A stretch of DNA of 64,000 nucleotides, taken from the NCBI GenBank assembly GCA_965368975.1, contig CBDUPA010000003.1, forward strand, positions 352,001-416,000, given 5' to 3'. The notes under the pieces were generated by a model. It searched no databases. It was not told the DNA's origin and saw only the letters and a program-made list of their open reading frames with translations. Numbering within the stretch: the first letter of the stretch is position 1; the number at the start of each line of letters is the position of its first letter. The DNA comes from an uncultured bacterium (GTDB taxonomy: Bacteria; Acidobacteriota; Thermoanaerobaculia; Multivoradales; JAHZIX01). Below, piece by piece: positions 1 through 64,000 of the stretch. The translations under genes and the position numbers were made by a program.

Positions 1-290
1 ACCGCCGCCAGCTCACCGTGACCACCGCCGGCGAGCAAGGCCATGACGCGGTCCCCGATCTGCCAGTCGTCGATACCGTCGCCCAACTCTTCGATCGTGC
101 CGGCACACTCGAGACCGGGCACTTTGCTCTCACCGGGCGGCGCCGGGTAGCGCCCCTGCAGTTGCAGTAGGTCGGCGTGATTGATGGCGCTGGCGGCGAT
201 CCGTACCAGGACGTCTCCGGCCTGGGGCCGGGGATCTGGCAGTTCTCCGAGGCGAGGCTGAAGGTGGCTATCCGGCAGGACCGCGAGCAT
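1..290 (-). CDS. NAD(P)H-quinone oxidoreductase (PIG3/zeta-crystallin MDR family), 5' part, runs off window
   Basis: Not in ORF track. Manual translation from ATG at 290 gives MLAVLPDSHLQPRLGELPDPRPQAGDVLVRIAASAINHADLLQLQGRYPAPPGESKVPGLECAGTIEELGDGIDDWQIGDRVMALLAGGG. GGGGAG RBS upstream. Confidence 0.88.
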   Translation of the reverse strand, partial: MLAVLPDSHLQPRLGELPDPRPQAGDVLVRIAASAINHADLLQLQGRYPAPPGESKVPGLECAGTIEELGDGIDDWQIGDRVMALLAGGGHGELAA

Positions 291-389
291 GGTCTCTACT
301 CCCCCGTACAGACTGTGCGAACACATCCGATGGTGATGAATCCGATAGTGATGCAGCCGAAACTCAGACGCGTCGCAACGATGATACAC

Positions 390-435
390 CGAGGGCGGCT
401 GCCGGAACCCGGGTAGGGAAGTGGAGCCGCCCTCG
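390..435. terminator. GC-rich stem-loop between acyl-CoA dehydrogenase and quinone oxidoreductase
   Basis: Perfect 11-bp inverted repeat CGAGGGCGGCT ... AGCCGCCCTCG. The short T-run is on the + strand only, so its function is uncertain. Confidence 0.4.
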
Positions 436-462
436 TTTCTACATTGTGCTGCGAAGCTTCGG

Positions 463-2370
463 CTAGAGAGAGGCCGCTACGGGTGCCGCCTGCTTGTCAG
501 CGACCGCTGCCGCTGCCGCCGGAGGCGTGAAGTACAGCTCGCCGAGGTCGCCTTCGAGCCACTCCTGGTTGCCGTCCAAGACGCCGAGGGCGGTGCGGTA
601 CTTGAGCATGTCGTCGTTGCTCCACAGGTCGCGGAACATCTGCTTGACCTTGCGCCGGGCATTGCGGCAGAACAAGTCGGCCAGTTTCTGCGCCTGCTTG
701 GCCTCGGCCGCGCCGGCCTTGCGCATTGCCTGTACACGGCTGACTGAAGCGGCCATGGCGAACAATTCGTCGGCAATGTCGACGATACGGAAGAGGAAAG
801 CCTGCTTGAACTGCAGCTTGGCCTGGTGAACCATCATGCCGTGGAAGATCTGGCGTGCCAGTTTGCGGCAGCTACGGTCGACGAAGCGCAGGTGCTTGGC
901 GTTGGGGCCGAACTCAGAAAAGCGCGGCCACAGGCCCCAGCCGATCCAGCGGCTCGGGTACCACCAGGCATAGAAAGCAGCGATGCCTGGCAGTGCCGCC
1001 AGCTTGGTGCCCATCGGCACCTTGGACTCGACCATGGCACCGGCGACCTGCAGGTGCTTGTCGACCGCCTCGCGGGCCATGAACAGACGCATGATTTCGT
1101 CCGAGCCCTCGAAGATCCGGTTGATGCGGAAGTCGCGCATCATGCGTTCGACACCGATCGGCTTGTCCCCGCGCTGCCGCAGCGACGCCTCGGTCTCGTA
1201 GCCGCGGCCGCCACGGATCTGCATCAGATCGTCGACAATGTCCCAGCCGCGCGTGGTGTTCCATAGCTTGCATGCCGCGGCTTCGAGGCGGATGTCGAAG
1301 TCACCGCTGTTGGACATGTGCGTGGTGACGCGGGCGATCGACTCCATGGCGAAGGTGGTCGCAGCCATGTCGGCGATCTTGTGCGACAGCGCCTCGTGCT
1401 TGCCCACGGGCTTGCCCCACTGCACACGCTCGTTGCTCCACTCGCGCGAAATCTTGATCGCCACCTTGGCGGCACCGACGGCGCTGTTGGGGATCGACAG
1501 GCGGCCGTCATTGAGAGTGGTGAGCGCGATTTTGAGGCCGCGGCCTTCCTTGCCGATCAAGTTCTCACGCGGCACGCGCACATTGGTGAACTGCATCTCG
1601 GCGTTGGCCAGAGCCTTCAGGCCCATGAAGTGGCAGCGGTTGAGGATCTCGACGCCTTCCCAGGCGGTCTCGACGACAAAGGCGCTGATCTTCTTGCTGC
1701 CGGGGTGCGTGGCCATGACCACCACCAGGCCGGCGATGGTGCCGTTGCTGCACCACAGCTTCTTGCCGTTGAGGATGTAGGCGTCGCCCTCGGGCGTCAG
1801 CTCGGCGGTCGTTTCCATGCGCGCCGGATCGGAGCCGACACCGTGCTCCGTGAGCGCGAAAGCGGAGATCTCACCCCCGGCACAGCGCGGCAGGTACTTC
1901 TGCTTCAGTTCTTCGGTGCCGAAGTTCTTCAGCGGCTGTGGCACGCCGATCGACTGGTGGGCGGAGAGCAGGGCGGTGAGGTTGCCGTCGTAGGTGCCCA
2001 GGAAGTGCATGACCTCCTGGTACTCGAGCTGGGAGAAGCCGAGGCCGCCGTACTTCTTCGGAATCTTCATGCCGAAGGCGCCGAGCTTGCGCAGGCCGTC
2101 AAGCAAGCCTTCCGGGTATTCGCCGGTGCTGTCAATTTCGGCCGGGTCGTACTCGCGCACGAGTTCGCGCAGGGCGTTGTAGAAGGCGGCGAACTCCGGT
2201 CGCTCGGGTGGCGAGGCAGGGTAGGGGTGCAGCAGGTCGAGTCGGAAGTTGCCCATGAAGAGTTCCTTCATGAAGCTGGGCTGCAGCCATTCCGTTTGGC
2301 GCGAGGCCTCGGCGACCGCCCTGGACTCCTCCTCGCTGACGTGACGCTCAGCCTGAGGTTTGTTGGACAT
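463..2370 (-). CDS. Acyl-CoA dehydrogenase (ACAD9/VLCAD-like, long C-terminal extension)
   Basis: [30 protein letters not shown] and [15 protein letters not shown] motifs. Start set at ATG 2370 (MSNKPQ) behind an AAGGAG RBS. Confidence 0.93.
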
Positions 2371-2615
2371 GTGCTTCTCCTTGGTGATGCGTGGGACGTG
2401 TCGACGCGGTGTGCGGATCACGCTGTGAAGCCGGTGCCTCGAAATTCGGGCATTGCCGACCTTCCGGAAAGAGGTTCGCCGTGGTCACGGCAGTGGTTTC
2501 CGGTCTCCTACTATTGTAGCAGGCGAGGCCCAGAGTGTCGACGCGCCGCGGTGCGGCAATCTCAGCTGGGTTGACGCAGAGCTGAGTAGCGACGGTACTG
2601 CTTCGGTCTGCCGCG

Positions 2616-2667
2616 GTGCGGCATCCCAGTGCGGTATCCCAGTGCGGCATCCCAGGGCGGCAGCCAA
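2616..2667. repeat. Intergenic 13-bp tandem repeat x4 (GTGCGGCATCCCA)
   Basis: Units GTGCGGCATCCCA / GTGCGGTATCCCA / GTGCGGCATCCCA / GGGCGGCAGCCAA read directly from the sequence. Confidence 0.85.
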
Positions 2668-2724
2668 CTGCCGCACTCTACTGGCACTGGCGTCTGGTCC
2701 AGGCAAAGAGTAAGCTGCGTTGCC

Positions 2725-3894
2725 ATGAAGAGGAGACGCGAATTTCAGTTCAGAGCGCAGGTGGCCGTTTTTCTCCTGGCCTGCCTGGCTGCGACGTCGG
2801 TCTCGGCGCACAATCTCGAGTTCACCGATACCATTGTGCTGCTCAAGAACGACGGTACCTACCAGGTCGATCTCGTCTGTGATCTCGACGCCATGGCCTT
2901 GGGCGTCGACCCTGTACGCGCCGATGATGCTGAGCTCGTTGCGGCGCTGCAGGCCCTGCAGCAGGAGCAGTTGCAGGCTGAGATCGACGGCCTACGGCAG
3001 ACGTTTCTGCGCCGCGTCCGCCTGCGCTTCGATGGCCAGGGACTCGATGGCGAGCCCTACAGCGGTCAGGTCGTGACCCCCGACGTCAGTTTTCCAGACG
3101 CGGGCACCTCCATTGCCAGCGACGCCGAAATTGCGACCTTTCTGGGCCTGACCGCGCGTCTGCGCGGAAGCATCCCCGAGGGTGCTACGAGCTTCACCTT
3201 ACGTGCGTCGAGAGCTTTCCCGCCCGTGCTGATGACCGTTCTCGACCAGCGCTACGGCGAGCGCATTCTGCTCGAACGCGGCGTGCCGAGCGACGCCTAT
3301 TTGCTGGATCGACCAGCGGCGGAGCAAGAGCACGACCGCCTGACCGTCGCCGGCCGCTACCTGGTGCTCGGCTTCTGGCACATTGTGCCCGAAGGCTTGG
3401 ACCATATCCTCTTCGTGCTCGGTCTGTTCCTGCTCAGTGCGCATTGGCGGCCGTTGCTGTGGCAGGTCAGTGCCTTCACCGCCGCTCATACCCTGACGCT
3501 GGCGCTCTCGACCTACGGCGTCGTGCAACTGCCTTCCGGCATCGTCGAGCCGCTGATCGCGCTGTCGATCGCCTACGTGGCGGTGGAGAACCTGTTCACC
3601 AGCGAGCTCAAGCCCTGGCGGCCGGCAGTGGTCTTCGCCTTTGGCCTGTTGCACGGTCTCGGCTTCGCCGGCGTGCTGTCCGAGCTCGGGCTGCCAGATC
3701 GCGACCTGGTGACCGCCTTGCTGACCTTCAACGTCGGCGTCGAACTCGGTCAGCTAGCGGTGATCCTGATCGCCTTTCTGCTCGTGGGGAGTTTCCGCGA
3801 TCGCCCCTGGTACCGTCAGCGAGTGGTGGTGCCAGCATCGGTATTGATCGCGCTCACCGGGCTCTACTGGGCGGTCGAGCGGGCCTTCCTCTGA
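2725..3894 (+). CDS. HupE/UreJ-like (HupE_UreJ_2) membrane protein with exported N-terminal domain
   Basis: Signal peptide ending VSAH. Motifs LGFWHIVPEGLDHILFVLGL, FTAAHTLTL, FGLLHGLGFA and FNVGVELGQL. Start moved to ATG 2725. Confidence 0.88.
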   Translation: MKRRREFQFRAQVAVFLLACLAATSVSAHNLEFTDTIVLLKNDGTYQVDLVCDLDAMALGVDPVRADDAELVAALQALQQEQLQAEIDGLRQTFLRRVRLRFDGQGLDGEPYSGQVVTPDVSFPDAGTSIASDAEIATFLGLTARLRGSIPEGATSFTLRASRAFPPVLMTVLDQRYGERILLERGVPSDAYLLDRPAAEQEHDRLTVAGRYLVLGFWHIVPEGLDHILFVLGLFLLSAHWRPLLWQVSAFTAAHTLTLALSTYGVVQLPSGIVEPLIALSIAYVAVENLFTSELKPWRPAVVFAFGLLHGLGFAGVLSELGLPDRDLVTALLTFNVGVELGQLAVILIAFLLVGSFRDRPWYRQRVVVPASVLIALTGLYWAVERAFL

Positions 3895-3907
3895 AAGCCC
3901 GCTCGGT

Positions 3908-5314
3908 TCAAGGCTGCGCAGTCGGCTCGACCGATCGCTGAGGTCGTCCACGATGCCGCTCGTAGAGCAGCTTCTGACGATCCCGGCGTTCGTCGAAGTG
4001 CTCGCCGGCGATCCACGCTTGTTCGATGCGGGTGCGCACCTCCAGCGGATTGCCGTCGGTGACGATGAGGGTCGCCTCCTTGCCGACCTCGAGCGAGCCG
4101 AGCTGGTCCCCGACGCCGAGGATCTTGGCGGCGCTGAGGGTGATCGAGCGCAACGCGGCGTCCGGGTCGAGGCCGTAGGCGACGGCGGTCGCCGCCTGCA
4201 AAGGCAAGTTGCGCGTGTTGGCCGAGCCGAAGCTGATGCCGCGACCACAGATGGCGAACGTGACACCGGCGTCGTGCAGGCGGGCCGCCGCGTCGAAGGC
4301 GTGATCGTAGCCGTCCCAGGTGCGGCTCGGGTTGCGATGCACGCCCGAGAGCAGGACGGGCAGGCCGCGCTCGGCGAACTCATCCGCCAACAGGGCTCCG
4401 TCCGGCCCGACAACCAGGACCACGGGGGCCGCCAAGTCGTCTTGCTCATCCAGCCACTCGAGTGCGCCTTCGACCTGCTGCACCTCGTCGGCGTGGATGT
4501 AGAGTGGCAGGCTGCCTTGACCCGGGGCGCCCTCGAACAGTCGCGTCAGCGCTGCCAGCTTGGGGTCAAAGGCGAAGGGTTCGGCGTTACCGGCGTCCAC
4601 GGCCCGCTGCGCCGCGTGATAAACGCGCGCCTGGTCCATCCAGGTGTTGAGCGTCTTCAGGGCTTCTGTGCGCTGTCGCTCCAGCTGTTCCTCGCTCTGG
4701 GGCGGGCCGAAGGCGGGGGCGGTGAAACGCGGGAAGCGCAGGTGCAAGCCGGCATCGCCGCGGACGGACATGCCCTCCCAGGTCCAGCCTTCGAGCCGCA
4801 TGACCGACGAGATGCCGCTGAACAGGCCGCCGGACGGCACCGTGTGCGCCACCAGGACACCCCCGCTGACGGTCACCGGCAGCAGCTGCGACCCGGGATG
4901 GAAGGCGACCTGCGTACGAACGTGCGGGTTGACCTGGCCGATCTCGGTCGTATCGATAGTGGAGTCGACGGCGCTGATCTCGACCAGGCCGAGAGCGGTC
5001 AGCGCGTCGATCATGCCCGGGTAGATGTGTTTGCCACTGACATCGACGATCTGAGCGTCTGCCGGTAGGTTGACGTCGACACCGATGGCGGTGATGCGGC
5101 CGTCTTCGAACACCAGTGTCGCGCCGACGAGCGGCTCGGAACTGATCGGATGGACGGTGGCGCCGACCAGGGCCACCGACTCGGCACCTGCCGGCGGGCT
5201 GAAGCCCAACAACAGGACACCGAGCAGCACGAAAGCCAGCAGCAAGGTAGCCGGCAGTGCGGACCTCAGCGGGGAAGGTAGAGGGAGGGCAGAGGGGCGG
5301 AGCGAGCGGTTCAT
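3908..5314 (-). CDS. Exported amidohydrolase-fold protein lacking the HxH metal motif
   Basis: Signal peptide, VDVSGKHIYPGMIDA and GSLEVGKEATL flanking motifs. DALTA stands in place of DxHxH. Confidence 0.85.
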   Translation of the reverse strand: MNRSLRPSALPLPSPLRSALPATLLLAFVLLGVLLLGFSPPAGAESVALVGATVHPISSEPLVGATLVFEDGRITAIGVDVNLPADAQIVDVSGKHIYPGMIDALTALGLVEISAVDSTIDTTEIGQVNPHVRTQVAFHPGSQLLPVTVSGGVLVAHTVPSGGLFSGISSVMRLEGWTWEGMSVRGDAGLHLRFPRFTAPAFGPPQSEEQLERQRTEALKTLNTWMDQARVYHAAQRAVDAGNAEPFAFDPKLAALTRLFEGAPGQGSLPLYIHADEVQQVEGALEWLDEQDDLAAPVVLVVGPDGALLADEFAERGLPVLLSGVHRNPSRTWDGYDHAFDAAARLHDAGVTFAICGRGISFGSANTRNLPLQAATAVAYGLDPDAALRSITLSAAKILGVGDQLGSLEVGKEATLIVTDGNPLEVRTRIEQAWIAGEHFDERRDRQKLLYERHRGRPQRSVEPTAQP

Positions 5315-6909
5315 GGGTGGGCCTCCCCGCAGCCTTCGGCGCCGTGTCCGTCCTGGAGGACTTCCAGGTACGCCGGTTCCGGTGGCGGTTGAGCGGTCAA
5401 GGTGGGCGATTCGTCGGTCGTGGCTGGTACGGCGTCTGCGTCTTCGACGGTATCCGGTGTGCCGTGCAGAGCGCGGACTTTGGCGAGCAAGGCCTGGCGC
5501 TCAGCGTGCCATTGCTTGCGCGCTTCCAGGTCGCGCTGGCGGTCAAAGTAGGGCCGGCCGTCGATCCAGGTTTGCTCGCAGCGGCTGAGGGTGGATAGTG
5601 GATGGCCGGTCCACAGCACGAAGTCGGCGTCCTTGCCCGCTTCCAGGGAGCCCACACGGTCGTCGACTCCCAGCTGGATCGCTGGGTTGAGCGTCACCAG
5701 CTTGAGCGCGTCTTCCTCGCTCATGCCACCGTAGCGCACAGCCTTGGCGGCTTCGGCATTGAGGCGGCGGCCGAGTTCGGCGCTGTCGGAGTTGAAAGTC
5801 ACCAGGACGCCGCGCTCGTGCATGATGGCGGCGTTGTAGGGAATGGCGTCGATGACCTCATACTTGAAGGCCCACCAGTCGCTGAAGGTAGAAGCGCCGG
5901 CACCGTGGGCGGCGATCTCGTCGGCGACCTTGTAGCCCTCGAGGACGTGCTGCAGCACGCGCACCTGGAAGCCGAAGTCTTCCGCGGTGCGCAGCAGCAT
6001 CAGGATCTCGTCGGCACGATAGGAGTGGGCGTGCACCCAGCGCTGGCCGTCGAGGACTTCGAGCAGGGCGTCGAGCTGCAGGTCGCGGCGCGGCGGCACC
6101 AGGTCCCGCTCGCCGGCCGCCGTACGTTCGTCGTAGCTCTGCCAGGCTTGACGGTAGTCGAGTGCAGCCTGCAGCGCGTCGCGGATCGATTGCGCGACGC
6201 CCATGCGGGAGCGCGGGAAGCGCGTCGACGTGTCGCTGCTGGCGCGCTTCGGATTTTCGCCCAGCGCGAACTTGATGGTCGGCGGGGCATCCACGAAGCG
6301 CAATGCGTCGACGCCGGCTCCCCAGCGGAGCTTGATCACCGCGTTCTGGCCGCCGATCGAATTCGCCGAGCCGTGCATGATGTGCGCCGCCGTGGTCCCC
6401 CCCGCGAGCTGACGGTAGATCGCGATGTCGTAGGGATCGAGCACGTCCTCGACCCGCACCTGCGCGGTGACGATGGTGGTCGACTCGTTGGTCGAGCTGT
6501 CCATCGCGATGTGCGAGTGTGGATCGATGATGCCTGGCGTCACGTGGAGGCCGGTGCCGTCGATCTCGAGGGCGTCGGCGGGTGCCTCGAGGCCGTTGCC
6601 GACGGCTGCGATCTTGCCGTCGCGCACCAGTAGATCGGCATCTTGGAGCACGCCGTCTGGGCCGTTGGTCCAGATGGTGGCCCCACGTACCAGCACGGCG
6701 GCGGGAGCCTCGGGGACGGGCGAGCGCCAGGCGTCGAGGTCAGGGCGGTGTTGCGACGCGTGTGCCGCCGTCGGCAGCAGCGCGGACCCCAGGGTCAGGG
6801 TGCCGGTCATCAGGGTGCCGGTCATCAGGGTGCCGGTCATCAGCGTCCAGGTCATCAGCGTCCAGGTCAGGCGCATGGACGAGCGGGCAAGGTGACGATC
6901 GAGGCTCAT
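5311..6909 (-). CDS. Exported metal-dependent amidohydrolase (imidazolonepropionase-like superfamily)
   Basis: TPGIIDPHSH, KFALGENPK, HAHSY, QHVLEGY, FNSDS and GSLEAGKDADFVLW motifs. Confidence 0.9.
   Translation of the reverse strand: MSLDRHLARSSMRLTWTLMTWTLMTGTLMTGTLMTGTLTLGSALLPTAAHASQHRPDLDAWRSPVPEAPAAVLVRGATIWTNGPDGVLQDADLLVRDGKIAAVGNGLEAPADALEIDGTGLHVTPGIIDPHSHIAMDSSTNESTTIVTAQVRVEDVLDPYDIAIYRQLAGGTTAAHIMHGSANSIGGQNAVIKLRWGAGVDALRFVDAPPTIKFALGENPKRASSDTSTRFPRSRMGVAQSIRDALQAALDYRQAWQSYDERTAAGERDLVPPRRDLQLDALLEVLDGQRWVHAHSYRADEILMLLRTAEDFGFQVRVLQHVLEGYKVADEIAAHGAGASTFSDWWAFKYEVIDAIPYNAAIMHERGVLVTFNSDSAELGRRLNAEAAKAVRYGGMSEEDALKLVTLNPAIQLGVDDRVGSLEAGKDADFVLWTGHPLSTLSRCEQTWIDGRPYFDRQRDLEARKQWHAERQALLAKVRALHGTPDTVEDADAVPATTDESPTLTAQPPPEPAYLEVLQDGHGAEGCGEAHP
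6796..6870. repeat. In-frame 15-bp tandem repeat x5 in the amidohydrolase signal region
   Basis: CAGGGTGCCGGTCAT x3 plus CAGCGTCCAGGTCA(T/G) x2, encoding LMTWT/LMTGT repeats. Confidence 0.9.
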
Positions 6910-8597
6910 CGGATGTCCTCCTGTGCGCTGTGACGAGAACCGCTCGGTGGGCTCGCGGTGCGGCTACCAGTGATGGTGAAGGGCCCCATCGGACTCTCAC
7001 CGCCGCCGCTCAGGCGGTCACCGCCGAGGGACAGACTCATGGTGATGGTGCCAGGCAGGCCGATCGGGGTGGCGTCATAGGCGATGTCGAGTGTGGAACC
7101 GGAAACGGTGGCCGAGCTGAGGGGCAGCGAGTCGCCGCCCTGCATGCCGATGCTGCCAGTGTGTGCGCCCGCCTCGCCGCTGATCACTAGCTCCATCTGG
7201 AATTGCATGCCACCGCCCGCGGTCAGGTCCAGCTCCCACGTACCGTTGGGATTCACCTTCGGTGGTTCGTTGGTCTTGATCTCGTAGCGCCGGCCGTCGA
7301 CCCAGGTCTCCAGGATGTTCGGTTTGTCGACGAAGAGATCGCCGTCGACCACTACCAGGTGTGCCAGCTTGCCGGCTTCGAGAGTGCCGAGCCGGTCCTC
7401 GACACCCAGCCAGGTGGCCGGAGTGGTGGTCAGGGCAGCCAGTGCCTGCTCGCGGGTCAGACCGCGCTCGATCGCCCGAGCCAGGTTCTCGAACAGTTGT
7501 ACCGGCCGCCCGCCGTGGCTGGTGAAGACGACGGTGAGGCCGGCATCGAGCAGCAATTGCGGGTTGTTCGGCGCCGCGTCCCAGTGGCGCAGCTGCGTCA
7601 GGTCGACGCTGTAGGCCGGGTCGTCTTCATCGCCGACCGCCGGCGGCTGCGGAAAGTCGAGTGGCAGCACGAGCGGCAGGCCGGCGGCGGTGAGCGTGTC
7701 GAGAATCTGGTACTCGCGGCCGTGGCCGACCAGGGCCGCGTCGAGCTCGAACTCGGCCGCCAAGCGTAGGACGCGCTGGCTGTCCAGCGGATCCCGCGTG
7801 TGAAAGACGAGCTGCTGGCTGCCATCGAGCACGGCAGCCAGCGCCTCCAGGCTTCGATCGACCGGCGGACGCGCCTGCGCCGGATTGCGCTCGTAGGCTT
7901 GCCAGGCGCGGCGGTACCAGCCGGCGTCGAGCAGGCTCTGGCGGAACACCGCCACGGCGCCCATCGTCGAGCTGGGATAGTCCTCGGGGTCATTGCCGCC
8001 GCTGGGAGCCCGCAGCGCTGCGTACTGGGCGCCGGAGCGCACGAGCAGATCCCGTGCTGGCTCGCCGTCACCCACCGCCAGCAGCGCGCTGGTACCGCGG
8101 AAGACCCCCTCCTCGAGGACCACCAGGGCACTGGTGAAGCCGGCACCGCGCAAACTGCTACGGGTACCATCGTCGAGACCCAGCCAAGCCGCCTCGCGGG
8201 TCGCGTGCAGGCCTTGAGGCTCGACCACGCGCATCATTTCGGATGATCCCCCGCCGGGAGGCTCCGCCGCCTCTTCCTCCGGCCACGACTGCGGCACGTA
8301 GAGGTCGATCAGGCCAGCATAGACGGTGTGTCCTTCATGATCCCAGACGCGCGCGTCAGCCGGTGGCTCGACGTCGGCGCCGGCTGCCACGATGACACCG
8401 TCGCGTACGACCACGGTGCCGCTGTCGATGACCTGCCCCGGAGCGACCACGATGCGCACCTGTGTCAAGGCATGAACTGCCGGGGGGCCGGCCGCGGCCA
8501 AGGGAAGGGCCGGGGCGGTGATCACGGTGGCCGCCACTATCAAGGTCCGGGCTAGAGCAGCCCGAGCCAGCCTATGCAAGAGGGCTCGTCGTCGCAT
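6906..8597 (-). CDS. Exported amidohydrolase-fold protein lacking the metal motif, with extra C-terminal beta domain
   Basis: Arg-rich signal peptide. GHTVYAGLIDLY has no HxH. YPSSTMGA and GTLEAGKLAHLVV motifs, then a C-terminal GTWELDL beta-barrel-like domain. Confidence 0.82.
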   Translation of the reverse strand: MRRRALLHRLARAALARTLIVAATVITAPALPLAAAGPPAVHALTQVRIVVAPGQVIDSGTVVVRDGVIVAAGADVEPPADARVWDHEGHTVYAGLIDLYVPQSWPEEEAAEPPGGGSSEMMRVVEPQGLHATREAAWLGLDDGTRSSLRGAGFTSALVVLEEGVFRGTSALLAVGDGEPARDLLVRSGAQYAALRAPSGGNDPEDYPSSTMGAVAVFRQSLLDAGWYRRAWQAYERNPAQARPPVDRSLEALAAVLDGSQQLVFHTRDPLDSQRVLRLAAEFELDAALVGHGREYQILDTLTAAGLPLVLPLDFPQPPAVGDEDDPAYSVDLTQLRHWDAAPNNPQLLLDAGLTVVFTSHGGRPVQLFENLARAIERGLTREQALAALTTTPATWLGVEDRLGTLEAGKLAHLVVVDGDLFVDKPNILETWVDGRRYEIKTNEPPKVNPNGTWELDLTAGGGMQFQMELVISGEAGAHTGSIGMQGGDSLPLSSATVSGSTLDIAYDATPIGLPGTITMSLSLGGDRLSGGGESPMGPFTITGSRTASPPSGSRHSAQEDIR

Positions 8598-8719
8598 GTT
8601 TGCCTTCCGTCAGGTGGGGGTCGAGAAGTGGGTAAGGGGTGACATTCGCCGCCGCAGTATGTCAGATTCCACAACGGTCCTAGAATTCCCGTTACGAGAC
8701 GATTGCGAAGGAGACCTTC

Positions 8720-9526
8720 ATGTCTTGGCAACTGTTCCAAGTAGACGCGTTCAGTGAACAGCCGTTCGGTGGCAACCCGGCAGCGGTCTGCCTACTGCCT
8801 TCGCCGCGGCCGGAAGCCTGGATGCAGGCAGTCGCCGCCGAGATGAACCTGAGCGAGACCGCCTTCCTGCAAGCGCGTCGAGACGGCTTCGATCTGCGCT
8901 GGTTCACGCCGACGGTCGAGGTCGACCTGTGCGGGCACGCGACACTGGCGAGTGCCCACGTGCTGTGGCTCGAGGGCTTGGCGAGCGAGCAGGAGACGAT
9001 CGACTTCCACACCAAGAGCGGCGTCCTGAGCGCGCGTCGAGACGGCGATTGGATCGTCTTGGACTTTCCCGCCTTGTCCGGCCGCGACGTGCCGCCGCCG
9101 GACGGCTTGCTCGACGCCCTCGGCGTCGCGACCCACGAAGTCGAGCACGTGCAGAACAGTCGCTTCGACCACCTGGTGCACGTGCGCACGGCGGCGATAG
9201 TCGCACGCCTGCAGCCGGACTTCGCACGCCTGGGCCGCGTCGAGACACGGGGCGTGATCGTTACCGCGGCTGCAGACGGTGGCAGCGACGGCGTCGATTT
9301 CGTGTCGCGTTTCTTCGCTCCCGCCGCCGGCGTCGACGAGGACCCGGTGACTGGTTCTGCGCATTGTGTTCTGGGGCCCTACTGGGTACCGAGGCTGGGC
9401 AAGGAGACCTTGCTGGCGCGTCAGATCTCGCGCCGCTCTGGCGACGTGCGGGTCACGTTGGCGGGGGAGCGGGTGCTGCTGGGCGGTAAGGCGGTGCTGA
9501 CGATGCGCGGGGAGCTGCTAGGCTGA
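8720..9526 (+). CDS. PhzF/YddE family isomerase
   Basis: QVDAFSEQPFGGNPAAV, EMNLSETAF, EVDLCGHATLA and EDPVTGSAHC motifs. Confidence 0.93.
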   Translation: MSWQLFQVDAFSEQPFGGNPAAVCLLPSPRPEAWMQAVAAEMNLSETAFLQARRDGFDLRWFTPTVEVDLCGHATLASAHVLWLEGLASEQETIDFHTKSGVLSARRDGDWIVLDFPALSGRDVPPPDGLLDALGVATHEVEHVQNSRFDHLVHVRTAAIVARLQPDFARLGRVETRGVIVTAAADGGSDGVDFVSRFFAPAAGVDEDPVTGSAHCVLGPYWVPRLGKETLLARQISRRSGDVRVTLAGERVLLGGKAVLTMRGELLG

Positions 9527-9676
9527 AGTTTCTGCCATGGATACCTTGGCTGGTTTCCTTGATGGGGTTCCGAGTGCTGCTTGCCGAGTTCGAGCCAGCA
9601 ACCAACGTTTGAAGGGCAACAGGAGGCGATGCGAATGTGCGAGCGAGAGGGACAGAGTAGGACGGAGCGCGACCGG

Positions 9677-11881
9677 ATGTCAGCATCCGTGGTCGCGAGA
9701 ATGTGCGGACTTCTGGCTTGCGTACTGCTGGCACAGGCTTGCGGCAAGAGTGCACCGCCGACGGATGCGCGCCTGGAGCGCATCGCCGAGCTGGAAGATG
9801 CGCGCGACGACAGCGGATTGTTGGTGCGCTACTTGATCGAGGGAAACGAGGTCGTGCGGGCCCGTGCCGCGCGTGCTCTCGGCCGCCTGCAAGATCCTTT
9901 CGCGGTGCCGGCGCTGGCTCGCGTGGCGAAGGAAGATGTCGATCGGGCCGTGCGCCAGGAAGCCGTATTTGCGCTCGGGCAGTACGGCCTGGCAGAGCAG
10001 CTTGACTGGCGCGGCGACAAGTCACCGATCGAAGCGACTGCCGCCACCACGGTTGCGGCCTTGCTCGGCGATCCCGACATCCAGGTCGCGGCGCTCGCGA
10101 CCGAGGCCTTGGGCAAGTTGGCGCCAGCGCCGAGCGTTGTCGACGCGGAGGCACGGCTGCTGGAGCAGCTGAACTCTGAGCACGCGTCGGTCCGCGTCGA
10201 GGCCGCTCACGGACTCTTCCGGCTGCGTTTCGCTCCCCTGTGGCGGGGCCAGGCCGAGCAGCCGCCGGCGTTGAGTGACTCGGCTGTCGAGGCCCTCGGA
10301 GGTGCGCTGGTGGACGCCGATCCCGGTGTGCGCGAAGCGGCCGCGCATGCCTTGAGCCGCTGGGGAGAGCCGCGCGCGATCGACGCCCTGGTGGCCTACC
10401 TGGAATCCACCGCGGCTGGTGGGGGAGTCGCAGCCGAGGAGTGGACGCCGGTCTTCGCACTGCGGGCGCTCGGCCGCAGTGGAGAATCCGCCGCGACGGC
10501 CCCAACACTGGACGCCATCGCGAGTCGGCTCGACGATGCCGATCTGCACGTACGCCTGGAGGCCGTGACCTCGCTGGCAGCCCTAGCCGCGGCTGAGCGG
10601 CTGCCGGTGCAGCTGGTCGAGGATGCCAGCTGGTTGGTGCGCGCGGCTGCCGCGTCCGCCTGGGCTCGCGGTACGAAACCCGGAGAGTTGGACGCTCTAC
10701 GGCGTCTCGAAGCGGATGCCTCGCCGGGTGTCCGTGCGGCGGTGATCGAAGCCCTGGCCCAGCGGCTGGGGAAGGACGCGGTCGAGGAACTCGATGGTTA
10801 TCAGAGCGATGAGGACTACCGTCTGCGCGCCGCTGCCGTCCGGGCGGCCAGGTTCTTGCCAGCGGAGGAAGCCGCGGCGCGTCTGCGTCGTGCTCTCCGA
10901 GATCCGGACGTACGCGTCGCCGTAGCAGCCATCGAGCCGCTGGCGGGCTTGGCTACGCAGGTGCCCGACGCGGAGCCGCGGGCCTGGTTCGGTGAGGTGC
11001 TGGCGACCGAGGATCTGTCGGTGCGCGGCACCGCGCTGACCGTCCTACCGCAGCTACTCGCACAGCCCGGCATCGAGTTGCCCGACTTGCCGGCACACCT
11101 GACCGCTGCCTATGACGCGTCCGCCGGCCTCGACTGGATCGAAGTGCGGGAACAGCTGATGACGGCTGCCGGCGAACTGCCGCCAGAAGATGCGGCGATC
11201 CTGCCGCTGCTGCGCCGCGGTCTCGAGGATCCGGCGCCGTCGGTGGTGGCGCTGGCGCGCGAGGCGTTGCAGGCGCGCGGCGAGACCGTCGAGATTGCCG
11301 AGGAGGAAGGCACTGGCACGGCGACTGGCACGGCGACCGAAACGGTGCCGGCGGAGGACACGCGCTCAGCCTTGCTCGACGTCGACTTCGAGACTGCGCC
11401 GATCGTCGTGCTGGAGACCGACAAGGGGACGCTCCGCGTCCAGACCCTGCCGGCCGACGCGCCCGTGCACGTCGCCAACTTCGTCCAGCTGGTCGAGCAG
11501 GGCTTCTACGATGGTCTTCTCTGGCACCGCGTCGCGCCCAATTTTGTCATTCAAGGCGGCGACCCGCGCGGTGACGGCTGGGGCGGTCCTGGCTACAACC
11601 TACGCGACGAGATCCATCCCGTTCAGCGCTACCGTCGTGGCACCCTGGGCATGCCCAAGGCCGGCAAGGACACCGGCGGTGGCCAGTTGTTCTTCACCCA
11701 CATCCCGACACCGCACCTGGACGGCAATTACACCGTCTTCGGGCAGGTTGTCGAGGGCCTGGAGGTGATCGACGCGATCGAGATCGGTGACCGGATCGTG
11801 CGCGCGACCGTCGAAAGCCCATCCGTCGAAGATCCAGCCACCGAAGATCCAGCCGTCGAAGATCCAGCCGTCGAGCGCTAG
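9677..11881 (+). CDS. HEAT-repeat lipoprotein with C-terminal cyclophilin-type peptidyl-prolyl isomerase
   Basis: Lipobox-like LAQAC and many VRxxAAxALG HEAT repeats. Cyclophilin motifs FYDGLLWHRVAPNFVIQGGDP, GKDTGGGQLF and HLDGNYTVFGQV. Start is uncertain (9581/9677/9701). Confidence 0.88.
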   Translation: MSASVVARMCGLLACVLLAQACGKSAPPTDARLERIAELEDARDDSGLLVRYLIEGNEVVRARAARALGRLQDPFAVPALARVAKEDVDRAVRQEAVFALGQYGLAEQLDWRGDKSPIEATAATTVAALLGDPDIQVAALATEALGKLAPAPSVVDAEARLLEQLNSEHASVRVEAAHGLFRLRFAPLWRGQAEQPPALSDSAVEALGGALVDADPGVREAAAHALSRWGEPRAIDALVAYLESTAAGGGVAAEEWTPVFALRALGRSGESAATAPTLDAIASRLDDADLHVRLEAVTSLAALAAAERLPVQLVEDASWLVRAAAASAWARGTKPGELDALRRLEADASPGVRAAVIEALAQRLGKDAVEELDGYQSDEDYRLRAAAVRAARFLPAEEAAARLRRALRDPDVRVAVAAIEPLAGLATQVPDAEPRAWFGEVLATEDLSVRGTALTVLPQLLAQPGIELPDLPAHLTAAYDASAGLDWIEVREQLMTAAGELPPEDAAILPLLRRGLEDPAPSVVALAREALQARGETVEIAEEEGTGTATGTATETVPAEDTRSALLDVDFETAPIVVLETDKGTLRVQTLPADAPVHVANFVQLVEQGFYDGLLWHRVAPNFVIQGGDPRGDGWGGPGYNLRDEIHPVQRYRRGTLGMPKAGKDTGGGQLFFTHIPTPHLDGNYTVFGQVVEGLEVIDAIEIGDRIVRATVESPSVEDPATEDPAVEDPAVER
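11808..11874. repeat. In-frame 15-bp tandem repeat at the C-terminus of the HEAT-PPIase
   Basis: About 4 CCGTCGAAGATCCAG-type units encoding VEDPA/TEDPA. Confidence 0.85.
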
Positions 11882-13434
11882 TCCGTGTACCCCAGCGCTC
11901 GCAACGCCTTCTGCGCCTCCTCCGAATCCGCGTCGCTGCCCGCTTCGACATTGTCGCGCAGCCAGCCGAAGAGTTCACGGCGCAGGCGCCTCACCTGCTC
12001 CGTGTGGTCCGCCGTCTCGTCCTCGGCCAGCAGGTTGCGCGTCTCGCCGGGATCGCTGGGCAAGTGGTAGAGCTCGTAGGCCTCGGGCACCAGGCGCTGG
12101 CGGCGTTGAGTCTCAGGTAGGTAGATCAGCTTCCAGGCCTCGTCCTGCACGCTGCGATAGTGCGCGGGCTTGCGGCCGGCTTCGGCGAAGGCGTACCGCG
12201 ACAGCGCTTCCGTCCGGGTGGGTTCGAGATCCGGCAGCAGCCAGGGCAGCAGGCTCTCGCCCTCCAGACCGTCGACTTCGACCCGTGGCAGCGCCAGGTC
12301 GAGCAGCGTCGGGTAGAGGTCGACCAAGTCGACCGCGCGCTCGACGCGTCGCTGTTCAGCCAGTGAGCCGACGGCCGGCGCACCGTCCTGAGCGCTGCCA
12401 TAGCGGACGAAGAAGAGCGGTACGTGCGAGGCGGCGTTGTAGGGCGTTGGGCCATGCTCGAAATAGGAGCCGTGGTCGCCCAGGCTCTCACCGTGGTCGG
12501 CGGTGAAGATCACCAGTGCATCGTCGAGCAGGCCCAAGGAGCGCGCGCGCTCCAGCACCGCCTGGATGTGCAGGTCGGTGACCAAGATGTTGGCGTCGTA
12601 CTGCGCGACGTAAAAGCGCAGCTCGTCGTGGTCACCGATGCGTCGGCCGCGGGTGTTGCGCAGGTCGACGCGCTCGTCCCCCTGGTAGTAAGAGTCGTCG
12701 AGGAAGGGATTGTCGAAACCGTCGGGCAGGATGTACGGCACATGTGGATCCGAGTAGTGCAACCAGACGAAGGTACGGTCGACGTCCTGCAGACGCTCGA
12801 GCAGCGGCAGCGCACGCTCGTTGACCTCACCGGCCCACAGTTGTTCCCGGAAAATGGTCGGCTGATCGGAGTGGCCGTCGCCCCACGTCTGCAGGTACTC
12901 GTCGAAGCCCGCGTCCCAGCCCAGATCTTTGGACAGGACGGCGTTCGAGATTACCGCGGCCGTGCGATAGCCGGCGTCGTGAAACACCTCGGGCAGTGTG
13001 TGGTAGGCCTCGGGCACCTCCACCGCCGCCGCGTGCGTCATGCCGGTAGTCTGCGGGTAGCGCCCAGTGAAAATCGAGGCGAAGGAGGCGCCGGTCTTCG
13101 GCCATTGAGCGATCGCCTTGTCGAAGGTGACGCCGCTGGTCGCTAGTTCCCGCAGGTACGGCGAGGTGTCCCGCGGATAGCCGTAGAGGCTCATGTGGTC
13201 GGCGCGCAGTGTGTCGACGGTGATCAGGAAGACACGTTGGGGTGGTTGATAGTCGCCGGGCAGCAGGGAGTGCGCGCGCGTCGTCGAGGAACCGGCGGAG
13301 GTCTCCGCGGGTGGTGTCGAAGGGGCGCGGTCGCAGGCGATCTGAGTTCCCCACAACAGCAGGGTAGTCAGCAGGCCGAGACAGGCATGAGCGGAGCGAG
13401 CAGAGGAGACGGAAGCAGGCGAGGTCGTACACAT
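11878..13434 (-). CDS. Sulfatase/alkaline-phosphatase superfamily lipoprotein, non-canonical active-site motif
   Basis: LITVDTLRADH, ASIFTGRYP, WLHYSDPH, FTADHGE and YHLPSDPGE motifs. Lipobox QIAC. WPKTGASF replaces C/SxPxR. Confidence 0.88.
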   Translation of the reverse strand: MCTTSPASVSSARSAHACLGLLTTLLLWGTQIACDRAPSTPPAETSAGSSTTRAHSLLPGDYQPPQRVFLITVDTLRADHMSLYGYPRDTSPYLRELATSGVTFDKAIAQWPKTGASFASIFTGRYPQTTGMTHAAAVEVPEAYHTLPEVFHDAGYRTAAVISNAVLSKDLGWDAGFDEYLQTWGDGHSDQPTIFREQLWAGEVNERALPLLERLQDVDRTFVWLHYSDPHVPYILPDGFDNPFLDDSYYQGDERVDLRNTRGRRIGDHDELRFYVAQYDANILVTDLHIQAVLERARSLGLLDDALVIFTADHGESLGDHGSYFEHGPTPYNAASHVPLFFVRYGSAQDGAPAVGSLAEQRRVERAVDLVDLYPTLLDLALPRVEVDGLEGESLLPWLLPDLEPTRTEALSRYAFAEAGRKPAHYRSVQDEAWKLIYLPETQRRQRLVPEAYELYHLPSDPGETRNLLAEDETADHTEQVRRLRRELFGWLRDNVEAGSDADSEEAQKALRALGYTD

Positions 13435-13499
13435 AGGTCACACAGGATATCAGGAGTTCGGCGCTGCCAGGTTCTCCCCTTGGCCGGTCTACGCTAGAC

Positions 13500-15998
13500 T
13501 TGCCCTCCGTGATTCGCCCCACCCTCCACCGCACCGTGTCGCTGCCCCTGGCGTGCCTTTTCCTGGTTCTGCTGGCTTTCCCGCTGACCTTGGGCAAACC
13601 CGGCCTGCCGCCCAACTTGAAGGCGGACGAGAGCGCCTACTACCTGATGGCGCTGAGCCTGTTCCACGACCGCGACCTACGGCTGGAGGTCGAAGACGTC
13701 GATCGGGTGTTCCACGAGTACCCCTACGGGGCTGTGCGCAACCTGATCGCCATGACCGACGACGGCTGGAACAGCGCCTACTTCGGCAAGCCCTACGTCT
13801 ACAGCCTTTTTGCCGCGCCTCTCGCCGGGCCTTTCGGTGCCGACGGCATGATCTTCTTCAACATGCTGCTGTTGGTGGCCATGATCTGGATGGGCGCGCA
13901 GTACCTGCAGCGCTTCAACGCCCGCCCGCTGTCCGAACTCTTCGCCGCCGGCTTCTTCCTGCTCGCCAATGCTGCCCCGTACGTCTTCTGGTTGCATCCG
14001 GAAGTGTTCAACATGGCGTCGATCACGGCATGCCTGTATCTGGCGTTCACCGGTGCATCAGTGGCGATGCCGCACGAACCGCGCGACCGGCGAGCCTTGC
14101 TGCGCGCGGCCGCCTCCGGTGCCGTGCTGGCGCTAGCGGTCTACAACAAGCCGATGTTCGCGCTGTTGGGCATCGCGCCGTTGGTCGCCTACCTGTGGCC
14201 GGCTCACCGGGGCGAGGAAGAGGTAAGTAAGTCTGGCGAGGTGGGCGAGGGTAGCGAGGCAGGCGAGAGTGGGGGCGACGGGGCAGAAAGCTGGCGTCTC
14301 GGAGGTCGGCGTGCGGTAGCGTGGGTGCTCGGTGCGATCCTTGGCATGGCTCTGATCAGCGGCCTGGCGCAGCTACTGACCGGCCATCCATCATCGTACC
14401 TGGGGGTGAGTCGCCAGGGCGTGACCGTCTGCGAGCCGGGCAAGATCCCCGCAGCCATCGTGCCGGCAGAAACCTTGGCGGACACCGACGACAACAGCGC
14501 CGCGGCGCGCGAACGGGAGGCGGTCGCGCATTCACCGACCGGCAATGCCTGGAGCTGGATGTTCCGGGTGCCGAGGCTGATTCCAGGCGAGTTCTTCGAG
14601 AACCTGAGTTACTTCCTGTGGGGCCGGCACACGGGGTTGTTCCTCTACATGCCCTTCGCCGTGCTTGCCGTGATCTTCTTTGGCCGCCACCGCTGGCAGG
14701 CCTGGAGGCATCGGCTCGAAGCCCCGCGCCGCGATCCCGGGCGCTGGGCCCTGCTCGCCGGCCTGGTTGCCGTGGCGCTCTTCTTCTTGCTCTTCATCTT
14801 CTTCAACTGGCATGGTGGTGGCGGCTTCATCGGCAACCGCTACTATGTCAGTGTCTACCCAGCGTTTCTCTTCCTGGTGACGGTGATCCGTCCACGCTGG
14901 TTGCTGCCGGTGGTCTGCTTGTTCGGCGGCCTGTTCCTGGCGCCACTGCTGATCACGCCCTTCGGCTCCGGCGTACCCGAACCGACCCTGCAGGCGCACG
15001 TGCGCAATGCGCCGTTCCGCGTCTTCCCGCTCGAGCTGTCGCTGCGCAACGTGCCCGGCTACGAGACGACCAGGATCGGTGATCTGCGCTTGCGCGGCCG
15101 CAAGGATGTGTTCCTGCCGCAGGGGGACGAGATCTGGCTGCATGGTTCGACGCGCAGCGAGATCCATGTGCTGAGTCCCGAGCGCCTGGAGCAAGTGACC
15201 TTCGAGCTGCGCAGTCCGGCACCGAACAACGAGGTCCGCCTGTGGCTGGGCAGTCCTTGGTGGACACAGCACTACGAGTATCTCCACTTCACCCAGGCCG
15301 AGCAGGTTGCCCGTTTGCAACTCGAGGCCGGGGAGCCCTATCGGGTGCGCACCGTGCGCTTGTACGACGACGCGACCGGTGAGATGAGCCTGGGCAAGAT
15401 CTACGTCTACCGCCTGGTCGTGCAGTCCAGCACGGGCCGTGTGCGGCCGTGGACGCGCTTCTATCCACCCAATCCCTGTCCGTACTTCACCTACGACGAG
15501 ACGCGGCAAGAGAACTTCTTGGTCGGCGTGGGGCTGGCCTGGTTGGGCCAGAATGTCGACCTCGATGCCGATCTCTACGCCGTGCGCTGGGGCCAGATCG
15601 ACGCTCCGGCGAGCGTGACGGTGGGACAGCGCTTCCAGCTCGGGACGCGAGTGTTCAACCAGAGCGCACTGCCGTGGCCAGGGGGCAAGCAGGCACCGGG
15701 AGCCGCGCGCGTCAAGCTGAGCTACCGCTGGCTCGACCCCAGTGGCGAGGTCGTGGCCGGCCTGGGCGATGGTGAGCGCACCGAGTTGCCGGGAACTGTC
15801 GAGCCAGGAGAGCGTGTCGTCGTGCGCCAGGATGTCGAGGCTCCGACCGTCACGGGCTCCTACTTGTTAGAAATCGACCTGGTCTATGAACGCATCGCCT
15901 GGTTCTCGCAGCGCAACGGCGGCACCACGCAGCGCATCCCGATCACGGTATTGCCCGCAGAATTGCCTGTAGCTGGACTGGAGGAAGACACGCCTTGA
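13500..15998 (+). CDS. Polytopic membrane protein, probable GT-C fold glycosyltransferase, with C-terminal Ig-like domain
   Basis: DE motif in the first loop (LKADESAYY), about 11 hydrophobic segments, GGGFIGNRY. C-terminal VKLSYRW...PGE...EIDLVYERIAWF Ig-like domain. Confidence 0.65.
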   Translation: MPSVIRPTLHRTVSLPLACLFLVLLAFPLTLGKPGLPPNLKADESAYYLMALSLFHDRDLRLEVEDVDRVFHEYPYGAVRNLIAMTDDGWNSAYFGKPYVYSLFAAPLAGPFGADGMIFFNMLLLVAMIWMGAQYLQRFNARPLSELFAAGFFLLANAAPYVFWLHPEVFNMASITACLYLAFTGASVAMPHEPRDRRALLRAAASGAVLALAVYNKPMFALLGIAPLVAYLWPAHRGEEEVSKSGEVGEGSEAGESGGDGAESWRLGGRRAVAWVLGAILGMALISGLAQLLTGHPSSYLGVSRQGVTVCEPGKIPAAIVPAETLADTDDNSAAAREREAVAHSPTGNAWSWMFRVPRLIPGEFFENLSYFLWGRHTGLFLYMPFAVLAVIFFGRHRWQAWRHRLEAPRRDPGRWALLAGLVAVALFFLLFIFFNWHGGGGFIGNRYYVSVYPAFLFLVTVIRPRWLLPVVCLFGGLFLAPLLITPFGSGVPEPTLQAHVRNAPFRVFPLELSLRNVPGYETTRIGDLRLRGRKDVFLPQGDEIWLHGSTRSEIHVLSPERLEQVTFELRSPAPNNEVRLWLGSPWWTQHYEYLHFTQAEQVARLQLEAGEPYRVRTVRLYDDATGEMSLGKIYVYRLVVQSSTGRVRPWTRFYPPNPCPYFTYDETRQENFLVGVGLAWLGQNVDLDADLYAVRWGQIDAPASVTVGQRFQLGTRVFNQSALPWPGGKQAPGAARVKLSYRWLDPSGEVVAGLGDGERTELPGTVEPGERVVVRQDVEAPTVTGSYLLEIDLVYERIAWFSQRNGGTTQRIPITVLPAELPVAGLEEDTP

Positions 15999-16948
15999 CC
16001 GAAACTTCGACTGACCTGCCGCGCGTCGCCGCCATCGTCCTCAACTACAACGGCAAGGACGTCACGCTCCAGGCGCTGGCCAGCCTGAGCGCCATGACCT
16101 ACGGTGCCTTCGACCTGATCGTGGTCGACAACGGTTCGAGCGATGGTTCCGCCGACGCCATCGCCGAGCAGTTTCCCCAGGTTCTGCAAGTGCGCACCGA
16201 CGTCAACTTGGGCGCCGCTGGTGGCTGCAATCTTGGCTTCCGCTACGCGCTGGAACAAAGCTACGATTACCTTCTGATCCTCAACAATGACATCGAGGTC
16301 GCCCCGGAGATGCTCAGCGAGCTGGTCGCCCTCGCCGAGGTGGATCCGCAGATCGGCTGCGTCGGACCCAAGGAGTACTACTACTGGGATCGCCAACGCC
16401 TGTGGTCCGCTGGTGGCCGCATTCGCTTCCGTGAGGCGATCACGCGGGAACGCGGTGATGGAGAGATCGATGAAGGTCAGTACGACCGCGACGAGCAGGT
16501 CGACTACATCAACGGTTGCGCCATGCTGATCCGCCGCCAGGCCATGCTCGATGTGGGTCTCTGGGACCCGCTCTTCCACCTCGCCGTCGAGGACGCCGAC
16601 TTCTGCCGCCGGCTGCAAGCGCGCGGCTGGACCTGCTGGTACGCCCACCGCGCCCGCCTCTGGCACATGGTTGCCTATGCCACCGGTGTCTACAAAGCCG
16701 GCAAGACGTTTCAGACCGGCCGCAGTACCGCTCTCTTCCTGCGTCGCTACGCCGGGCCACTGCAGTGGCTACGCTCGCTCGCATTCCTCTGTGCCGCGCT
16801 GCCGGCGGCGTTTGTGCGCGAGCTCCTGAAGGGAAACCAAGGGGCCGTGGTGTCGAAAGCACGCGGCTTTGTGGACGGTCTACGCGCCCCGATGACCTCG
16901 CCACCGAGCGTTGACGCCCAGGGGCCGCCGTACCGGGTGCTCGAGTAG
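15995..16948 (+). CDS. Glycosyltransferase family 2 (WbbL/rhamnosyltransferase-like)
   Basis: VLNYNG, VVDNGSSDGS, NLGAAGGCN, LILNND, GCAMLI and EDADFC motifs. Translationally coupled to the upstream gene. Confidence 0.92.
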   Translation: MTETSTDLPRVAAIVLNYNGKDVTLQALASLSAMTYGAFDLIVVDNGSSDGSADAIAEQFPQVLQVRTDVNLGAAGGCNLGFRYALEQSYDYLLILNNDIEVAPEMLSELVALAEVDPQIGCVGPKEYYYWDRQRLWSAGGRIRFREAITRERGDGEIDEGQYDRDEQVDYINGCAMLIRRQAMLDVGLWDPLFHLAVEDADFCRRLQARGWTCWYAHRARLWHMVAYATGVYKAGKTFQTGRSTALFLRRYAGPLQWLRSLAFLCAALPAAFVRELLKGNQGAVVSKARGFVDGLRAPMTSPPSVDAQGPPYRVLE

Positions 16949-16964
16949 TACACGGGAGATCGAG

Positions 16965-17486
16965 ATGTTCGACAATCTCAAGGCCGACACCCGGCGCATG
17001 AAGCTCATCAAGTCCAAGGCCTTTCCTTGGTACGTGCTCGAGAGCCTGCTGCTCGACAACGGCTACCAGGCGGTGGTGCTGTACCGGATGTCGCACTGGT
17101 TCAAGAAGCACCGCATTCCGTTCGCCGGCCCCTTCCTGCAGCGCCTGAACATCTTCCTGACCGGTGTTGATATCTCGCCGAGTGCCGAGATCGGTCCAGG
17201 CTTGCTGATCAGTCATGGGGTCGGCCTGGTGATCGGCGGGTACGCCAAGATCGGGGCCAATGCCCTGCTGTTGCATGGTGTGACGCTGGGCTCACCGAGC
17301 CGCGGCAAGGTCGAGCAGATGCCGCGCGTCGGGGACAATGCGTTCCTCGGTGCCGGTGCCAAGCTGATTGGTGGCATCGAGATTGGGGACGATGTGATGA
17401 TCGGGCCCAATGTGGTCGTGATGCAGGATGTCCCGGCTGGGAGCAAGGTTCGGAACCCTGCCGGCATCGAGATCGTGCCGAACTAG
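16965..17486 (+). CDS. Serine-O-acetyltransferase-like left-handed beta-helix acetyltransferase (WcaB/CysE-like)
   Basis: TGVDISPSAEIGPGLLISHGVGLVIG hexapeptide repeats. Short, lacking the CysE N-terminal domain. ATG 16965 follows a GGAG RBS. Confidence 0.85.
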   Translation: MFDNLKADTRRMKLIKSKAFPWYVLESLLLDNGYQAVVLYRMSHWFKKHRIPFAGPFLQRLNIFLTGVDISPSAEIGPGLLISHGVGLVIGGYAKIGANALLLHGVTLGSPSRGKVEQMPRVGDNAFLGAGAKLIGGIEIGDDVMIGPNVVVMQDVPAGSKVRNPAGIEIVPN

Positions 17487-19528
17487 ATCTTCGCCACCTC
17501 GACGCGTGCGTCATTGAAGCACGCTCCCTCGCCGAGATCCGCGTAGGTCGCTGGAGAGAGTGCATTCGAACTGAGGCCGTTGTGGGTGTTGTGGCTCCAG
17601 ATACCCTTGGGCAGCGCTGCGACGCCGGGGCGTAGATCTGCATTGACCTTCAGCGGGCAGCGCACCTCGCCCAGCTCGTTGTAGACGCGCACGTCATCGC
17701 CGCTGGTCAGCCCGCGGGCTGCCGCGTCGTCCGGGTGCAGCTCGACGGGAACGAGGTCTCGGTGTAGCTGGCCGAACGTGGAGCTGATGTGGGTGCGCAG
17801 GGCGGGGGAGATGAGGGCGAGGGGATAGTCCTCGGTTCCGGGATCGGCCTGGTAGTGATAGAGGCCGTGCGGAGTCTCAGCGTCGAGAGCGGGTGGCACG
17901 AGGTGGATCTTGCGGTCCGGCGTGCCTGGGAAGACATCGACGAACTGGATCGGCCGCGCTCCGCTGGGTGGGGGAGCGACGCCGCCATCTTGGATCTGCT
18001 GGCGCAGCTCATCGCCCTGGCCACTGCCGTCGAGGATGCGGTCGATGATCGAGTCGGCATCGCTGGCGTCTTCGGGGCGGTCGAGATCGAGACGCTGCGT
18101 GAGGTCTGCGAAGACTTCGAGGTTGGAGCGTGCTTCGCCGACCGGAGGGATCACGGGCTGCCCGTCTTGCAGGGCGTAGGCGCCGTAGGCACGCTTGAGT
18201 TCACGATGCTCCAAGAAGGTGGTGGCGGGCAGCAGCAAGTCGGCGTAGCGGGCGGTATCGGTCATCACCTGCTCGAAGACGATGGTGAATAGATCCTTGC
18301 GTTCCAGCCCCTGGCGCACCTGGACCTGCTCGGGCAGCGTCGACAGCGGATTGGCATTGTAGACGAAGAGCAGGTGCACCGGTGGGTCGGCCTCGAGGAG
18401 ATCACGACCGAGGCGGTTCATGTTGAGGATGCGCGTGGCCGGCGGCGCATCGTCGACCGCCTTGCCGAGATGCTTCCAGACGCCGCTGTTGCTCATTGTG
18501 AGGCCGCCAGCGCGTCGACCGAACTTGCCAGCGACGGCGGGCAGAGCGAGGATGGCGGCGGTGGAGGAGCCGCCGTTGCGGTTGCGCTCCTGGCCGTAAC
18601 CGCAGCGCAGAACTGCCGGGTGAGTCTCAGCATACATGTGAGCGAAGCGTTCGAGGTCGGCGGCCGGGATGCCGCTGACCTGGGCGGCTCGCTCGAGCGT
18701 CCAGGGGGCGGCGCGGTGGCGCAGTTCGTCGCTGCCGGTCGTGTGCTGCGCCAGGAAGTCGAGATCGGCACGATCGTTTTCGAACAGCCAGCGAATGAGG
18801 CTGAGCGCTACAGGTAGATCGGTACCGGGACGCGGCGCCAGATGCAGGTCGGCTTTCTTGGCCAGCGGAGTGCGGCGCGGATCGATGACCACCAGCTGGG
18901 CACCCGCTGCCTGGGCGCGCTGAACCACCGGTACCAGATGGATACCCGAGGCCGATGGGTTGGCGCCCCAGATGACGATCAGCTTGGCATGCTCATAGTC
19001 CTCGAACGCGACGCCAGCGAGCTTGCCGTAGAGGCCGCTCAGCGCCGTCGCGGTTGGGGCGGCACAGACCGCTCGGCGCAGCTGCGAAGCACCGAGTCGC
19101 CGGAACAGGCGGGCATCGGTGGAATCTTGGCTCAGCAGGCCGTTGGAGCCGCCGTAGCAGAAGGGGAGGATCGCCTCAGCGCCATAGGCTTCGGCGACCG
19201 CGCGCAGTTTGCCGGCGGCCAGGTCGAGCGCTTCGTCCCACGACAGCCGTTCAAAACGACCCTCGCCCTTGCGCCCGACACGGCGCAGCGGGTGCAGAAG
19301 GCGGTGTTCGCCATAGACATGCCGGTCGAAGTTGCGAACCTTGGCGCAGATGAAGCCGTCGGTGAGCGGGTTCCGGTGGTTGCCTTCCAGCCGCACCACC
19401 CGCCCGTCGTGCACCGTGACGTCGAGACTGCAGGTGTCGGGACAGTCCATCGGGCAGACGCTCGGGTGAGTTTCCGCGGGAGTCTCGGCGGCAGGGATGG
19501 GACGGGGCGTGGGTTCGAGCGGCGGCAT
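17483..19528 (-). CDS. Molybdopterin (bis-MGD) oxidoreductase family protein, cytoplasmic, YoaE/YyaE-like
   Basis: CPMDCPDTC...C Fe-S motif, WGANP, TDTARYADLLLPATTFLE and HPDDAAARGL motifs. No Tat signal. Confidence 0.92.
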   Translation of the reverse strand: MPPLEPTPRPIPAAETPAETHPSVCPMDCPDTCSLDVTVHDGRVVRLEGNHRNPLTDGFICAKVRNFDRHVYGEHRLLHPLRRVGRKGEGRFERLSWDEALDLAAGKLRAVAEAYGAEAILPFCYGGSNGLLSQDSTDARLFRRLGASQLRRAVCAAPTATALSGLYGKLAGVAFEDYEHAKLIVIWGANPSASGIHLVPVVQRAQAAGAQLVVIDPRRTPLAKKADLHLAPRPGTDLPVALSLIRWLFENDRADLDFLAQHTTGSDELRHRAAPWTLERAAQVSGIPAADLERFAHMYAETHPAVLRCGYGQERNRNGGSSTAAILALPAVAGKFGRRAGGLTMSNSGVWKHLGKAVDDAPPATRILNMNRLGRDLLEADPPVHLLFVYNANPLSTLPEQVQVRQGLERKDLFTIVFEQVMTDTARYADLLLPATTFLEHRELKRAYGAYALQDGQPVIPPVGEARSNLEVFADLTQRLDLDRPEDASDADSIIDRILDGSGQGDELRQQIQDGGVAPPPSGARPIQFVDVFPGTPDRKIHLVPPALDAETPHGLYHYQADPGTEDYPLALISPALRTHISSTFGQLHRDLVPVELHPDDAAARGLTSGDDVRVYNELGEVRCPLKVNADLRPGVAALPKGIWSHNTHNGLSSNALSPATYADLGEGACFNDARVEVAKI

Positions 19529-19710
19529 GGTCAGGCTCCCAAGATTGGTTCGCGGCCAGCCTACCGCTCCAGCGTCTGCAGTTCCAGTACTCGGCGCGAG
19601 GTTTTACGTCTCACTCGTGGCGTAGTGCACTTTGAAACGGGGGCCGTCGTGGAAGCGGGGCGACCTCCAACTGCGGGCGACCCAGGCAGCGCCAGTGCTT
19701 CGCCGGAACA

Positions 19711-19750
19711 AGAAAAGGGCGCGGTGCCCCTACGGACGCCGCGCCTTTCT
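19711..19750 (-). terminator. Rho-independent terminator downstream of the small acidic lipoprotein
   Basis: Minus strand reads AGGCGCGGCGTCC-GTAG-GGGCACCGCGCCC followed by TTTTCTTGTT. Confidence 0.7.
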
Positions 19751-19813
19751 CCAACAGCTCTGCTGGCCGAGATTCGGCTCATGGGTTGAGCCTCCGGTCA
19801 GCTGGCGGTGAAA

Positions 19814-20125
19814 TCAGTTCTCGGTCGGCGGAGGAGTGACCTCTTCTGTGGCCTCTTCTGCGGCCTCTTCGACTGCCTCGGTCGCATCGTCCACCGCATC
19901 TTCGACTGCCTCAGCGGCGTCATCGAGCGCTTCCTCGGTCGCCTCGGCCGCATCTTCGACCGCATCGCCCGCCGCTTCGGCAGCGTCTTCGACCGCCTCG
20001 GTCGCGTTGTCGACGGCTTCTTCGACCTGTTCGCCCGCGGTCTTCTCTTCGCTCTGACAGCCAGTCAGGCCCACGAAGCTGAACAACAATGCGACGGTCA
20101 CCATCGAGAGGATGTACTTGTACAT
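19814..20125 (-). CDS. Small acidic lipoprotein with 11-residue repeats
   Basis: AAGGAG RBS, MYKYILSMVTVALLFSFVGLTGC lipobox, then Ala/Glu/Asp 11-mers. Confidence 0.85.
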   Translation of the reverse strand: MYKYILSMVTVALLFSFVGLTGCQSEEKTAGEQVEEAVDNATEAVEDAAEAAGDAVEDAAEATEEALDDAAEAVEDAVDDATEAVEEAAEEATEEVTPPPTEN

Positions 20126-20215
20126 GGTTTTCTCCTTGTTTTGCAGGGTGAGTTGGCGCATGCTAGCAGGTTTCCCTGGGACGCGGGAACTGGGTAACGG
20201 GCGGTCCAGGGAAGA

Positions 20216-20887
20216 TTATTGGCAGTCTGCATCCGTGGCGGCGAGGGTGGCGATGGCGACCCACTGCTGGTCCCAGTTGCCGAGCGGCGGCAAACGGTCG
20301 CGTGATGGATGTAGACGGTGGAAGCTCGTGATGCCGGCTCGCTTGCCGCTGCTGCGGCCGTGGAACAGGTCGTAGGTCAGGTTGCCTTCGACCTCGTAGA
20401 CGTCAGTCACTACGCCAACGTGCTGGATGCCGCCTGGATTCTTCAGCAGGTCGTCGAGGTCGAAGCGGCGGTAGGTCTTGCCCTGCGTGCCGTAGAACAT
20501 CACGGCTCCCGGCCGGATGTGTTCTTGCTCGGCGACGGCATCGTGAATCAGGGTGAGGCGGCCCTGCTGGTGGTACCAGTAGGCCAGGTCTCGGGTGCTG
20601 CGGTAGGGATCGACGGGCGGCCGGTCGACGCCAGGGCAGCTCTGTTCGAGGGCGCCGAGGAAACGGTGGAAGATGCCCGAGCAATCTGTCAGCTCGGCGC
20701 TGTTGTAGAGCCATCGCCGAGCTTCGATGTCGAGCGCCACACGTCGAACCTGGGTGCACAGCGAGCTACTTCCACAGCTGGTGTCGAAGCTGGTGCTCTG
20801 CGACGTGGCGTCCGAGTCGATCCCCAGGACGTGGACGATCACCAGGAGACTCACGAGAGCGGCGATGAGAAGGCGGAACCTGTACAT
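20216..20887 (-). CDS. Secreted NlpC/P60-like cysteine peptidase
   Basis: N-terminal hydrophobic signal. Catalytic-type motifs DCSGIF, PGAVMFY, HVGVV and LFHG. Confidence 0.72.
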   Translation of the reverse strand: MYRFRLLIAALVSLLVIVHVLGIDSDATSQSTSFDTSCGSSSLCTQVRRVALDIEARRWLYNSAELTDCSGIFHRFLGALEQSCPGVDRPPVDPYRSTRDLAYWYHQQGRLTLIHDAVAEQEHIRPGAVMFYGTQGKTYRRFDLDDLLKNPGGIQHVGVVTDVYEVEGNLTYDLFHGRSSGKRAGITSFHRLHPSRDRLPPLGNWDQQWVAIATLAATDADCQ

Positions 20888-21061
20888 GTAGTACCCAACA
20901 GTCTATCGCGTTCGTTCCTGGACGTGCGATGAGGGAATGAGCTGAACTCTCAGGATGTTCCTGCGTACATCAATGCCGAATCGCCCCCTACGCTCACGGT
21001 AGCAGTTACCGAGAGTGCCGGAGGCACCTACATCTCCATCTCCAATTCTGAGGAGGAAGCT

Positions 21062-21207
21062 ATGAAGAAGCAACCAAGAAGAAGCTGACGTTGCACCGTG
21101 AGACCCTGAACGATCTGCAGATCCGTCAGGCTCGGGGTGGCGTCCAGGACTTCCAGTTCACCGAGCCGCCGATTTCTGGCTGTGCCGGCACGGAACTCTG
21201 CTACTAG
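21062..21207 (+). pseudogene. Lanthipeptide-like RiPP precursor with a 1-nt frameshift after codon 3-4 (real or sequencing error)
   Basis: AGGAGG RBS at 21051-21056, then ATG-AAG-AAG-CA. The shifted frame reads TKKKLTLHRETLNDLQIRQARGG-VQDFQFTEPPISGCAGTELCY*. A hairpin follows the stop. Confidence 0.65.
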
Positions 21208-21218
21208 AACGAACCTCC

Positions 21219-21267
21219 GCAACCGCGGTCCCTGGTGTCGCGAGCCGGGGCTGCGGTTGTTGCTTGT
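21219..21267. terminator. Stem-loop between the convergent RiPP-like ORF and icmF
   Basis: GCAACCGCGGTCCCTGG ... CCGGGGCTGCGGTTGT followed by TGCTTGT. Confidence 0.6.
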
Positions 21268-21288
21268 CGAGTCGGCTTTCCCGTCGCT

Positions 21289-24200
21289 TCACAAGTTGCG
21301 GCGATACTCGCCGCCGACCTCGTACAAGGCTCCCGTGATCTGACCCAGAGAGCAGCTGTTCACCGCCTCCATCAGCGCTGCGAAGAGGTTGCTGCCGCTC
21401 AAGGCCGCGTCCTGCAGCCGCTGCAACGCCGCTGGTGCCTTGTCTGCATGACGCGTCTGGAAATCCTCCAGGCGACGGATGCACTCCTTCTTCTCTTCGT
21501 CGGTCGCCCGCGACAGTTCAATCTCGCCTTGTTCGGACGCTTCTTCCGTCGTCTTGGGCAAGAAGGTGTTGACGCCGATCACGGGTAGCTCGCCACTGTG
21601 CTTCAGGTGCTCGTACTTCATCGAGTCTTCCTGGATGGTGCCGCGCTGGTACTGCAGCTCCATGGCGCCCAGCACCCCGCCGCGCTCGGTGAGTCGATCG
21701 AACTCGGCCAGCACGGCTTCCTCGACCAGGTCGGTGAGTTCTTCGATCACGAAGCTGCCCTGCGTAGCGTTCTCGCAGAAGGTCAGGCCGAATTCTTTGT
21801 TGATGATCAGCTGGATCGCCATGGCGCGACGAACCGACTCTTCCGTCGGCGTCGTGATCGCCTCGTCATAGGCATTGGTGTGCAGGCTCTGGGCGTTGTC
21901 GAAGGTGGCGAGCAGGGCCTGCAAGGTGGTGCGGATGTCGTTGAACTGAATCTCCATGGCGTGCAGACTGCGACCACTGGTTTGGATGTGGTACTTCAGT
22001 TTCTGGGCACGTTCGGAAGCGCCGTAGAGGCGATCCAGGGCTACCGCCCAGACGCGCCGGGCGACCCTGCCGATAACGCTGTACTCGGTGTCCATGCCGT
22101 TGGAGAAGAAGAAGCTGAGATTGGGTGCGAAGCGGTCGACATCCATGCCCCGGGAGCGGTAGTACTCGACGTAGGTGAAACCGTTGGCCAGCGTGTAAGC
22201 GAGCTGATGGATCGGGTTCGCGCCAGCCTCCGCGATGTGGTAGCCGCTGATCGAGACGCTGTAGAAGTTGCGGACGTTGTGGTCGATGAAGTACGCCTGC
22301 ACGTCGCCCATCATGCGCAGCGCGAACTCGGTGGAGAAGATGCAGGTGTTCTGCCCCTGGTCTTCCTTCAAGATGTCGGCCTGGACGGTGCCGCGGACTC
22401 TCGCCAGCGTCTCGCCCTGGATGCGTGCGTATTCCGCGTCGCTGAGCAGGGCGCGGACGTCGTCCCAAGTGGCGCCGCGCAGGGCATCGGGCTGCAGCTC
22501 TTCGGCCTCGCTGATGTCCAGCCGGCCCTCGGCGCGCAGGAAACGGCGGCACTGCTGGCGCACGGCGGTATTGAAGAAGAAGGCCAAGATGGTGGGGGCC
22601 GGGCCGTTGATGGTCATGCTCACCGAGGTGGTGGGGTCGCACAGGTCGAAGCCGGCGTACAGCCGCTCGGCCTCCTCGACGGTGAACACCGCGACGCCGC
22701 TCTCGCCGATCTTGCCGTAGATGTCGGGCCGCAGGTGCGGGTCCTCACCGTAGAGCGTGATCGAATCGAAGGCGGTCGACAAGCGCGCCGCCGGCTGGCC
22801 GTTGGCGAGCAGGTGGAAGCGGCGGTTGGTGCGCTCGGACGGCCCCTCTCCGGCGAACATGCGCGTCGGGTCTTCGGCCTGACGCTTGAACGGGAAGACT
22901 CCACTGGTAAAGGGATACTCTCCTGGCACGTTCTCGGTCAGACGCCAGTACAGGCGATCGCCCCAGCCGGAGAAGCGTGGGCGCGCGACCTTGGGGATGC
23001 GACTGTCGGAAAGCGTCGTGCGGTAGTTGGCGACCCGGACTTCCTTGCCGCGCACGTGGTACACGAATTCGTCGCCCCGGTACTGCGCGTCCCAGGCGTC
23101 CCAACCGCGCAGCAACTCGAGGCAGCGCGGTTCCAGCGCCTGCAATTGGGTGTTGTAGGCGTCCATCAAGTCGGCTGCCCCTGTCTTACCGGCGTTCGTC
23201 GCGGCCTGAATCTCGTTGGCGGAGAAGCCGGTCAGCACCGATCGTCCCGTACCAGCCGCCAGCGAGCTGGTGCCATCGCCGAGCAGAAAGGCGATAGAGC
23301 GTTCGAGGGCGTCCAGGTCGGCAGCGACTTCGGCTTGCGCTCGCGCCCACGTCCGGTACTGGCGGCAGGCATCTGAGATCTCGCTCAGATAGCGTTCCCG
23401 GCCAGCTGGGATGATGTGCTGACTCGTGTCGGTGACGCGCCCCGTCCCGGCCTCGTAGTGTGACGTCCAGCCAAGGTCGAAGCGTTCGTTCAAGGCGCCC
23501 ACCAGGTGTCCATAGAGCGCGTTGACCCCGCTGTCGTTGAAGTGCGCGGCGCTGGTGCCGAAGACCGGCAGCGACTCCAACGGCTGGCTCCACAGCTCGC
23601 GGTTGCGCTGGACTTGCTTGCGCACCTGGCGCAAGGCGTCCTCGCTGCCGCGGCGGGTGAACTTGTTGATCGCCACGAAGTCGGCGTAGTCGAGCATCTC
23701 GATCTTTTCCAGCTGCGTCGGAGCGCCGAACTCGCTGGTCATGACGTAGAGAGACAGGTCCGAGACTTCGATGATCGCATTGTCGCCCTGCCCGATACCG
23801 GCGGTCTCGACGAAGACGAGGTCGAAGTCGTCCTGCGCGACGACATCGACTACGGGCGCCAGCGCCGCCGAGACCTCGCCGCGGGCTCCGCGCGTGGCGA
23901 GCGAGCGCATGTAGACGCGGGGGTTCTTGAGACTGTTGAAACGGATGCGATCGCCAAGCAGCGCACCGCCGGTGCGTCGGCGTGTTGGATCGACGCAGAC
24001 GATGGCGACTTTCTTGTCCGGGAAATCGTGGACGAAGCGACGTACCAGCTCGTCCGTCAAGCTGCTCTTGCCAGCGCCGCCGGTACCGGTGAGGCCGATG
24101 ATCGGTGCGCGCTTTCCCTTGGCTGTACCTTCAGCGGTGGCAGACGCGGCAGTACCGTTTTCAGCTGCATACTCCGCCGCGGTGACGCGCCGGGCCAGCG

Positions 24201-24729
24201 GCAGGAAGGTCTGTGGACCGCCGTTGACCGACACGGGCAGAGCTGCCAGGTCGTAGTCGCAGCCTTCGAGCACCATGTTGATCATGCCCTGCAGGCCCAT
24301 CTGCCGACCGTCGTCGGGCGAGAAGACCCGATCGATGCCGCTCGCGTGCAGTTGCTCGATCTCGCGCGGTACGATCACGCCCCCGCCTCCGCCGAAGATT
24401 TTGACGTGCTGGGCGCCACATTCGTCGAGCATCTGACGCATGTAGGTGAAGTACTCCATGTGCCCGCCCTGGTAACTGGTCAGCGCGATGCCCTGTGCGT
24501 CTTCTTGCAGCGCAGCCTGCACGACTTCCTCTACTGAGCGGTTGTGCCCCAGGTGGATGACCTCGGCACCGCTGGCCTGCAAGATACGGCGCATGATGTT
24601 GATCGAGGCGTCGTGGCCGTCGAACAGCGCGGCCGAAGTGATGATCCGCACTGGGTTGCGCGGCTGGTAGGGTTCGGTGGAGGAGGGTTGACGGGCAGCT
24701 TGCGCAGTGGGAGAGCTGGTCGTGGTCAT
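21289..24729 (-). CDS. icmF: Fused isobutyryl-CoA mutase/GTPase IcmF
   Basis: N-terminal B12-binding domain FDGHDAS, MeaB-like GTPase GTGGAGKSS/ETAGIGQ, and TIM barrel with RMFAGEG (Phe specificity residue). Start at ATG 24729. Confidence 0.95.
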   Translation of the reverse strand: MTTTSSPTAQAARQPSSTEPYQPRNPVRIITSAALFDGHDASINIMRRILQASGAEVIHLGHNRSVEEVVQAALQEDAQGIALTSYQGGHMEYFTYMRQMLDECGAQHVKIFGGGGGVIVPREIEQLHASGIDRVFSPDDGRQMGLQGMINMVLEGCDYDLAALPVSVNGGPQTFLPLARRVTAAEYAAENGTAASATAEGTAKGKRAPIIGLTGTGGAGKSSLTDELVRRFVHDFPDKKVAIVCVDPTRRRTGGALLGDRIRFNSLKNPRVYMRSLATRGARGEVSAALAPVVDVVAQDDFDLVFVETAGIGQGDNAIIEVSDLSLYVMTSEFGAPTQLEKIEMLDYADFVAINKFTRRGSEDALRQVRKQVQRNRELWSQPLESLPVFGTSAAHFNDSGVNALYGHLVGALNERFDLGWTSHYEAGTGRVTDTSQHIIPAGRERYLSEISDACRQYRTWARAQAEVAADLDALERSIAFLLGDGTSSLAAGTGRSVLTGFSANEIQAATNAGKTGAADLMDAYNTQLQALEPRCLELLRGWDAWDAQYRGDEFVYHVRGKEVRVANYRTTLSDSRIPKVARPRFSGWGDRLYWRLTENVPGEYPFTSGVFPFKRQAEDPTRMFAGEGPSERTNRRFHLLANGQPAARLSTAFDSITLYGEDPHLRPDIYGKIGESGVAVFTVEEAERLYAGFDLCDPTTSVSMTINGPAPTILAFFFNTAVRQQCRRFLRAEGRLDISEAEELQPDALRGATWDDVRALLSDAEYARIQGETLARVRGTVQADILKEDQGQNTCIFSTEFALRMMGDVQAYFIDHNVRNFYSVSISGYHIAEAGANPIHQLAYTLANGFTYVEYYRSRGMDVDRFAPNLSFFFSNGMDTEYSVIGRVARRVWAVALDRLYGASERAQKLKYHIQTSGRSLHAMEIQFNDIRTTLQALLATFDNAQSLHTNAYDEAITTPTEESVRRAMAIQLIINKEFGLTFCENATQGSFVIEELTDLVEEAVLAEFDRLTERGGVLGAMELQYQRGTIQEDSMKYEHLKHSGELPVIGVNTFLPKTTEEASEQGEIELSRATDEEKKECIRRLEDFQTRHADKAPAALQRLQDAALSGSNLFAALMEAVNSCSLGQITGALYEVGGEYRRNL

Positions 24730-24884
24730 GGAGTTTCGGGCCTCGAATGGTGGGTTCGGTCGCGATGACCGCGAAGGTTCAACCGGGACCCCTCCGGCCG
24801 TCGTGGCAGAGAGTTCGCAGCGGGTCGGTTTCTTGTGAGTTCGAGCAATCGCTGCCCGGGACTGGAATGCCGGGCGGGAACGCC

Positions 24885-24890
24885 TATAAT
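24885..24890 (+). promoter_or_regulatory. Putative sigma70 -10 box in the divergent icmF / response regulator intergenic region
   Basis: Perfect TATAAT in a GC-rich context about 110 bp upstream of the ATG at 25000. No convincing -35. Confidence 0.4.
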
Positions 24891-24999
24891 ATACGGCGGT
24901 TCGCAAGGCAGAGATCGAAGGCGGAAATCGAGTCTGAACTCCAGCCGCTGACGAACCCCAATCTATCGAGTTCTACGCACCGAGTTCCAAGGGGACCCT

Positions 25000-26628
25000 A
25001 TGAGCAAGACAATCCTGCTGGCCGACGACAGCGTCACGATACAGAAGGTCATCGAGCTGACCTTCATGGACCAGAACTACGAGGTGGTACCGGTCAGTAG
25101 CGGTGACGACGCACTGGCCCGACTCGGTGAGATGACGCCGGACCTGGTCATCGCCGACGTGCACATGCCAGGGGCCACCGGCTACGAGGTGGCGCGCCAG
25201 AGCAAGGCGAGGCTGCCGGGTGTCCCTGTACTGCTGCTCGTCGGCACCTTCGAGGAGTTCGACGACGCGGAATACGGTGCTTGTGGTGCTGACGACTACC
25301 TGAAGAAGCCATTCGATTCGCAGGAACTGCTGCGACTGGTCGAGCAGCTGAGCGGCGGAGCCACCGCACCCGCACCGGAGCAGGCCCCCTTGGCCGCGCC
25401 GGTCGCTGAGGCTGCAGCGCCGCCCCCACCGCCGCCACCGGCGATCGATCCGCTGCCGCCGCTGGACGACGACTTGAGCGGTTTCAGCCTCGACGACGAC
25501 CCGATGGACAGCTCGTCTCTGGTGATGCCGCCCGAAGACATGACAGCGGCTCGCGCCGCCGAGGCTCCGACTCCCGAAACGGGGGGGGCCGAAGCTGCAG
25601 TCCCTGAGGATCCCTTCCTGCAGGTCGAAGAACTACCCGCTCCGTCGGTTCCCGCACCCACCGCCCCGTCGATGGTCGAAGCCGCTGGCAGCCCAGCGCT
25701 GAGTGTCGACCTGACCGAAGGTGACGGCTCGTCGCAGGTGCAGCCGCCAGCCGATGTGCCGGAACCTGCCGTGGCCTCGAGTGTCGAGGCGATCGCGTTC
25801 GAGGAGCCGACGCTCGAAGAGCTGGCCGAACCAGTTGTCGAGATGGATCCGGCCGCACCGGCGCCCTCCAGCGTCGAGGCCATCCCCTTCGATCCTGATG
25901 AAACAGGCTCCTTGCTCCCGACAGTTACAGCGGCGGAACAGCAGGCTGAAGTTGCGGCCAGCGAGGACGCCTTGACCTTCGAAGACGACGCCTATTCGTT
26001 CGAGCCGCCGGAGGGCCTAACGCGCGGCGATGTTGGCGCTGTAGCAGAGGCCGAGGCGGCCGAGGTGGAAGCCTCGCCGGAAGCCAAGACCCCAGCCTTT
26101 GAGGTGCCGCACGTCGAGTTGCCGGCGATGACGTTGCCCACCTCGGGACGGCTCGAGGATGTCGAGGTTGCCGCCGACGTCGTAGAGGACGTGTTCGCCG
26201 ACGAGCCTGCCGAGATGGAAGTGTCGCCGGCCGCTCCGGTACCGGCTGAGGTCGAGGTGGCCCCGGAGCCTGCTCCAGCCGAGATCTCAGCGGCTGAACC
26301 CTCTGCCGAGGAAGAGCGCGCTACCGAGGCTAAATCCGTTGCTGAGGCTGAACCCGTTGCTGAGGCTGAACCCGTTGCTGAGGTTGAACCCGTTGCTGCG
26401 GAGGCCGTGACAGAGGAACCTGCTGCCGCGGCAAGCTCTTCGACGGGTACTGGCGCTGCGGGCGGCAACGGTCAGCTCTCCGACGGCGATGTCGACCGAA
26501 TTGCTCGCCGCGTCGTCGAGCTGATGGGCGAGAAGATGGCCCGCGAGCTGGCCTGGGAGATCATTCCTGACCTTGCCGAGGTGGTGATCAAGGATCGCCT
26601 GCGCGAGCTGGAGAATCAGCTGGCGTGA
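25000..26628 (+). CDS. RomR-like response regulator (receiver domain, long Pro/Ala/Glu linker, conserved C-terminal helix)
   Basis: LLADDS..DVHMPG..KKPF receiver domain. C-terminal DRIARRVV..ELAWEIIPDLAEVVIK resembles the RomR C-terminal WEVVP motif. Lies upstream of valS. Confidence 0.8.
   Translation: MSKTILLADDSVTIQKVIELTFMDQNYEVVPVSSGDDALARLGEMTPDLVIADVHMPGATGYEVARQSKARLPGVPVLLLVGTFEEFDDAEYGACGADDYLKKPFDSQELLRLVEQLSGGATAPAPEQAPLAAPVAEAAAPPPPPPPAIDPLPPLDDDLSGFSLDDDPMDSSSLVMPPEDMTAARAAEAPTPETGGAEAAVPEDPFLQVEELPAPSVPAPTAPSMVEAAGSPALSVDLTEGDGSSQVQPPADVPEPAVASSVEAIAFEEPTLEELAEPVVEMDPAAPAPSSVEAIPFDPDETGSLLPTVTAAEQQAEVAASEDALTFEDDAYSFEPPEGLTRGDVGAVAEAEAAEVEASPEAKTPAFEVPHVELPAMTLPTSGRLEDVEVAADVVEDVFADEPAEMEVSPAAPVPAEVEVAPEPAPAEISAAEPSAEEERATEAKSVAEAEPVAEAEPVAEVEPVAAEAVTEEPAAAASSSTGTGAAGGNGQLSDGDVDRIARRVVELMGEKMARELAWEIIPDLAEVVIKDRLRELENQLA
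26326..26397. repeat. In-frame 18-bp tandem repeat x4
   Basis: GAGGCTGAACCCGTTGCT units encoding EAEPVA. Confidence 0.9.
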
Positions 26629-26912
26629 AGCGACCTGCTTACCCTCCAGGAAACGCGCCGGTCTTCGGGCCGGCGCTGCAGGACTCAACTCTTCGCAGTC
26701 TCGTTGCAGAGTTTTTCTCCCTCTGCCCTTTGTCTCACACTCCGTCGACTCTCTAAACCCTACGCCCATGCCTGGGTAGGACCGCCAACCTCGGCGTCCG
26801 AGGGCCTGGCTCCATGGGAGCAGGTCTGTCCCGTACCTGGACCTCATTTCGTCCCTCGACTCGACCCAACACCTGAAAACTCGCAACTTCCTCGATGAGA
26901 TAGGCCGCCAGT

Positions 26913-29582
26913 ATGGGAAACAACGCCGCGATGGACAAACACTTCGATCCTGCCAGCTACGAGCGGAAGTGGCAGAAGTACTGGGTCGACAACGAGCTGT
27001 ACACGTGTCCCGAGACCTCCGACCGGCCGGGCTTCTGCATCATGATCCCGCCGCCCAACGTCACCGGCACGCTACACCTCGGGCATGCGCTGCAGAGCGC
27101 GCTGCAGGATCTGCTGGTGCGCTGGCGCCGCATGCAGGGATACAACGCCTTGTGGTTGCCCGGTACCGATCACGCAGGGATCGCGACACAGCTGATGGTC
27201 GAACGTCAGCTGAAGACGGAAGGGACCAGCCGGCAGGAAGTCGGCCGCGACGCGTTCGTAGAGCGCGTCTGGGAATGGAAGCACGAGCATCACGGGCACA
27301 TCCGCAACCAGTTGGAGCTACTCGGTACTAGCTGCGACTGGACGCGCGAGCGCTTCACCATGGACGAGGGGCTCTGCCGCGCCGTGCGCGAGGCCTTCGT
27401 GCGTTACTACCGCGAGGGCAAGCTCTACCGCGGTGAGTACTTGGTGAACTGGTCGCCGCAGCTGCAGACCGCCGTCTCGGACCTCGAAGTCGAGATGAAG
27501 GAGGTGCAGGGTAAGCTGTACCATGTGGCCTACCCGATCGAGGGTTCAGACGAGCGCATCGTCGTAGCAACCACGCGTCCCGAGACGATGCTCGGCGACA
27601 CCGGCATCGCGCTGCATCCGGAGGACGAGCGCTACCAGCACCTGCTGGACAAGCACGCTGTGCTGCCGTTGGTCGGACGTAAGCTGCGATTCATTGCCGA
27701 CGACGTGGTCGATCCCGAGTTCGGCACCGGTCTGGTCAAGGTGACGCCATTCCACGATCCGAACGACTTCGAGATGGGGCAGCGCCACGGCTTGGAGCGT
27801 GTGCAGGTGATCGGGCTCGATGGTCACATGACCGAGGCGGCAGGGGAGTTTGCCGGCCTCGACCGCTTCGAAGCGCGCAAGCAGGTGGTCGAGGCGCTGC
27901 GCGATCAGGGCTATCTGGTCAAGGTCGAAGACCATGTGCACAACGTCGGCCATAGTCAGCGCGGTGGTGAGCCGATCGAGCCGCTAGTGTCGACGCAGTG
28001 GTTCTGTGACGTCTCCGAACCGTCGAAGCTGGCCCTGGAGGCGGTACAGAAGGGGGACTTGCAGCTGGTGCCGGCGACCCACGCCAAGACTTGGGAGCAC
28101 TGGCTGTCCAACATTCGGCCTTGGTGCGTATCGCGCCAGCTGTGGTGGGGGCACCGCATTCCCGCCTGGTACAACGAAGACGGCGATATCTTCGTGGCGC
28201 ACAGCTTCGAGGAAGCTGCCGAGCAGGCCGGCACCGATCAACTGACGCAAGATCCAGACGTGCTCGACACCTGGTTCTCGTCAGCGCTGTGGCCGTTCTC
28301 GACCTTGGGTTGGCCGGACGACACGCCGGACATGCAATCGTTCTACCCCACCGACGTGCTGATCACCGGTCACGACATTCTCTTCTTCTGGGTCGCCCGC
28401 ATGGTGTTCAGCGGTTACCAGTTCACCGGCAAGCTGCCGTTCCACAGCGTGCATCTGACCGGCCTGGTGCGCGCCGCCGACGGTCAGAAGATGTCGAAGA
28501 CCAAGGGCAACACCATCGATCCGCTCGAACTGGTGGACGAGCACGGCGCTGACGCGTTGCGCTTCACCTTGTCGATCCTCGACGTACCCGGGCGTGACAT
28601 TCCGCTGGACCCGGAACGCATGGCCGGCTACCGGGCGTTTTGCAACAAGATCTGGAACGCCACGCGCTTTGCCCTGTCGAAGATCGATAGTGCCAATGAT
28701 GACGACTCTAAGAGCACCGCCGAGATCGTCGTCGAGCCGGACGCCGCCTTCATCGGTGAACTGGCCGCGCCCGAGCGATGGATCCTCAGCCGGTTGTCGC
28801 GCGTCGCCGAAGAGGTCAGTGCTCGGCTGGAGGCCTTCCGCTTCGACGAAGCTTGCCAGGCGCTCTATCATTTCTTCTGGGGTGAGCTGTGCGACTGGTA
28901 CATCGAACTGTGCAAGCCGGCCCTCGGTGGTGAGGCCCCACGGCCGCACGTGGCGCAGGTTCTGCTGACCGTGCTCGACCGCAGCCTGCGCCTGCTGCAT
29001 CCGGTGATGCCACATCTGACCGAGGAACTGTGGCATCGCTTGCCGGGCTACAGCGCAATCGATGCGCGTAGCATCTCGCTGGCGCCGTACCCGAAGCGCG
29101 AAGAGAGCTGGGAAGATGCGGGTGTCGAGGCCAAGATGGCTGCTGTCCTGGAGGTCATCGGGCGGGCGCGCGCCATGCGTACTGAGCAGAATCTGCCCGC
29201 GTCGACCAAAGTGACGCTGCACGCCCAGGCCCAGGACGCTAACCTGGCCGATTTCCTGCATGAGCAGGCCGCACTGCTGCGCTTCTTGCTGCGCCTCGAA
29301 TCCCTGGAACTCACGCCCGCGCCGGAAGGAGCCGTGCGTGATCTGGTTGCCGGGGTCGAGATGGCTTTGGTCGCCGAGGTGCCAGAAATGACCGCTACCG
29401 AGCGCCAGCGGTTGGAAAAGGATGCCGCCAAGCTCGGTGAAGAGATCGAGAAGGCTGAAGCCCGCCTGAGCAACGAACACTTTTTGAGCAAGGCTCCTGC
29501 GCAAGTCGTCGAGAGCCAGCGTCAGCGACTGGACGAGATGAAGGAACGCCGCGAGCGTATCTTGACTAGCTTGGAGTCTTGA
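26913..29582 (+). CDS. valS: Valine--tRNA ligase
   Basis: [13 protein letters not shown] (HIGH), [19 protein letters not shown] and a C-terminal coiled coil. Confidence 0.98.
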
Positions 29583-29613
29583 GTCCCCGAGCAGGGACGA
29601 CGTAGCCGACATC

Positions 29614-30465
29614 ATGGAATCGCCGCTACAGCCACCCGGGTCGCCGCAAGGATCGGCTCTGGGACGCATCTTGGACGATCTTGGCCAGGTGCACTTCTCG
29701 GACACTGCCGCCTGTCAGCCCGAGAACGTTGTGCTGTTGCGCTCCGTGCCGTCGACCAACCGGCTGGCGCGCCACATCGCGGCGGAATACCTCAAGGAAG
29801 GTGAAACCGTGCCCGGGGCACTCGTGCTGGCGCTGGAGCAGACGGCTGGCCGGGGCCGTCACGGCCGGGCATGGTCCAGTCCGGCAGGGCTCGGGCTCTA
29901 TGCGACGCTAGTTCTGCCGCTGGACGACCTCGCCGAATTGCCGCGCTTGCCGCTGCTCGCCGGCGTCGGCCTGGCACGAGCGTTGAACCCGCATCTGGGC
30001 GACGCGTGCCGTCTCAAGTGGCCCAATGACCTCATGGTCGACGGCAAGAAGTTGGGCGGCATCCTGATCGAGACGGAGACGCGTCGCGAACTCGCTCCCG
30101 TCGCGCTCATCGGATTCGGTATCAACTATGGCCACGCCCCCGAGCAACTACCGATCGCCGCCAGCACCTCCATTGCGATCGAGTGCGAACAGCCGCCGAC
30201 CCTTGGGACGCTGGCTGGTGAGCTGGTCGGTAGCCTCTACTCCGCGCTACGCTGGCGGCGCGACAATCAGGAGACGTTGCGTCTCTACGACGAGGTCTCC
30301 CTGCATCGGCCGGGTGACATCGTGCGCTGCCGGCTGGACGGTGGCGCACCGCTCGAAGGGGTGTTTCTCGGCTTCGACCAGCGTGGCTACTTGCGCATGC
30401 GCAGCGGCGAACGCGAAGTCCTTCTCAACAGCGGGGATCTCGAGCTTCCGGGGGGCGACTCCTAG
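29614..30465 (+). CDS. birA: Biotin--[acetyl-CoA-carboxylase] ligase, no N-terminal HTH
   Basis: STN, EQTAGRGRHGRAWSSP, KWPND and KKLGGILIE motifs. Confidence 0.93.
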   Translation: MESPLQPPGSPQGSALGRILDDLGQVHFSDTAACQPENVVLLRSVPSTNRLARHIAAEYLKEGETVPGALVLALEQTAGRGRHGRAWSSPAGLGLYATLVLPLDDLAELPRLPLLAGVGLARALNPHLGDACRLKWPNDLMVDGKKLGGILIETETRRELAPVALIGFGINYGHAPEQLPIAASTSIAIECEQPPTLGTLAGELVGSLYSALRWRRDNQETLRLYDEVSLHRPGDIVRCRLDGGAPLEGVFLGFDQRGYLRMRSGEREVLLNSGDLELPGGDS

Positions 30466-30489
30466 AATGTTTCAGGAAGAAAGTGCAGC

Positions 30490-31317
30490 GTGAGTGACAA
30501 GCAAGCCCGTGGTGGAGAAGGCGGCAAGGACCTCCTGATCCTGGTCGATACCGGAAATACCAACACCGTCTTCGGCGTCTTTCGTAACGACGACCTGCTC
30601 GAATCTATGCGCCTGGCCACCGACAGCCGGCGCACTGTCGACGAGTACCTGGCGCTGCTGGTGCCGCTGTTCAGCCAGGCGGGCCTGGCTCCGGCGCAAG
30701 CCTGCGCGGTCCTGATCAGCTCGGTCGTGCCGCCGATGAACGGCACGCTGATCCAGCTGTGCCGCCGTCTCTTTGGCATCGAACCGGACTTCATCGACGC
30801 CGAGACCGACACCGGTTTGCCGGTGCGCCACATCAACCCGCAGGAGGTGGGTGCCGACCGCATTGTCAACGCGGTGGCCGCGCGTGCCCGCTTCGGTGCG
30901 CCCGTCGTGGTCGTCGACTTCGGTACCGCGACCACCTTCGACGTTGTCGATGCCAGCGGTGCCTACGTCGGTGGCATCATCGCGCCGGGTGCCTCGATCT
31001 CGGCCGAAGCCTTGTTCTCGAAGGCGTCGCGTCTGTATCGCGTCGATATCAAGCGGCCGCCGCAGCTGGTCGGGCACACGACGGTCGAAGCGGTACAGTC
31101 CGGCATCTACTATGGCTACATCGGTCTCGTCGACGGTATCCTGACTCGGCTGAAGCGGGAGCTTCCCGACCTGCACTCCGTGCTCGCCACCGGCGGCTTG
31201 GCCGAGCTGATTGCCCGCGATTCTGAGCATATCGACGTCATCGACCAACAGTTGACGCTCGACGGTCTCAAGCTGATCTATGACTACCGGCAAAGCCAGC
31301 AAACAACCCGGCGCTGA
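30490..31317 (+). CDS. coaX: Type III pantothenate kinase
   Basis: DTGNTN, SSVVP, GADR, VDFGTATTFD and ATGG motifs. Confidence 0.96.
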   Translation: MSDKQARGGEGGKDLLILVDTGNTNTVFGVFRNDDLLESMRLATDSRRTVDEYLALLVPLFSQAGLAPAQACAVLISSVVPPMNGTLIQLCRRLFGIEPDFIDAETDTGLPVRHINPQEVGADRIVNAVAARARFGAPVVVVDFGTATTFDVVDASGAYVGGIIAPGASISAEALFSKASRLYRVDIKRPPQLVGHTTVEAVQSGIYYGYIGLVDGILTRLKRELPDLHSVLATGGLAELIARDSEHIDVIDQQLTLDGLKLIYDYRQSQQTTRR

Positions 31318-31984
31318 GCCGGCAACGTCGAAGGACGAGGCGACCGAACTCGCCTACTTCCGGCGTATCGAAGATCGCTTCATCGAACTGCGCGGTGCTC
31401 CCCTGTTCTTGTCGCCCAGCGACTACCAGGTCGCCAAGGTCTGGTGGCAGGCGGGCATTCCGGTCGATCTGGTCGAGCGCTCGCTGGAAGAGGTCTTTGA
31501 GCGTCGGCGTGAACGGGGCACGGCCCGGCGCTCGGTGTCGTCGCTGTCGTACTGCGCCTCCGCGGTGGAACAAGCCTGGGCCGAAGTACGTGAGCTCACC
31601 GCCGCTGGGCATCGCCGCAGCGACCCCGCACCCAAGCTAGAGTCCGCTGAGCGCCTGCACAACCTGGCGGCGGCGCTCCCAACAGAACTGACTGACCGCC
31701 AGCGCTTCGCCGACGCCGTGCAAGCCTTGACCGGCAGCCCCGAGCACGTCGAGACCGAACTCGAACGGCTCGATGCCGAGCTGTTGCAGCACGTCGAGAG
31801 CCACCTCGACGATGCCGCTCGAGCACGGCTGACTGAGACCTTGGAAAGCACGCTGCATCGTCTCGGCGCGCGCCTCGACCGTGCAGAGCTGGAACGCGCC
31901 CGTGAGCGCCTGCGCCGTCAGCTACTGCGACAGCAGCTGCACCTGCCAGTCCTGTCTCTCTTTGCGCCCGAAGCGGGGGCCTGA
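31280..31984 (+). CDS. Conserved hypothetical protein with possible DnaD/DnaB_2-like helical domain
   Basis: In the operon with coaX and has typical codon usage. LSPSD..W..GIP..SLSYC..AW pattern. Confidence 0.7.
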   Translation: MTTGKASKQPGAEPATSKDEATELAYFRRIEDRFIELRGAPLFLSPSDYQVAKVWWQAGIPVDLVERSLEEVFERRRERGTARRSVSSLSYCASAVEQAWAEVRELTAAGHRRSDPAPKLESAERLHNLAAALPTELTDRQRFADAVQALTGSPEHVETELERLDAELLQHVESHLDDAARARLTETLESTLHRLGARLDRAELERARERLRRQLLRQQLHLPVLSLFAPEAGA

Positions 31985-32095
31985 AGCAGCGAGAGACCTG
32001 CACACCGGGTCAGTGCAGAGATTCTGCAAAGAAAGTCCGCAGAAAGTTCGTGCCCAGGCGACAGATCGCGGCTCCGTTTGTCGTCTATATAGGGC

Positions 32096-34546
32096 ATGGA
32101 GCGACAACTCGACGGCCACGCCGTCTATCTAGCCCCGAAGTCCCCCGTGCTCGCACCCGCCGTGGCGGCTCTACTCGGAGCGGCATGGGGCCTGCAGATT
32201 CGGTTCTTCGATGTCCGCCTGCTGGTGCTGTTGGGTCTCTTGTCCCTGGCCTGGGCGCTGAGTTTCCGGCGGCGCTGGGGCTGGTGGTTGTTGGCGCTGG
32301 CGGTTGGTGCGACGAGCGGTGGCTTGCATACATCCGATGTGCAGCAGTTCGGATCGGAGGAAGCGGGGATGCCGGTCGAAGGCAGGCCGGTCGAGATCGT
32401 CGGGCAGCTGCGATCGGCCTGGACTGCGGACGCTGGTGATCCGGAGGGAGGATGGTGGATCGAACTGCGCGACGTGCACTGGAGCCGCCCAGCCGTAGGA
32501 GGAATGGGCCACTTACCTGGACGCTTCGTGCTCTCGATCCCTGGACCAGACGAACCGCCGGAGGCTGGCACCGTGCGTGTTCGCGGCCAGCTGCGTCAGA
32601 TGCGAGAGCCGCGCAACGGCCTACCACCACCGCCGATGGGCTGGCGGCTGACCCTGGCGAGCCGACGCATGTTGCACATCGAGAGTCCGCCGCCGCGCTG
32701 GCTGCGCTGGTCGTCACGCCTGCGTCAGGCCGTCGACGACGTATGGCGCAGTGTCGAGCCTCAGGAGCCGCCGCCGGCAGCGGAATCTGCGGGTAGATCT
32801 CCGGGACTAGCCTTGACACGGGCGCTGTGGCTCGGGGATCGAAGCCAGTTGGAACCCGCGTGGCAGAGGACCTTGCGCCGACTCGGGCTGGCGCACGTGC
32901 TGGCAGTCTCCGGCTTGCACGTCGGTCTCGTCGCGGGCTTTGTCTGGCTGGCCGGCATGTCCCTGCCGCGCGGGCCACGGCTCCTCTTGCCGCTGGTGGC
33001 GGTGGTGGCCTATGCGCTGCTGGTAGGTCCGAGGCCGTCTTTGCTACGTGCGGCGGCCATGGGTCTGATGGTTGGTATCTCGTTGTCCTTGCGCCGACCT
33101 CCCGTGGCCGTGCACGCCCTGGCCCTTTTTGTGCTCGTGAGCGTGGTGACCGATCCAGCAGTCGTGCTCGATCTCGGCTTTCAGCTCTCCGTCAGCGCGA
33201 CCGCGGGGATCCTGCTTCTCGGTCCTCGCTTGGCGCGGCGCTGGTGCCTGCTCCCGGCCGCTTGGCGTGTGCCTTTGGCAGCGAGCGTCGGGGCCCAGCT
33301 GGCCTCGTTGCCGATCGCGCTTCCGGCGTTCCATCTACTCCCGGTCGTGGCGCCGATCGTCAATCTACTCGCCGTGCCGTGGCTGGCCGTCCTACTGCCG
33401 CTGGGAGCTTTGTGGACAGGACTGGCCCTTGTTGTACCGAGGGAGTTGGCACGGACTCTCTTGACGCTGCTCGATCTAGCTGCGCTACCGCTGGAGCTTC
33501 TCGCGACTGTTCCCCCGGATGGCTGGACGACCTTGCCGCTGGCCGTTTCGTCCTTGGAGGCCTTGTTTCTGAGCCTGCTGCTACTGCTCCTGTTGCTCGG
33601 GACCCGACCGTGGGGGAGCGCGGTGCTGCTGGCGGGAATGGTCCTGGTGACGTGGAGTCGACCGGAACCCAAGGTGCCGGTCCCCTGGAATTCCAACGCT
33701 GCGTCACCCACCCTGAGCGTGCTCGATGTCGGGCAGGGCGATGCCTTGTTGCTGCGCGATGGCCGCAGAGCGCTACTGATCGACGGCGGCGGCTGGCGAC
33801 GCGGTGACTTGGCTGGCCGAGTGCTGGTACCGGCCTTGGCGCGGCTCGGCGTCCGGCGTCTCGACGCGGTACTGATCACCCACCCAGACCAAGACCATTG
33901 CGCCGGCGCCGCGCAGCTGGCCGACTATCTGCCGGTGGAGCAGGTGTGGCTGGCGTCCGGGGTCAGCCGCGCTGTGTGTATCCAAGATTTGGTGCAGCGT
34001 CGCGGAGTACCGGTGCGCTTGGTGCGCGCTGGAGAGTCGAGGTCACTCGGCTTCTGGCGGCTCTTGTTCCAGCATCCGGCAGAGGACGGACTCGCAGGCA
34101 GGGACGCAGCAGGGACCACCAACGATCGCTCGATCGTGGTCCGAGCCGAGGCCTTCTCACGCTGTCTCCTGCTGACGGGGGATCTGGAGGCGGCGGGGGA
34201 GCGAGAGCTACGAGAGCGCTGGCGGCGAGCGGGGGAGGCGACGACGTGCGACGTTCTCAAGGTGCCGCACCACGGTAGCCGGACATCGACCACGCCCGGC
34301 CTACTGCACGACCTTCGGCCGCGCTGGGCCTTGCTCAGCGTCGGTGCCGGCAATCGCTACGGGCATCCTCATGCGAGCGTCGTGCGACGGTTGCACGGCT
34401 ACGGTGTACGCCTCCTGAGGACGGATCTTCACGGCGCCATCACACTGCGCGTCGGGCCGCGGGGGACGTTGGGCGTGCATACGGAGCATAGCCCGGGGCT
34501 CGGCGGTCGAGCAGCCTCGGAAGCGAGTAGAATGACGGGCCCATGA
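32096..34546 (+). CDS. comEC: DNA internalization competence protein ComEC/Rec2
   Basis: HVLAVSGLHVG, RAAAM and GFQLS in the competence domain. LDVGQGDA, THPDQDH and KVPHHGS in the metallo-beta-lactamase domain. Confidence 0.93.
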   Translation: MERQLDGHAVYLAPKSPVLAPAVAALLGAAWGLQIRFFDVRLLVLLGLLSLAWALSFRRRWGWWLLALAVGATSGGLHTSDVQQFGSEEAGMPVEGRPVEIVGQLRSAWTADAGDPEGGWWIELRDVHWSRPAVGGMGHLPGRFVLSIPGPDEPPEAGTVRVRGQLRQMREPRNGLPPPPMGWRLTLASRRMLHIESPPPRWLRWSSRLRQAVDDVWRSVEPQEPPPAAESAGRSPGLALTRALWLGDRSQLEPAWQRTLRRLGLAHVLAVSGLHVGLVAGFVWLAGMSLPRGPRLLLPLVAVVAYALLVGPRPSLLRAAAMGLMVGISLSLRRPPVAVHALALFVLVSVVTDPAVVLDLGFQLSVSATAGILLLGPRLARRWCLLPAAWRVPLAASVGAQLASLPIALPAFHLLPVVAPIVNLLAVPWLAVLLPLGALWTGLALVVPRELARTLLTLLDLAALPLELLATVPPDGWTTLPLAVSSLEALFLSLLLLLLLLGTRPWGSAVLLAGMVLVTWSRPEPKVPVPWNSNAASPTLSVLDVGQGDALLLRDGRRALLIDGGGWRRGDLAGRVLVPALARLGVRRLDAVLITHPDQDHCAGAAQLADYLPVEQVWLASGVSRAVCIQDLVQRRGVPVRLVRAGESRSLGFWRLLFQHPAEDGLAGRDAAGTTNDRSIVVRAEAFSRCLLLTGDLEAAGERELRERWRRAGEATTCDVLKVPHHGSRTSTTPGLLHDLRPRWALLSVGAGNRYGHPHASVVRRLHGYGVRLLRTDLHGAITLRVGPRGTLGVHTEHSPGLGGRAASEASRMTGP

Positions 34547-35547
34547 ACACCGAGTCCTCCTACCAGCCCATCGAAGCGAGTCGCGACGCTGCTGAAGGGT
34601 CTTCCGCACCGCAGCTGCAGCAGCCGGTGATCGTCGTGCTGGGGCAGACGGCCGTCGGAAAGACGGAGTTCAGCCTGGGTTTGGCCGAGGCCGTGGGGGG
34701 CGAGATTCTGAATGCCGATGCACTGCAGGTCTACCGAGGTCTCGAGATCGGTACCGCCAAGCCGACACCCGAACAGCGTCAACGCGTACCGCATCACTTG
34801 ATCGACATCCTCGACCCCACCGAACGCTACTCGGCCGGAGACTTCGCGCGCCGTGCTCGGCAGGTGATCCGCGACCTGGAAGCTCGCGGCCGGCGTGCTG
34901 TCGTGGTTGGGGGAAGTGGTCTCTACCTGCGTGCCTTGCTGGAAGGCATCAGCCCGATTCCGCCGGGTGATCCGAAAGTGCGCCAACAGCTGCGCGACCA
35001 GCTCGATGAGGTCGGCGTGGCTCAGCTGTACGCGCGGTTGCGACAGACCGATCCTCTGACCGCTGAGCGCCTCGGAGCCACCGACACGCAGCGCATCCTG
35101 CGGGCACTAGAGGTGTTTCACGTCAGCGGTCGGCCGCTGTCGAGTTGGATCGCCGAGCGCCCCTTTGGAGAGAAGCGTCTGCCAGCCATCAGGTTCGGAT
35201 TGACGCTTCCTCGCGACCTCTTGTACCATCGCATCGAAGCGCGGGTTGAAACCATGGTCCACGCGGGCTGGGTTGACGAAGTTCGACGGTTGTTGGCTTC
35301 GGGCCTTTCCCCGGACGCGCCCGCCTTCCAGGCCATAGGGTACCGCCAGCTGGTCCGCCACCTCCGTGGCGAATGGCCCCTGGATCAGGCCTTGACTCAC
35401 ATCGTGCGGGAGACGCGCCGCTTTGCCAAGCGGCAGGAGACCTGGTTCCGAAGGGAGCCAGATGTCGCGTGGCTCCCGGCTCAAGATGCGGCTCATCGGC
35501 TTCCGGACCTTGTTTGTCGAATTCGTGAAGCCGATAGTCTGGTCTGA
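34543..35547 (+). CDS. miaA: tRNA dimethylallyltransferase
   Basis: GQTAVGKT, DALQVYRGLEIGTAKP, VGGSGLY and AKRQETWF motifs. Confidence 0.96.
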   Translation: MNTESSYQPIEASRDAAEGSSAPQLQQPVIVVLGQTAVGKTEFSLGLAEAVGGEILNADALQVYRGLEIGTAKPTPEQRQRVPHHLIDILDPTERYSAGDFARRARQVIRDLEARGRRAVVVGGSGLYLRALLEGISPIPPGDPKVRQQLRDQLDEVGVAQLYARLRQTDPLTAERLGATDTQRILRALEVFHVSGRPLSSWIAERPFGEKRLPAIRFGLTLPRDLLYHRIEARVETMVHAGWVDEVRRLLASGLSPDAPAFQAIGYRQLVRHLRGEWPLDQALTHIVRETRRFAKRQETWFRREPDVAWLPAQDAAHRLPDLVCRIREADSLV

Positions 35548-35653
35548 TTTTCATACGCGTCGAATCGAAGATTGAGGTTGCGCCAACGGGTGTCCTGCAA
35601 TCCACTTCCCATCTTGTCCAGAACCGAGCCCATTAGTGGTTTCGGGAGGAGCC

Positions 35654-35857
35654 ATGCCGAAGCACAGCATCAATATCCAGGACGGTTTTCTGTTCCAGAA
35701 CCTCAAAGAAGCTCAGACTCTGAAGGTGACCTTGGTCACGGGGACGGAAATGTTGGGGCGCCTCAAGCGCTTCGACCGGTTCGCCGTGGTCGTCGAGGTA
35801 GACAATAAGGAATCTCTGGTCTACAAGCATGCCATCGCCACGATCAGTTTGGCGTAG
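35654..35857 (+). CDS. hfq: RNA chaperone Hfq
   Basis: NIQDGFL ... FDRF ... LVYKHAIATI. GGAGG RBS before ATG 35654. Follows miaA. Confidence 0.93.
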   Translation: MPKHSINIQDGFLFQNLKEAQTLKVTLVTGTEMLGRLKRFDRFAVVVEVDNKESLVYKHAIATISLA

Positions 35858-37376
35858 GCTGCGGCAGACTGGTTGTCCGTACGAAGACGGTTGTGCTGGG
35901 CAATCCGGTCGCTCCTGCGGTCGTAAACTCTCGAAGGGGCATCCGGCGCTGTCGCCCGGTGCCCCTTGTTTACCAGGGCTCACAGGATCAGCGCTGGCGC
36001 TGACTGGCTGCTTGCTCCTGGCTGCTTGCGGTGGCGGCGGCGAAGCCCCGGTGACGGCACCGAGAGCCGCGCAAGCGATCGTTACGGCTCCGAGTGAGGC
36101 GGAGCTCGCCTTTGTGCTCGATCCGCTGGCGAGCTATCCGCTGATGCTCGATCCGCAGCGCACCGGACGCAGCCAGCAGATCTTTGCGGCACTGGTGCGC
36201 GGAGGTGCTACCGCCAGTGTCGCCGAGGTGGGCCTGGACGTGCGGCGAGCCGCCGAATTGCTGCGTGCGGAAGAACCGAGTTTGCCCGTGGCGGCGGTGT
36301 TGGTGGCACAAGCGGCATTCCTCGACGGCGACTGCCACGTGGTCTCGAGCGAGGTCGATGCCGTGGTCGAGGTCTTGCCGGACTATGCCGCAGCTCGCTT
36401 GCTGCGCGCCCGTTGCCGTCAGGTCGGCGACGATCCGGTCGGGGCCTTCGAGGATTACCGCTACCTGCTGGGAAGCGAGGTAGCGGTTGCGGCAACGGGG
36501 GATGCCATCGCGCAGGCACTCAGTGACCTGCAACCCAGGGCCCTGGAGATCGTCTCCAACCGCTTCTTCGACGCCCTGCGGCGAGGCCATTCGGAGCTTG
36601 CCGCGCTAGAACTAGAGCGCTTGGAGGCTTGGGCCCCCGAAGACGATCTAACGCTCGAGGCGCGCTGGCGCTTGGCCGCGGCGAGCGGGGATGCGAGCGC
36701 GGAACTGGCTGCGGTCGACCGCTTGCAGCGGCGCTATCCGGACAATGTGCAGCTGCTCGAAAGGCGTGCCGAACTTGAACTACAGGTAGGGGATCCGACC
36801 ACGGCGGTGCGGTTGATGACCGAATTGAGCGAGTCCTTCCCGGACGATCCGGTGATCGCGGACAAGCTCGACGCTGCCAAGTTTCGCTGGCGGCTGGCAA
36901 TGTCTCCGGTGGAGATTCGGCGCCTGGCAGAGTTGCCGGTGCTGAGCCGGGCCGACTTCGCCCTCTTGCTGCACGCTCTCCTGCCGGGCGTTCGGTCGGG
37001 CCAGGCGGTGCGGGCTCGCATCGCCGGGGACATTCTGCAGCATCCACACCGAGAGGAGATCGCACGCGTGATCAACCTCGGACTGATGGACGTGGACGCA
37101 GAAGTCCACCGCTTCGAACCGGATCGGCCTGTCACCCGCGTGCAGGTATTGCAGAGCCTGCTGCGTGGCTTGGAGTCACAGCAGAGCGAGAGCCCGGCGT
37201 GCGTCGGCGATTTGCAGCTAAACAGCGCACCGTCGATCAGGCGGGTCTGTGAGGCCGCGGTTGCTTGTCGGCTGCTCGCCTCGGAGGCCGACTGTCTGCC
37301 CCGAGCGGAAGCCACCGGTCGCGAAACGGTCGACCTGCTGCGCTTGAGCATTCGCGCCCTCGGCGCAGCGAATTGA
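35829..37376 (+). CDS. TPR-repeat lipoprotein with C-terminal SLH-like region
   Basis: LLLAAC lipobox and helical TPR-like repeats. LSRADFA..DILQHP..VINLGLM..FEPDRPVTR SLH pattern. Start is uncertain. Confidence 0.72.
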   Translation: MPSPRSVWRRLRQTGCPYEDGCAGQSGRSCGRKLSKGHPALSPGAPCLPGLTGSALALTGCLLLAACGGGGEAPVTAPRAAQAIVTAPSEAELAFVLDPLASYPLMLDPQRTGRSQQIFAALVRGGATASVAEVGLDVRRAAELLRAEEPSLPVAAVLVAQAAFLDGDCHVVSSEVDAVVEVLPDYAAARLLRARCRQVGDDPVGAFEDYRYLLGSEVAVAATGDAIAQALSDLQPRALEIVSNRFFDALRRGHSELAALELERLEAWAPEDDLTLEARWRLAAASGDASAELAAVDRLQRRYPDNVQLLERRAELELQVGDPTTAVRLMTELSESFPDDPVIADKLDAAKFRWRLAMSPVEIRRLAELPVLSRADFALLLHALLPGVRSGQAVRARIAGDILQHPHREEIARVINLGLMDVDAEVHRFEPDRPVTRVQVLQSLLRGLESQQSESPACVGDLQLNSAPSIRRVCEAAVACRLLASEADCLPRAEATGRETVDLLRLSIRALGAAN

Positions 37377-37672
37377 CCGAGCCGGTGGAAGGGAGGCCGT
37401 CGGCGGCCTTCTCAGATTGGCTCCCTGCTGCAGTGGTGGTAGGCTGAATAGCGTGGTTTGTTTCCCTTGTTGAGGTACTTTCGCTAGTCTGGCGATCTCG
37501 GGGTCCCCTCTCGTACATCAAGAGTCAGCAGCACCAACTTGGCTCTGCAGGTTCATCCACGATAGTTCCCCTCGGCGAGCCTTGGGCGGTTGACGCCTGC
37601 ACGGCCAGCTGCCTCGAGTTCGCCAGGGGAGGCTCAGCCTGGGACCGACAGGCAGGGATTTAGGGACCGGAG

Positions 37673-38659
37673 ATGGAGAAGGGAATCCTCGCTGCGATCG
37701 GGCAGACGCCGCTCATCGAGTTAGAGCGCCTGATCCCTGGTGCGCGCTTTCGGACCTTTGCCAAGCTGGAGTCCCTGAATCCTGGCGGAAGCTCGAAGGA
37801 TCGGCCCGCGCGGTCGATGATCCAGCAGGCGCTGGCGCAGGGCTTGATCGACTCTGACACAGTTGTCATCGAATCGAGTTCCGGCAACATGGGTATCGGA
37901 CTGGCGCAGGCCTGCCGCTACCATGATCTGCGCTTCATCTGCGTCGTCGACACAAAGACGACGCGCCAGAATCTGGAGATCATGCGTCTGTACGGTGCGG
38001 AATTGGATCTCGTCGAGCAACCGGATCCCGAGACGGGGGAATTGCTGCAAGCGCGCCTCCGGCGCGTCGAGGAATTGCGGCAGAAGTACCCGAAGCACTT
38101 CTGGCCAAATCAGTATGCCAACCTGCAGAATGCGGCGGCGCATTTCGAAACCACCATGCGTGAGATTCAGGAGGCGCTGGCGGAGGAAGGTGGTGCCGAC
38201 TACGTGTTTGTCGCCACGAGTACCTGCGGTACCGTGCGTGGCTGTCTCGACTTTGTGCACCGGCACGGTCTTTCGACCCAAGTGGTGGCTGTCGACGCAC
38301 AGGGCAGCTTGATCTTTCAGGACCGTCCTGAACCGCGCCACGTACCCGGATTAGGTGCCGGATTGTGCCCACCTTTGTGTCCTCGTGACGAATTGCACCA
38401 CATTGTTCATGTCAGCGACACGGATTGCGTGGTAGGTTGCCAGCGACTGCTGCGGCGAGAAGCGATTCTGGCAGGAGGCTCCGCGGGTGGAGTCGTTACC
38501 GCACTGGAGCGCTTCTCGGACCGGATCGAGGACGGCGCCAGATGCGTTCTGATCCTGCCGGACCGTGGCGAGCGATATCTGGATACCATCTACTCGGACG
38601 CCTGGGTGCACGAGCACTGCGGCGATATCGAGCATCTGCTAGGGGAAGATAGAGGATGA
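37673..38659 (+). CDS. sbnA: 2,3-diaminopropionate biosynthesis PLP enzyme SbnA
   Basis: Cysteine-synthase fold NPGGSSKDR and ESSSGNMG. SbnA-type RLRRV, NQYAN..AH and STCGT. Paired with sbnB. Confidence 0.9.
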   Translation: MEKGILAAIGQTPLIELERLIPGARFRTFAKLESLNPGGSSKDRPARSMIQQALAQGLIDSDTVVIESSSGNMGIGLAQACRYHDLRFICVVDTKTTRQNLEIMRLYGAELDLVEQPDPETGELLQARLRRVEELRQKYPKHFWPNQYANLQNAAAHFETTMREIQEALAEEGGADYVFVATSTCGTVRGCLDFVHRHGLSTQVVAVDAQGSLIFQDRPEPRHVPGLGAGLCPPLCPRDELHHIVHVSDTDCVVGCQRLLRREAILAGGSAGGVVTALERFSDRIEDGARCVLILPDRGERYLDTIYSDAWVHEHCGDIEHLLGEDRG

Positions 38660-39732
38660 GAGAAGACGTGGAGGACCGCCTGCGCATCGTGCGTGGCAGT
38701 GAGGTCCTCGAGTTGCTGAGCGGTCGCGAGAGCGCCGTGCTGGACGTGGTCGCGCGCGCCTACGTGGCCCATGACGAGGGCGCCAGCTCCCTGCCGCACT
38801 CGACTTTCCTGCGTTTCCCGGACGAAGCGCGCGATCGCATCATCGCCTTGCCGGCGTATCTGGGGGGGGATGGCTTTGATCTGGCGGGCGTCAAGTGGAT
38901 CGCCTCGATCCCTGCCAATATCGAGCGCGGCTTGGAGCGAGCCTCGGCAGCCATCCTGGTCAACGACCGCAAGACCGGCCGGCCGCGAGCCCTGGTCGAA
39001 GGCTCGGTGATCAGCGCACGGCGGACCGCCGCCAGTGCCGCGTTGGCGGCGCGCGAGTTGTTGACGGGAGCCGACGGCCAGCGCCCTGGCAAGGCGCCCG
39101 AGACCGTGGCCTTGATCGGCTGCGGTCCGATCCAGTTCGAGATCTGCCGCTTTCTGCTGACCGTCTGGCCGCAGCTGAAGGCCTTCACCGCCTTCGACCT
39201 GCGTGCCGAGCGCGCCGCCGCCCTTGGCGAGCTGCTGCGGACTCTGCAACCCGCGTTGCAGTTCGAGGCCCTGGCCTCGGCCGAAGCCACCCTGGCGTCA
39301 GCGCCGCTGGTCAGTTTCGCGACGACGGCGGTGGAGCCGCACGTCGGCAGCCTCAACGCCTGTGTTGACGGGGCGGTGATCCTGCACATTTCGCTGCGGG
39401 ATCTGGAGCCGGACGTGATCCTGGACGCCGACAACGTGGTCGACGACGCGGACCACGTGTGCCGGGCGGGTACTTCGATTCACTTGGCGGCCGAACAAGT
39501 CGGCCACCGTGATTTCATCCGGGCGCCCATCGGGGCCGTGCTGCGGGGCAGTGCGCCGCCCAGAGATCCCGGACATCGCTTGACCATCTACAGTCCCTTC
39601 GGCTTGGGAGTGCTGGATCTGGCCGTCGCGCACCTGGTGCTGCAATCGGCTCGGGAACAGGGCGTCGGGACGGTTATCGAGAACTTTCTCCCCCTGCCGT
39701 GGAATGAGCGCGGCGACGGAGGTTCAGAATGA
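38656..39732 (+). CDS. sbnB: 2,3-diaminopropionate biosynthesis protein SbnB (ornithine cyclodeaminase family)
   Basis: PHSTFLRFP..RIIALPA, GVKWIAS, HISLRD and SPFGLGVLD motifs. ATGA overlap with sbnA. Confidence 0.92.
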   Translation: MREDVEDRLRIVRGSEVLELLSGRESAVLDVVARAYVAHDEGASSLPHSTFLRFPDEARDRIIALPAYLGGDGFDLAGVKWIASIPANIERGLERASAAILVNDRKTGRPRALVEGSVISARRTAASAALAARELLTGADGQRPGKAPETVALIGCGPIQFEICRFLLTVWPQLKAFTAFDLRAERAAALGELLRTLQPALQFEALASAEATLASAPLVSFATTAVEPHVGSLNACVDGAVILHISLRDLEPDVILDADNVVDDADHVCRAGTSIHLAAEQVGHRDFIRAPIGAVLRGSAPPRDPGHRLTIYSPFGLGVLDLAVAHLVLQSAREQGVGTVIENFLPLPWNERGDGGSE

Positions 39733-41441
39733 AGCTGATCGCCTTTTTGCTCAAGAGATCACCGCGCTGGATGATCGGAGCCATTTTTGCCGGAGCCATT
39801 TCTGGCTTGTGCGCAGCCGGACTCCTGGCCATCATCAACTCCGCCATCACGCGCATGGAGTTGCAGCAAGATCCACGGGTCTTGGTTCCCATGTTCCTGG
39901 GGCTGTGCCTGCTGTCGCCGGTGTCCAGCATCATCGCTCAGTACCTCCTGCTGTTGCTTGGTCAGAACACGGTGGTGCAGTTCCGCGTGCGAATGACGCG
40001 CAGCATCCTGGCGACGCCGCTCGCGCGCCTGGAGAAGGTGGGGGGCCATCGCTTGCTGGCGACGCTCACCGATGACGTGGGGCAATTGGGCGGCAGCTTG
40101 GTACTGATCCCGGGGATCGCCATCAACGCTTTCATGGTCGTGGGCTGCCTGGTGTACCTGGGTTGGTTGTCTCTGCCCTTGTTCGGCGCCCTGCTGGTGA
40201 CGATCATCATCGGCGTGGTGACCTACCAGCTACCCATCCTGGCCGGTATGCGACGTTTCCGCGCCTCGCGTGAGGAGCGCGACACACTCTTCGACCACTT
40301 CAAGGCACTCGCCGACGGTCTGCAAGAGCTGAAGCTGCACCGCCAGCGTTCGCGTGAGTTCGTGTCGCTCGTCGACCGCTCCGCCAACATCCTGCGGACG
40401 CTGCAGATCGGCGCCATGATGATCTTCAACCTGGCAGCGGTATGGGGCAACATGCTGTTCTTCGTGGTGATCGGTGTGCTGATCTTCTTCGTGCCGCTGT
40501 GGCAAGACGTCGAGCCGAGCACGGTGCGCAGCTATGCACTCGTCGTCATGTACATGGTGACGCCGCTACAGTCGATGATGCAGATCTTCCCCAACCTCGG
40601 CCAGGCCAGCGTCGCGCTCGACAAGGTGGAGAAGCTGGGCCTGTCGCTCGACGATCCACTGGTCGAGCGGGGCGACGGTGACCTGGCGGTCGATCCCGGT
40701 TGGCGCGAGTTGAGCTTCAACGGTGTCACCTACGAGTACGTTGGCGAGGATGAAGACGAGAACTTCGCAGTGGGTCCGTTCGACCTGCAGATGCACGCCG
40801 GCGAGCTGGTGTTCCTGGTCGGCGGCAACGGCAGCGGCAAGACCACCTTCGCGAAGCTGCTCACCGGTCTCTATACGCCGAAGGAAGGCGAGATCCAGTT
40901 GGACGGAGAGCCGGTGACCGACGAAGTTCGCGACGACTATCGACAGTTCTTCTCGACCGTCTTCGCCAGACCGTTCCTGTTCGAAGAACTGCTCGGCTTC
41001 GACCGCGATGACAGCTTCGACGAAAAGGTACGCGGCTATCTCGAGCAATTGCACCTGAGCGGCAAGCTGACCGTGCAGGACGGAAAGCTGTCGACGACCG
41101 CACTTTCGGATGGCCAGCGCAAGCGCTTGGCCTTGATGGTGTCCTACCTGGAAGATCGCCCGATCTACGTCTTCGACGAGTGGGCTGCGGATCAGGACCC
41201 GGAATTCCGCGAGGTCTTCTACCGCAGCATCCTTGCCGAGCTCAAGGCCCGAGGCAAGACGGTGATCGTGATCAGTCACGACGACCGTTACTACCCGCTG
41301 GCCGATCGCATCGTCAAGCTGGACTACGGTCGAGTCCGCTATGACGGACCCTACGACGGCTCGCCGTACGCCACCGGCATGGCGGATCGCCAGGAGAACA
41401 CGAGCGGCGCTGCGGTACCCGCGGCTCCCGCGGAGATTTGA
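39729..41441 (+). CDS. Cyclic peptide export ABC transporter (SyrD/PvdE/YojI family)
   Basis: 6 TM plus NBD. GLQELKL, GGNGSGKTT, LSDGQRKRLAL, FDEWAADQDPEFR and ISHDDRY motifs. Confidence 0.93.
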   Translation: MKLIAFLLKRSPRWMIGAIFAGAISGLCAAGLLAIINSAITRMELQQDPRVLVPMFLGLCLLSPVSSIIAQYLLLLLGQNTVVQFRVRMTRSILATPLARLEKVGGHRLLATLTDDVGQLGGSLVLIPGIAINAFMVVGCLVYLGWLSLPLFGALLVTIIIGVVTYQLPILAGMRRFRASREERDTLFDHFKALADGLQELKLHRQRSREFVSLVDRSANILRTLQIGAMMIFNLAAVWGNMLFFVVIGVLIFFVPLWQDVEPSTVRSYALVVMYMVTPLQSMMQIFPNLGQASVALDKVEKLGLSLDDPLVERGDGDLAVDPGWRELSFNGVTYEYVGEDEDENFAVGPFDLQMHAGELVFLVGGNGSGKTTFAKLLTGLYTPKEGEIQLDGEPVTDEVRDDYRQFFSTVFARPFLFEELLGFDRDDSFDEKVRGYLEQLHLSGKLTVQDGKLSTTALSDGQRKRLALMVSYLEDRPIYVFDEWAADQDPEFREVFYRSILAELKARGKTVIVISHDDRYYPLADRIVKLDYGRVRYDGPYDGSPYATGMADRQENTSGAAVPAAPAEI

Positions 41442-41460
41442 GGGTTCGGAAGGCAGCCTG

Positions 41461-42936
41461 ATGAGTGAGGCAAGGCAGCGCGTCGAGCGACTGTTGGATC
41501 CCGGCTCGTTCGTCGAGCTAGATGCCCTGGTGCGGCGTCGGTGGGTGGCTGCCGGCAGTGACAGCCGGGCATCTGCTGCAGGGCGTCCAGTCGGCGACGG
41601 GTTGGTGAGTGGCTACGGCACTGTCGGCGGCAAGCTTGTCTACCTCTACGCCCAGGAGCCGCGGGCCGCAGGCTGGTCGGAGGCGAGCACCCGCAAGGTG
41701 TGCAAAGTCATGGACTTGGCGCTCGACCAGGGGGCACCTGTCGTAGCCTTGTTCGATGGTCACCGCGACGCGGCGCTGCACTCGGGAGTGCCCTTCGATC
41801 TAGAACACGCCGGTCTCGGTCTCGAGGGCATGGCCGGCTGCGGTGAGATCTGGCAGCGGCAGGTCCGCATGTCGGGAGTCGTACCGCAGCTGGCCGCAGT
41901 GCTCGGCGGCTGTAGTGCGGAACCGAGCCTGCACACTGCGCTGGCCGATTTCGTGGTGACCGTAGCTGGCGTCGAGCCGCCGGTCTTGACCCCGCCGATA
42001 GCGTCTCCGGACCGGCAAGTGCAGGTAGGTAGCCCGGATTGGCAGCCCGAGAGTCTCTGGCATCTGGCATGCGACAATGAACCGGCATGCCTGTTTGCGC
42101 TCCGGCAGTTGCTCGGCTACCTGCCCAGCAACCACCTCGACCCGGCGGCTCCCGGACCCGAAGGCGACGACGAGGAGCGCCGGGACGCAGCGCTCGACGA
42201 CCTGGTTCCAGCGAGCCCGAACAAGCCGTACGATGTCTTGCACGCGATCCGGGCGGTGGTCGATGATGGCCGCTTTCTGCAACTGCAGCCGCACCACGCC
42301 CGCAACGTCGTCGTCGGCTTCGCACATCTGGGACGTACGAGTGTCGGTATTGTCGCCAATCAACCCGCCTACCTGGCCGGCGTGCTGGATCTGGAAGCTT
42401 CTCTGAAAGCGGCGCGCTTCGTCCGCACGTGCGATGCCTTTGGCGTACCGCTACTCAGTTTTGTCGATGTTCCTGGCTTCATGCCCGGTGTGCAACAAGA
42501 GCTGGGAGGCATCATCAAGCATGGTGCCAAGTTGCTCTATGCCTATGCCGAAGCGACCGTACCCAAGCTGACGGTGATCCTGCGCAAGTCCTATGGCGGA
42601 GCCTATGCAGTGATGGGCAGCAAGCACCTGCGCACCGACGTCAATCTGGCCTGGCCGACTGCCGAAGTCGCGGTCATGGGACCGGAGGGAGCGGTAGGTA
42701 TTCTGCATCGCGGTGAGTTAGCGAAGGCTGGTGAGCAAGCCGAAGCCCTGCGCGCTCAAGAGATCGAGAACTACCGCCACCGCTTCTCGAATCCTTACTC
42801 TGCAACCGATCGCGGCTATATTGATGCTGTCATCCGGCCGCGTGAAACACGCCCGCACTTGATCGGCGCTTTGCGCCAACTGCGTCACAAGCGACCACCG
42901 GCGGTGCGACGCAAGCACGGCAATCTGCCACTGTGA
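41461..42936 (+). CDS. Acyl-CoA carboxylase carboxyltransferase (PccB-like) with degenerate N-terminal half
   Basis: C-half is intact (DVPGFMPG, GIIKHGAK, RKSYGGAY, VMGPEGA, KHGNLPL). N-half motifs are altered. Confidence 0.82.
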   Translation: MSEARQRVERLLDPGSFVELDALVRRRWVAAGSDSRASAAGRPVGDGLVSGYGTVGGKLVYLYAQEPRAAGWSEASTRKVCKVMDLALDQGAPVVALFDGHRDAALHSGVPFDLEHAGLGLEGMAGCGEIWQRQVRMSGVVPQLAAVLGGCSAEPSLHTALADFVVTVAGVEPPVLTPPIASPDRQVQVGSPDWQPESLWHLACDNEPACLFALRQLLGYLPSNHLDPAAPGPEGDDEERRDAALDDLVPASPNKPYDVLHAIRAVVDDGRFLQLQPHHARNVVVGFAHLGRTSVGIVANQPAYLAGVLDLEASLKAARFVRTCDAFGVPLLSFVDVPGFMPGVQQELGGIIKHGAKLLYAYAEATVPKLTVILRKSYGGAYAVMGSKHLRTDVNLAWPTAEVAVMGPEGAVGILHRGELAKAGEQAEALRAQEIENYRHRFSNPYSATDRGYIDAVIRPRETRPHLIGALRQLRHKRPPAVRRKHGNLPL

Positions 42937-42967
42937 TCGCACTGCATTCCACGTTGGGAGACGTACC

Positions 42968-43789
42968 ATGAGACTGAGCAACGAACAGCTCCGAACTTAC
43001 CAGGAAGATGGCCTGTTACTGCTGCCAGAACTCTTCTCGGCCGACGACGTGGCGGCAATCAAGCGCGCGATGCAGCCGCTGCTGGAAGAAGAGTCGCCGA
43101 GCCGCGTCTTGGAGAAGGGCGGCACCTCGGTACGGGCTCTGCATGGGTGCCACCTGACACACGACTTCTTCCAGCGCTTGACGCGCCATCCCGCGCTGCT
43201 CGAGCCAGCGCGCCAGGTTCTGGAGAGCGACGTCTACGTGCACCAGTTCAAAATCAACACCAAGGCCGCCTTCGAAGGAGACATCTGGGAGTGGCACCAG
43301 GACTACATCTTCTGGCGCAATGAAGATGGCATCATGGATCCGCGTCTGGTCAACATCTCGATCTTTCTCGACGACGTGACCGAGTTCAACGGTCCCTTGC
43401 TGGTGATTCCCGGCAGTCAGCGACACGGCGTCATCCTGCTGGAGGGTGACGAAGCACCGCCCGAGGGCTACGAGGATCAGCCGGATTGGGTCTCGAACCT
43501 CACCGCCGATCTCAAGTACTCGATCGGCCGGGAGCGCCTGGCGGAGCTGGTCGAGGAGAGCGGCGGCATCCGGGCACCCAAGGGGCCCGCGGGCTCCGTG
43601 CTGTTGTTCCACCCGAACGCAGTCCATGGCTCGGCGCCCAACATGTCTCCCTGGGACCGCGCGCTGCTGCTGGTGACCTACAACAGCACCGAGAACCTAC
43701 CCGAGCCGGTGCCGAATCCACGTCCCGATTTCCTCGCCTCTCGCGACTTCACACCCTTGCAGCCCCTGGCGGCGGGGGAGGGGCTGTAG
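42968..43789 (+). CDS. Fe(II)/2-oxoglutarate dioxygenase, PhyH/EctD-like hydroxylase
   Basis: VYVHQFKINTK, WHQD (HxD), and HGSAPNMSPWDR (distal His and 2OG-binding Arg). Confidence 0.9.
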   Translation: MRLSNEQLRTYQEDGLLLLPELFSADDVAAIKRAMQPLLEEESPSRVLEKGGTSVRALHGCHLTHDFFQRLTRHPALLEPARQVLESDVYVHQFKINTKAAFEGDIWEWHQDYIFWRNEDGIMDPRLVNISIFLDDVTEFNGPLLVIPGSQRHGVILLEGDEAPPEGYEDQPDWVSNLTADLKYSIGRERLAELVEESGGIRAPKGPAGSVLLFHPNAVHGSAPNMSPWDRALLLVTYNSTENLPEPVPNPRPDFLASRDFTPLQPLAAGEGL

Positions 43790-43834
43790 GTTTCTTCGCC
43801 CAGTGAAGTACCTTCAGCTTTTGCCGCGCCGGTA

Positions 43835-43884
43835 GCTACTGGCTGCCGGGCGCTACGGGCAGCGGGCGCTACGGGCTGCTGGGC
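43835..43884. repeat. Imperfect 16-17-bp tandem repeat x3 overlapping a stop codon
   Basis: GCTACTGGCTGCCGGGC / GCTACGGGCAGCGGGC / GCTACGGGCTGCTGGGC. Confidence 0.7.
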
Positions 43885-44885
43885 GAACAGTGACGAGCGG
43901 CCAGATCTGCGCGTGCATCGCCCTGCCAGGCTGCGCCGAGAATGGCCTCGACGACCAGACGTTTGTCGTCGGGGGTGAGTGGTGCCGCCTCGACCCAGTA
44001 GCCGGTTGTCGGTAGCGAGGGCCCCCCTGCTGGTGACTCGGGCGGCTCTGGATCGCCGGCTCGAGTGGCAGCCGGCTGGTAGTAGCGGCCGGCATACCGG
44101 CCGTCGCGGAAGGAGCGAGTCCACAGCCCGAAGAGCGTGTGCCGCAGGTCGACAGCCGCACACAGACGCGATCCGCGGCGGGCGAAGAGTCGTTCGACCT
44201 CGTTCGCTATCGACAAGATGTGCGCACCGAAGTCACCGAGGGCTGCCAGGTAGGCCTCACGCTGTGCCCACGCGGGCAGGTCAGGTAGCAATATCTCGGC
44301 ACGCTGCTGCAAGCTCTGTCCTACGCCATCCAGTGGCGCCGCCTGGGATGGCGGCCAGAGGCCGGCCAGGTAGACGTCGAGCAGTGCATGGAGGAGCTGC
44401 TCGGCAGCGTCTACAGGGAGGTCGCGGAAGGGCCGCATCCGGCCATTGCTTCCGAGATAGCTGACGTGCAGGAAAAGACTTCCCGGATGTGATGATCCCT
44501 CTGGGAGGGGGGCGAAGTCCGCCGGTTGGCGGATGTTCGGGCTGCCGTCTTTGCGCTGGTCAGCTGCTGCGTCCGAGGACGAGATCGCGGCCCAGGGGAG
44601 CGCGTAGGCCATGGGTGCACCGGGATTCTGGTGCCAGACGAGGGCCAAGCGGGACCCCAGAGAGCGAGCGAAGTCGAGGGGTAGGGCGGCGGGTGGTTCG
44701 GCCGCGCGCCGCAGCAGGTCTTGCAGCAAGTCCGGCCCAGCAGCCTGCGTGGCGACGGGTGATTGCGCCGGAGCCGCCTGAGCAAGGCAAATAGCAAGGG
44801 CAAGGCAGAGGCAGAGGCAGGGAACCGTAGAGAGGCCAGTAGAGAGCGGGGGCGAGACGGCGGTCCAGCGGTTGAAAGGGCTCAT
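43869..44885 (-). CDS. Hypothetical exported protein
   Basis: 338-aa ORF filling the gap. Signal peptide ending AQA and a helical, protein-like composition. No family recognised. Confidence 0.65.
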   Translation of the reverse strand: MSPFNRWTAVSPPLSTGLSTVPCLCLCLALAICLAQAAPAQSPVATQAAGPDLLQDLLRRAAEPPAALPLDFARSLGSRLALVWHQNPGAPMAYALPWAAISSSDAAADQRKDGSPNIRQPADFAPLPEGSSHPGSLFLHVSYLGSNGRMRPFRDLPVDAAEQLLHALLDVYLAGLWPPSQAAPLDGVGQSLQQRAEILLPDLPAWAQREAYLAALGDFGAHILSIANEVERLFARRGSRLCAAVDLRHTLFGLWTRSFRDGRYAGRYYQPAATRAGDPEPPESPAGGPSLPTTGYWVEAAPLTPDDKRLVVEAILGAAWQGDARADLAARHCSPSSP

Positions 44886-44964
44886 ACCTTCACCTTACGC
44901 GCGACGATCACGAAACGCCATTGCCGGCGGTCCAGCTTCACCGATAGAGGTAAGATGGCAACCC

Positions 44965-47331
44965 ATGCAAGAGGAACCGAACTTCCGCACCGTGCGCTCC
45001 GCCTTGCTGCGCGACCCGTTCGTGCTCAGCGTCGCGGCACTGATCTTGGTGTTGGCCTTGCCGTTCTATCTTCCGTTGCTGCCGCAGTCGTCGCTGAAAG
45101 AAGCTGCGTTTCATTACAGCGACTTCCTGTTGCTGCTGCTGACGTCCCTGGCCTTCTTCCCGGCCAGCTCCGCGGTGCTGTCCGAGCAGAGCCGGCGTTT
45201 CTACCAATACTGCACGATCGGCTTCGGCTTCTGGTTGCTGATCGGTGTGCTCGATGTTCTGTCGTTGGAGACCTTGTCCATCCAGTACCTGTGGATGACC
45301 GACGTCTTCAGCGACATTCTCTACCTCCTGTTCTACCTGTCCCTGGTGATGGCCTCGGCGGTACGGCCGGACCGCCGCCCGGAGTCGCACTCGCAGCGCC
45401 TGGTAGACAACTTCGATGCTTCCGGTTCGATCCTGTTCATTTTCGGGCTGTTGGTGTACTTCATCGTCATCCCGATCACCACGAGCCCGGCAGACTACGA
45501 CTCATGGCTGCCTTCGCTGCTGCTCTACGTGGTCCTCGACCTCTACCTGGCGGTGCGCTTCGGTTACCTTGCATCGACCACTCCCGGGCTGCGTTGGCGT
45601 GCCACCTACGGCCTCATGACCATCGGCGCCCTGAGCTGGGCTCTTCTCGATTTCATCGAGGCGCTGTCGCACATGCCCAATCCGTGGCTCGAGCCCTACC
45701 AGCCGACCCTGATCGATCCGTTCTGGTCCTTGCCGTTCTTGATCTTCGTCGCCGCCGCGCGGGTGCGCGACCTGAAGCTGCCGGATCACTCGCTGGACGG
45801 GACGCTGGTCCTGGCGGAGACCGAACTCGATTCCGGTCGAGGCGGTTGGCGCAAGCTGGCCGGCCCTCTGGTCATGTACACCTTTCTTTTCCCCTTCCTG
45901 CACCTCGGCCTGCACACCCTGGGTCTGCTGGCGCCCGAGGGCCGCTTCGCACGCGAGTTGCTGGTGCTGTTCTTCCTCATCTCGCTGGGTTCGATGGCGC
46001 TGGTCAAGCAGCACTTGATCGAGAATCGTAACCTGACACTGCGCGAACAGCGGCGACAGGCGGAGGAGGCTATCCGGTTGCTGGAGAAGGCCTTCCAGAC
46101 CATGCCCTTGGGCCTGACCATCACCGACCTCGAGGGTCGCATCCTGTTCACCAACCCGGCCGAGGCCGAGATGCATGGCTATTCGGTGGGTGAGTTGGTG
46201 GGCCGCGATGCCTCGCACTTCGGGCCGGCGGAGTTCCGCAGCGGTCAGCGTGCCGACACGCTGTGGCGGGCGGGTACCTGGCACCGGGAGAGCCTCAATA
46301 TCCGGCGCGATGGCAGCAGTTTCCCTGTGCAGTTGATCTCGCACGTGGTGCGCGACCAAATCGGGTATCCGATCGCTCTCGTGACTTCGTGCGAAGACAT
46401 CACGGAGCGCAAGCGCAGCGAGCGGCGGGCGCAGCGCATGGAGCATCTAGCGGCCCTCGGTCAGATGTCGGCGACGCTGGCCCATGAGATTCGGAACCCA
46501 CTGGGCGCGATTGCCCTCAATCTGCGGTATCTCAGCGACTTGCTAACGGGGGACGCCACCGAGCCGGGGCCAGAGGAAGCCGCCAAGGAGGCCCTGGAAA
46601 CGATGGATGACCTCTTTGCCGGTGTCGAGCGCTTGCAAGGCCTGGTACAGGGTATTCTCAACTTCACCCGGCCACTGGTCTCCAACTTGACGCGCGAGGA
46701 TCTCAGCGACGTGCTCACTTCGGCGCTCGGTACCGCCACGGGAGTTGCCAAGGAAGCAGGCGTCGAGGTCGTGCGCGAACTGCGCCACCCACCGACCAAG
46801 GTCGACGTCGATGCCGCTCAGATCAAGCAGGTCTTGACCAACCTGATCGAGAACGCGGTGCAAGCGATGCCAGAGGGCGGCCGCATTACCGTCACTTCCC
46901 AGCTGCTCGGTGACACCGTCGAGATCCGAGTCAGCGACACCGGCTCCGGGATTTCACCCGACAATCGTGAGAAGATTTTCCAGCCCTTCTTTACCACCAA
47001 GGTGACCGGCATCGGCCTGGGCTTGGCGATCGTCTTCCGCATTCTCGAGCAGCATGGCGGACACATTGCAGTCGAGGACGCCGATGCCAGCGGCGAATCC
47101 ACCAGCGCGCCGACAGGCAGTACCTTCGTCTTGACCTTACCCGTGGCCGGCACCCACGATCCGCGAGATGTGCCGCTCGATGTGACTCCTCCCGAGTTCC
47201 CGAACGAGTCCGCAGCAGCCCCCCAATCCGACGATCCGGCACACCTCGACCGCACCCTGCGGCCAGAGTCGGTAGCGCAGCCGGAGACTTCATCCGAGGA
47301 GAACAAGCCCACCCATGTCGCCAGCAGCTGA
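44965..47331 (+). CDS. Multi-TM PAS-domain sensor histidine kinase
   Basis: About 9 TM segments, PAS domain (NPAEAEMHGY..RRDGS), H-box LAHEIRNPL, N-box NLIENAVQA and G boxes DTGSGI/GIGLGL. Confidence 0.93.
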   Translation: MQEEPNFRTVRSALLRDPFVLSVAALILVLALPFYLPLLPQSSLKEAAFHYSDFLLLLLTSLAFFPASSAVLSEQSRRFYQYCTIGFGFWLLIGVLDVLSLETLSIQYLWMTDVFSDILYLLFYLSLVMASAVRPDRRPESHSQRLVDNFDASGSILFIFGLLVYFIVIPITTSPADYDSWLPSLLLYVVLDLYLAVRFGYLASTTPGLRWRATYGLMTIGALSWALLDFIEALSHMPNPWLEPYQPTLIDPFWSLPFLIFVAAARVRDLKLPDHSLDGTLVLAETELDSGRGGWRKLAGPLVMYTFLFPFLHLGLHTLGLLAPEGRFARELLVLFFLISLGSMALVKQHLIENRNLTLREQRRQAEEAIRLLEKAFQTMPLGLTITDLEGRILFTNPAEAEMHGYSVGELVGRDASHFGPAEFRSGQRADTLWRAGTWHRESLNIRRDGSSFPVQLISHVVRDQIGYPIALVTSCEDITERKRSERRAQRMEHLAALGQMSATLAHEIRNPLGAIALNLRYLSDLLTGDATEPGPEEAAKEALETMDDLFAGVERLQGLVQGILNFTRPLVSNLTREDLSDVLTSALGTATGVAKEAGVEVVRELRHPPTKVDVDAAQIKQVLTNLIENAVQAMPEGGRITVTSQLLGDTVEIRVSDTGSGISPDNREKIFQPFFTTKVTGIGLGLAIVFRILEQHGGHIAVEDADASGESTSAPTGSTFVLTLPVAGTHDPRDVPLDVTPPEFPNESAAAPQSDDPAHLDRTLRPESVAQPETSSEENKPTHVASS

Positions 47332-48820
47332 TGACCCCACCCGCGGTGCCAACCGTGCGCGCCCTACCGTCCTCCTCGTCGAAGACGACGATCTCTTCCG
47401 ACGTTCCCTGCACAAGGTGCTCAAGCAGCACTACCGGGTTTCGCAGGCCGCGGATGCCGATGCCGCGGTTGCACAGCTGACGGAGACCTCACCAGACTTG
47501 GTACTTCTAGACATCATGTTGCCGGGTACCGACGGGTTGCAGGTGCTCAAAGAACTACGGCGACGCGATCCCGAGTTGACTGTCCTGATGCTGACCGCGG
47601 TGGAGAAGATCTCGACCGTCGTCGAAGCGATCCAGCTCGGAGCCACCGACTACCTGACCAAGCCGGTCGACACGGACGAATTGGTGCTCACCATCGACCG
47701 TGCACTCGAGGCGGCGGCGATGAAGCGGGAGTTGGCCCAGCGACGGGAGCTGCAACGGCTATCCAACCAGCGCTTCCAGCTGATCGGTGAGAGCCCGGTG
47801 ATCCGCCAAGTGCGGCACGATATCGACGTGGTCGCCGGCACGGACGCGACAGTGTTGCTGGAAGGCGAGACTGGCACCGGCAAGGAAGTGGTGGCGCGAG
47901 GTATCCACGCGGCGAGCAAGCGGGGGAGCGGAGCCTTCGTGCCGGTCAACTGCGGTGCTCTGCCCAAGGACTTGATCGAGGCAGAGTTCTTCGGCCATGC
48001 GCGCGGTGCCTTCACTGGTGCCGACCGTAGCGGCATCGGCAAGTTCGAGCTGGCGCACGGAGGCACGTTGCTGCTCGACGAGATCGGTGAGCTGACACTG
48101 GATGCCCAAGTCAAGTTGTTGCGAGTGCTCGAAGAACAAGAGTTCTATCCGGTCGGTGGCAGCCGGCTACGGCGCGTCGACGTGCGTGTGATCGCGGCCA
48201 CCAACAGGGACTTGCAAGAACAGGTGCAACAGGGGACCTTCAGGGAAGATCTTTACTTCCGCCTCAACGTCTTCCGCATCGTCTTGCCCCCGCTGCGCGA
48301 GCGCGGCGAAGACGTCATGCTGCTGGCCGAGCACTTCTTGGCACAGCTCAACCGAAAATTCAGCAAGCACTTCACCGGCTTTGAACCTGAAGCTGCCGAG
48401 GCCCTGCTGCAGCGATCCTGGCCGGGCAACGTGCGTGAGCTTCGCAATCTGATCGAACGCCTCGTGCTGGCAGAAGACGGCGAGCGCGTCACGCTGCCAC
48501 ACCTCGCCTTCTTGCGTCCGTTGGGCATGGGGCGGTACGTACCGGCTGGTTCCACGGCGTTGACTTCGGGCAAGTCGACCTGGGACGAGTCAACCGCGGG
48601 TCCGAGCGCTCCAGCGGAGAGTTCCGAAGGGGCTGCGGATGAGGCCACGGCAGAGCGCTTCCGTTTGCCGGCCGAGGGGCTGGATCTTGAAGACCTCGAG
48701 AAGGCACTCATGCGGCAGGCGCTGGAGCAAGCGAAGCAGAACAAGGCCAAGGCGGCCCGGCTGCTCAACCTATCGCCGCCGACCTTCTACTACCGGCTGC
48801 AGAAGTACGGCATCGAGTAA
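47315..48820 (+). CDS. Sigma54-dependent response regulator (NtrC/PilR/AtoC family)
   Basis: Receiver domain, GETGTGKE, GAFTGA, LLLDEIGE, WPGNVREL and a Fis-type HTH. Confidence 0.96.
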   Translation: MSPAADDPTRGANRARPTVLLVEDDDLFRRSLHKVLKQHYRVSQAADADAAVAQLTETSPDLVLLDIMLPGTDGLQVLKELRRRDPELTVLMLTAVEKISTVVEAIQLGATDYLTKPVDTDELVLTIDRALEAAAMKRELAQRRELQRLSNQRFQLIGESPVIRQVRHDIDVVAGTDATVLLEGETGTGKEVVARGIHAASKRGSGAFVPVNCGALPKDLIEAEFFGHARGAFTGADRSGIGKFELAHGGTLLLDEIGELTLDAQVKLLRVLEEQEFYPVGGSRLRRVDVRVIAATNRDLQEQVQQGTFREDLYFRLNVFRIVLPPLRERGEDVMLLAEHFLAQLNRKFSKHFTGFEPEAAEALLQRSWPGNVRELRNLIERLVLAEDGERVTLPHLAFLRPLGMGRYVPAGSTALTSGKSTWDESTAGPSAPAESSEGAADEATAERFRLPAEGLDLEDLEKALMRQALEQAKQNKAKAARLLNLSPPTFYYRLQKYGIE

Positions 48821-48998
48821 GAGACGCGGCCTGGCTGGTACACCAGGCTTGCCAGGATATGGTGAGGTGGAGTCCAGCAGCTGAAGAGAGAATTCGCAGC
48901 CGAGTAGCCACTCCTCACGCCGTATTCCCCCCGTCTAAAATCCTGCAAAGTACCTTCCTGTAGCGGTTTACGCTCCTCTTTGGAGCGCTTCTCGTGAC

Positions 48999-49014
48999 TG
49001 GCGCGTTTCTTGCT
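48999..49014 (+). promoter_or_regulatory. Sigma54 (-24/-12) promoter of the minor pilin operon
   Basis: TGGCGCGTTTCTTGCT gives GG-N10-GC, one mismatch from TGGCACG-N4-TTGCW. Lies immediately downstream of a sigma54 activator gene. Confidence 0.8.
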
Positions 49015-49101
49015 TACCTCCAAGTGTAGCGACTCGACGCACTCCGTGCTCGCACCGTCGCTCAATGATGTCGCTCGATGAGCTACTCAATGGAGGTCCC
49101 G

Positions 49102-49944
49102 ATGACACGCCGCAAGCAACCGCGCCTTACGCCCCGAAAGAAATCGACACAGGGGTTCACCCTGGTCGAACTCCTGGTCGTCATGGCGATTGCGTTCGCC
49201 CTCATGATGATGGTCGGATTGCCGCTACTCAACACCCTGAACGCCCGCAAGCTCGACGGTTTCGCCCGCCAGGCGACAGTCCTGATGCGCAAGGCCCGCC
49301 TCGAGTCGATCGGCAACAACGTGCCGGCCGTCGTGGTGATCGATGTTGACCGCGGCGAAGTACTGGCTTTTGGCGATGTGCACAACGGAGCGGGAGACCT
49401 GCTGCGTCCCGACTTCGCCTACACACCGGTCGCGGGGCTGCTCGGCAAGGACACCGACTACCAAATAACTCGTCTCCGCCTGCCCAATGGAGTCGACTTC
49501 TCGGCACCAGCCGGCCACGACGTTCTCAGTGGTTTCACCACCAAGCGTCCGGCCTACAATTCTGATGGCATCGAGGTCGCATCGCTGCCGGCCGGTAGCG
49601 GTCTAGGCGGTGGCTTGGGCGGGGGCTTGGAGGGAGGCCTCGCAGCTGCTTTCTGGAGCGCTGACGGAGATGGCGGCGACTACGGGGGCACCATCGAGAC
49701 CTGGGGATGGGAGGAAGACACCTCTTCCGGCAACTTCAACATCGATCGACCGCGCCTGGTGTTCAGCTCGACCGGATCCGTTCGCACCACGGGCTGGGTT
49801 CGGGTGGGAGACAGCAGCGACAACTACCTGGAGATCCGCATCGAGCCGGCCGCGACCGGCAAGGTGAAACTGCGCAAATGGGATCGCGACTCCGACGAGT
49901 GGCGCTACCAAGGCGAGGGAGGGGAGGCCTGGGAATGGTATTGA
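49102..49944 (+). CDS. Type IV minor pilin, FimT/FimU-like
   Basis: Prepilin cleavage site QG|FTLVELLVVMAI, ARLESI and LVFSSTG. GGAGG RBS before ATG 49102. Confidence 0.88.
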   Translation: MTRRKQPRLTPRKKSTQGFTLVELLVVMAIAFALMMMVGLPLLNTLNARKLDGFARQATVLMRKARLESIGNNVPAVVVIDVDRGEVLAFGDVHNGAGDLLRPDFAYTPVAGLLGKDTDYQITRLRLPNGVDFSAPAGHDVLSGFTTKRPAYNSDGIEVASLPAGSGLGGGLGGGLEGGLAAAFWSADGDGGDYGGTIETWGWEEDTSSGNFNIDRPRLVFSSTGSVRTTGWVRVGDSSDNYLEIRIEPAATGKVKLRKWDRDSDEWRYQGEGGEAWEWY

Positions 49945-50483
49945 GACGCTCCTCTCGACGCGGCGGGCACCTACTTGCCGAGCTGCGCCGTGAACAAGGC
50001 CTATCGCTGGTCGAGACCCTGATTGCCGCGGCCATGCTGCTGATCGTCGCGATCGGTGTCTTGCCGCTGTTCACCCGGGCATTGAGCCACAACATCGCCG
50101 GTCGCGAATCGACGATGGTGAGCAACATGGCCAAGTCCGAAGTCGAAGAGATGGTGCAGATCCCCTTCGACAGCGCGCTGCTGGTCCTCGGCGCGGGGCA
50201 AACTGAAAACGGTGTCGAAGAATATTGGTCCGAGACGCAGCGCAGGTGGCTGACAACCCTGCCGAGCACCGACAAGACGACCTGGGTACGTAGCACCATC
50301 GTGCGCCAGTACAGCATCAACGACCTCGAAGACGATGCCGTCTTCAACACTCCGCTCGACGGTGCCGCGCTTCCAGGCTTCGTCCACCTCAAAGAGATCG
50401 AAGTGCAAGTCTGGAACGCCCGTGGCAACGGCCCGCTCGGTGGTGGCAAACGCCTCACGCTCAAGATGTTGAAAGCGAAATGA
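49935..50483 (+). CDS. Type IV minor pilin, PilV-like
   Basis: QG|LSLVETLIAAAMLLIVAIGV. True start is probably ATG 49935, within ORF 49707-50483. Confidence 0.85.
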   Translation: MVLRRSSRRGGHLLAELRREQGLSLVETLIAAAMLLIVAIGVLPLFTRALSHNIAGRESTMVSNMAKSEVEEMVQIPFDSALLVLGAGQTENGVEEYWSETQRRWLTTLPSTDKTTWVRSTIVRQYSINDLEDDAVFNTPLDGAALPGFVHLKEIEVQVWNARGNGPLGGGKRLTLKMLKAK

Positions 50484-51772
50484 ACGTACCTTTCGTGCAC
50501 CGAGTCACAAGGAACACCAGCATGCGACGCCACGCCCCAACCCACTGCCATCCCTGCGAGGCCGGCTTCAGCCTTTTCGAGGTGCTGGTATCCCTCTTTG
50601 TGACCGCAACCATCCTGGTCGCTGCGCTCAGCTTGTTTGATTTCAACAATCGCGTCACGCGGGTCGAGACGCAGGTGGCGGAGATGCAGCAGTCGTTGCG
50701 CGTGAGCCAGCAGGAAAGCGTTCGGCTGGTGCGCATGATCGGTCGCGGAGGTCTGCCCTCTGCCGATCCGACGCGCAAGCCCTGGCCGACCGGGATCTCA
50801 CTCGAAGTGCAGAACAATGTCTCCTCGGGTACCCAGCTAGGCAGTGGCGCTTCGGCACCGACGGTGCGTGCCAACACCGATGTGCTGACCGTACGCGGTG
50901 TCTTCTCGGCGCCCATGTACCAGATCAACTACACCGACCCGAGCCTCTTCACGCTGACGCCGCCGCCGCCGTCGGCTCCGACCGAAGGGACGATCGTGAT
51001 CATCAACCGGAGTCCGACGGGAGTTCTGCAGTCGCTGAGCCCGTTCAAGGATGCCGTCGACGCTGGCCGCCGCGAAGCAATCCTGCTGGTGAGCCCGATC
51101 GATGACACGCAGTATGCGATCGTCGAACTGGATCCGGCGGCCAGCACCGTCGCGGCAGACCAGAGTAGCGCCACGTTGGCCTTCAAGGTCAGCGGCGGCA
51201 CCAACACGGCGTCCTACCTGCAGATGTCGACCGGTGGAGCGTTTCCGGCAACGCTCAGTACTGTCGCCTTCGTTTCGATCCTGGAGGAATACCGCATCTT
51301 CATCCAGGAGTCGACCGATCAGGTCGACCGCTTCCAGAACCCCGTGCCACGCCTCGTCCGAGGCCGCTTCTTCCCGAACACCAACAGTCTGCACACAGCG
51401 TCGGATAGCTTGGCCGATGTCGCCGACTACATCGTCGACTTCCAGGTCGCCCTGGGGATCGATCTCAATGACGACGGCATCGTTGCTGATCTGGACAGCA
51501 ACGCCGACGAATACTTGTTCAATGCGACCGGTGACAACGCCGGTGACGCGGCCTGGCAGACCAATCCGTCGCCACCGCTCTTCCACCTGCGTCTGACCAC
51601 GCTGGCGCGCACCAACAATCCTGATCCCGGCTACCGCGACCGACCGATCACCAAACTTGAAGATCACGTCTACAACGAGTCCGAGGTCCCCGGCAGCGAG
51701 ACGGCTCGCCGCGAGCGTACCTATCGCCGCCGCTCGGTGACCACGACTGTCGATCTAAGGAACTTGTCATGA
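50480..51772 (+). CDS. Type IV minor pilin, PilW-like
   Basis: AG|FSLFEVLVSLFV, EMQQSLR, FQVALGIDLNDDG and C-terminal TTVDLRN. Confidence 0.87.
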   Translation: MNVPFVHRVTRNTSMRRHAPTHCHPCEAGFSLFEVLVSLFVTATILVAALSLFDFNNRVTRVETQVAEMQQSLRVSQQESVRLVRMIGRGGLPSADPTRKPWPTGISLEVQNNVSSGTQLGSGASAPTVRANTDVLTVRGVFSAPMYQINYTDPSLFTLTPPPPSAPTEGTIVIINRSPTGVLQSLSPFKDAVDAGRREAILLVSPIDDTQYAIVELDPAASTVAADQSSATLAFKVSGGTNTASYLQMSTGGAFPATLSTVAFVSILEEYRIFIQESTDQVDRFQNPVPRLVRGRFFPNTNSLHTASDSLADVADYIVDFQVALGIDLNDDGIVADLDSNADEYLFNATGDNAGDAAWQTNPSPPLFHLRLTTLARTNNPDPGYRDRPITKLEDHVYNESEVPGSETARRERTYRRRSVTTTVDLRNLS

Positions 51773-52392
51773 CCCTCTTTTCTTCGATCCGCCGAGGCTC
51801 CGACACCCAGGCTTGGTTGGCTCGAGCGTGGCGCTCCGGTGCGCGACGTTCCGAGAACGGCAGTGCGTACATCACCGTCCTCCTGGTAATGCTGGTCCTG
51901 ACCATGATGGGCCTGGTTCTCAGTCTGGTGACCCAGACAGAGATGGAAATCGGCGCCAACGAGCGATTGATCAACCGGACCTTCTATGCGGCCGATGCCG
52001 GCATCGAGGTCGCCATCGCCAAGGCCCTGGTGACCAACGACTATACGGCCAAGACCTTTCTCTACAAGGACGTCACCGGTGGCCCGATAGCCGAACTCGA
52101 ATTCGGTTCCGAAGTGTCTCTCACCCCGATGTTGCCGATTCTCGACTTGCCCTGCAACCTGTGTGAGATCAACAACGCTAGCACCTATCAGGGTGGCGGC
52201 AGCGCCCTGCGCAAGATCAACTATGCAGTGACCTCGACCGCCGTGCGCTATGGCCTCGGCGGTAATGGTACTCGGCGTCCGCTGGCCAGCAAACAACTCA
52301 GTGCCACCATTCAGGTGGAGCCGTGGCATGCCGCGACGGACGCCCTGCTGGCCCTCAACGACCAGACCCTGATCGACCAGATCAAGTTCTGA
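51769..52392 (+). CDS. Type IV minor pilin, PilX-like
   Basis: NG|SAYITVLLVMLVLTMMG without Glu5, and FYAADAGIE, both typical of the PilX N-terminus. Confidence 0.87.
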   Translation: MTLFSSIRRGSDTQAWLARAWRSGARRSENGSAYITVLLVMLVLTMMGLVLSLVTQTEMEIGANERLINRTFYAADAGIEVAIAKALVTNDYTAKTFLYKDVTGGPIAELEFGSEVSLTPMLPILDLPCNLCEINNASTYQGGGSALRKINYAVTSTAVRYGLGGNGTRRPLASKQLSATIQVEPWHAATDALLALNDQTLIDQIKF

Positions 52393-52415
52393 TGCGTCCC
52401 CCAAGGAGCCGCGCA

Positions 52416-55400
52416 ATGTTTACAGATTCGATTCGCCCCAGCTCTCTTGCCCAGACCGCTTCGAGCCTCGAAGCGCCGCGGCGTAGCTACAAATTCGCCG
52501 TCGTTCTTGCTCTGGTCGTTCTGTGCAACGCCTTGCTTCCCAGTCTGTTCACGCAGGCGCCCAACACGGCCCTGGCCGACGACACCGACCTGCTGCGCTT
52601 CAGCACCGCCAAGCCGTATGTCTTCGTGCTGCTGGACACTTCCAGTTCGATGAACCTGACGCCCGGCAATGACTGGGTGCACGGCAACGCCGACGATCCG
52701 CGCTCCAAGCTCTTCCAGGCGAAGTGGGCGCTCTACCAGGTGTTCAAGGACGTCGACGACGTGCACATGGGGTTCGCCTCGTTCCCCAACCAGGACACGA
52801 TGCGCATCCAGGCCAAGCACTGGCTGTATTTCGCGACCAGCGACCTGCCGAACGCCTGGCCGATCGGCTATCCCCTGGCCGAAACCGATGGCGCGATCAT
52901 CGGTACCGGTGCCGACGGTGAGATCGAGCTGGAACTGGACGCCGGTGACCTGATGACCTTCGGGTACCACTTCCCTGCCTACGAGAGTTCCGGCGTCGCG
53001 ACCGCGGGCACCTGCTCGGTGCCGCTCGACGTCAACCGCGACCGCGAGAAGATCAACCGTTTCGCCAAACTCGACGACAGCGGCGTGGGCGAGACGCGGA
53101 TCTGGATCGAACAGCAGAACAAGACCTATCTGATGCGCGTCACGAGTCCGAGCACCATTCCCGAGGATGCCAACAACGATGGTGTCGACGACACCAACTC
53201 GACCGGTCTCGGAGACCCCGAGATGTGGGTGCAACTCGATCTATTCAGGTTCCAGAACTGCAACGGCCTGGGTAGCTTGTCGACGATCTTGGCGGGAGCG
53301 CCTGACGCCTCTGAGCGAGTCAAGCTGGCACGCGGCTTCGACTTCCTGCTCTACGACAAGGATCTTGGTGCCAGCGGTGGCAAGAAACTCGATACCGAGA
53401 ACGAGGCTGGCTGGTGGGATTACCAGGACGTCATCGGCGACGCCACTTGTTCCTCACAGGCACCGTTCTCCGGCAAGGGCTGGGAGGGCAACTACGACAA
53501 CGATCCGCCCAACACCGGCGACAACACCTTCGACAAGGAAACAAGCGACGTCGACGAATTCTGCAACGGTCCGGGTGGCAACTCCGACTGCTATACGCTC
53601 AAGCGCCCAACCGCACTCAGTTCGTACGGTCGTGCCATGGATACCGGTGACGTGCTACCGCTGCACTGGTCAGTTCCCAACAAGGATGAGTTCCTGAGTC
53701 GCTTGGTGCCCAACCACCCGACGCCCGGCGTCTTCGGTTACAGCACGTCGCCGTACTTCGAGAACGTGCCGTCCGACCTGGGGTACAACCACCTTCAGTA
53801 CAACTCCTCCCGCGACCGTCCCCTGGTGGCCTTCGGCGAGAGCCCATTGGCCAAGGCGATCAACGACTTCCGCTGCTGGTACCTCTCGTCCAAGACGCCG
53901 GGCGGCAAGTGTAACAACCGCACGTACACGACCGGCTGGGAAGAAATCGCGCTGGCCAACGACTCCGACTGGGGTTGCCGCCGGCCCTTCCTGATCATCA
54001 TCACCGACGGGGAAAACTCCTGCACCGGTGGTGAGAGTCCGACCGCCGACGTCGCCAACCTGAACTCCAAGGCCGGTATCCAGACCTGGGTGGTCAACTT
54101 CGGCGGCGGCAATGGCGGCCAGCTGAACTCGATCGTGCAGAGCGGCAAGGGCGAACTGGTCAACGCCGCCACGCGTGACGAACTGCGCGACGCGCTCAAC
54201 ACCATCCTGGGTGAGATCCGCGAAGAAGTGCGTACCTTCGCCTCCGCCGCCGTGCCAACCGTACAAGCCACGGCCGAGGACAAGATCTATCTGACCAACT
54301 TCACGCCGCTCAACAGCAAGTCAGTGTGGGACGGCCACATCAACGCCTTCCTCAAGCCGCTACCCGTGACCGTCGACGGCCGCCCGGACATCACCAGCGA
54401 CCGCTTCCTGTGGGACGCCGGTGCCGAGATGCTGGCGCAGAGCGAGGGTCTCGGTCTGGCGGCGGATCAGCGGCGCGTCTTCTTCTCGCAACAGGGAGAA
54501 GCGGGGACGTGGGGCACCTTGCGGCGGCCCTTCGCCAACACGACCGATGCCGCCGCCAACCAGGAACTGTGGGATCTGCTCGGCTTCGGCGGCATGGCTG
54601 CGGCCGATGCCCAGATCGAGACGCAAAAGGTGCTGAACTTCATCTACAGCACCAAGATGCACACGCTGACCAACGCCGATGGCACGACGACGGACATCGA
54701 ATACGTGCTCGGTGACGTCTTCCACTCCAACCCGACCGTGATCGGCAACCCGGCCAACACGGTCTTCTTCGCCAACGACCACGAGGACTACCGTGATTTC
54801 GCTACGACCCACTCGACGCGGCGCAAGCTGCTGGCTGTGGGCGCCAACGATGGCATGCTGCACGTTTTCGACGCCGGTATCATCCGTGAACAGCCGGACG
54901 GGGAACTGCTCTATGACGACGGCACGGGCCGCGAACTTTTCGCCTACGTGCCGCGTTCGATGGTGCCGACGATCGGCTCGCTAGCCTCCGGCACCACCCA
55001 CAAGTGGGGGGTCGACGGTAGCGTGCGCGCCGCGGATGTCCACATCGACCCGGTGTTTTCGACCACTCCCGATCCGGATGAGCGCGAGTGGCGCACCGTG
55101 CTGATCGGGGGCATGCGCGAAGGCGGCCGCGCCTACTACGCGCTCGACATCACGCAGCCGGACAAGTTCGATGGCAGCATCCCCGAGCCGCTCACTGCGA
55201 ACTACAAGGGCAGCCCGGCGGCGGAAGACCAGGTCGACGACTACGTCCCTTCCTGTCTCGGCACTGCTTCCGCCACGGTAGTCGAGGCCGATTGCGGCCC
55301 CATCGCGTTCGGCGCCGCGCTGTGGGAATTCGAAGACAAGATCGAGGACATCACGGGTGATCTGATCGAGCTCGACGAAGACCGCGACGGCAACCACGAC

Positions 55401-56585
55401 CTGGGTGAGAGCTGGTCGACGCCGAACCTGGGCCGCATCCTGGTCTGCACGGACAGCAGTGGCTGCGATCCGTCCGACAGCCCGACCAAGGTCGAAGAGC
55501 GCTACGTCATGGTCATCGGTGGCGGCCTCGATCCGCTGAAGAACAACGCCACGGGTGACTTCATCTACATGATCGACATCGAGACCGGTGAGATTTTGTA
55601 CAAGCGCAAGGTGCAGGGCTCGATCCCAGCCGAGGTGGCCGCGGTCGATACCGACCAGGACGGCTTCCTCGACCGCATCTACGCCGCCACCACCCTGGGC
55701 AACCTCTACCGCATCGACCTGACCGCGGACTCGAGTGGCGACTACCCGGAAGTCAAGAACACCACGGTCTACGACATCAATGGCGATGCCTACACGGTAC
55801 CGCGCATCGACACCAACGAGTGGGTGCCGCGCGAGATCTTCGACGCCGGTGGTCGTACCATCTACTTCCGTCCGTCGGTGATCTTCATCGCGCGTCTCGG
55901 CCTCTATGCCATCGCGATCGGTACGGGCGACCGCGAGGATCTGTGGCAGCCGACCAGCCAAACCGGCCGCTTCTATGTCTTCGTCGACGATAGCGACGAG
56001 TACACCGGCACGTTGCCATACACCGAGTCCAACTTCAACATGGTGGACCTCAACGTCGCCTCGGTGACCGACGAGTACTTGTTCGAGACCACCATCGGTG
56101 GCCGTGGTTGGTACATCCCGCTCAATACCGACGAGCGTGTCATTACCCCGGCCTTCGCCCTCTCCGGCGTCACGATCTTCTCGACTTTCGAGCCAGAGGT
56201 GCAGGTCAGCGGCGTCAAGAATCCGGAGTGCTCCAAGGTGGGGGAGAGCCGCGTCTTCGTGGTCGACACGATCAGCGGCAACAGCCTGCTCTACGATGTC
56301 TCCGGCAACCAGGTGCGCTACAACGTGATCGACAACTTCGTCACCGAGCCGTTCGCGGAACTCGGCCAGACCAAGAACCCGGTCACCGGTGCCTCGGGCA
56401 GTACCGCGGATGACCTGACGCCGCAGCTGGAGCAGGTTCTCGAGCAGCTCAAGCAGCTGTTCCCCAGCAACTGCCGATTCTCCAACTTCCGCATCGACAT
56501 CAAGACCGTGGCTGCCGACACCACGATGAACTTCATCGCGCCGGTCCCGGTGTGCATCGTCGAGCGCAATTGGAAGGAGCAATGA
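52416..56585 (+). CDS. pilY1: PilY1/PilC type IV pilus tip adhesin with vWA domain
   Basis: Signal peptide, vWA MIDAS-like LLDTSSSM...IITDGE. Propeller motifs LGDVFHSNP, VGANDGMLHVF, ELFAYVP, GMREGGRAYYALDIT and GTGD. AAGGAG RBS. Confidence 0.9.
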   Translation: MFTDSIRPSSLAQTASSLEAPRRSYKFAVVLALVVLCNALLPSLFTQAPNTALADDTDLLRFSTAKPYVFVLLDTSSSMNLTPGNDWVHGNADDPRSKLFQAKWALYQVFKDVDDVHMGFASFPNQDTMRIQAKHWLYFATSDLPNAWPIGYPLAETDGAIIGTGADGEIELELDAGDLMTFGYHFPAYESSGVATAGTCSVPLDVNRDREKINRFAKLDDSGVGETRIWIEQQNKTYLMRVTSPSTIPEDANNDGVDDTNSTGLGDPEMWVQLDLFRFQNCNGLGSLSTILAGAPDASERVKLARGFDFLLYDKDLGASGGKKLDTENEAGWWDYQDVIGDATCSSQAPFSGKGWEGNYDNDPPNTGDNTFDKETSDVDEFCNGPGGNSDCYTLKRPTALSSYGRAMDTGDVLPLHWSVPNKDEFLSRLVPNHPTPGVFGYSTSPYFENVPSDLGYNHLQYNSSRDRPLVAFGESPLAKAINDFRCWYLSSKTPGGKCNNRTYTTGWEEIALANDSDWGCRRPFLIIITDGENSCTGGESPTADVANLNSKAGIQTWVVNFGGGNGGQLNSIVQSGKGELVNAATRDELRDALNTILGEIREEVRTFASAAVPTVQATAEDKIYLTNFTPLNSKSVWDGHINAFLKPLPVTVDGRPDITSDRFLWDAGAEMLAQSEGLGLAADQRRVFFSQQGEAGTWGTLRRPFANTTDAAANQELWDLLGFGGMAAADAQIETQKVLNFIYSTKMHTLTNADGTTTDIEYVLGDVFHSNPTVIGNPANTVFFANDHEDYRDFATTHSTRRKLLAVGANDGMLHVFDAGIIREQPDGELLYDDGTGRELFAYVPRSMVPTIGSLASGTTHKWGVDGSVRAADVHIDPVFSTTPDPDEREWRTVLIGGMREGGRAYYALDITQPDKFDGSIPEPLTANYKGSPAAEDQVDDYVPSCLGTASATVVEADCGPIAFGAALWEFEDKIEDITGDLIELDEDRDGNHDLGESWSTPNLGRILVCTDSSGCDPSDSPTKVEERYVMVIGGGLDPLKNNATGDFIYMIDIETGEILYKRKVQGSIPAEVAAVDTDQDGFLDRIYAATTLGNLYRIDLTADSSGDYPEVKNTTVYDINGDAYTVPRIDTNEWVPREIFDAGGRTIYFRPSVIFIARLGLYAIAIGTGDREDLWQPTSQTGRFYVFVDDSDEYTGTLPYTESNFNMVDLNVASVTDEYLFETTIGGRGWYIPLNTDERVITPAFALSGVTIFSTFEPEVQVSGVKNPECSKVGESRVFVVDTISGNSLLYDVSGNQVRYNVIDNFVTEPFAELGQTKNPVTGASGSTADDLTPQLEQVLEQLKQLFPSNCRFSNFRIDIKTVAADTTMNFIAPVPVCIVERNWKEQ

Positions 56586-57367
56586 TGCAGCAACTCTGCA
56601 AGCTGACCAAGGTCGCGACCCTCGCGGTACCTCTGGCGGTTATCCCCCTGGCGTGCATGCTCCTGGCGGCAGCACCGCCGGCAGCTGCCGACTGGCTGGT
56701 CACCACCAGCGGGGCGAAGATCGAGACCCAAGGTCCGTGGGAGGTCAAGGGACGCCTGGTCGTCTTCCGTCAGGCTGATGGGACGCTGGCCTCCCTGCGC
56801 GCCACCAAGGTCGACCTGGACGCTAGCGCGCGCCTGACCGAAGAGCGCTCGCGACCCATCGTCGAGCCGCCTCCGGCTCCGGTGCCGGAGTACGAAGGCC
56901 CGCGACTGGTGCTGACCGACGACGACGTGGCCCGCTACGTCCCGCCACCGGCCGAGCAGGAAGCCGACGAGACTGCAGGGGAGGGGAGCGAGGGTGCCGC
57001 CGCAGATGCCCCCGCTGCAGGCGGTCTGGCCGTGAGCGGCTGGCAACTCGACGATGGGTATGACGGATCCGGGCTGCGCATCATCGGCACGCTGACCAAT
57101 GGCACGCGCGAAGTCGCGGCGTCACTCTCCCTGGCCGTCGTGGCCTACGACTCGGACGGTACCGAGATGGGGACGAGCGAAGCGGTCCTCAGCGCCACCA
57201 CGCTGCCACCCGGCGAACGCACCCGATTTCGCGCGGAGTTTTCCAACCTCGCCAACTTCACCTCGATCCGCTTCCGTCCTTTCGCAGCCCAGAGCTTCGC
57301 CACGGCGAGTACGGCGGCCAGCGGAGACGGGAGTGAGACGAATTCAGAAGAGGCCGTCCCTGAATAG
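56582..57367 (+). CDS. Exported protein with C-terminal FxLYD-like Ig domain
   Basis: Signal peptide ending AAA|DWLV. C-terminal IIGTLTN..VVAYDSDG..LPPGERTRF. Coupled to the pilY1 stop. Confidence 0.72.
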   Translation: MMQQLCKLTKVATLAVPLAVIPLACMLLAAAPPAAADWLVTTSGAKIETQGPWEVKGRLVVFRQADGTLASLRATKVDLDASARLTEERSRPIVEPPPAPVPEYEGPRLVLTDDDVARYVPPPAEQEADETAGEGSEGAAADAPAAGGLAVSGWQLDDGYDGSGLRIIGTLTNGTREVAASLSLAVVAYDSDGTEMGTSEAVLSATTLPPGERTRFRAEFSNLANFTSIRFRPFAAQSFATASTAASGDGSETNSEEAVPE

Positions 57368-57400
57368 AGGCGGTCGGATATAGCAGGTTCCCTTGTTTTT

Positions 57401-57429
57401 GGCCCCGGGTGGATCTACCGCCCGGGGCC
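57401..57429. terminator. Stem-loop between the convergent pil operon and smc
   Basis: Perfect 9-bp stem GGCCCCGGG ... CCCGGGGCC. Confidence 0.55.
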
Positions 57430-57467
57430 TTCCCTTGCTGGCTTAGCAGTTGCCTTGGCAAGCCGGC

Positions 57468-60400
57468 TCAAGCCGTCGCTTCGAGTATCACGGGCTCCGG
57501 CTGGACTTCGTCCATCTCGACGGACACCAGCTTCGACACGCCGCGTTCCTCCATGGTCACGCCGTAGAGCGTCGAGGCCGCTTCCATGGTGATCTTGTTG
57601 TGGGTGATCACCAGGAACTGCGTGTCCTGACACATCTCCTGCAACAGCTCGACGAAGCGGACCGTGTTCGGATCATCGAGCGGCGCGTCGACCTCATCGA
57701 GAATGCAGAACGGCGAAGGCTTGGTTTGGAACAGCGCGAACAGCAGCGCGATCGCCGTCAGCGCTTTCTCTCCACCCGACAGCAGCATGATGTTCTGTGG
57801 CCGCTTGCCCGGCGGCCGAGCGGTGATCTCGATGCCGCTCTCGAGCACGTCCTCCTCGTCGAGCAGCGTCATGTCCGCCTCACCGCCGCGGAAGAGACGC
57901 CTGAAGGTCTCGGCGAAGCACTTGTTGACCTCGACGAAAGTCTCACGGAAGCGCTTGCTGCTCTCTGCGTTGATCTCGCGGATCGTCTCCTTGAGCCGGG
58001 CCACCGAGTCCGCGACATCCTTGCGTTGCGTGGTCAGGAAGCCGTGACGCTCCTCCTGCTCCTCGAATTCCTCGACCGCCAGTACGTTCACCGGCCCCAG
58101 CCGTTCCAGCGTCGCCTTGCTGCGCGACAGCTCCGCCTCCAGCTGCGCTAGCTCCTCGGAGGTCGGTACCTCGGGAGCAGGCACCTCGGAACGCGACATC
58201 TCGGCCGGTTCCGTGCTGCCCTTGCCCAGCGGGTTCTCGGGCAGTGCTTCCTCGAACTCGTCCTGGTAGGTGACCGCCAAGTGCTCGAGATCTTGGTTCA
58301 GCGATGCCTGCGTCACGCGCAGCTTCTCCAGGCCATCGCGCAGCTGCTCGCGCTGATGGCGACACGCCTGGATGCGCTCTTCGAGCGTCGAGAGATCGGT
58401 CCGCAGGTCGTCGACCTTTTCCTGCTCGAGGATCACCTGCTCGTCGACCTGCTCGCGCGACTCGAGCGCCTGCTGGAGCTCTTGCTCGGCTTCCTGGCGC
58501 CGGCGCTCGAGGTCCACACGGCGGTGGTCGAGCTTACCGCTCTCCTGCTGCCATAGCTGGTACTGGCGCTCGGCGTCCTCGATCGCGGTTTCGAGCCGCC
58601 GGATCTCCGCGTCTACAGAGTCGAGTCGCTCTTGCAGTACCTCCAAGCGTCCGCGCCGGCCGGCGCTGGCCGTGCGCAGCAGCTCGCGCTGCTCCTTGGC
58701 CGATTCCAGCTCCTGCTGCGCTCGATCGACCGCTGCTTCCAGCTGGCCGTGCCGCTCCTGCATCTGGCGCAGTTCCGCCTCGGTTCCGGCGCGCCGTGTG
58801 GATAGTGTTTCCAGCTCGCTCGTCAGCTTGTCGGCGTCAGCCTGGATCACGCCGCGTTGCTTCTGCAGTCGCTCGTGGCGCCCTTCCTGGTCCTGGCGCC
58901 GGGCCTGCTGCACCGCCTGGTCTTGGCGCAGCTTTGCCAGCTCCTGCTCCAGCGCGTTCTTGCGCTTGGCATGCTGCGCGCGTTCGTCGACCAAGCGCTG
59001 CAGTTCGGACTCGGTCGTCGCCAGGTCGTCCGCCAGCTTCGGCAACTCGTCCTCGATCTGCTGCAACTCACGCTCGCGCTGCAGCACACCTGGCATTTCG
59101 GAATCACCCTCGATCCGCAGCAGCCCCCCCTGGGCCCAGATACCCTCGCGGCTCAAGAAGCAGATGCCCGGATGCGCGCGAGCCAGCCGCTCGGCGTCTG
59201 CCGGCTGCTCGACCAAGAAGGCGGGAGGCAGGGCCTGGGCCAGTTCGGGCGGCAGTTCCAAGGCCTGGGCGAGCGACAGCAGTACCGCAGGGTCAGCCTG
59301 CAGCTCGGGTCCACCCAGAGACTCCCAGGTCTCCGCGTCGACGGTCAGAGGCCGCAGGAGCGTTGCTTCGGCCTCGCCGGAGAGGAAGCGCGCCAGCGTC
59401 ATGACCGCCTCGTCGGTGTCCAGTAGGACCGCCGACGTCAGCTCGCCAAGATAGAAGTCGAGCGCCCGCTCCCAGCCTTCCACCGCCTGCACCCGGTCCT
59501 CCAGGTAGACCGGTTCGTCAATACCGGCACCGGCCAGTGCGCGTTCCAGCTTCGAGCGCCGTTCGGCGTGCGCCTGGCTCAGCTGTTCGAGCACCTTGCG
59601 CCGCTGCCGCCGCTCGGTGATCGCGTCCTGCAAGTCGCGCTGCTTCTCGGTGGTCGCAGCCTCGCGGTCGAGGGTATCTTCGAGCGAGTAGCCCACCTGC
59701 TCCAGCTGCGACGCCGCTTGCTCGATGCCGCGTTCCAGGTCGCTGAGCTGATCCTGGGCCAGCGCTAGTGCCTCGACGGCTTGCGCAAGCTGACCGTCGA
59801 GCTGTTCGAGCTCGTCGTCCAGATGCTGGCGACGGTAGTTACCACGCTCTTGCTCAAGCTGGCCCTGGTGCAGCTTCTTCTGCAGCGCTGTCACTTCGGC
59901 CGCCGCTTTCAAGAGCTCGCCGCGCACGTTGCGTGCCCGCACTTCGCCCTGGTTGAGATCGCGCTCCGCGCCAGCAATCTGCGACTCGTCTTCCTCGACT
60001 GCCGCGGCCGCCTGGTCGCGCTCGCGCAGCAACTCCTGGCGTCGCTCTTGCTGCTCGTCGAGATGCCGGCGGTGGTCTTCTTGGTCCTTCTGCCGCCGCT
60101 CCGCCAGCGCCCGACCACCGGCCGCCCGTTCGGCGATTTCCTGCAGCGTCTGACGCGAACTCTTCAAGAACTCCTGGCGTCCCTGGATCATCGCCGCCAG
60201 ATCCGAGCGCTGCTGATGGCAATTAGCGAGTTGGCGCGACTGCTTGTCCAGCGCCTCGCGACCCGCCGCCAGCGACGCCTCGTCTCGGTGCAGCGCCGCC
60301 GCCAGCTCGGCGTCGTTGCCCGTCGCCTCCGCCAACTGCGCGTGCAGCGCTTCGAGCCGTTGGTGCAAGCGCGCCCAGCGTCCGGAGAGAACCTGGCGCA

Positions 60401-61082
60401 GCAACAGCCGGTACTGTCCCTGCTGCTCCTTGAAGCGCCGTGCCGCGCCTGCCTGTCGCTTGAGCGAGCGCAGCGAGCGCTCGATCTCCGAGATGACGTC
60501 GTCGAGGCGCAGCAAGTTCGCCGTCGCCTCCTCGAGCTTGACCTCCGCCACCCGCTTGCGCGCCTTGTAGCGCGTGATCCCGGCCGCCTCCTCCAGCAAC
60601 TTGCGCCGCTCTTGTGGCTTGCCGGAGAGAATCATGCCGATCTTGCCTTGCTCGATGACGGAGTAGGCGCGGATACCCAGGCCGGTGTCCATCAGCAGTT
60701 CCTTGATCTGCTTCAGGCGCACCGTCTTGCCGTTCAACTTGTACTGGCTCTCGCCGGTGCGGAACACGCGCCGCCCGAGAGTGATACTTCCGTCCTCCGA
60801 CGCCCGCTCGAAGCTCGGATCCGTCTTCAGCGTCAGCGTCACTTCCGCCATGCCCAGCGGCCGGCGTTGGTCCGAGCCATTGAAGATGATGTCCTCCATC
60901 TTGCCGCCACGCAGCGACTTGGCGCTCTGCTCACCGAGCACCCAGGACATACCGTCCGACAGGTTGCTCTTGCCGCAGCCGTTCGGTCCGACGATGGCCG
61001 TAATGCCACCGGCAAACTTGACGTGCACCGGGTCGACGAAAGACTTGAATCCGGAGAGGTCGAGGCGATCGAGTTTCAGCAT
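57468..61082 (-). CDS. smc: Chromosome segregation protein SMC
   Basis: GFKSF, GPNGCGKSN, long coiled coils, LSGGEK and LDEVDAPLD. Start at ATG 61082. Confidence 0.96.
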   Translation of the reverse strand: MLKLDRLDLSGFKSFVDPVHVKFAGGITAIVGPNGCGKSNLSDGMSWVLGEQSAKSLRGGKMEDIIFNGSDQRRPLGMAEVTLTLKTDPSFERASEDGSITLGRRVFRTGESQYKLNGKTVRLKQIKELLMDTGLGIRAYSVIEQGKIGMILSGKPQERRKLLEEAAGITRYKARKRVAEVKLEEATANLLRLDDVISEIERSLRSLKRQAGAARRFKEQQGQYRLLLRQVLSGRWARLHQRLEALHAQLAEATGNDAELAAALHRDEASLAAGREALDKQSRQLANCHQQRSDLAAMIQGRQEFLKSSRQTLQEIAERAAGGRALAERRQKDQEDHRRHLDEQQERRQELLRERDQAAAAVEEDESQIAGAERDLNQGEVRARNVRGELLKAAAEVTALQKKLHQGQLEQERGNYRRQHLDDELEQLDGQLAQAVEALALAQDQLSDLERGIEQAASQLEQVGYSLEDTLDREAATTEKQRDLQDAITERRQRRKVLEQLSQAHAERRSKLERALAGAGIDEPVYLEDRVQAVEGWERALDFYLGELTSAVLLDTDEAVMTLARFLSGEAEATLLRPLTVDAETWESLGGPELQADPAVLLSLAQALELPPELAQALPPAFLVEQPADAERLARAHPGICFLSREGIWAQGGLLRIEGDSEMPGVLQRERELQQIEDELPKLADDLATTESELQRLVDERAQHAKRKNALEQELAKLRQDQAVQQARRQDQEGRHERLQKQRGVIQADADKLTSELETLSTRRAGTEAELRQMQERHGQLEAAVDRAQQELESAKEQRELLRTASAGRRGRLEVLQERLDSVDAEIRRLETAIEDAERQYQLWQQESGKLDHRRVDLERRRQEAEQELQQALESREQVDEQVILEQEKVDDLRTDLSTLEERIQACRHQREQLRDGLEKLRVTQASLNQDLEHLAVTYQDEFEEALPENPLGKGSTEPAEMSRSEVPAPEVPTSEELAQLEAELSRSKATLERLGPVNVLAVEEFEEQEERHGFLTTQRKDVADSVARLKETIREINAESSKRFRETFVEVNKCFAETFRRLFRGGEADMTLLDEEDVLESGIEITARPPGKRPQNIMLLSGGEKALTAIALLFALFQTKPSPFCILDEVDAPLDDPNTVRFVELLQEMCQDTQFLVITHNKITMEAASTLYGVTMEERGVSKLVSVEMDEVQPEPVILEATA

Positions 61083-61203
61083 CCGGCTATCAGATTCCTG
61101 CTGTCCGTTCAGGGCCGTGCAGGGTCGAAATGCAGGCCAATAAGAGTCCGTGTGACGACGACATGACGAAGCGGCGCAAAGGATAGCAAAGCTTCGATGG
61201 GGC

Positions 61204-61248
61204 CACAAGAGATTGTGGTGAGTGTGCAGAGAGGCGCTAGATGTGGGG
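61204..61248. promoter_or_regulatory. Tandem NrdR-box-like palindromes upstream of smc
   Basis: CACAAGAGATTGTG (61204-61217) and CGCTAGATGTGGGG (61235-61248), 31 bp apart. Confidence 0.5.
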
Positions 61249-61896
61249 TGTGTCCCCCCGAAGTCGCCGCAGATAGAAGAACGCCCACAGCACCAGCGGC
61301 CAGGCCAGCTTCACCGGTAGATCCAGCACGTGCTTTCCCAGTCCGAAGAGATTCTGCGCGAACGCGGAATAGTTCTCTACGCTCCATGCACCGAGCTGCG
61401 TCGCGTAGACGAACTGCACCCAGAAGAAGAACAGCAGAACGTGGAAGAACACGCTTACCAGCAAGGCGTAGCCAAGATTGGTCCCGCGCTGGCTCAGCGG
61501 TACTCCCGGCACCGCCAGGAACATGGCGATCATCAGGATCAGGTGATAGTGCAGGTCCGTCGTGCGGATGGTGTAGAGAATCCCGCGGCTGGGCGGGAAG
61601 TCCCGCCGCGACACCGCCGCCGTGTGCTTCGGATCGTTGGGATGTGGATTGAGGTCCGTGACGTTCGGGCTCTCGACCACGTGCAGCAGATTGTTCGTCG
61701 CCGTGGTCAGGAAATGGTTGTAGAAGCCGGTAATCAAGAGCCAGGCTACCACCGCCGGCAACAGCCACAGCAGCACATTGCGTACAAAGCGCCGTGCGTC
61801 AAAGCCGAGCGGCGACTCTGCTTGCACTGGTTGAGCCCGCGCCGTGTGAACCTTGGTGCCCTTCTTCGCCTTCGGCGCAGAGCCCTTCTTGCTCAT
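61237..61896 (-). CDS. Exosortase H-associated membrane protein
   Basis: Start MSKKGS at 61896 overlaps the exosortase stop. About 4-5 TM segments. Position is typical of the XrtH partner. Confidence 0.7.
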   Translation of the reverse strand: MSKKGSAPKAKKGTKVHTARAQPVQAESPLGFDARRFVRNVLLWLLPAVVAWLLITGFYNHFLTTATNNLLHVVESPNVTDLNPHPNDPKHTAAVSRRDFPPSRGILYTIRTTDLHYHLILMIAMFLAVPGVPLSQRGTNLGYALLVSVFFHVLLFFFWVQFVYATQLGAWSVENYSAFAQNLFGLGKHVLDLPVKLAWPLVLWAFFYLRRLRGDTPHI

Positions 61897-62519
61897 GCCT
61901 GCGCGTCCTCGGAGCCGTCCGAGCCCGCGGGGGTGTTTTCTGCGGAGATGTCTCCTGCGGGAGTGTCTACCGTAGCGGTGCCTGCTGTGTCGGTCCGTGG
62001 TTTGGCAAAGCGATCCGCCCACACGATCCATAGCAGCACACCGAACGCCACCACCACGGTCTGCCAAACCACTGTGTGCGAGGCGTCGAAGAACGACGGG
62101 TAGTACGCCCCGGTCAAGAACAACGCCACCACCCGGACCAGATTCACCCCCTGAATCGCCGCCATGCCGAACACGAACCCAAGTGCCCGTGCCCGCCACG
62201 ACGCCGGAAATGCCAGCACCGCCGCGCCGAAGATCAGCATCGTCTCGACCCCGTTGCAACCATTGCGGATGTTCACCGCGAAGGCGTCATTGCGCAGGAT
62301 CGTCCCGTCCTTGGTGATCCCCTGGCCGATGAGGTTGAGCGCGATGCCGCTGGCGTGGGCGACCCAGCCGGTGAAGGGCTCGATGACGTTGTCGTTGACC
62401 CAGGTCAGCGAGATCAGGGTGAAGCTACCGCCCAGGAGGACGAGGAAGATGGCGAGGAAGGTGAGCTCCTGGCGGTAGGTCTTCCAGAAGGGGGTCTTTT
62501 CGGTGGGTTTGTCGGCCAT
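61893..62519 (-). CDS. xrtH: Exosortase H (IPTLxxWG-CTERM-specific family)
   Basis: Catalytic triad motifs IRNGCNGVE, NLVRVVALF and HTVVWQ, plus AAVLAFPASW. Short single-domain length. Confidence 0.85.
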   Translation of the reverse strand: MADKPTEKTPFWKTYRQELTFLAIFLVLLGGSFTLISLTWVNDNVIEPFTGWVAHASGIALNLIGQGITKDGTILRNDAFAVNIRNGCNGVETMLIFGAAVLAFPASWRARALGFVFGMAAIQGVNLVRVVALFLTGAYYPSFFDASHTVVWQTVVVAFGVLLWIVWADRFAKPRTDTAGTATVDTPAGDISAENTPAGSDGSEDAQA

Positions 62520-62674
62520 GGGCGAGATTGTACCTGACGCTCGCTCAAACACCTCGGAAGTTCCACCTCAGCCACACATGTCTGTAACATCGTCTCCCTA
62601 GACTCAGCTTGGACGCCAGTCCCTCCGCCCGAGGGGAGGGCCTGATTTGCTATCGCATCGAAGGAGAGGAAATC

Positions 62675-64000
62675 ATGAACGCATTGTGCCGCCAGGCTGT
62701 GGGCCTGGCTCTGTGGACCCTGTGTGTCGGTATGAGTGTGACACCGGCACTGTCCCAGTCCGTAGTGATCAACGAGATCGCCTGGATGGGAACGACGAGC
62801 AGCAGCAACGACGAGTGGATCGAGCTGCACAACGCTTCAGCCGGTAACATCGACGTCACCGGCTGGACGCTGGCCAGCACCGACGGCACGCCGTCGATCA
62901 CGCTGAGTGGCATCATTCCGGCGCACGGCTACTTCCTGCTGGAACGCACCGACGACACTTCCGCCCCCGGCGTCGCCGCTGACCAGATTTACACTGGAGC
63001 GCTGTCCAACAGTGGAGAAGTGCTGCAATTGAAGGACTTGTTCCTGACCGTGGTCGATTCGGTGGACGCCTGGCACGCGGGTGACAATTCGACCAAGGCG
63101 TCGATGTCGCGCATTTCGAGTCTGACCAGCGGTACGACGGCGTCGAACTGGGAGAGCGGGACGCTCGGGTACGGCTCCGGCGCTGGTTTCGGCACACCCG
63201 GATCGACCAACGGCGACGTGCTGATTTCCGAGATCGCCTGGATGGGCACGACCTACTCGAGCAGCGACGAGTGGCTCGAGCTGTTCAACCCGACGCTCTC
63301 GGCGGTCGACGTCACGGGCTGGACTCTGGCCGCGACCGACGGCACGCCGTCGATCGTGCTCTTGGGCACCATCCCGGCGGGTGGTTCCTTCCTGCTCGAG
63401 CGCACGGACGACACCTCGGTCCCCGGCGTTGTCGCGGATCAGATCTACACCGGGGCACTGTCGAACAGCGGGGAAGTCCTGGAGCTGCGTGACGGCGGCG
63501 GCACGTTGATCGACCTCGTCGACGCCTGGCACGCGGGCGACAACTCGACCAAGGCGACGATGAGTCGTACAACGTCCACGGGCGCCGGCAACGATCCGGC
63601 GAGCTGGTCGGATGGCAGTGCCACGTATGACGGCGGTCTCGGTACGCCGGCCGGTACCTCGTCCGGCGGTGGATCGGGAACCGGCTCGACGCACACGGAC
63701 AGCTGGTACGACGTCTATTTCTCGAATCACTACAGCACCGTACTTCCGGGCGCCACCGGGCCGAGTACCACGGCGCAGGCGCTGATCGACCAGATCGACG
63801 CGGCGACCACGAGCATCGACTTCGCGCTCTACGGCGTCGGTGGTTCGCAGCAGGTGATCGACGCGCTGGTCGCGGCACAGAACCGTGGTGTGACGGTGCG
63901 CGGCGTGATGGACACCAGTTCTACCGGTTGGTACGCCTACCGCGACAGCGAGACGCTGATCAACGCGCTGGCGCCTGGCAGTATCGTCACCGACAACGAT
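62675..64000 (+). CDS. Secreted protein with two lamin-tail domains followed by a phospholipase D-like domain (runs off window)
   Basis: Not in ORF track. GGAGAGG RBS and signal peptide. Two copies of V.I.EIAWMGT..DEW.EL.N..GALSNSGE..GTP, then DVYFS..LIDQIDAATTSIDFALY..ALVAAQNRGVTVR. Confidence 0.88.
   Translation, partial: MNALCRQAVGLALWTLCVGMSVTPALSQSVVINEIAWMGTTSSSNDEWIELHNASAGNIDVTGWTLASTDGTPSITLSGIIPAHGYFLLERTDDTSAPGVAADQIYTGALSNSGEVLQLKDLFLTVVDSVDAWHAGDNSTKASMSRISSLTSGTTASNWESGTLGYGSGAGFGTPGSTNGDVLISEIAWMGTTYSSSDEWLELFNPTLSAVDVTGWTLAATDGTPSIVLLGTIPAGGSFLLERTDDTSVPGVVADQIYTGALSNSGEVLELRDGGGTLIDLVDAWHAGDNSTKATMSRTTSTGAGNDPASWSDGSATYDGGLGTPAGTSSGGGSGTGSTHTDSWYDVYFSNHYSTVLPGATGPSTTAQALIDQIDAATTSIDFALYGVGGSQQVIDALVAAQNRGVTVRGVMDTSSTGWYAYRDSETLINALAPGSIVTDND
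62762..63655 (+). repeat. Internal domain duplication (2 x about 456 bp)
   Basis: GAGATCGCCTGGATGGG, ACCGACGGCACGCCGTCGATC and GACGCCTGGCACGCGGG each occur twice, 456 bp apart. Confidence 0.88.

Follow-up and report, generated by a model that had tools for sequence, protein, structure and literature searches.

The question raised by this locus was whether an apparent intergenic gap, within the 64,000-nt stretch of DNA that was analysed (the window), holds the gene of a lanthipeptide-type precursor put out of frame by a missing base, and whether such a gene is still active, as an earlier note on this DNA had proposed. The signals behind that proposal were borne out in the sequence: an AGGAGG ribosome-binding site is followed by ATG-AAG-AAG-CA-ACC and by a shifted frame that ends in TAG at 21207. 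The features are collected in Table 1, where frame A is the frame of the ATG and frame B the shifted one. Frame B is closed upstream by a TGA at 21049-51, remains open from 21052 to the TAG at 21205-07 and translates as GGSYEEA-TKKKLTLHRETLNDLQIRQARGG-VQDFQFTEPPISGCAGTELCY; it contains no ATG, GTG or TTG before the TTG at 21091, so that no alternative start includes the leader, exactly as had been stated. With one base added to codon 4, MKK. would run on into TKKK... and the peptide would have 48 residues (3 + 1 + 44), the length predicted beforehand. The GC content at third codon positions (GC3) was higher in frame B (0.80) than in the remaining frames (0.60 and 0.42), and the frame-B core contains a Gly-Cys pair.

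Table 1. Features of the locus; positions are those of the window.
Feature	Position	Strand	Description	Basis
Shine-Dalgarno-like GAGGAGG	21050..21056	+	5 nt upstream of ATG 21062-64; AGGAGG at 21051-56	sequence
Frame A, putative ancestral start ATG AAG AAG CA.	21062..21088	+	now an 8-codon ORF, MKKQPRRS, with TGA at 21086-88	
Break	21071..21073	+	codon 4 short by one base (CA-/ACC)	DNA alignment with paralogs
Frame B, remaining leader TKKKLTLHRETLNDLQIRQARGG	21073..21141	+	LxLxRx5L motif, Gly-Gly end	leader HMM, 29.0 bits, E 4.6e-6
Frame B, 21-aa core VQDFQFTEPPISGCAGTELCY and stop TAG 21205-07	21142..21207	+	2 Cys, 3 Ser/Thr	
TTG, first canonical start of frame B	21091..21093	+	2 nt past the frame-A stop; 38-aa product with truncated leader; use speculative	
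GC-rich hairpin	21219..21260	.	separates the peptide gene from the icmF-like gene that converges on it (stop 21289); possible two-way terminator	

The terminator-like hairpin reported after the TAG was also recovered (17 pairs and one bulge, -33.3 kcal/mol, z -2.08, with 6 of 200 shuffles equally stable); a weak T-rich tail lies next to it on the 3' side, and a terminator consensus scan marked its 3' part, 21243-21258, as terminator-like. Rfam gave no family at E <= 1 in 20700-21450, Pfam gave no match in the frame-B peptide, and no sigma-70-like site was detected in a scan of 20600-21600. The neighbours of the locus encode a molybdopterin oxidoreductase, an Ala/Glu-rich protein of 115 aa, a family-less protein of 223 aa and, in convergent orientation, an IcmF-like protein of 1205 aa. 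The 223-aa protein (20216-20887, minus strand, upstream and divergent) displays an N-terminal hydrophobic stretch and has no Pfam or NCBIfam family; the weak matches of the 115-aa protein (19814-20161, minus strand, also upstream and divergent) to lipoprotein Ag473 and CsmC look compositional.

Whole-genome scans with PF04738, PF05147, PF14028, PF13575 and PF03412 gave no LanB, LanC, LanM or C39 match on contig C3, the 449-kb contig that carries the locus, and no radical-SAM/SPASM gene was present among the called genes within ~3.5 kb of it. The statement that the window lacks maturase genes thus held for LanB, LanC and LanM, whereas for radical-SAM enzymes it was covered only within the latter distance. 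The description of the locus as a stand-alone precursor, with no maturase nearby, was upheld.

In the genome, a tblastn search and a motif scan revealed dozens of small ORFs with the pattern MKK-basic-KLxLxRETLxxL..GG and a Cys-rich tail. A leader HMM, seeded with 42 small ORFs of this genome from which the locus was excluded, was run against the complete set of 133,041 ORFs (stop to stop, 25 aa or longer); frame B was the top non-seed match (29.0 bits, E 4.6e-6), and the best match in the reversed-sequence control reached 16.0 bits. When the break was read as X, the read-through peptide aligned with the leader model from end to end (positions 1-30, 35.5 bits), the MKK of frame A occupying positions 1-3. 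Profile A1, made from 30 full-length members, matched the locus with 38.0 bits (E 1.6e-8), a value obtained partly by construction since A1 includes the locus as one of its rows. The sole leader match among curated families was NCBIfam NF038153 (lant_leader_L1a, 'class I lanthipeptide'), for which the frame-B fragment, lacking the MKK start, scored 15.2 bits and remained under the curated cut-off of 22, although 16 paralogs of the locus pass it. The leader motif LTLHRETLNDL corresponds to LxLxRx5L, that is, to the LxLxKx5L type, and is followed by ..ARGG; the core, with its three Ser/Thr and two Cys in 21 aa, has the capacity for thioether rings. The Shine-Dalgarno (SD) site and the ATG AAG AAG start are both there, but the frame is off by one base. 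Cognate LanB and LanC enzymes are encoded elsewhere in the genome. Judged from its sequence, the locus genuinely belongs to the class I lanthipeptide precursors with an LxLx(K/R)x5L..GG leader, in agreement with the assignment made in the earlier note. One tblastn match to the core, at C13:4481-4540, was discarded as a chance look-alike lying in an alternate frame of a membrane-protein gene.

The genome check proposed in that note, for paralogous small ORFs and for maturases, gave both: 53-55 precursors together with LanB, LanC, LanM and three C39 frames. At E < 0.05 the leader HMM detected 53 precursor copies in 36 loci on 19 contigs and profile A1 gave 55 matches, which substantiates the suggested dispersed precursor library. 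The members share a common build, consisting of an SD site, MKK, a basic stretch, KLxLxRETLxxL..GG and a hypervariable core rich in Cys/Ser/Thr. An SD tetramer occupied the matching position in 52 of the 53 members, the single miss being due to a start codon wrongly chosen in the analysis, and the usual opening was ATG AAG AA(G/A), as at the locus. For the 51 members whose leader was matched in full, its last two residues were GG (32 members), GA (14), AG (2), AA (2) or EG (1). Their cores could not be aligned with one another; their length ranged from 4 to 52 aa with a median of 28 aa, the median Cys count was 3, and 43/51 contained two or more Cys. The core of the locus is typical of this range. 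When the 200 nt preceding each of the 53 copies were tested for enriched k-mers, as a sign of a shared promoter, nothing convincing emerged, the top result being a 6-mer present in 8/53. The copy at C11:198921-199091 (L046:7001-7108), situated in a tandem group of four precursors, combines a good leader with a core of only 4 aa (..GGSVNK, 36 aa in total) and is probably a second decayed member of the family.

The position of the break was obtained from a DNA alignment of the locus with four paralogs. Compared to C23:22419 (MKKRTRKKLTL..) and C7:124369 (MKKQTFRKLQL..), whose leaders have the same length, the locus presented a single-base gap in codon 4, the site at which the extra base had been postulated; the two paralogs with shorter leaders presented clean 3-base gaps in the same alignment. 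The start codon was an in-frame ATG in 51 of the 53 members and an in-frame GTG in one, and it was out of frame in the locus alone. The missing base lies outside any homopolymer run longer than 2. The long neighbouring genes were intact (IcmF-like, 1205 aa; RpoC, 1391 aa; a PKS frame, 1917 aa), and the called ORFs had a mean length of 443 aa (n = 268). As assembled, the locus cannot give the full precursor.

We consider it probable that the locus is a recently inactivated pseudogene that suffered a real one-base deletion, because nothing in the assembly points to common indels, no homopolymer lies at the site, and dead copies are to be expected in a large family that evolves fast. The loss of one base in codon 4 would have left a well-placed ATG that now opens an 8-codon ORF, and a leader and core stranded in a frame devoid of a start; the locus would then represent one death within a birth-and-death gene family. 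The fully open frame B and the well-preserved leader fit a very recent break or no break alike. The active 'hidden' precursor of the earlier note was not supported: by the note's own criterion, according to which a true frameshift means a pseudogene, the latter is the likelier reading, since the full product is impossible as assembled and this is the only such copy among 53.

If the missing base were instead an error of the assembly or consensus, the gene would be intact in the organism and would encode a 48-aa precursor modified in trans like its 52 paralogs. Apart from the single-base gap no defect is present: the SD site and the ATG are intact, frame B stays open for all its 44 codons, the leader is undamaged both alone (29.0 bits) and read through (35.5 bits), and GC3 is coding-like. 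We nevertheless regard such an error as rather unlikely: the integrity of the long neighbouring genes and the mean ORF length given above give no hint of frequent indels, the site is not a long homopolymer, an open frame of 44 codons at such GC is not rare by chance (around 0.3 by our own estimate), and a fast-turnover family of 53 copies is expected to hold broken ones, the C11:198921 copy with its 4-aa core being a second.

Re-initiation of translation at the TTG at 21091, after the TGA at 21086-88, would produce a 38-aa peptide, M-HRETLNDL..GG, made up of a truncated leader and the full core. Stop and TTG are 2 nt apart, a distance over which stop-start coupling is known in bacteria, and a strong SD site and ATG lie upstream. 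The TTG, however, has no SD site of its own, the peptide would lack both the basic N-terminus and the first half (LxLx) of the motif, scoring only 15.9 bits against the leader model, and such a build was found in 0/52 paralogs, which makes this outcome improbable. It is harder still to believe that a programmed -1 ribosomal frameshift joins frames A and B and delivers the full precursor at a regulated level. The required shift is indeed -1, and two AGA codons, which we assume to be rare at such GC, are located just 5' of the frame-A stop; yet 21062-21088 contains no X XXY YYZ slippery heptamer, no structure lies close downstream, 52 of the 53 paralogs need no frameshift, and the alignment shows a simple one-base gap. 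Finally, a chance open frame in an intergenic spacer, with no gene remnant at all, can practically be dismissed: the ORF is short, the DNA is GC-rich, a word search of 5.8 billion proteins gave no candidate for the 45-aa frame-B peptide (proteins of 24-77 aa) and a 51-aa peptide query against public genome contigs gave 601 pattern matches of which 0 were confirmed, but the leader HMM gave 29.0 bits (E 4.6e-6) as against 16.0 bits for its reversed control, the SD plus ATG AAG AAG architecture is identical to that of the paralogs, and the Cys-bearing core is typical of the family.

The genome encodes a single full-length LanB (C13:48662-51790; open frame of 1167 aa, 1158 aa called) with both Lant_dehydr_N and Lant_dehydr_C. 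It forms part of a complete class I cluster at C13:45177-51790 (locus L051), together with two LanC (423 and 436 aa) and two precursors with the same leader, of 70 and 71 aa and with 7 Cys each. A 638-aa gene adjoins this cluster; it has no Pfam family at E <= 1e-12, and its NCBIfam glycosyltransferase match is weak (31 bits vs. a cut-off of 200). In addition, a LanC directly adjoins a precursor at C1:561790 and at C13:186580, while further LanC-domain frames and LanB-like genes, on C12 and C9, are each at least 40 kb from any precursor. There is one LanM in the genome (C18:1247-3760, a frame of 1191 aa); it lies ~1.2 kb from the start of its contig and its own precursor genes may be off the assembly. 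Three frames of C39-peptidase exporters (762-812 aa) were found.

Neighbours of the precursors were surveyed with 178 proteins against Pfam, of which 176 were heuristically called genes within ~3.5 kb of the 36 loci and 2 were added by hand; the caller overlooked real genes in at least one case, that of the LanC in L032. Lan enzymes were located beside family precursors at 3/36 loci, and the other 33 had no Lan enzyme within 3.5-6 kb. At the other loci unrelated genes, such as RpoC, tRNA synthetases, chaperonins, transporters and kinases, surrounded the precursors. For almost all copies the maturation enzymes would therefore be encoded elsewhere and act in trans. The most likely route for the intact members, deduced from how the families are defined, from the single complete cluster and from the co-occurrence data given below, comprises three steps: the single full-length LanB would dehydrate Ser/Thr in a Glu-tRNA-dependent manner, one of several stand-alone LanC would add Cys to the dehydrated residues and form thioether rings, and a C39-peptidase ABC exporter would cut the leader after Gly-Gly and export the peptide. 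Gene counts and co-occurrence suggest that the one LanB serves all copies.

No orthologous locus was found in a DNA search of 40 relatives, the genus being represented by this genome only, and the region downstream of icmF was not conserved in five genomes of the same family. In these five, neither NF038153 (0/5) nor profile A1 (0/5) gave any match. When A1 was searched at E <= 1e-3 in 41 related genomes, the precursors proved to have a patchy distribution within the order: 8 genomes bore them, including the present one (55 matches). Three genomes of another family within the same order, G011, G030 and G039, had 39, 30 and 23 matches, respectively, over many contigs, and the four further bearers had 7, 3, 1 and 1. 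Thus, the dispersed pattern is not unique to this genome, yet it was not found in the five other genomes that share its family. In 8/8 bearing genomes a full-length LanB was present at E <= 1e-105, whereas only 3/33 of the genomes without such precursors reached even E <= 1e-75; precursors were situated 2-4 kb from LanB in G007, G010 and G038. LanM, in turn, was detected in 4/8 bearing genomes and in 4/5 genomes of the same family, all of them without such precursors; G011 and G039, with 39 and 23 copies, had one LanB match each and no LanM was found in them. The precursor family tracks LanB, not LanM, and LanM was ruled out as its enzyme on this basis.

In public genomes, a search with a leader pattern derived from a five-row alignment confirmed 10 loci, in seven Thermoanaerobaculia, two other Acidobacteriota and one Phycisphaerales MAGs. 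An intact Met start was present in 9/10 (eight MKK.. and one MRK..), followed by a leader of the KKLTL(H/N)RETL type and a Cys-containing core; for the tenth (L071), the sequence before the leader showed no Met start in frame. The core of the locus was found in 0/10. The link to Bacteroidota drawn in the earlier note was consequently right as to the type of motif and not as to the nearest relatives, the closest leaders being in nine Acidobacteriota MAGs (seven of them Thermoanaerobaculia) and one Phycisphaerales MAG.

Class I LanAs whose LxLxKx5L leaders end in GG, along with C39 proteases, have been described from Bacteroidetes in the pinensin family (Walker et al. 2020, PMC7268733), and the maturation route proposed above agrees with that description. 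The locus shares with these LanAs, as represented by NF038153, the motif (with R for K), the Gly-Gly end and a Ser/Thr/Cys core, and LanB, LanC and C39 exporters are likewise found in this genome. It differs from them in being frameshifted, in scoring below the NF038153 cut-off and in having no adjoining Lan gene; moreover, SD sites are used in the host, whose DNA is GC-rich, and the MAGs with the nearest leaders are Acidobacteriota, mostly Thermoanaerobaculia, rather than Bacteroidota. In Thermoanaerobaculia, the tha/the clusters combine a LanM with a GMC oxidoreductase that forms thiazoles at Gly-Cys (2026; PMC13083261). Compared by this description, the two systems resemble each other in the Cys-rich cores behind a leader, in the Gly-Cys of the locus's core and in the related taxa that carry the closest leaders; they differ in that GMC_oxred_C has no match here and in that the present family occurs beside LanB/LanC and not beside LanM. 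A modification route of the ThaO type was ruled out, as no match to GMC_oxred_C (PF05199) was obtained in this genome.

With 53 copies in 36 loci, the family has the layout of a dispersed library, though it shows neither LanM nor Nif11 leaders as its hallmarks. A library of this sort has been elucidated by experiment for the prochlorosins, class II lanthipeptides with one ProcM and many Nif11-leader precursors scattered in Prochlorococcus/Synechococcus genomes. The likeness at the level of the genome is close: dozens of precursors, one conserved leader, hypervariable cores, and most copies far from the few synthetase genes. In contrast, the enzymes here are LanB and LanC (class I) in place of LanM, the leader is not Nif11, the phylum is another, and the likeness is one of genes. 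The family is an analogue of the prochlorosins and not a member of them. No description of a dispersed class I lanthipeptide library was found in the literature searched, mostly at abstract level.

We tentatively propose, with slightly less than even confidence, that a class I equivalent of the prochlorosin system operates here and in no fewer than three genomes, with 23-39 copies apiece, that belong to another family of the same order. Dozens of precursors with a conserved leader and hypervariable cores, encoded here and there among housekeeping genes, would be modified by one full-length LanB and a few stand-alone LanC, and the stretch 21062-21207 would be a freshly dead member that displays the birth-and-death turnover of the set. 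Taken alone, the locus is one broken copy of a known precursor type and matters little; its value is that of a pointer. A dispersed class I library is more interesting than an ordinary single copy, and the 53-55 scattered precursors with one leader, together with the single full-length LanB, suggest a natural combinatorial library made by class I enzymes. Should LanB and LanC have the broad substrate tolerance that the gene counts imply, peptide engineering would gain two attractive tools, and the roughly 50 cores would constitute a ready-made set of candidate products. As soon as reads or sister genomes exist, the break could be dated, and the copy would exemplify turnover in such a family.

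Other genes of related type were observed away from the C13 cluster. C9:118735-128334 contains several Lant_dehydr_N frames, one of them of 1698 aa with repeated matches, and C12:117344-120874 contains a split pair, in which Lant_dehydr_C (a 369-aa frame) comes before Lant_dehydr_N (a 922-aa frame); no precursor of the family occurs within 40 kb of either group, and both may belong to thiopeptide-like or other pathways. On C27, a RiPP-modifying enzyme of the MbnB/TglH/ChrH type (L062:3061-4098; PF05114, E 1.2e-61) is surrounded by several genes without a Pfam family and lies 2 kb from a precursor with the same leader (L062:6118-6279), which may follow a different modification route.
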